A stretch of 54,892 nucleotides of DNA, counting the filler, from Catajapyx aquilonaris (Eukaryota), in NCBI GenBank assembly GCA_000934665.2. It is 2 parts of 2 records of this genome, joined end to end, with 100 filler letters (N's around TTAATTAATTAA, not from the genome) between each part and the next. Parts side by side here need not be neighbours in the genome. Positions count along the whole stretch, not along the records: positions 1 to 27,457 come from JYFJ02005071.1; 1 more part is not named here. The stretch is one strand, 5' to 3'. The position numbers and the translations under genes are program-made. The notes beneath the pieces were generated by a model that saw only the letters and a list, made by a program, of their open reading frames with translations, was not told the origin of the DNA and did not search any database. The first letter of the stretch is position 1. Every line of letters begins with the position of its first letter. Shown piece after piece: positions 1 through 54,892 of the stretch.

Positions 1-611
1 CCTCGCCTACTTGTTGACGACGAATTTGCTCAATTTTGCGTCTGAAAGTTGCCGACTCCTATCCGGGGATCAAAAGAAGTGCAGAGGTAGACAGCGAAAA
101 AAAATGGCTGGCGTGTGGGACCCAACGTTGACCCAACATGACTGCCGGCGGCCAGTTTATCAGCCACACAGGCCTTTCATGTTCGAAGGGCCAATTTATA
201 AAGAAATGTTTGATAACTTAAATTTCAATTTTTCAAACAAGGGTAAATTGCAACAACTGATTTTTTGTGATGACATTTTTTTACTAACAGATCAAGTCTA
301 CTTATTTATTAATATTATACCGTACAAGCCCTATCTCCTGGGCTTACACTTGTGGTAGTGCGGATCCAGCTTCCTCTTTACAACTCTGCTGACTGCGACT
401 GGCTCCTCTCTGGCCACTGATGGCCGCTTTGGAGATTCCCTAGAACTTCTAGTCCCCTTTGCTGAAGTTGCAGTCTGCACCACTGCAGCTACAATTGGGG
501 TTAGTCACGCCAGTAGAAACATGCTCCGCTGTCGGTGAACCAAACACCAACGTCACAGTGTGCTTCGGCTGAATGTGGGCCTCTACTTTGCTCTTGCATC
601 TGAAAGCTTCA

Positions 612-2069
612 TCACAATGGGGGCAACACCAGTTTTTGGGGAACCTTTTTATGTGTCCTCATGTGATGGTAAAGAGCATTTTTCGACTTCATGCATTTCC
701 CACATTCTCCGCAAACATGAGATTCATCTTCCATGTGCAGCAACTTGTGCTCTTTCAAATTACTTGCTCTACCAAAAGCCTTACCACACACGTCACATTC
801 AAAGGGCCTTTCCCCAGTGTGAGTCAAGCCATGCCTTACCAAATTACCCTTCGTAGTGAATGGCATTCCGCACAAGGCGCAATTGAACCTACTCTCTGAG
901 CATGCCTCCGTATGCTTCTTCAAGTGACGCTTCAGGTACATCTCATTCTTGAAAGTGGAGGGGCAGAGTTTGCATTTGAATACTTGTGTCAGCTCAGTAT
1001 GCTTCAATTGCTTGTGAAGTTTCAAGTAATCCACAGACTTAAACCTACTGTTGCAAACATCACAAGGAAAGGTTTTCTCTTTCGCATGTGCACTTGCATG
1101 CCTCTTCAAGTCAGCGTCGGATTTAAATGGCTTGTTGCACACTCTGCAAACATGAATTTGCTCGTGCACTTTAATGTGTGCCAAAACTGCTCCTTCTCTA
1201 ACGAAGGACTTGTTGCAAACATGACACACGAATTTACCACCAGCGTCATGGGAGGAAGCGTGAAGCTGCAGCCTGACCTCGGAAAAGAAGGACTTGTTGC
1301 ATCTGGTGCACTTGTGGGGCTTCTCTCCCTGATGGGATTCCTTGTGCTTGCTCAAAGATCCCAAATTCTTGCATATCTTGCCACAAACATCACACGGGAA
1401 GGCACTGTGGGAGCGTCTGTGGGCCTTAGCCTTCTTTTCCTCATCAAAAACCACTCCGCAGATGGGGCAAGGGAAAGAATAGCTTGCCTACAAAAAAAAA
1501 TAGCACAAAATTTAGAAAAAATCAGTTTCACCTTGTCACCACTGCAGCTTCCAATGCTATGTGACCCACCCTTGCTATCTCCATGCTATCATCAGAATGG
1601 TTCTGCTTTTCCATCCTGAAGCTCTTCAGAATTTCCGTTGTTGGAGGACCTCGGACTGATTCTGAATCTGGCTTGACACCGACAGTCAAGATCAAGCCAC
1701 TGTCCGCAGCCGAGTTTTCACCCTCCTCCTCCTCCTCGTCATGTCCCGCTGACAGCTGAAATTAAATGTGCGCTTGTTAATTGCCATATTAAAGTCCCGT
1801 GGGTTACGATCTGATTCCACATGTTGCTCTCTCATACACTTTACTGGCATGCCAAAGGTGATCCACATGCTCACCTCTCCCTCACTGCCGCCTTCGTCTT
1901 CCATTTTCACATGGTCATCAACGCCTGAAACGTATTCCTCGATGAAGCCAGGCGTCTCCTCCTCCTGGTCAGGCGTCTCCTCCTTGAACCGGAGGAGCCA
2001 AGTCTCCTCCGTAGTCATCTCCTCGTCCTCATCCTCCGCTTCCTTCTTGATGGTCGGAATGGTAGACAT
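612..2069 (-). CDS. Multi-C2H2 zinc-finger protein (acidic N-terminus plus 10 fingers; ~418 aa to the first stop)
   Basis: Phase-consistent exons 2069-1875, 1755-1570 and 1487-612 with GT..AG introns. The last exon encodes 10 C-x2-C-x12-H-x3/4-H fingers (e.g. FECDVCGKAFGRASNLKEHKLLH) and a TGERPF linker. The exon-2 donor is the least certain junction. Coding-like sequence continues in shifted frames to 331 (see findings). Confidence 0.88.
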
Positions 2070-2805
2070 GGTCCTGGCTGCGGTTGAAAAAATTATTACT
2101 AGCAACAGATGCTGTGGCATAATGTAATGGCCAAGATTTCCTACCCAATTTATATAATCACACACAGAGAGAGGTTGTTTGTTTGTTTGTCCAGGGTCGG
2201 TTACCACACGCCTGAAACTGGGCTGTCGAGACAACTGGTAGCCGCAATGGCTGCCTTCCCCGTATCCCCACGCCTTCCCCCTTCCTTTTGGACCACGACA
2301 GGATCGGCCCCGCTTCTTAATTAACTAATTAATGACGATTAATTTACCTGAAGAAAGAAGAAGCACGTGAGCAGAAAGAAGAGCACGCCCGTCGCTATTC
2401 ACTTGTTGAATCCACAGCTGTTATGCTATTCTGCGCCTCGGTTAGCAGCTAATGTCGTTAAGCGAATTCAGCTTAGCCGCTATTTGTGGTTGGGGCGCAT
2501 TCCGACGGCTGACAAAAGTCAGGGACGGACTTATGCGCTATTATAAACGCGACGGCTAGTGTAACCGCTACTCTCGCTAACAAGTTATTTCAATGGGAGT
2601 GAAAAATATTACACAATTAAAGTTACGATTAACCTGCCTTAATTACTGATTACTTCAATTAACTATTAATTACTTTGTTCAGGGGAAAATCGAGTGTTGT
2701 AGGCAGGACGTGGCTAAATTATGGTGAGAAAATGTAAATTCAATTTATTAAATATTAATTTTTGTCGTTGAAATAAAAGAGCGTTGTCCTAATTGTGCTA
2801 CTGCC

Positions 2806-2865
<60 letters not shown>
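2806..2865. repeat. (AAT)n microsatellite
   Basis: About 20 perfect AAT units, read directly. Confidence 0.97.
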
Positions 2866-2866
<1 letters not shown>

Positions 2867-2951
2867 ATACATACATTTCACGGCATATTCCCATCAAGAT
2901 GGGGTTACCAGCGATGACCAGGTAGGCCTTACAGTCCACCTGGCCATCTCG

Positions 2952-2993
2952 AATAAATAATATAATAATATAATAATATAATAATATAATAAC

Positions 2994-3078
<85 letters not shown>
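2952..3078. repeat. (AAT)n microsatellite with degenerate 5' part
   Basis: Perfect AAT array at ~2996-3078, preceded by degenerate AT-rich units. Confidence 0.95.
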
Positions 3079-3080
<2 letters not shown>

Positions 3081-4148
3081 ACCACTCCCATTTGAATATT
3101 ATTGGCGTACTTTTCTGGTGAAAATAATATGGAAGGATTTGTACTACAAACATCAATATCATTTTAAACCTGTCGAGGGGGAAAAATATTTAAATATCAA
3201 ATATCATCATTTTGGCTTCCGACTTCTTTTCCTTTGCTTATCACAAATATGCGATTAATTAATCCGAAATGCTCGTTACATGTCTGTTAATTGAAGATCC
3301 AGGCGAACTTCTCAAGTTCGCGTTAAAGATATTTAACACTGCTAAATATTAACAGAGTAGGATGGCCCGGGATGGCCGTTCGAAAGGTTAAGGTAAGGTT
3401 TTCATCACATTTATTACATTTAAAATGCAAGTATAACATGATTATGCAGTGGACATCATTACAGTCATTACCGATCTTGCATCGGCCAGAGATTCACAAG
3501 GTAAATAATAAGAGTTTGTGTATTGCAATGGTTCGACACAGAATAATTTCCTCAAATCACCATTTAACAATATTCCTTTAGAGATTTTAAAAAAAAACTA
3601 CAAATAAAATCCATTCCTTCAATTAATCGTGACCACGTGAGCTTTATGAGTACAGCGACTGCGCTCAGATAATCAAGTTGCTGGAAATTATGAGGGAGCT
3701 TCCCATATAAATGAACACACTTATGTCTCTTGGTAATGTTGCTCTCGAGCAAACATGTCCAACTGCCACTGTGGCAGCGCACCAGCGTTAAATTTGCATT
3801 GTTTCCAGGCAAGTGGCGGAGAGGATATTATTTTCAGCGTGACTTATTGTGGCAGTAGGTCCCACTTACCCGGGTGTTCCTTATTATACGGGAGTACCTT
3901 TGAGCAACACACATGAAGCGAGTAATCATCACAAGGAAACTACACGTCCACCTTCTCACAAAGTGGTGCTTGCTGGATTAATATTGTTATTTTCTCATTT
4001 TTGCTTTCATTAGTTACATGAAGTAGCGTACAGGCGAGTACCTTCACGATTACTCTCACCACGTTTAGTGCAGAAAATCATTCAGGTAATTAAAAATTAA
4101 TGCTATAATCTATCCCATTAAGTGATACGTAAATAAAAATTAAAGATG

Positions 4149-7100
4149 TTACCTTCTAAATAACCTCCTAAGCATTCCAGGTATAGATCTGCTACTCCTG
4201 ACTTGTGTAGCTTCCATATTACGCTTTGTCAAAAGAGTGTCCGGATGGTCATGACCCAACACCTTTTCCCGCTTATTCAAAACCTCCCTGTATGCCCGCA
4301 AGGCTTCATTGTACCTGCCTTGGTCATCTAACACATTGGCCATGTTCATCTTTGTGCAAAGAGTGTCCGGATGGTCATGACCCAACACTTTTTCCTGCTT
4401 ATCCATAACCTCCCTGTATACCCGCCAGGCTTCCTCATGATTTCCTTGATTCCGTAACACCACTGCCACACCCATCTTTGTCCTAAGAGTGTCCGGATGG
4501 TCATGGCCCAACACTTTTTCCTGCTTATTCAAAACCTCCCTGTATGCCCGCAAGGGTTCCTCGTAATTTCCTTGGTTCTGTAACACCCCTGCCATGTTCA
4601 TCTTTGTCCTAAGAGTGTCCGGATGGTCATGACCCAACACTTTTTCCCGCTTATTCAAAACCTCCCTGTACGCCCGCAAGGCTTCCTCATTATTTCCTTG
4701 ATCCTGTAACACCCCTGCCACACCCATCTTCGTCTTAAGAGTATCCGGATGGTCGTGACGCAACACTTTTTCCTGCTTATTCAACACCTCCCTGTATGCC
4801 CGCAAGGCTTCATCGTAATTTCCTTGATTCCGTAACACCACTGCCATGTTCACCTTTGTCTTAAGAGTGTCTGGATGGTCATGACCCAACACTTTTTCCT
4901 GCTTATTCAAAACCTCCCTGTATATCCGCAAGGCTTCGTCATAATTCCCTTGGTTCTGTAGCACCAGTGCCACACCCATCTTTGTGGCAAGAGTGTCCGG
5001 ATGGTCATGACCCAACACTTTTTCCCTCTTATCCAAAACCTCCCTGTATGCCCGCAAGGCTTCCTCATTATTTCCTTGATCCTGTAACACCCCTGCCACA
5101 CCCATCTTCGTCTTAAGAGTGCCCGGATGGTCATGACCCAACACTTTTTCCTGCTTATTCAAGTATACCCGCAGGGCTTCCTCGTAATTTCCTTGATTCC
5201 ATAGCACCACTGCCATACCCATCTTTGTCCCAAGAGTGTCCGGATGGTCATGACCCAACATTTTTTCCTGCTTATTCAAAACCTCCCTGTTTGCCCGCAA
5301 GGCTTCGTCGTAATTTCCTTGATTCCATAGCACCCCTGCCATGTTCACCTTTGTCTCAAGAGTGTCCGGATGGTCATGACCCAACACTCTTTCCCTCTTC
5401 TCCAAAACATCCCTGTAAACCCACAAGGCTTCGTCGTACTTCCCTTGGTTCTGTAGCATGCAGGCCCCGTCATGCTTTGTCCGAAGAGTGTCTGGATGGT
5501 CGTAACCTAACACTTCCTCCTCCTTCACCAACACTCTCCTGTAGAATGCTAAAGCCTCGTTCCACTTGCCCGCTTCACGTAGGGAGTGAGCAGAATCGAC
5601 CACTTCCTTCCATGCCCTCATCTGATCATGATGTTGTTTTGAGTAGTGTGTCCCACTGGCATCCCCAGCTCCATCCTGCCCACCTCCACTCGACGCGCGA
5701 TGACTACCCTTCGAATCGTCCATCCCCTTTGCTGCTCCCTTGCATCCAATACCATCACTTCCAGATGACGGTATTGTCTCGTCACCTGTGTCCTTGTCCA
5801 CTTGAGTGCTGCCCTGTCCTTTTCCTACCCCGAGTCTTCTCCTACTAGTTTCGGGGCTGTCCAGCTTGAGTCCTGCAGTGGCCTCACTTAATGATCCTCC
5901 TCCTTGTTCACCTGAGACGATATGCTCATTCTGTGGAGACATGATCGGGACCTGAAAGAGGCAAGTGGACGTCTTCACTTCTTCGCGTTATCTGTAAATC
6001 TTCGTTAAAATGTAACAATAACCTACCGTCCGATTTATTTATCACTTCCAACTCAAGAATTGGATTTCAAAACAGACATCGTCACATGAAAACGATTGCC
6101 CTGTTTACTGGCTTGAAATCCATAGTACTTCCTGGATTCCTCTTTTTTTCAAATATTTCAGGAAGAAGAGATAGGTCATACGGACAAGAAAAAATAAATT
6201 GACATGTACATTTTGTTGCTAAGCTGGCCAGTATTGTTATTCATCTGATTGCCCTTCAACAGGTGGATGAATTATGTTGGCAGCAAATCACGAGATTTTG
6301 ACATGACCAATATCACTCATCAGCATGTGAAATCAGATGAGCAACAGTCCTCTTTAAAATGACGTGAAATCATATTAAATTATTAGCAATAATCACGGTT
6401 GGAAACAACGCTGATTTCAAATGAAATGTTTACAAATTATTTCTATCGCTCACCGTTTTTGAGCAATCGGCATTTTGAGCAATCGGCATGTTTGAAATCC
6501 CACATGATCTGTAATTTGTGAGTCAGCAATGATCAATATGGCTTAATTAATGGATTCATTATGTGGCCCCTATTGTGGTACCAGTAGATAAACAGTTAAA
6601 ATTGTTACATGAAGCAATTGTTGCCTAAATGATAGTGACATCGGGCTGTGCGTAGAAGGGCCTACTGCCGGGACAGTAAGGTCTGCTACAAGAAAATAGA
6701 TGCCGATAGAAATGCTGATTTAATATTCAGAATCAGCGGCTATGAATGGATAAGAAGTACCCTAGCTGAAATATTGTTCATGTAACAAAATTATTGCTGG
6801 CCAGTTTAATTTTCCATAAGGGAGGAGAAAGATGATAAATACCTGAGTCGACTGCTGATCTTGATCAGTGTCTACAGATGTTTTACTCTCGTTCAGCCTG
6901 TAATGAAACCCAGAGAAAGAAATTAAAATAAAGAGTAACATAAATGGGGAATATATCATTAAATAAGACACAGTTGATCTGTTGGTGGCATGGCAAAACA
7001 TGTGACAATAAAATAAGCATGACCTTCACCCCTACCTAGCTAGAGTTAGGGAGAGGCTGAATGTTTCAGGGTTCAACTCAAAATAAATTCATTCTTACGC

Positions 7101-7601
7101 TGGCTCAGTGGGCATATAAATTTGAATTGATGGTGATATGATCTTTTTTTGGCCAGAAGATATAAAAGCAAAAAAATTTGAACTCATCTACGTTAGTAGG
7201 TGTTAGTCTTTAATCTTAAATTAACATTATGTGCAAAGTATGCGAATGGATTACCTAGCTTCTGATGGAATCCCATGTTTGTCCATCTCGTCTTTCAGGT
7301 ACATGGACAGATAAAAATGCCTTTCCTCGACAGCAAAATACGAGGCGGTCTTTCCATCCTTGGTCTTGGCCAAAAGGTCAGCTCCCTTCTGGACCAGGAA
7401 CTTGGCCACCATCAGATGACCAGCCCTGGCCGCAACATGCAAGGGAGTGACCAGCTCGTTGGTTCGGATGTCCACCTGGGCACCATGGTCCAGCAGGAGA
7501 CGGCATATTTGCACGCTGCCTTTCTCCGCCGCTTCGTGCAGAGCAGATCTGCCCAACTCGTCTTGGGCATCGGCGTCACATTGAGACTGGGACAGCAGCA
7601 T
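4149..7601 (-). CDS. Ankyrin-repeat + TPR-array protein (kinesin-light-chain/nephrocystin-3-type 42-aa TPRs), ~734 aa model
   Basis: The ANK exon 7601-7255 (GRSALHEAA, VTPLHVAA, GKTASYFAV) ends in phase 2. Micro-exon 6897-6843 starts in phase 2 and ends in phase 0. The large exon 5951-4149 starts in phase 0 (VPIMSPQ...) and encodes 11 LGHDHPDTL-type repeats. Domain identities are clear, but exon joining is inferred from phase. The start and the final exon are uncertain: the stop overlaps a GTAA donor at 4152. Confidence 0.75.
4222..5600 (-). repeat. Coding tandem array of 126-bp TPR units (11 copies, one with a 9-bp deletion)
   Basis: Near-identical DNA units containing 'agagtgtccggatggtcatgacccaacac' recur every 126 bp. 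One unit reads ALRVYLNKQ instead of ALRxYREVLNKQ. Confidence 0.93.
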
Positions 7602-8104
7602 CTTGTTTGATAACAGTGCTTCTTTGAGGAAGTCCTTGAAAAAGCTTCTCAAGTGTTTGCAGGTTGAAAATAACAATTATCTAGATACCACTTGGGGTTT
7701 ATATCGCCCCAACCCACTGGTCAATAATCCATATTTGCAATCAGATAAGATGGGCTCAAAGTGTGAATGGGTCACCTTGACTATATACGGCTCATAACAT
7801 GTGAAAATGGGGATTACGTGATTATTTACTGAATGCTCGTCGCTGCCACCACCACCCAAACTACAATAATATTTAAATGTGCCATAACTGACCACATCGT
7901 CTACTTTTCTTACAGGATCAAAGGCAAGTCTGCTAAGGTTTTATCAGAAAATACAGCTACAAATTCCAATAATAAACCGCGGGGAGAGGTTCAACAGTGT
8001 TATCGTGCACAATTGCAGTTGAAGGGATGCCTGCGTATTTCTCGAGATTTTTCTCTACGACTTGTTAGGTCAAATGGGAAGTGTTGACTGGTGCTACGTT
8101 ACTA

Positions 8105-8488
8105 TTACCCTGGAGGAGAGGAGATTAGAGGGAGGTGAGGGAGCATGAGCTGTAGCAAACCCGAAAGCTGGAGACATTTGAGGGCATTTGAGAGAGAGGC
8201 ATGAACGGTAACGAACCACAGGACGCTGCAAGTTGTCACCCGGCTGCAGTTGTGCAAGGTCAGCTCTCTCAGCTGGCGGCATCTGGAAGCTACGGCGTCA
8301 ATGGATCTGTACTTCAGGTTGGGGCATGAGCAAATCTCCAGTCTTTCCAGGTCCCCAAAATACTCTGGCCTGAAGAGTTCCTGGAACTTGATTAGTTTCG
8401 CCTTACCCCAATCGACTTTGAGATGGCGCAAACGCTTCAAACATCTGATCACAACACTATATTCATCCAAGAAACTACTCCAGGTGAA
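8105..8488 (-). pseudogene. Orphan cysteine-containing LRR (FBXL/AMN1-like) exon or gene fragment
   Basis: The ORF reads LERLEICSCPNLKYRSIDAVASRCRQLRELTLHNCSRVT, the LxxLxLxxCxxL pattern of F-box/LRR proteins. It has no in-frame ATG at its 5' end and lies only ~150 nt downstream of the MCM6 poly(A) signal. Confidence 0.5.
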
Positions 8489-8677
8489 TTAAATGTAATG
8501 ATTACCCGCTATTAGTCACCAAATATGGAAGAAAGCAGAAGGACGAAAATCCCACCCATTACATTAATTCCATGCATATTGTACCAGGGAGCCTGCAATG
8601 AAAAGACACCGCCTGATTTCTTATTGAACAAACCATTTATTATTAAATGCAGGACATAATAGTTGAACAAACATCAC

Positions 8678-12514
<3,837 letters not shown>

Positions 12515-13175
12515 CCTCCTTCAGGCCTTCCAGAGAGCGGGACACGCGCCGAGAGGGGACAGAACAGCCCGAAAGGGACTAAGGGAGAAGAGATGATAAT
12601 GGAACGCACAATGGACAATGGCGACGGGTTGCCGCCAACTGAAGGAGCTTCCCACTGTGGCCGTCAGATGGCAGGTCGGGCTGGGAGGCTGGAAGAAGCA
12701 CAGCTGTTGCTAACAGGTAATAGTTGTCTACAAACGGCTATGGATGCGAATCCGGCTGTACTTTTCGAGTCAGCGCACATTAGAGAGGCAGGGCCTACCA
12801 GTGGCGGTCTAAAACCGGTTCATTAACCAAGTACGACGTCGCTATAAACATATAGAATGTACTATCGACCGCAGATTGTAGTCGCTAGCCGCTAGTCCGT
12901 AGCAGCTACTTTCAACTTTCAAAATTATTCCGCCAGATGTCACCGCCAGTGCAATGACCGCCATTTTGAATCCACAATTGGACACAACAGCGTAGCCAAC
13001 AGCTCTTCTTAAAATACATTCTAATTTTGTGCACATTTCAAAATTAAAAATTTAATAACACACATTTAAAGTAACGGCGTTGTGTGCTATCATGTTAATT
13101 GTGCAATTATGATTAGACAATTTTTTTAAAAATGAGGTTGGCTACCCTGGCGTACTTGTCCATAGTAATTCAAAA
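12515..13175. promoter_or_regulatory. Bidirectional promoter region between MCM6 and ANKLE1
   Basis: The start codons diverge 661 bp apart across CpG-containing sequence. YY1/PHO-like AAAATGGC occurs at ~12960-12967 (minus) and ~13173-13180 (plus). Motif roles are inferred. Confidence 0.65.
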
Positions 13176-15128
13176 ATGGCCGCGTGCAACCGACGATTGT
13201 TTGAAGCCGCTCTTGACGGGGACGTGAGGTAATTAACGGGCCGCTAATTAGCATAGCCATCACATTGTATGGAGCCAGCACAATTTGAGCAAAAAAAAAA
13301 AGTCAAAAAAATAAAGTACGAATAATCATACATATATAAATGGGAAAGTTTGTCGGTATGTAGGTATGTCACGGCTATTTGACCCACTTCTGAACTGCTG
13401 AGAGTGATGAAACTTGGCACGCTGATGTATTACGTGCCGATGATTCTGGAACAAGTGCGAAAACCGCATTTTTTAAAAGTCTAAATGACATAAATGTAGT
13501 ATTTTCTGTTATTTTTTAAACAAGTTTGGTATTCATCTTAATTTACATTTATTTTTTTATTTTTTTCAAAATTATAATTAATTACTTCATGTACTGCAGG
13601 GACGTCCAACTCTGCCTGAAAAAGGGAGCCGACCCCACGGATTTGCGCAGCGGGAAAGGAGCATGTGCGCTCCACGTGGCGGCTGGAACCAGGGGCGGCC
13701 CCAGGGCGGCCCTGGACATGATGACCCTCATGCTGACCGATGCGGTGGATCCAAACATACGGACAGACGAAGGCGTTTCGCCATTACACATCGCAGCCAT
13801 GTTTGGACGCACAACCTTGCTCAAGACCCTATTGAGACTAGGGGCCGCCCCAGGTGTTCGGGATGACCAGGGGCGAACCCCGGCGCAGTACGCATGGCGG
13901 GAAGGACATTACGACGCCGCAATGTTACTCGACTCATGGCCGCAGAGGGACTCGGACAGTCTTAACGAGATGGGATCCCCAGATGAAAGTGTCGGACTTA
14001 ACACCGCATTTAACCTAACTGGATCTAGCGTTGGGCATGCTTCTGTTGCAACCAAAAGTACGAAGCGACGCTCGTCAGCGCATGAATCGGTGCGTACCAG
14101 TACGTCATCTGATTACCACACATGCAGCGCAGCTTCGGACGATTTATCTAAAAGGCTGGGCGCCCTAGCGTTAGACCCAGAGGAGTCAACCGAAAGCATG
14201 AAGTCCGACCTTCTCAGGCAGGAGCTTCAGAACCGTGGGTTCGACCCCGGCCCAATTACGCCTACGACGAAGCGAGTGTACCTGAAGCACCTGCGAATGA
14301 ATAAGCTGAATCCGACCCAACCTGAATCGTTAGGTAACCGGGGTTACATATTAATATGAGGGGGGGTGTTAAAATTTATAGTCGGACGCTCACTTCCATT
14401 TGCTGCACAGGTTTCTCTCGGGAGCTGACCCGCGCTTTGAATGACCCTGCGAAGTTCGACTGGGGTCGCGGGATGACCCTAGAGGACGAGCTGGTTCGGT
14501 CGCTCCGGACGTACGAGTCGCGCAGATGCTTCTACAACTACCTGCTGCTTGATCCGGGCGTACTTGCCAGCTGCACACGGTAATTCGGGCTAATTGCGCA
14601 CGTACTGATTAATAGCGTGTTTGTTTCATACCTAGGCCGAATGCGGACGATCCCGCTTACTTCCGCTGCTTTGCCACGTCCGTCTTTTACGTCGGGAAAG
14701 GCCGGGAGTCTCGAAGGCAGGACCACTTCAAGGAGGCGATGAGCGGAGTGAAATCAGGACCAAAAGCGGAGAGGATCAAGGCCATTTGGAAGTGCGGAAG
14801 AGGGGTCGTACCTGTGGAGATATGTCAGAACGGGACAAACGAGGAATCGCTCAGTCGAGAGGGTTCGCTCATATGTGCAATAGGTAAGTACGATCATCGC
14901 ATTAATTACAAGCAATACGTTACCGTTTCCGTAGGGCGATCGCATCTGACTAACCAGCGCGGAGGTGAATTCCACGGAGCGGCCAGATTCTGGAAGAACT
15001 CCGACCGCTGCCTTCTCGGGACGAAGCTGCTGCTTCAAGCCGCCAAGACGTTCAAGATGAACCCGACAGTCGAGCTTCGTCCGCAAAACTTGAAGCTGTC
15101 GCCATCAACGCCCAGAAGATGGCGCTAG
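13176..15128 (+). CDS. ANKLE1: Ankyrin repeat and LEM domain-containing GIY-YIG endonuclease ANKLE1/LEM-3 (5 exons, ~465 aa)
   Basis: Exons 13176-13228, 13600-14333, 14411-14579, 14636-14883 and 14935-15128 are phase-consistent (1398 nt). N-terminal ankyrin repeats, a LEM domain (LRQELQNRGFDPGPITPTTKRVYLKHL) and a GIY-YIG nuclease (YNYLLLDP...FYVGKG...R...E...LTN). AATAAA at 15226. Confidence 0.93.
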
Positions 15129-15398
15129 TACCTGCCCCCATATTCAGACTGCAAAATTTTACATATTTTTGCAAACAATTATTATTCGGAAATTGTTGTG
15201 ACAAAAAAGGACAATCATTTACAAGAATAAAATTCTTTTATTGAATTAGCGCAGCGTGTGTATATGAGCGGCAAACATATGCACACGTATCTCCCCAGGC
15301 TTTTTTTTTACATTTTTGTTTAGCGGCTCAATTATATTTTACAAAGTATCGTAATCGCAGATACCAGGTGGAGCCAGCTCCATTTTTTTGAGACTCCG

Positions 15399-27043
<11,645 letters not shown>

Positions 27044-27457
27044 CTGCAAAATGTTAAGGACACCAATCAACAGAATGGTCCAAAAAGGTCATGTGTGACT
27101 TCAACAGGTCACAGGATCACCAGCCCCATTTAACATATCACCAATCTCTATCATAAATCACTAAAAAGTCTGCCTGGAAGTTCATGTTCAGTCATGTCGT
27201 GCCGCTATAGAGTTTCGGGAGGAAGCAGCGTGCGCCATCTACTGATTTTATCAACAGAGCTCCACTGTTGCCAAAGTTACTACGCAGGGTACAGTGCTGG
27301 ACATAATAGCCGTCGCTGAATGTTTTTTTTCCGGCAGCGGCGGCGGCGGGGTTACCTGGCAACCCCGTCCGGCGGACCAATTCAAACATCAGCCCATGGA
27401 GAGCGCTTCCATTGTTGCCACTGTTTACAAATCGAGTGAGTGAGTGCGCAGGCAGAA

Positions 27458-27557
27458 NNNNNNNNNNNNNNNNNNNNNNNNNNNNNNNNNNNNNNNNNNN
27501 NTTAATTAATTAANNNNNNNNNNNNNNNNNNNNNNNNNNNNNNNNNNNNNNNNNNNN
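27458..27557. other. Artificial assembly spacer (44 N + TTAATTAATTAA + 44 N)
   Basis: Exactly 100 bp and symmetric. The 12-mer places stop codons in all six frames. Confidence 0.95.
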
Positions 27558-27761
27558 GGGAGGTAAGAAATTGTCCGCTTCTGTCCGCAAAGGGGAGGTA
27601 AAAAAGTGACAAAATCTGTCCGCGCGGATTATGGACGGCCCCATACCCCGGCAAGGCCGGGTAACCTGCTAGTGTCATATAATAGTGCTTGACATGCATT
27701 TCGTCAAACATATCAGTGAGACTTTTATGAACTATTAATGCTCTTCACATTATAGAAAATA

Positions 27762-28826
27762 CGAGCGTGAATCAGAAAGTAATTGAACACTTTTATTAAT
27801 TCGGAAGTTTTGCTAGAGACACTGAAATTGAGATATACAGTAAAACTTCTATAAGTCGAACTTCTCTACAAGTCGAAGAAAATGATGAGCTTGGTTGGTC
27901 CCAATGTAAAATAATAGGAAATAAACTTCCCTAACTTGAATTTCTATAACTCGAAGTGCTGGCAGGGCCTTACGATGGGATATCAATGCATTTTAAGTCT
28001 CCCTAAGACGAAGTTCATGTTGGCGAGTACGGAAAATTTTCTCATTTCCCAGACGAAGGGTCGAGAGGAGGCCACATGTACAGAAAGGCTCAATTTCCTT
28101 ATCTCCGTCTACCAGACATAACCAAAGAAGTGTTTGAATCGATTGTGAAAACTGAATCCTTGAATTTAAGAGTAGCCAAATGTCCATAACTGAGATTTTT
28201 TTTACAACAAAACAATGAGAAACACTGTAAGTGTGATAGAGACTGTTATTTTAAATTTTTGAACACCTTTCGTCGCTAGATATAAAGGTAGGCTTCCTTG
28301 TAGAGTTCTGTGCTTTAAAAAAGCCAAACTTCTCTAACTCGAATCTTCTATAACTGGAAGTTTTTTTCCGGTCCCATGGAGATTCGACTTATAGAAGTTT
28401 TACTGTACATATGAAAGGGCAAGTCTTTCTCTAATTTTAGACATAGTCACCATACACTTTGGTGCATTTGTCCCAGCAGGACATTAGTTTTTCCATACCC
28501 CTGCAGAAAAAAGCGTCAGAATGGGTGGGAAGCCAGGGGCGGATGGCCTTTTTCACTTGAACCTCGATGTCGCTGAAGTTCTGCCCTGCCAGGTGCTTCT
28601 TCATTGGTCCAAAGAGATGTTAGACCATGGTTAAAACCATCTCTTTGGACGAAAAAAGAAGCACTAGCTTCTCAAGACCTCAGCGACATCGAGGAAGTGA
28701 AAGAGGCCATGCCCCACTGGTTTCCCATCCAGTCTGAAGCGTTTTTCTGCAGGGGTATGGAAATGCTAGTGTCCCGCTGGGTGACTATGTCTAAAATTAG
28801 AGAAAGACTTGCCCTTTCATATGTAT
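27762..28826. mobile_element. Mariner-derived foldback: two transposase 3' ends in inverted orientation
   Basis: Starts TA|CGAGCGTGAATCAGAAAGT. The minus strand at ~28619-28437 translates to HLFGPMKKHLAGQNFSDIEVQVKKAIRPWLPTHSDAFFCRGMEKLMSCWDKCTKVYGDYV*, a mariner transposase C-terminus. A diverged inverted copy lies at ~28637-28826. Confidence 0.85.
27838..28405. mobile_element. Tc1/mariner-superfamily (pogo/Tigger-like) MITE inserted in the mariner foldback
   Basis: Perfect 23-bp TIR CAGTAAAACTTCTATAAGTCGAA ... TTCGACTTATAGAAGTTTTACTG, with TA on both sides and internal repeats of 'ctataactcgaa'. Confidence 0.9.
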
Positions 28827-28968
28827 AAATTGTAAATACAATTGACTCCGGATTCCCCTACTAGTCACTCATAAAACAGGGTGATCCAAAATACTTGTCA
28901 GACTGATATGGACATTTGCTGGTACTAAGCTACTTATTTTTAGCAATTATGCTTGCAGTTACTTTTAA

Positions 28969-29990
28969 CCCCTTCGCTATCGGATAGGCCCGAACCACAC
29001 AGATTTTGGCTTAAGCGTACTCCGAAGATATGGACAAGATATTTTACAAATAATCACAGCTATACTTACCACGTTCAGGGAAAACACTATGAATGTATCT
29101 GGAACCATTTTACTTGTCTAGAAGTCCCTAAATTAATTTCCGAAAAAGGCTATAAAACTGGACATCCGAGTACTGCCGACCAACTGTTAGGCTGATTTAA
29201 TTATGAAATTCGAGGAAATATGCGGAATAACAACCTTGAGAACCATGCCAGACGAATTTTTGAAACTGGTCGTACTTTGCGAGAAATAAATTAATACTTA
29301 TTTGTTGCTTTCTGGCACTTCAGAAAATAGCAAATAAATTTGGGAGCTTTCCGAAGTGCAGAAAGCCGCAAATAACTATTAAATTTCAGTGGCATGGTGG
29401 TCTAGCGGTTACGCCGCTGGCCAGCCAAGCGGGAGTCCGGGGTTCAAATCCCATCCCCGTCACCTCTGCTTGGCCGGGTCTTTTTCTGCTTTTCACCCGA
29501 CATGCCGGGGCAGAATTGCACTCCATACTCTGCCCGGGGCCAGCAGAAAAGGTCTGGTGTATTTCACAAATTCAGAAATGACTAAAAATTACAGCGCCCT
29601 CCCTTGGGAACCTCCCCTTCCCCCCTAAGAGAGCCACGAGCTCTATCACAGGGTAAAAAAAAACAAAACAAAACAAACAAAACAATTAAATTTCTCACAA
29701 ATTCGTCTGGCATGGTTCTCAAGGTTGTCATTCCACATATTTTCACTCATATCATAATTAAATCAGCCTAACAGTTGGTTGGCAGTACTCGGATTTCCAG
29801 TTTTATAGCCTCTTTTTGGAAATTAATTTAGGGACTTCTAGACCAGTAAAATTGTTCCAGACACATTCATAGTGTTTTCCCTGAACATGGTAAGTATAGC
29901 TGTTATTATTTGTAAAATATCTTGTCCGTATCTTCGCAGTATGCTTAAGCCAAAATCTACGTGGTTCAAGCCTATCTGGTAACGAAGGGG
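28969..29990. mobile_element. piggyBac-type MITE with ~290-bp inverted arms
   Basis: TTAA|CCCCTTCG ... CGAAGGGG|TTAA. The arms at 28969-~29260 and ~29695-29990 are diverged reverse complements. Confidence 0.88.
29388..29684 (+). mobile_element. tRNA-derived SINE nested in the piggyBac-type MITE
   Basis: A-box TGGTCTAGCGG (29398), B-box GGTTCAAATCC (29441) and an A-rich (AAAAC)n tail. The 10-bp TSD ATTAAATTTC lies at 29378-29387 and 29685-29694. Confidence 0.88.
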
Positions 29991-30547
29991 TTAATGGGTA
30001 TCAAAAGTATTAACTACTAATATTAGGTTACATGTACCTATCCTTTTTAAAGCCTGCAAGGGGGTCTGGCCTACCCAGAGTGTGTTCTGTCATTGATGTG
30101 AGATGTCAATTGTTCCAACGGGTCACTCCTAATCAGAAATACTTTTGCAATTCAGAGCTTAAACTTAGGATGATTCAATTTAGCATGACATTAGCAGCTA
30201 CAATGCTGATGCCCCGAGCAAAAACCCTGTATGTGTGGTTTTTGTCATTTCGAGATAATCACATTTGAAGTTTGCATGCCTGACTTACATACATACATAT
30301 AAATTCATGGTTTTACTATGTCCCTAACTTTGCAACAGAGGCTTATAGAGAAACGAGGTTTCTACCATAACTTGGGAAGCATAAAGGGGAGTGCAGTGGT
30401 ATGCTTAGCTGAACAGACATATGGTTTTTGCACATACAGGGTTTTTGCTTGGAGCGTCAGAGCGGTGCCTCGTACTTCCAACTTAATTCGTTCCAGAAGG
30501 CTGTTCGAACTCTGAATCGTTGGAAGTCCCAATCAATTTTTCCTATC

Positions 30548-33500
30548 AGAAAACCACGATCGAAAATGATAGCTCCTCAACTAAACCGATTAAGCACGTT
30601 AAAAACATGTCTCCCCACGTCTTCGGGGTCGCTGATTTCGAATTTTAGGTTATTTTGAACATATATCTACAGGGTGCACCAAAACAAAGACCATGACATT
30701 AAATAACTTCTATTATAAACTTCATAAACAAGTGAAACAAATATTTTCCTGTGTTCGCGGAAGCTTAGTTTGATTTTTAGCCAATGTTGAACTCAGACCT
30801 ACAGGGTGTACCAAAAACACCATCTAATTTAAGGGTTCGTAGGGTAAAGGGTATAAGTACTTATTAAAATTGTACTTAATTAAAAGGGTTGTAAGAATAA
30901 TAAAATCAGTACTTTAGTTAACAATATGTATTTTATTTTTATGAAGTAAATTCTTTTTGATAACCTTATTTTCATCAATTGGTATGATAAAACTTCTCCT
31001 GCAAAAGCAGCTAAACAAGGCTAAATCATGAAATTGCTGTTATGATGATCTCCAGGGTGTACTATAACTAGAAAATCCTAGTCCAGCTGCAAATATCTGC
31101 AACACGCAATTCTGGAAACGAAAATACCTGAGAGGTGCATGCAAGGATTGTTCAAAATGTCTCGCTTGACTTTTTTTTTTACACACAAATACACCAACAA
31201 CACAAAATAAGATATAAGCATGAAGCCCACATTCATACTCTATTTATCCATATAACTACTTTGCACATGAACACATTTTCCCCAAGGTGGCAAAGGTTTT
31301 TAAAATTCCCTCCTTGACTAATTTGCTTTGCTGACTGTTGAACCTATCAACCATGGCTTAGCATTCTCCAACATGTCAGCTTTTTGACACCATGCTACAG
31401 TACCTAAAATTGCATAGTATGCCAACCGCAGCTTTCCTTGAGCCCCAAAAAAGTGGAAAATCCGTCAGGCGGCACTGCGATCGACAGGATTGCTACTCCT
31501 GCCATTACGCCTTATGGAGAAGCGCGGTTCTCCACGCCTATTTCTCGATCTATGTCGGGTCCTCGGATATCAGCTTAGTATATTTTATGGTGGAAATGTG
31601 ATACACTGTGTATTCTATTTTTCCGACTGAAAAAGGTGCACTCTAGTAGCCCTATGGGTGGGGAATATATTGGGAAAGTAGTAATCGCCACGATATGGCG
31701 CTCCATATCCCTTTAAAAATATCTCGTGAGACCAAATTTTATCAAAATATTATCCTTTATCTTTGACTGGACGACTGACAATGACAATGGAAATTTGATA
31801 TCTTGTACATTATTAGGCTGTGTCTTTGGATGGGGGCGGCATTGCATAATTTGTGATATATATTGATTGAACCTCAATATAGCCCGTGATATAGCCTAAT
31901 ATTATGTCACATAACATGGTCATGTCTTGCACATTTATATCATGCAAACATAATTATTACAACTACGTGTAAGTTAGCCTAAATGAACACAAGTTAATAG
32001 TGAACCTCAACATATTATACATACTTACATCACACAACATGCTCACTCCTGTACACAGTGATCGGCACTAAAAACTTGAATGTAATTAAATACTAAATAC
32101 TAAATACTGAATACATCAAAGGTATTTACATACTTTTGTAAATACATTTCAAGTATATTGACAAAGTACATTTGTTAATGTGCAACTAATTTTTTACCAT
32201 CATTCTTTGGATAAAATAAGAAAACATAACAGATTTCTACTTTTATATCCATTCTATTAATTAGCTATATGTTTTCAAGACACCTACCGATCTCGGCCAG
32301 TCAAGGTGAGACGATGACCTAGATTAAAGGAAAGGGGCTGAAAGAGCTCTAAATGAGTAATGAAAAATATATAAAACCGTGTAGATATATTTTGTGACGC
32401 AAGTCATCCAGAAAGCCCCATTTATAGTTTCTCTCACACACGCCTGGTAGATGATGGACCCGTACCGAACTGTTAGTTAAGGTTTAAAGTCTACCTCAAA
32501 AAATAATTATAATTATCCGATAACAATAAACCGCAATTGTAGGCATAAAACTGCCCGCGTCCATGCAGCCCGCCATAAGCGGCAGGCAGGGGAGTAGCAA
32601 TCCTGTCGATCGCAGTGCCACCTGGCGGATTTTCAACTTTTTTGTGGGGCGAGCTTTCCATTGGAGGCATAGGCCGGTTGGCATACTAGGTCTTGTAGGT
32701 ACTATAACCATGCCATGTTTATCCCCACACCTAAACTGTTATATATCAGCAGGTAGGAAGTGCAATTTAATGGTAAGCAGCAGACATATCACGACTTGAG
32801 GTTGTTATTCATGTCAAGAGACATTAACAACCTCAAGTCATCAGGTCATTATATTGGATGGCTACTCGCTGGCTGTTCTCGTCATCACCAAATTCATCAC
32901 ATCTTATAGTGCATTGTGTATTGTACTTTGACTTTGTAAATAAAATCTGGGTGGGCTGTTGGGCCTCATTGGTCAGGTCCGTCCTTATTGCTTAGTCTAT
33001 TTATCCTACGATCTTAAATTCGAATGTGTTTTTGGTACACCCTGTAGGTCTACGATCAATTTTGCCTAAAAATTAGAATCGGAATCTGGGAACACACAGG
33101 AAAATTTTACTGTCACCTACTTATAATGTTTATTCTATAAGTTCTTAAATACGAAGGTTTTTGGTACACCTTGTATGTCCAGTTTCTAAATAACCCAAAA
33201 ATCTGAATCTGTGACCCAGAAAATGCAAGGAAATGTTATTTTTACATACAAAATATAGTGTCTATTCTACAAGTTCTTAAATTCGATCGTATGTTTTTGG
33301 TACACACTGTAGGTCTGTGTTCAAAATAACCTGAAATTCGAAATCAACGACCCTGAAAACATTAGAAGACACATTTTTACGTACTTAAACAATTGAATGC
33401 CACAATGCAATAAGGGCCCATCTATCAATTTTTACGGAAATGCTTTCATGGCATATTGTACTTCCTCTGGTGGATGTCCATCCGTATAAAATGCAAGAAG

Positions 33501-34200
33501 AGCCGAAATGTCACACTTAATGCCTAAAAAGGGCAGACGGACCAAAACGCGATTGTCATTTTTGAAAAGCGCGATTTTAATGCACTACAAGTGTCGTGTG
33601 ATTTGAAAATAGCAGTGAATTTTAAGCGTGACGTGAATTTTGTTTAAGTGCTACTTCTCTAGGAGATGCGTTACTTTACCAGTAGAACGTTCCCCTCTGA
33701 GGCAACAGTACCAAACCTAGTGGGAAATAGAGTAGACTTGTGGGTCTATATGTCACCAAAAAATCTTTGACCTGCGCCCTCTGGAAGTGGTCAGAAATGG
33801 CCGCTACTTATAAGGTGGCATGGGAGGCCAAAAAACATTAAATTAATTAAATAGAATGTGTAATTACTCTGAGGCATATACTCTGCCTCCTGTATATCAT
33901 AATCTTCATTAATATTTTATCCTGAGCCCTACGATACAATGCAATAAGGGCCCAATTGTGAGCATTTAAAGTATTTAAATAAAATATAAATTACATGGAC
34001 ATTTCAATGAAAGTGCTGTCAGGTATTCATGTCGTACATATCTGTCATTAGGTTTACAGCACAATTGCCTACCATGAACAGAAACAAAAATAAAGTTTTT
34101 TTTCGCTTCCTGGACATTTTCAATTTTCAAAATTGGGCCCTTATTGCATTGCGGTCTTCAATTTAGTTGAGGAGCTATCATTTTCGATCCTGTTTTTCAT
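30548..34200. mobile_element. Old ~3.6-kb element bounded by long diverged inverted repeats
   Basis: 30554-30690 is the reverse complement of 33290-33394 joined to 34164-34195. TACAGGGTG(T/C)ACCAAAA motifs recur at 30668 and 30800, and inverted near 33030, 33160 and 33293. Exact termini are unclear. Confidence 0.65.
33395..34159. mobile_element. Non-autonomous DNA transposon with AATT target duplication (Sola-like by TSD), inserted in the previous element
   Basis: TIRs GAATGCCACAATGCAATAAGGGCCCA ... TGGGCCCTTATTGCATTGCGGTCTTC, flanked by AATT at 33391-33394 and 34160-34163. Removing the element restores the host inverted arm. Confidence 0.75.
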
Positions 34201-36086
34201 GACATCAAACAGTGTGACCGGCCTCTGATTGGCGCTGACCGCCTATTGTTGCTGCCACTGCTTCCCATTGGCCCGCGTTCTACGCATGCGCAATGGGTGG
34301 AAGAAAGCCTCATTCGTTTGCTGGACGTCAGCAAGGACACATCACCTCTCCCTTAAACACCTCACCCTTCCACACTCCTCCATCCATTCACCCCGACCCA
34401 TATCCACCCGCGTTGTGTTCTAAATCTAAATAAATCACAATAAATCTATGGTGCAGTGTGTATTGACGTTTGTTGGGAAAACACTGAAAAATACAAGCAA
34501 TTCGATAACAAATTTGCGTAATTGTGCTGACAGAAAGAGGTGTAATGTGACTCCTAGAGCCTAAACCTGCAGAAAGAGCCCTGGAACCCAAGGAGGGCCG
34601 AACTCCCACCCAACGTGGAGCCAGTATTAAGGCAATTGTGAGGATAAGAGTGGCTGGTGCTCACACTGCCGTTGTCACCGATTTCTCATCAGGCAGAATT
34701 CCAGACAAGCAGAGGAATTCCCCGAGTTTTCCAGAACAATCAAATTCTCCGATATTTCTGTGATTTCAAGGTTTTCCAGGTTGCGAGACACCCTGTCTTG
34801 TCTGCCAATTTAATGTAAGGTCCACATTGAATGTCATCCACTCCTAATCAAGGCCAGAGTATAGTTTAGCCGCTTCGCCCTGTCCACACAGAATGTAGGA
34901 CTGGGTCACTCCTGACGATACTGAACTATAACGTTTTGCCCACTAGCGCCGCCCTACCGGTTAGTGCCTGAGCCAGCCCCATTGCAAGAATAGGCCTACT
35001 GTATCAGCATGCATCAGGGGCTGACAGTGTCATCATAACTGGCGCACGATAAGCTGGCTCAGACTCCTCAATCGCTGCACCATTTGAATTCATGGTCGCC
35101 CTCCCGGCAGAGGGCCAGGCAAAATGAGCAATCCCCGCCCGCGCCAGCCACATCTAAAAGATTTGCAAGGGCCTGCTATTATGTCCAGCCATGTACTATT
35201 CCCTAGTTTTGCACTCTGGTAATCTAGGCTTTGGCCAATGGGGCTCCCTCATCATTACTCAGTAACAATAATGACTACTTTACAATTACAATATACTTTA
35301 CAGATGCTTCAGCTGCTGTGTCATAGTTACGGCTACAGAAACTTTACACGCTTTATAGATTTACTTAACAGATTACTTTACAATTACAATTACGGCTAGC
35401 TTTCTCACTTGTCCTTGGTGAGATTCCCCAGTCTTTGAATTTGTTCCTTGACGTCTCGTAACTTCACTTCTAAGTCCATGATGTCTCTTCCCCACCTCAA
35501 GGGCTCTCAACCTTAGCCGATATTCCCAGCAACTGAAAATCACAAAATATATCAATATATTATTCTATCACTGACGCCAGTAACGTACATACTCCTCACA
35601 CCTTAACCAACCACTATTTTAGGTCACATATGCTACCTGAGCCGGCCAAGCAAACAAGTAGCAAGTACAATCCCTGATCTTTTCCACGGTTCACTGAAGC
35701 TACAGCACCCGGCCCAGTCTTTTACGACACTAGACACAGCACAGAACCTATCACATACCCTCAGGAGAAACAGTGGCTGAGACGCAATGTGAAAATCACA
35801 GAAAAAATTGCGAGAAGCTTCAGAGAGCAGTGATATCATGCCTCGTTCGCTATTCTATGACGCACAGTGTGACATTGCTTCCATATTCTGTATTCAAAGT
35901 TGAAGCGGGAAATTCGAAGCCTGGAATTAGCGATACGGAGTATACGTTACATTAGTATGTATTATGTAAGTTAGTAGGCCTACATACATTAGTAGTAGTA
36001 TTAGTAGTTAGTAGTAGTTAGTAGCTAGAAGTTTTAAGTAGTAGACTACTAGTGTACTAGTAGTAAGTAGCTAAGAAGTTGTTATA

Positions 36087-36586
36087 CAGGGTGATTCTCT
36101 CGAAACCGAACCCAAACATTCCTCAATAACTTTTTAATTATTGTATTGTTCTCATTGAAAACTGACATGTACTTACCTTGTGTGATTTCAAACAAGGCGT
36201 ATAAATGTGAAAATGTGACAATGGTGACATCATAATGGCAGCAAACTTCGGCCGTCTGAGATTAATCCTGCATATATGATGTGCGGCCCTTCAGGCAACC
36301 ACACAAGAAGAAATCAGGTGAAATCAGCAGGTCTGACGGTCAACCGGCTCTCCGAGGTCGGGTAGGTGTACCACGCTGCCTCGCTCTCCTCTGCATATAC
36401 GCCAATGTGCAGACTCGCAGTCAAAAAAATTTCATGTTGGAGAGGACCATTTTCAGCATATTCTCTAGGCAGGCTTTGTTTGGCATCATACAAGGTAAGT
36501 ATATGTCAATTTTCATTGAGAACAATACAATAATCAAAAAGTTATTGAGGCGAATGTTTGGGTTCAGTTTCGATAGAATCACCCTG
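36087..36586 (-). mobile_element. Internally deleted Tc1/mariner element with ~110-bp TIRs and a decayed transposase fragment
   Basis: TA|CAGGGTGATTCTCTCGAAACCGAACCCAAAC is mirrored at ~36478-36586. The minus strand at ~36345-36283 reads G*PSDLLISPDFFLCGCLKGR, resembling the WPPRSPDLxPxDFFLWGYLK motif. Confidence 0.8.
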
Positions 36587-38335
36587 TTAGTACAATAGTG
36601 TGTATGATTAGTATTCCCTACATTCCGAGGATTTGCTTCCATAGTTATCCGAAATTTTTATCAGGAGGAAGAAGAGGAGAATGAATTACACAACAGCTTC
36701 TTGGCACAATGTAATATGGATGAAGGAGGAAATAGATCTTTCCTTTCGCATTCAGCACTGGAGCCATTTGCTTATCAGTGGTTTTGCCTGCTATTGTACT
36801 ACGAATTGATTTCAATCATAAAAAGCGGTTTTTGTACCCAGGCAACACTGCTGCTGGGTTGGCCGCCACATTTGTAATGCGTATAGCGCTTGGGTACCCA
36901 TGTGATAACCATTCCCTTTCCCACGCATTCTCAGTAACTTACACCCAAACAGTATTCATAGTTTTTTAAAGCAATTATTACACGAGTAGCTATATATAGG
37001 CTATTTCACACGAGGTCAACAAGCAAATTAAAAAAAAAAAAACACAAACCACATCATTGGAGTCTATGCCTATATAAGAACATACGGTATAGCTTTTATA
37101 CTTCGGTTGCCGTAATGGGCTACGCCCTTGCACCTGGATACGGCCGATTTGTAAATTTCTCTAAGGTTGCCTTGAGGTTTCGCTCGCAAGACAGTTCATA
37201 TCACCTTCCCATATCAGTTAGTAATGATATTACTGCGCTTCCCACCAAAGTAGGTAAGTAACCAAAACAATACGGTGCAAATATCACAATTTTACATTGC
37301 ACACGCACTTTGCACATCCCCTCCTACTTACCCTTGGAACACACTAAATACTATCTTAGTATACCGGTTCCACCCAAATGGTGGTATTCCACCCCCCTAA
37401 AGGAAATGTAACTCCCAATGGGGTAATGCAAAAAAAAATATCACAATTTTCCTACCGTAAGTACGTATATTCACAATTTCACATATCCTGCAATACCTGC
37501 ATTTTGTTATGGTGCGTCAGAGCATAAAAACTTTAAAAAGTATGGCGATAATAAGATAAACGCTGATATGCGTCTCAAAGGTGAGACCAGATAAGGGACT
37601 TTTCCAACTTGGCCCGATTGCTGCTCTGCTACAGTTCTTCCATCACTCTTTTATTTTTTGTAGAACCAGTCTAACGCACTTGTGTCTGCCACAGAAAGGT
37701 CAACAGTCATAACGGGACACATTGAATTTGACCACTCTTCGGTAAGTCCATATAAGCTAATAGGTGTTATACAGTAATTGTGACATCATTGAACGCATGA
37801 GCTAGACTCGTGATTAGCTGATCTTGAAGCATTTGTTTACATACATTCAACCAAACCTGTTGCCACTCATAAAGCCTTGAAGTCATTTGTACCGCGCATT
37901 TCATAGAGGAGAATGACATATGACTCATATAGGCCTACTCATTCTCCGCACCAAACGCTACGAAAAAAAAAAGCTAATCTGAAAATAACATGTAGACATA
38001 TCGACCTTGTGAAACAGGGTGTGAAAGTGTATTGTTGCAAACGAAGCACTGGGTGTAACAAGCACCCCCTTAGCAAAAGTGCGGTCAATCACACCATGCT
38101 TCCTTAACAGTTTGGACTGCAGCCGAGAAGCGGTTGAGGACACGTGAGGCTTATTTGTGACGTCACTAGCATTGTCCCTACAACATTTATGTTGATGAGA
38201 TGCCGCTTGCTGTCTCCATAATCAAGGCGACCTCGGATTCTTACATTTGACAGAATAAGAATCAGCACCGAGGAGTTGGAGGTCTGGTGAGCTGCGCGTG
38301 TTCGACCTTACGTCGTTCTCGCCAGCCAGAATAGG

Positions 38336-40011
38336 ATGGAACGTGTCTGGTGGATAGGACGTACTGGGGTGGTCATCATTTTGCTGCTGACCTGGATTGA
38401 CCCGGGGGCAGCGTGGCGGCTTTGGGGGGGAGACTCGACCCACCCATTATGTACCAGTGAATGCAGGTATGTCCTTGCACTTGATTCAGTTGCGTATAAT
38501 AACATGTAACTGCCAGTGTAGAGTTGTAATAACACGTTTGTATGCACAGATGTGACACGGACGCCATTGCCGACTGCACTCGATTGAACTTAACCGAAAT
38601 TTCCATGGGTACATCGGTGCCAGCAGACATCACAACGTTGGACCTGACCGGAAACAAAATAACGGAAATTAAGGGAGACACCTGGGGTGATGTGAAGAGT
38701 TTGGTAGAATTGCGTCTGGCCAGGAACCGAATAAGTACTGTTGGTTTCAAGGGCTTCTCAAGTCTTCTCAGGTTGGACCTGAGCAGTAATATGCTGCAAG
38801 AGCTGTCTGAAGACATGCTGAGCGGCCTACAAGACTTGGAGGAGCTGAACTTGGGATATAATACCTTACTGAAGATGCCTAGTGGTGATGTCTTGCGCAA
38901 AAGTTTTCCAAAACTGTCTGCCCTTGGCTTGGCTTCTGTTGACCTGAGCACGGCGGTCAGTGCTGACCCGGCATTCTTTTCCTCCATGCCTTCATTACGC
39001 AAGCTCGACCTGACCAATTGCAGTCTGACCTCTTTACCTGACACTCTTTTCAATGATACCATTTACCTTGAAGAACTTATCTTAACCTTGAACCCACTGA
39101 CCGCAGTTCCATCATCAGCCCTCATCGCCCCATCACTCCGTATCCTAGACCTGTCCAGAACCGACCTTGTGTCTCTGGATTCCCACGTCTTCCATGGACT
39201 CTTCCATCTTCAGGAACTTCGCCTGGAACACTTGCTGAAGCTCGAAAAGGTGTCCGACATGGCCTTTGCTGACCTAGAATCCTTGGAAATTCTTAACCTC
39301 CATGGAAATCCCCAACTCTCCTACATCTCCGAAAGGGCCTTTCATTCCTACCGAACCGGACATAAGACTCCAGGAGTCGGTACCACCGGTCCTCAACTCC
39401 GAACTCTCCAGCTTTCCATGAACAACTTGAAAAGTCTTCCCCCTAACCTGATCCCCTGTTGGAACACCCTGGAGACATTGGATCTTCAGGAGAATCCCTG
39501 GGCATGCGACGACTGCACGACCATCTCCTTCCTGCAGAGGCTTCGTCGACAAGCAGACCACCCCACAGTTGTAGGCGGCATCAACTGCACCGATTCCTCC
39601 GGTTCCAAGTTCTCCGACAGAGTGGTGGCCAACAACAAAGAAGCTCTTTGCGTCACTCCTCATCAAGTATCTGAGAGCCAGTTGCTGAAGTTGACCTCGA
39701 CGGAACTCCAGTCAATTCATGCGGGTGTAAAATGCACATCGTCCAAGATGCCTTCCAGACCTGGCTCGGTGTCCAAGGGAGTTCTTCTAGGATTGGGTTC
39801 AGCGGGGCTTTTTCTGGCATTGTTGGTGATGGGATGCTTGGCTTACCGTGCTCTTCGTTCCTCATGCGTGAAGCCTCCTGGTGGATTCTTCGGATGTTGC
39901 ACTAATAATGCTTCCACTTCTTCGGCCGGTTTGGAGGGATACGTACGCATCCGAAATTCCAAGAACCGGATTGACCTGGAGTGGGACAATCGCGATATGG
40001 GCCTTAATTAA
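38336..40011 (+). CDS. Type I membrane leucine-rich-repeat protein (signal peptide, LRRNT, about 10 LRRs, LRRCT, TM, short tail; ~530 aa)
   Basis: Exon 38336-38466 (MERVWWIGRTGVVIILLLTWIDPGAA...CTSEC) splices in phase 2 to exon 38550-40011. The protein has LxxLxLxxN repeats, an NPWACDDC LRRCT cap and the TM segment GVLLGLGSAGLFLALLVMGCLAY. AATAAA near 40152 and 40277. Confidence 0.92.
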
Positions 40012-43000
40012 TCAAGTCAGTATAAGCATGAGCATTGCGTTCACCTTATTCATGTGCTTTCAAGTGGATAGCACGCTTCATGGTCACTGGCTACACTTTC
40101 TATTTGATACAAGAAGGAAATAATACAGAAATCAGTGAGCATATGAATGAGTGAGTAATACGCGATTTGTTGAATAAAATCACCAGTTCTTAGTCAGGTT
40201 TGCATTCTTTGCTGTTGTAGGATATTCGTTTTTGACGACTGATATGACCAAGCCCTCCTAATAGTCACTATACTGAATAAATTATACGTTTGTTCAAACA
40301 CTGTTTTTTTTGCTTTAATTAATCACCAAATCGGTTAAAGAAACCATGCGCTTGTAAAGTTAAATAAAATGACAAAAAGATGTTATTTTTATACAAGCTA
40401 CTTCATCATGATTCAGAAAAATTCTGAAGGATGAACTCTTGGGCACCTGTTGGTCTTCGCAGCATTCGTCACCAAGATTATGGGTAGGCATATCAAACCC
40501 AAGGTATAAAATTGCCAGGTATGCATCCTAGGTAAATGTTCCTGTGGTCTACGTTGCCTTTTTATTTAATATTTAGGTCGTAGTACACAAGGCGATGTAA
40601 TTGTCGTATGCTCTATCTTCATTGAAGTAGACGGTTTAATGCAATAAATAATGCAAGCAACATAATGAAGTTTTTAAAAAATACTTATTATGAAAGGCCC
40701 AGTATATTTTCATATTTGCAAGAGCTGTGCTGATTTTTTAAAAAAATCAGTGCCAGATGAAATGTAGCCTTTTCACACAAATACAGATAATACAGAGATA
40801 GCCTATAATTTATCATGATAACCGAGGCCATTGGGTTACGGCCTTATGAACATGCGCTTCACCTTTTCTTGAGATGCCAATTTGCACTGTGCAAGTAGAC
40901 TACTCACAATTAAAAACTTACTGTTAACGTCCACTCGTAACTAAGATTTCTGCATGTATATTATTATTACTGAACTATTGGACCAAATTGAAGCTTGTAA
41001 TCGTATTCCACGATGTTTCTCGGTGCCCAACACTTCCGAAGAGTAATCTCCTTATGACTGTATTTACCACAAGTATTTTGAGACCTGTGTACAAAGCAAT
41101 ATGCTATTATTTGGACGATATTCTTAATTTTGAATGCCCGCCTGAACTACCCTGCTAAAAGCTAAAGGGGCAACCAGCGCCATCTCTCAGCCATTTGTTA
41201 AAGCAGAAAATGTACACCAGTATCTAACAAGTAAGCCAGTGCTGCCCACTCATAATAATGAGGGAACCTTGTTCGTATTATTACATCCTTGCTTAAATTT
41301 GCCGACAGATGATGCCAGGGTCAATATTCCACTCCAACTCGTTTCCCTCTGGAATACCCCGTTACCTACCCATCGTACCGACCCTAAAGTATCTTGATAA
41401 TTAGAAATTATATAAGCTTAAATATTACAGTCAAAAACAGTTTTATACAGCCACTTGCCTTTTGACAGTACATGTCTGTGTAAGCCTTATTTCGATATAT
41501 CAATTTTGTCAAATGTACAAATTCTGATTTAGAACTTTGAACGACACACTGGTTGTGTCAGCCTTTGTAAAAGCTGTGGGCCCGGTCTTTTATTTCTTGC
41601 ACCAATTTGTCAATTATTAGGGCTGTGTGCACCAAAATCGGTAGGCTAAATGGCATACAAGCCCTGTTGCACCACTAAAGGTAAATGGTGCACCCAGAAT
41701 TCACGGGATGTTATTTGCTGTCGATAAATGGTTTCTAACAATGAATATAACAACAATTAAACCCTGGGTACGAGCCATATAGGCCGAATCGGCTGGTAGG
41801 GGGTATTTTATATGGGCGGTAGCGCCTAAGTAAGACCGTACAACAATTTCAACAATGATTTTTTTCAACATCTTCTTCTTCTTCTTGTTGTTGTTGTAGT
41901 TGTTACGCTTTTTTATATATATAAAACAGGTAGTGTTAGGCTCCAGAGAAACTGGCCATAACGATGGAGTCAGGAGTATAATAAAGGAAAGATCACAAAA
42001 AAATCCAGCCAGTAATTGAAACCGCGAACAGGCCTGTTCCACCAACACATGACACGCACAGTATGCGGGTGTCCTGCTTAAGTAGTACGCCATGCGTGTG
42101 TCCACCAACGACAGGAAGTCTGCTGATTTTCCCCGTTATCAGGGAAACTGCACGTCCCTGCTGTCCGTCGGATGTGGATAATGCTCCAGAAGGAGGTGAC
42201 AATAGTGATCAGCCCCCGAATTGGAAGGACTCTGATCACTCCTATTATTCCTCCATTCAATCACTCATCAGGCTGGATCACCCCTTTAGAGAGACAGAGA
42301 GCAGCAGACACAAGGGGGGTGAGGCGGGAAAGGGCAACCTCCCATTCCAAGCAGGACGCATATTAGAGAGCAAGTCTCTATCGCGGTGCCTTTGTCACTG
42401 GATAGCCTTCCCCACCCACCCCCAGCCCGTACCTCATCACCCCATGCAGGCAGACCAAGCACACGATAGGGGCAGCATGCAGCAGCAGGCGGACAGACTA
42501 TCTCTGGCTGGCGACTAATTGGGCCTAATTGGACCCTGCCTGCCCTTTCATTACTCCCGTCTCGGGTGATCGCTGATCACCCACCCAATGCAAAGCGGAA
42601 CGTACACGACAGCCAGTCTGGCAGCCAGGCACCCAGCCAACACTAATGCACATTCCACCTTTTCACCCTCAGTTATATCGCTATTATTTTGTTTGTTTAC
42701 AATACACGCTAATGCTTAAAACGTACAACAAACAACAAATTTGTAATCCGTGATTAAATCAACAAATTCGGCCGACACTAATAAGCGGACCCGGTTTTAC
42801 AGCCATAAACGTACGTTCACATTGGGCGCCAAGATTTGCATAACTGGCCGTAAAAAGCTTCGGATACGCCACACCTCTTCTAATCTTGGAAGCTGAAAGT
42901 ACTCGGGGTCGCCCAATAATGTGCGAGTTAATCCCCGCAGCAGTAAAACAAGCCCAAACCCCCCACACGGCAGATGAATAAAGAACGTAAGTATAATCTC

Positions 43001-46000
43001 CGGAGCGCAAATCCGGCAGAAGATGGCTGCGAATTATGACAGCCCCCCCTCCTCTCCTAGTGTTATTGCAGCGGCCGGACCTAGACAGGACCAGTCCAAC
43101 CGAGCACTGACTTATAGAAATTGCCCATCTATCCTGACCAGCTAGCTTCCCATCATACAGCCAGCAGCCGGGGGCCTGGTAAGTAGTGTGCAGAATAAAC
43201 ACGGGGGCCAGCTCGCTTCTTCAGGAGGCAGCACAAACACCGGGGCCAATCCGGGCTTAAAAGGCAGCGCGCCCAAATATTAGTTCTGCACCCCCACCCA
43301 GTCCAACCCCCCCTCACCACCCAACAGTCCCCGGCTGGCTCTATCTCACTTTTCCTCATCTCCCTCCCAGCACCCCCCTCGATTTTTTTTTTTTTNTTTT
43401 TTTTTTTTTGCGGTACATCCAGCACCTTGCAAATTCAGCAGCAACGTAATGACAGAAGCGGTCCGGGTACTTTAATCCTAATCATTAGCACTAAGCTGTG
43501 TAGGGAAGGGGAGAGACCAGCAGTTTTTTTTTCTAAAAAAAGGGGGGGGGGAGGGGTAGCATCAGGCAACAAGACAGTAGTGCAGTAGATAGAGCGAATA
43601 AGTGGTAGTTTATATAGTGGAATATGGCAGCAGCATCCCCACCTTTTCCGCAGTGCTAATGCGCTAAGCCTCTCAGAGTTGGCCTCCTTTCACAAATGGG
43701 ATTCGATCCGCTGGCACCACCAGATGAAATCCTCTTTCTCTCTCGCTCACTCTCTCTCTCACTCGCCNCCCCCCCTCCTCCTGCCTCCAGAAGGTTGCAA
43801 TCTGCTCACACTAAGCCTAGCACGCCTGACATCCCTGCTGTATTGCCCCCTCACATGCTGACAAACTAGAAAGTGGTGGGCTATCGATATGTACTGTAAC
43901 ATCCTGTAGAGTGCAGTGGGAGGAAAAGGGGGTGTACCCTAGACGTATGCCGCATGCGGTCCCATGTATACATATGCATAGGACCCAGGAGCTTTGCATG
44001 CAGACGTGTGCTAACGAGGCTGAGCGAGTGGCTGCTTCTTTTGCCTTGCATTAGCGGTCCTAAAGGATTACCACAAGCCCCCCCACCGTTGGCTGGAATT
44101 TTTTAGGGGGGTGACCAGGGTGCCCTCTGATTGATTCAGTAGTTGCTTAAATAAAGGTCACTACCCGGATTATTACAAAAATATAATAATAGTTATGCAG
44201 GCGTGACCGTTCGGTGCACTGGTTACTGGGTATTGTTGCTAGACGAAGAGTGACAGCGGCATTCAACATGGTTGGGGAGGGGAGAATTATGGGAGAATTG
44301 AGCATTGGCAGGGGGGAATCAATCGCCTCTGGCTGCCTGCCTATACACATACCTACAATACTGTCGATAAGAGGAAGGAGGGGGAGGACCAGATTGACAG
44401 AAATCCGTGGGAAAAGGGTCTCTTGCGGAGGGGTACCAGAAACATGTCGCCAGTGCGTCAATCAGTCAACAAGCAGGGTTTGAAGGGTCTGGACTGCCTT
44501 GAAGGTGACATCCAATCGTGTGTTTAGCTCTCGAGAGGCGATAATTACACCGGTGTGTCTATAATGCAGAAACGTGGCTGGTTGAAGAGGTGGGAAGTTG
44601 CTGCATAGCAACAAGAGGACATCAGCCACCAGCTGGGATCCTTTCCCAATAGAAAAGCAGAAGTCGTCATCCCGCTCAGACATCTCAAAGGCGTTTATTT
44701 TGGGTAGAGCCAAGACACTCGGATCCAGTGTCGGCGCCGATTGTATTTCCGAGTCAGACTCCTTCTAACTGAAGAGAAACATTTGGTCCAGCCAGACAGC
44801 CAGTGTATGTTGGCCGTGTCGACGTCTCACACCCTGTTACACAATCGGTAAATTTTTAGCAACCACGAGGTCACACCCTACAAATGGAGCCATCACTAAT
44901 TACTCTGAGTGAAAAATTCCCAATATTACGTCAGACGCACACGCAATAAGGAAAAAGCACTGGTAAGGCAACGCAGTGGCATTTCCTGGCATTATCAAAG
45001 AAAAGCGGCGGTAAAAAAAAGGCAATGAAGCGACGTAGAGAGGTAACAAGATGGATGATCCAGCCCGTGGCTTTCCTCCTTTCGGAGTCCCCAGCAAAAG
45101 AGCCGACCGACAGCAACCAAGCTGAGAAAAATGCCTTTACAAGACCCCTTCTGAAATAATGCTTTTTTCCTCCCATATATAGAGTCAATCTCTGGGCTCA
45201 TAGTCATTGTGCAATTTGAACAAACACAGGCAGTCAGATTACGGAATCTTGATTGGATTTGCTTTTTTAAAACCGTTCTTTTCGACTCGTAAATCAAGGA
45301 GCCTGTTAGAAATGTAAGAAACTGGTTGCGACTGGACATGTTTGTCTGTAGAAATCGATAGATCGATATGACTGCAGGGAAGACAATCGATGGATACATA
45401 CCGGGATGCAAAAGAGTCAGTATTGTGATGCAACCATGTGTGATGGTGCAGTGAATATGGGAGAAGAGGGGGGGGGGGGGAAGTTATGCATCAATATGAA
45501 ATCAGAAGAGGGGAGAGCTGGACGTGAGGTTGGCAAGTCCCATGTCGGTGTGTCGAGTACGCATCAGCAACATCGACGGCGGCGGTGGCGGCCTTATACA
45601 TTCCTTGATGGACACGAGCACCGGCGCGGAAGAATCGCAGATGAAAAGAAAATTTCCATTTTCCATTCCCCGTCGCTGACTCAATTTTCACGCCTATTTT
45701 CCAAGATGTGATTTCCATTTGTTTTGCTAAGTGCGATCACAGGGGATTTGAGACGCAATTATTTTCACCACCATTGGGCTGATTTCAATTTGAAATCCCA
45801 GTCGGCGGGGCAGGCTGCCACTCAACATCAGCGCAAGCCCTTCTCAAGAATAAGTGCGCCACCGGGACTCAAATCACTTCATAATCAAATCTCGCAGGCC
45901 TGCACACTTTTGTCGCCATACTTTTTCCACCCCTGGCACAGCAGAAGCAGTAGAGAGTCAGCCAGCCAGCAACTACTAACTTCTCTTCTTCTATTTGAAG

Positions 46001-46495
46001 CTATATACATAATGCCATCTACAAGCTGCCTGATTGTATAGATGCGGTTTTTTTAATTCCATCCCAAGTTATAATCAGGCACTCTCTTATTATACGATAG
46101 GATTTATGCCACGTCCTGGCTCATCAGGTTTATTGTCAATCAGGGACAGATATGGGAAAATAGGGCGCGTCTAATCATGTATTTTGAGATGGAAGAGGGT
46201 TTTGCGGATAACAGAAGGAGGAGCAATAACCCCTTTAAATAGTGAAAACACATTGGCGAAATTGAAAGCTTCTGAAAGAATATTTCAGTGCAATTATAGG
46301 TGAAAAGTTTCAATAAGTGGAAAGTGCAGTGATTAACGCTTCTAATTTGAGGAAAGTGATTAAAATTATCGGATCTTGGTTTCTGGCGGAAGAGGCCTAG
46401 TGAAAATCCAGTATTAGAGCGTAGGAGAGAGCGAGAGAGAACAGGTGACCATCCGGCTCCTTCCATGGTCTTTTTCCCCCAGCTGTCCATTTAGT

Positions 46496-47239
46496 TAGGG
46501 CTATTCAACTGGCGCTGGCGGTCCGTGGTTCGCATCCGGACCGCTGCGCAATTTTGTCCTGACCGCCACGATATACATCTACATAATTATCATAAATGGA
46601 AAAATGTTGAAACATGTCCTGCCTATAAATAGGCCTTTACCCTTGCTGCATCACACGTTTTCACTTACAAGAAATGACCCCTGCTTGAACGGACCCCCCT
46701 TCGTTCGTAGGAAAGGGGTACGCTAGAAATCCCATATGGGATCAATTTACTGGCTCACTACTGGGAAAGGACGGAAACTATTAGCCGAATTTCCTTTCCC
46801 TAATTTTTCCCATATTTTGGTTCTATACACTGGGACTTCTTAGAGCAGATAGTGGCTGGTTTTCCAGTGGTTCAGCTCTTGTGTGGTGTGAGTCGAAAGG
46901 GTAGTTTGGAGGACCCTGGAAGAATAGGAGGAAAGTTGACGCAGGGGATAGGATCAAAAAATAAATACCGAAGCAATTTGTCACAAGACCATTTGGAAGC
47001 CTGCCTGTAAATTGTCACAACTTTGCACACACCAGATTTCGCGAAGTAGGTTGATGCGGACGAAAAGTGCAACATTTTCTCACTGAAGTGTTACGTGAAT
47101 TTGTGAAGTAGGGAAGATCGCTGGTTTTTTTGTTTTTGTTTTTTGTGGGGTTGGAGGGGGGGGGGGGTACGCTCCGGACCTTCATTGGTCTCGGAGAGGT
47201 AAACCCTGGACCTTGTCATACACCAGTTGAATATTTTGA
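46496..47239. mobile_element. Degenerate hAT-like MITE
   Basis: The left end TAGGGCTATTCAACTGG and the right end CCAGTTGAATA are inverted, and subterminal GGACC/GGTCC motifs recur. No TSD could be recovered. Confidence 0.45.
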
Positions 47240-50129
47240 GTATGAAGAACGCTGCAGCAGATTATAGTATCTATTATTGTACAAAAGCATCATGCTTGTA
47301 TGAAATATTGTATGACATATTGGACATTTGTATATCGGAGGGTCATTATAATGTATTATTACTCTTCAGTTTCTGTTCACTTGATTATATCATCACTTAC
47401 AAAAATACCAAATTCTCTTTGTGAAGAAACAACTTCATTCTCAGCTCTTTATAAATGTCAAGTGTACTACTCGAGTAAAAATATATAGTAAGCTTCCAAT
47501 ACAGAAATGGGGCCTTTTACTCCCAATAGGAACTGAAGTACTTTTTCTCATATAACGTTTTGTTGTTTTACAACAATTCCTTTGCTTAACAGCATATTGT
47601 AATGGCTCCATAAAAACTTATTGTAACTTATCACATTGTCTCACACTCTGCAATTTGTTAAATGGTACAGCACACAAAAATAATGTTATTAGCCTACACA
47701 CCTATTTGATTACACAGTCATGCAGTAATACCGTTGCAGCATGAAAGTGCGGTGCAAAGAGTAGCCTGTATAAGTTACACAATGCTGTGCAAAATTGGCG
47801 CTATTAGATTTCTTGTGATACTCCAAGAGACAATCCTATATACCAAATAAAGTGAGAAGTAAAATATAAGCATAAGATATAAGATGTGTGGGACATTTAT
47901 TGTGATTAAAGAACTGATGATTTTGGTATACATATAGTGCCTATACTATAGTGCCATAGAGTGGCTAAGTTACTAGAAAAGTTAAAGCTGGAATTGCAAA
48001 CAAAAGGCGCTCAGATAAGCTATAAGGGCCAGCAGGCTTAAGAATTTCAGTGCTAATTTTCTAAGTTTCAAATGACCACAGAAAGCGCTATTTGCTGCAG
48101 TATAGGAACCTACAATAATTTCTATATCAATTATTATGAACTTGGTAGATAAGAACCAGTTTTACTGAGTCGCCCATATATACAGTCGCTAACACTAATA
48201 CTGGTCGTATTTAATGACCATGATAATTGCATGCTATACTGCTTGCATGTTGTATTACCCTATTATTTTGAAGACATGTCACGTCACAAAACCGATATAA
48301 CATTATGCATTTGTGCATTCATCAAATTCATTACATCAGTGTTCGAAAAGATTATGTGACTTTAAACACATTTTTGCATTTGCAAATACCACAAATATTA
48401 AAATTATTGTAGGGTTCTAGCTTCTGTGGCCATCTGAAATTTGACAAATAAAATTGTAATTTCTGAAAACTCGGGCCCCTTTTTATAATTTTCTCCAAAT
48501 ACTGTATAATACCACATGCTAGCTGAGGTCAATTTTACAGGAAGCAAGTATATAGGCTTAAACTATTTCTGACATAATGTCTGGATGGGTTCTTATGGTA
48601 TATGGGACACTTTTCTCTCCAGAATATCTGCCACGAATAGGGTTTTGATTTATTATAAAGTGGTCACAGGTTAGCTCAAGTCTTCAGCTATACTCATAGA
48701 TGCTGTCATCTCGTTTTGGGCACTTACATGAATATGCGGTTCTTCCTAGAAAGATTCTCCTTCTCTGATCATTTAAAAAATAATAATCACCTAACCACAA
48801 ATTGAGAATGGTGACGTATATTCCAAAGAAGTCTTCTCAAGTGTCGTAGGTAACCTGAGTTTACGTGAGTATACATGGTAATACCATGGATTAGTGGGAA
48901 TATATCTAGCTCGGTAACATGCGCATATTGCTTTAATCATCATACAGGGTGTTTCTTACTACAGTAGTAGGTCATCCGGAAGTCAGCTTATTCCTTGGCC
49001 CAAAACAAGTCGAAAATGTAGGGGCGAGAAATGTCGAGAGACCAACCGATGATGAGGAAGACGGCCTGACACAGTGGCTGCCCCTAGACACGCACGGCAA
49101 CACGCACGGCACCTTTTTGTAGGGGCTATCCCCTGGCAGATGGACTCACTCGCCTTATGATAAATAGGATTTTGCGAGGTCTCCTTTTTCGCTTGTAAAT
49201 GATATTTATCTTCAGCCTATAAGTCGGACCGACCTGTGAACAAAAGAGTCACATGGGTTGCTCTGATTAGTTAGGATAAATATAATACCGCATTATAGGG
49301 TACCGGTAAATCCATGTCAACTTGATCACTTTCGAAGGAAAAATCACAACCCACGCCGCGATCACGCCAAGGGCCGACAGGGTGTGCCAAAAATTAACCA
49401 TTCAACAATACATTGATTCCAAATGGTTAAGACTCTGTATAGCACTTTATTACTGCAGCATCGCATATTTATCAGATCCGTATATAGGTGCCGGCGAATC
49501 TTATTGGAAATATGTATACTTCTTTTTTTTTGGACCAATGAAGCACAAAACTGTCACAAATATGCAGAAATATGACATCATCAACATTCCACTTTTCTTC
49601 AGAGCTTTCCGAGGAAATGGCGAACCTCGTGGACGCCAAAGTGTAGAAACCGCAGTGCTAGACGACTCTATATTCCCACCGGCTTCGAAGTACTAATTAA
49701 TTGCAGGTGGCCACAATCACAGACGAAAGCAACAATGTTTTCAATTAACAAAGTATAGTGTGAAATTAATTCCGGCGGCGGCTCAGCTCCCGATGGATTC
49801 GCGACTTGCGCTTGCAATTGCGGGAAAGCCAACTAACTAACTCTTCCGCGATAATTGCCTGCAATTAACTCGCACTCTTTGGGGAAATTCCTCCGCCGCA
49901 CTTTTGTTCACTTGACTCACTCGCCCGCAACTTTCATGCGCTGCATGCATATATATGCACGTCTTTATTCTCACACAAACCGACACGCATGCCAATATCC
50001 ATCGAAACCTCATACAATAAAGTGCACAACAATACCGATTGGTAGTGATAGCTGATAGGTGCTGACAGCTTTGCATTATTAAAATATCCTTCGTTGCCTT
50101 GTAAATAATAATTTATTTATAACCATGGT

Positions 50130-50492
50130 CAGGGAGCATACACTACATAAGAGGCGCAAACTTCTGTCGGCGCCTTTGATGTTCGCGTCTCTCTGTTTGG
50201 GTCCGTTGCCAAGGCTGGCGGCCATCTTGAAGTGGGGGGAACGCCAACGAGGTATAAATAGGGTACAGGCAAAAATATGGTCCGCCATCTTTGATGGTTT
50301 TGGCGGCCATGGCAACTACACGGCAAGAACACGCGCGAATCAAAGATGGGGACCCTATTTTTGCCTGTACCCTATTTATACCTCGTTGGCGTTCCCCACA
50401 CTTCAAGATGGCCGGCAACCTTGGCAACGCCCCAAACAGAGAGACGTGGAAATTGAATGTTTGCGCCTCTTATGTATAGTATATGCTCCCTG
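50130..50492. mobile_element. Palindromic MITE (P/hAT-type CAGGG...CCCTG ends, 7-bp TSD)
   Basis: Arms 50130-~50295 and ~50339-50492 are reverse complements. CCATGGT is duplicated at 50123-50129 and 50493-50499. Confidence 0.87.
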
Positions 50493-53400
50493 CCATGGTG
50501 ATCTACATGCAGTACATAGCTGCACTATAGCCATTTTATACATATTTATTATAATAACAATATTATTATTGTCAAACAAAAGAAGGGGAAGACGTAAAAG
50601 CTGGCAAGGGCTTTATAGTCCACATCCTCTTAGCAGTTTGGAGAAGACATTGCCATGCTATCGATTGACTCAGTCGTCTGCTGTGCACTGAGATAAAAGA
50701 ACATGAGAGAGAGGGGAGCTCAGCAATTATGTCAACGGCCACGGGAGAGCACTTGAGAAGTGTCGGCTTGAAAGCAATGAGATTGACTCAACAATTGATT
50801 CCGCGGGTTCTCATGACGTGATTTTTTTTTCCATTTAAAACCATAGTCAGCTACCTAATATGAAACAAATAACTTTGAACGTTGAACCTTGCCAACAAAA
50901 CATTTCAATGCAAATATTGCAGTTCTGAAGCCAATTTGGGTGACGGGCAAGATCGGTACACCCACCAACATGGAGTGCCATTAATATTGATGTAAGCAAA
51001 GGAAGGGAGGCAGGAAGGACGGAAGGAAGTAGTGAGCAACGAAGGCGCCTCATTAGGCACCTCTTGTGTATGAGATGCCTGTGATTAGAGAGAACGCTTG
51101 CATCGTTACGCCCGAGGCGGTTGCTGTACAAGAAACTACATGGGGGGGGGNGGGGGGGCTTCAAAAGTCCATCGAACGGATCATTCAGGCTCAACCGCTA
51201 AATAGGCCCTTCCCCAGCACCCAACCTGATGCCAGCACACCTCTATTACGCATGCATTGTGTAGCAGGAGGGGAGGAAAGCTGGGAGGGAGGGGGGGGAG
51301 GGAAGGCAGCAGACGGAATTTTATTCGGCGAGATTGAAATTGCAAACCGGGACTGGCGCCGATCAAGTGAAAACAATCGTATCGATTCCGGCGGAGTTTT
51401 CAGGTTGAGACCCGCAGCAGAGGTGGAACCTAGAACTATAGGATATCCAGCTAACCGCAGTTTCATATGACGTACCAGTACCGGCGTAGAATATTTTTCA
51501 AACAAATTGGAAATATTTGTGTCAATTTTTAAAGTGATTTTTAAAGGGGAAACAGAGTGGGGTATATGTGGTGAAATGGCATCACTTGGCAGTTTTTTTT
51601 TTTCATGCAGCCATTCGAGTATCTCCTTGATTAATCTCAATATTGGGACAGTAAAATGATAGTAGGCCTTTTTCAGCAACTTATTCTTCGGCCCCTATCG
51701 CATTTCTTTGAGAAGTTGTGTGTTTGGTGATCAAAAAGCATATTAAACAGCCTGAAACTTTCCAAAAACATACAGATAAAACTATATATCAGTTCTCTTG
51801 CAAGCACTTGACAACCACAATTTCCTCGCCGACAGCCAATTACTACTGTTATTTATAAGAGAGAACCATATACAAATAGTCAATGATGCATGTGGAGAGA
51901 GAAAAATAGTTGCTTTTATGGCCTTATTTTTGTTTCTGCCCAAAAGACACAATGAAAGGGATAGAATACATTATTCTTACAATATGATAACAATAATTGC
52001 GTGAAAATAATGCTAATGTTCAGAATATCGCCCCCCCTGAATAATCCGTTATGTTACAGGCCATACGCTATAGTTAAAAAGAGAGATGGTCTAAGCTCAT
52101 GGGATGGTATAGGTGTAAATGACAGACCATGTACAGCCCAACACGTTCTGCTATTTAACCTGGTATAAACAAGACATCCTGCTGATGTCGAAGGGAGGCC
52201 TGGCCGATAAGGGTGGTGGGCAACCATTAGCATATGGCATAGAAGCAGAGTTCCAAAGAAGACCTATAGTGGTGGTGCTGATCCGGTGAACAGACTGAGC
52301 CCAACTAGAAGATCAAATTGAGCGGAGGCGAGTGAGTGACGGCCACAAGCAGCGTCCGTCAACATTTGGGCTCGGGGATCAAGTCCCGCTTTGGCCAGTC
52401 TCAATCCGGATTACTCGCCCTAATCCCCTTTCATAAGGCAGCAACCCCCTCCCCAAGCACATTCCCCTAGACTCTAAGCACCATTCCCCTCCTCCCATCC
52501 TTCACACCCCGCTATAGACCATGCTTTAGCAGTAAATATATCGAGGGGACCCTCCCGCTTCCGTCTTTCCTTTCATCCCAACTTCACCAAGAAGTTAATA
52601 CCTTTTTGTCGAGGGCTGTGATACACGCATGCCCAATTTGTGCTTCAGAATAGGGTGAGAACAGCCTGAACTGCATAGTTATAGAAGCAATATTACTGTA
52701 GAGACATGTGTCCCAAATGCTGAGGACGGGTTCCTTTGGTAAAAGAAGATGGTCTGCAGCTGTAAGAGGACCCTGATGACGTGGGTGGAAAGGTACACAC
52801 ACACATCGTAGGAGGTGGGGGGCGGGGGAGGAAAAAAGGGGGTAGAGGGGGGGGGGAGGATGTCTGGAGAGGAGTGTCAACACGGCCCGCTAAGGTTTCA
52901 CAATGGGCAAGGCAAACACAGGCTGGGCCCCCGATGTGATTTGTCGCCTCTAATGATCTCCGGGCCCTGCAAGTCCAGCTTGTTGACAGCCCCGAGGCGG
53001 ACAATGGTCGAGGGCCGCCTTTGTGTCCGAATGGGAGAGAGAAGCTGACACCTACAGCCATCAACCTACCCTCCATTTCACCCACCACCCAGCAGGCCCC
53101 CTTTCTTCCTACTGTCCTTCCTTCCTTTTCTCACCTCCAGTTGTGTCTCCCATATAGCCCGCAACAATGTGACCACATCTACACTGGTCTGCATGACTTG
53201 CACGTAACAGTACACCCGCGCACGTAATGCCATATAAAATATATCTCCGGTTGACAAAGGTGGACACTTTCATCTCCCCCTCTCCCCTTTCTCCCCTTTC
53301 TCCCCTCCCACCCGCCGAGCAGAGCAATTCATTCCAATTAGTGGTTAGGCAGGTGCAAAGGACTCCCTAAATAAGGCTCCCAGATACTCCTAGCAATATG

Positions 53401-54798
53401 CCCAAAATGAATGGATTCCAAGCAGCACCTGCACCATCCCCTTCTCACACCTTATTCATAATTCAGGTAGATATGAACCTGCAAGTTATAATAATACGGG
53501 CCGTACACACAATCGCAGCATGGCGTCTTACCAACCAGTGTGAGAACACAAAATGATGGCACACAAGCCAGAAGCCAAAGCCTTGTACTGGAATTGGCGA
53601 GAGGCAAACACAGAGCAGACTACTAGTTTGTAGGGAAAAGGTAACCCGAGACTAGGGCTCACCTGCGGGAGACTAGACGAGTCCTCGGGGGACATTGTTA
53701 TCACAAGGAGCGGGCTCTTCGCTCTCCCCCCCCCCACCTTCCGCCCCCACCCCTCTCATCCTCTTGTTGCTGTGTAACCCGATGGGCCTTTGGAATTGGC
53801 CATCTGGGAGAGCAGGAAGGCAGGAAGGGGGGGGGGGAGCACCCCTGATCCATTCCTGCAACCTCTGCTTATTCGCCTATAGTCTTTACTAGAGGGTTAA
53901 TAGCAGGGTATACTAATCACCTCGTTAGAAGTTCGGGTATGGTCATCTTTCAGCTCAGAACTTCTGTCTGATCTTATAACATGTATACTGTACAACCTCG
54001 GTACAATAGGAAAGTTATATGAAAAAAAAGGTACGGTAGAGTGCACTCGACCTCGGTATTGCTCAAAGCCGAGTAACGGTCTCGCGCGTTTTCATCGTAA
54101 TTATCTGGAAGTCCAATTGTGCTCAGGTTATGTAATCACATTGTAGGGGCGCGTGACACGAACCCGAGGGATGAGGGAAGAACATCACAATGAAACGGTT
54201 GGAAACCGCTGATGTGGATGATTTAAGGGGAATATCGTATAGGCTTAGCATGCATACAGTGCAGTTTCGAGCTTTTGTCGCAGCTTTCAGGATCACATGT
54301 CATGTAGAGGGGTGGTACACTGTCCAAGTTCCCACCAGTTCAATATGGGAAGGAGTTGTGCATTGTTTACCCAAGCAAACCAGTTTAAAGGGAAGCAACA
54401 AGTAAATGTGATTGCTACTTCTCTTTAAAGTGTTGGTTGCGCTGGGGTAAACAATCCATAACTTATGGTCACAGGGGTGCTTTCCATTTAACCTAATAGG
54501 CTATTAGCAGTTATACTGTATTATTTTTGATAGCCCCTTAAAATAATTTGGTGCAAAATAACTGTTATAATAATAAGCAGGTAGCATTTTTTATTATGCT
54601 GGTCATCATGTTTTATATTATTTGTTTATAATTTTGATTATAATTACATTTTAAAAGAATAGACACAGGCCCGCCTTTTTACACCGATATAGCCTATATT
54701 GAAGAGGGTATTCATAATGAATATTCCTTTACTGATTTAGGTGGCTAGTGGATTTCCAAGACAACTGAAATTATACTAACTCAATCATGTAGCCTATA

Positions 54799-54892
54799 CA
54801 GGGTGTAAATGAATTCAACCGACAAACTTCTAGGGGTGATAGAGGGGACCAAGACAAACATTTTTGACATAGGAAACCGTGTCCGGAAACGC
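54799..54892. mobile_element. Probable left end of a Tc1/mariner-type element running off the window
   Basis: TA|CAGGGTG start, as in the element at 36087. The partner TIR is not visible. Confidence 0.4.

Follow-up and report, generated by a model that had tools for sequence, protein, structure and literature searches.

We propose that a TPR array encoded in the genome of Catajapyx aquilonaris probably serves as the variable module for ligand binding in a family of cytosolic ankyrin-(PERK-like kinase)-TPR proteins that is specific to its lineage and evolves by birth and death. The array lies in a stretch of 54,892 nucleotides, filler included, which we refer to here as the window.

A tandem-repeat search detected a 126-bp period in the array (10.3 copies, 83% matches, 4224-5515), and the open frame that holds it (Table 1) matches Pfam TPR_10 (E 6.7e-119) and TPR_12, at 385 bits relative to a cut-off of 27.5. 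The array therefore combines the 42-residue helix-turn-helix period of 42PR / KLC-type TPR repeats with a score above the Pfam cut-off. The motif HP[DG]TL occurs 11 times, at spacings of 42, 42, 39, 42, 42, 42, 42, 42, 42 and 42 residues. An earlier note, made from the DNA of the window, had described 11 near-identical repeats of 42 residues. The period stands, but there are ten full units, the third of them short by 9 bp, followed by a stub of ~11 residues; units and stub together span 5498-4215 on the minus strand. "Near-identical" was generous for repeats with a mean pairwise amino-acid identity of 75% (77% for units 2-10) and 84-85% identity to their own consensus. The four residue series that the note quoted are exact: R,E,G,K,A,K,K,R,R,C,L at unit position 6, D,N,G,G,G,N,G,N,G,N at position 10, C,G,V,G,L,V,G,G,V,N at position 13 and Q,W,W,Q,Q,R,Q,Q,R,D at position 16. 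An AlphaFold2 model from a 26-row alignment presents the array as a TPR solenoid (mean pLDDT 91.5), with predicted helices at unit positions ~2-17 (helix A) and ~21-38 (helix B); in unit 3 confidence falls locally to pLDDT 75-76. Changes in helix B of the window copy comprise an Ala-to-Pro, a Leu-to-Trp and a 3-residue deletion. At its end the tail is basic and amphipathic, with a hydrophobic moment of 0.82 across the final 10 residues, and may bind membranes there. The best solved relatives of the array are kinesin light chain (KLC) TPRs and two Podospora 42-residue repeat structures, and the fold matches of the model include KLC1-peptide complexes.

Table 1. Features of the array gene and neighbouring genes, in window coordinates.
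Feature	Position	Strand	Basis or remark
Open reading frame, 612 codons stop to stop	5987..4149	minus	open-frame search
TPR array, ten 42-residue units (unit 1 = 5498-5373 ... unit 10 = 4373-4248)	4248..5498	minus	repeats, Pfam, model
Unit 3, 39 residues	5130..5246	minus	9 bp lost in frame from helix B, at 5163/5162
11th-unit stub (final helix) and C-terminal tail	4149..4247	minus	stop codon 4151-4149
Degenerate N-terminal capping helix pair of the solenoid, common to paralogues	5499..5633	minus	paralogue comparison, model
Gly/Ser-rich low-complexity linker, start of exon 3	5634..5951	minus	acceptor ...TTTCAG at 5952, phase 0
Predicted micro-exon, 55 nt, phase 2 to phase 0	6843..6897	minus	homology to paralogous loci
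Remaining ankyrin exon part, in-frame ATG at 7601 to phase-2 donor AG/GTAATC	7255..7601	minus	paralogue homology
Junction of 1,280-bp deletion relative to C3073 paralogue	7603..7604	.	end of homology
C2H2 zinc-finger gene	612-2324		ordinary neighbour
MCM helicase	8674-11508		ordinary neighbour
Ankyrin-LEM gene, presumably ANKLE1-like	13520-15128		ordinary neighbour
C2-domain gene, which we take to be MCTP-like	15797-17392		ordinary neighbour
Leucine-rich-repeat membrane protein	38533-40011		ordinary neighbour

Variation among the units is concentrated at unit positions 6, 9, 10, 13, 16 and 17, all on helix A, in agreement with the earlier proposal that the variable sites share one helix. The KLC1 residues that grip the JIP1 and TorsinA peptides are listed in the available text of PMC6214655, and the nine contact positions that we compared with this pattern were chosen from that list, that is, from outside our data. 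We placed them on the units by counting along the ungapped alignment to KLC1. Residues K340, N259/N301/N343, N302/N344/N386 and V305/L347 correspond to unit positions 6, 9, 10 and 13, and L348, R266, K309/N351, Y313 and R327 to positions 14, 16, 17, 21 and 35; the 42-residue spacing within N259/N301/N343 and N302/N344/N386 confirms the register. In the window (nine units, without unit 3), mean entropy is 1.34 bits at the nine contact positions versus 0.34 at the other 33, a contrast equalled by none of 100,000 random nine-position sets; hence the substitutions are clustered, as had been claimed, and not evenly spread. Across 105 paralogous units the corresponding values are 2.40 and 0.88 bits, equalled by 1 of 100,000 random sets. 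The variable positions thus appear to match the residues lining the concave groove of KLC1 in its peptide-bound structures: the predicted structure puts them on helix A of the solenoid, and the groove face is assigned by homology to KLC1.

A search of the same genome with the array gave at least 115 array matches on at least 25 contigs among 120 scored candidates. We cut 154 units from 22 frames and dropped 18 that were out of register and 22 from four divergent arrays, leaving 114. In a tree-free comparison, pN at positions 6, 9, 13, 16 and 17, a set selected from data that include the window, was 2.1 times pS at other codons in window and paralogues alike, and scaffold pN/pS was 0.43-0.54. 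A codon model of the 114 units with one synonymous rate gave omega values of 3.6, 3.6 and 2.8 at positions 6, 13 and 16 (LR 92, 71 and 40), with weaker signals at positions 9, 22, 27 and 33. Omega above 1 at positions 6, 13 and 16 persisted with a tree from helix A only and in 61 units of intact arrays, and the helix-B half alone gave no position with omega above 1. Fourteen null simulations, in which omega could not exceed 1 and conversion acted block-wise, reached a maximum LR of 19.5 and a maximum omega of 1.7. The excess of per-codon dN/dS expected under the earlier reading is therefore found family-wide at these three positions, but the window's nine units alone support only position 6 (LR 13.3). 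With a free synonymous rate per site, positions 6, 13 and 16 reached p 0.006-0.04, which does not survive correction for 42 sites; no position passed in the intact-array subset, and calls at p<0.05 also arose in 6 of the 14 null runs. Synonymous differences are likewise raised at the variable codons (pS 0.41-0.55 versus 0.21-0.28), and omega across the whole family is 0.88. We conclude that the evidence for diversifying selection at the groove is good at the level of the family and modest at the level of this gene; judged by its pN/pS, the scaffold is under purifying selection.

The array also bears signs of exchange between units. Among its informative site pairs 103 of 210 are incompatible (PHI-type p 0.03), indicating mosaic units, and units 4 and 7, the pair from which shuffling or gene conversion was originally suspected, differ at just 5 of 126 nt (4%). 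Both observations bear that suspicion out. Synonymous divergence of the window gene from its nearest paralogues is 10-17%; since units 4 and 7 differ by less than this, the array has evidently been duplicating or converting units after gene duplication. Across the family, the nearest neighbour lies in the same array for 49 of 114 units, versus 7.7% expected, and unit 1 matches unit 1 of the paralogues rather than units of its own array. We considered and rejected duplication of a three-unit block (378-bp period), units 4 and 7 being the only close pair. The longest identical run within the array is only 71 nt, making assembly collapse unlikely.

The array had been described as an intronless, stand-alone gene. 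Only the array exon is free of introns: upstream of it, an ankyrin exon and a conserved micro-exon are predicted to splice to it in frame. The remaining ankyrin part, approximately the last half of the paralogues' four-repeat ankyrin domain, is 84% identical to the copy on C639 over 117 residues, and its phase-2 donor at 7255 is the same junction in all ten paralogues examined. Micro-exon homologues occur at 12 places in paralogous loci, and 11 of the 12 preserve the frame by their length (one of these contains stops). The three predicted exons (ankyrin, micro-exon, linker plus TPR) would encode a 734-residue protein with one stop. When the micro-exon is omitted the frame stops at residue 137, so the micro-exon is needed for the frame of the spliced product. 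Both introns have canonical ends, and the 1.8-kb exon is still open. We found no NB-ARC/NACHT NTPase in the array frame, in the upstream exon or in the domain maps of the paralogues, which contain ankyrin, kinase and TPR domains only; the gene was thus rightly described as being without an NTPase domain. An NLR N-terminal effector domain is likewise absent, the N-terminus being a truncated ankyrin domain, and the kinase of the paralogues is missing: a tblastn search of window 1-12000 with the paralogue kinase gave nothing below E 1.3.

The family spans at least 12 contigs, with repeat numbers from 1 to over 20, and many paralogues are frameshifted or truncated. The ankyrin exon and the array flank a kinase exon on C3476, C3977 and C2499; C248 carries both an ankyrin-kinase gene and arrays. 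The kinase exon is of phase 2-2 in the three genes checked, and C2499 holds ankyrin, kinase, a 46-nt homologue of the micro-exon and a TPR exon in matching phases. Loss of such a symmetric exon keeps the frame intact, and the window layout is that of the C2499 gene minus this exon. A 35-row ankyrin tree unites the kinase-less genes in a single clade of 11 rows (100/99), placed among relatives that carry the kinase; this favours loss of the kinase in that branch. The genome also contains a much larger ankyrin-kinase-ankyrin set (139 kinase and 48 ankyrin matches at E<=1e-15), an expansion with PERK-like kinases in dozens of copies, many with stops, spread over many contigs of the assembly (G000; L063-L088, L101-L106). 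More divergent TPR arrays, some adjoining ankyrin frames, are present at L050 (C3984), L057 (C4722), L071 (C2207), L073 (C5288) and L075 (C6400), and were excluded from the selection test. Hydrophobic or amphipathic tails occur on paralogous arrays at L031:1270-3321, L034:2680-4887, L033:5092-5922 and L050:6481-8838, and in the nearest NB-ARC-TPR proteins of the database, P0002 and P0020, the C-terminus carries a CaaX-like motif; the family arrays and these proteins may have membrane targeting in common.

The best PDB match of a paralogue kinase is PERK (E 2.8e-46), and the best matches of these kinases overall are PERK, PKR and GCN2. The TPR-linked kinases on C3476, C3977, C2499 and C248, unlike the window copy, which has no kinase, keep the catalytic motifs of eIF2alpha kinases (VAIK, HRDLKPSN, DFG, GT..YMSPE). 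In contrast to PERK and PKR, their sensor would be a TPR array with ankyrins rather than a luminal or dsRNA-binding domain, and they lack the Arg/Asp salt bridge of PERK (R..D is replaced by H....V/A), which we take to be the back-to-back dimer pair. Their alphaG motif, presumably the site of eIF2alpha docking, is lengthened and partly changed. In a kinase tree that contains no named PKR or HRI rows, and at least one row of which (C434a) is out of frame, the family kinases form two clades apart from PERK, and the genome retains a normal PERK that scores best against insect and shrimp PERK, an indication that the animal is probably an arthropod. Two near-identical kinases of the TPR-linked clade, on C144 (L061:553-1524) and C7906 (L062:5438-6430), stand out: the C144 kinase has lost catalytic motifs, including the Gly loop and the APE motif, and resembles a pseudokinase, possibly a step towards kinase loss. 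Neither ankyrin nor TPR was present on any of the 150 best library representatives of the kinase, and no ankyrin family accession occurred among 101 longer kinase hits. RIPK4, ANKK1 and DAPK, which appeared among ESM Atlas matches of an ankyrin-kinase paralogue, were set aside as unrelated ankyrin-kinase families. A literature search that left most subscription papers outside its reach returned no paper on an eIF2alpha kinase with ankyrin or TPR domains, or on a variable TPR family in arthropods.

TPR arrays of high internal conservation are known from fungal NB-ARC/NACHT receptors such as Podospora Pa_2_10340 (Dyrka et al. 2014, PMC4986451), and the available text of that paper (section 17) reports selected sites on the concave face of a KLC-modelled fungal NLR TPR. 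The analogy to fungal NLR-like arrays drawn in the earlier note therefore has the same groove pattern in print. The window array resembles the fungal ones in its KLC-type units, concave-face selected sites and signs of shuffling; in internal conservation it lies close to their ~85%. Against the fungal-type threshold of at least 85% internal identity over 100 residues, it has 84% (units 1-10) or 85% (units 2-10), measured relative to the consensus and not with T-REKS. Concave-face selection is apparent for the family and weak for the window alone, the face being assigned by KLC1 homology. The fungal sites are, in the same text, polymorphic as well as positively selected. Unlike the fungal arrays, the window array has no STAND NTPase, is linked to ankyrins (and in relatives to a PERK-like kinase) and belongs to an animal. 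With the 42PR class, as it is named in the accessible part of PMC5642895 (PDB 4y6c/4y6w from Podospora; KLC1/KLC2, PDB 6fuz, 5oj8), it shares the 42-residue period and an HPD-type loop. Its alignment to KLC1 is ungapped (E 5.8e-39; TM-score 0.77-0.79 over KLC1 chains), but identity is ~30%, the heptad/kinesin-binding part is absent, ten near-copies replace six divergent units, and the groove Asn of KLC1 at unit position 10 is Gly in 5 of 10 window units. The gene is accordingly not a kinesin light chain; near-identical KLC exons lie on C1499, in a separate multi-exon gene. Ankyrin-NB-ARC-TPR proteins of Wolbachia, phage WO and some insects, as described in the available text of PMC5062602, have the same unit type; in contrast to them, the window gene has introns, is short and carries no NB-ARC. 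The window gene is thus not an NLR, though by analogy its array would function as the TPR arrays of high conservation do in fungal NLRs. What is new is the setting: in this animal family such an array is joined to ankyrins, with or without a PERK-like kinase. We did not find an array joined to ankyrin or kinase in place of an NTPase elsewhere.

The closest units that we found (67% scaffold identity) are in NB-ARC-TPR proteins. The NTPase of these proteins shares 42-43% identity with that of an intronless, 2,777-residue ankyrin-NB-ARC-TPR-ankyrin gene of the same genome (C387, a 98-kb contig; L047:1191-9521, minus strand). This gene is closest to Wolbachia proteins, with 41-46% identity over the NB-ARC region, and is a candidate for symbiont-host transfer. 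It adjoins animal-type genes, and a broken relative lies on C1323 (L049). Phage matches of the array are confined to four Wolbachia WO records (47.9%). Named Wolbachia units share only 53% identity with the family scaffold, nearly the same value as fungal units (51%), and a contig scan gave 34 prokaryotic loci, the best at 45%, with no close prokaryotic source. With the array as query, a general homologue search brought up generic TPR proteins in order of repeat number. A 44-row unit tree groups the family with NB-ARC-TPR rows from Wolbachia, insects and metagenomes, yet four fungal-type rows nest inside. Because of this nesting, because three similar units were joined per protein, which inflates support, and because KLC rows were absent, we rejected the tree as proof of origin. 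Transfer of TPR/ankyrin genes between WO and arthropods, in an unclear direction, is described in the accessible part of PMC5062602. Descent of the array from a Wolbachia-like NB-ARC-TPR class is suggested and, given the similar Wolbachia and fungal identities and the unreliable unit tree, stands as a lead.

How far this copy is still a working gene bears on its interpretation. It could well be a young pseudogene, although we lean against this: its groove pattern would then have been inherited from working ancestors or paralogues and silenced by the 1,280-bp deletion, a history compatible with our reading of the family. Homology to all paralogous ankyrin exons ends at 7603, and the sequence beyond lies 1,280 bp further upstream in the C3073 paralogue. 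The deletion took the ancestral start codon, ~74 codons with two ankyrin repeats and ~1.1 kb upstream. Contigs from a single sample, perhaps the one from which the assembly was built, span the junction without mismatch in all three of its DNA runs; words of the locus are near absent from the single run of a second sample (X5). Among the runs matched to 5400-8200 none was RNA, which is neutral as to expression. Helix-breaking changes in units 3, 8 and 9, and the progressive 5' loss or frameshifts of other copies, also point to decay. Yet the 1.8-kb exon is open with only an in-frame indel, the intron ends are canonical, and an in-frame ATG lies directly past the junction. Window-specific ankyrin changes are 3 synonymous to 3 non-synonymous (small numbers), and the similarity of units 4 and 7 argues that the array was still duplicating or converting units after gene duplication. 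It is very improbable that the locus is instead contaminating DNA, or what remains of a symbiont (Wolbachia-like) TPR gene that no longer functions. The exclusively Wolbachia WO phage matches would fit such an origin, as would nearest units in NB-ARC-TPR proteins of a subtype common to Wolbachia, but the exon structure, with spliceosomal introns and a conserved micro-exon, largely refutes it. The neighbours are animal genes (MCM, C2H2 zinc finger), read depth over 5400-8200 is single-copy like the flanks, and the family is present on many contigs.

The variability itself might reflect no selection for novelty, the groove consisting of unconstrained surface sites on a scaffold held by the fold, and the mosaic arising from unequal crossing-over or patchy conversion. 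The raised synonymous differences at the same codons, the weakness of site-wise tests with a free synonymous rate and the many decayed copies in the data set are all consistent with this. We nevertheless consider it unlikely: relaxation caps pN at pS, yet groove pN is twice scaffold pS; helix-B positions, many of them exposed, show no omega above 1; and the signal tracks helical periodicity, unlike a mutation hot spot. Selection may, alternatively, have favoured diversity for host proteins, the arrays serving as kinase-substrate or cargo adaptors or in intragenomic conflict, rather than for foreign ligands. That the closest solved structures are cargo-binding KLC TPRs, that the kinases have changed eIF2alpha-docking and dimer surfaces, and that C-terminal hydrophobic or amphipathic tails suggest membrane sites all speak for host ligands. 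Against them, the host KLC is a separate multi-exon gene (C1499), and the rapid gain and loss of copies and repeats would fit an arms race better; we regard host ligands as an improbable explanation of the pattern.

The units fold as helix pairs and stack into a TPR solenoid whose groove residues change 3-4 times faster than synonymous sites family-wide, while units are duplicated and patched within arrays; our preferred reading, that of a variable ligand-binding module, builds on this. From this evolutionary pattern we infer a role in foreign-ligand recognition or immunity: the groove would hold extended peptides from a rapidly evolving partner, the most plausible being a protein of a pathogen or symbiont. 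Ligand binding might cluster or unlock the kinase of kinase-bearing relatives, and kinase-less members such as the window gene could act through their ankyrin repeats as adaptors, partner sensors or decoys. If true, the union of a groove-diversifying TPR with an eIF2alpha-kinase-like domain would be a candidate route from sensing of intracellular invaders to translation shutdown, with six groove positions as a compact recognition code. Taken alone, the window copy is of smaller value, as a possibly dead example of the kinase-less branch. According to the available text of PMC4986451, NLRs seem to be missing from arthropods, and that of PMC5666893 restricts PKR to vertebrates. A bolder reading, doubtful when taken as a whole, is that the family is an NLR-independent receptor repertoire of arthropods, in which a TPR sensor of STAND type that shuffles its units, and may have come from Wolbachia-like NB-ARC-TPR genes, was grafted onto an ankyrin-regulated, PERK-derived kinase. 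The outcome would be a PKR-like switch with a reprogrammable peptide-binding groove, and kinase-less copies such as the window gene would be sensors or decoys.

The surroundings of the gene are otherwise ordinary (Table 1). Window positions 1-27457 map to contig C2905, and the remainder lies past the gap. Upstream of the deletion, at 8105-8488 on the minus strand, is a leucine-rich-repeat-like fragment with no Pfam hit, and DNA resembling it is found upstream of the C3073 paralogue. AAT and AGT microsatellites and AT-rich minisatellites occupy positions 2806-3078, 11743-12385, 19170-19415 and 25497-25879.
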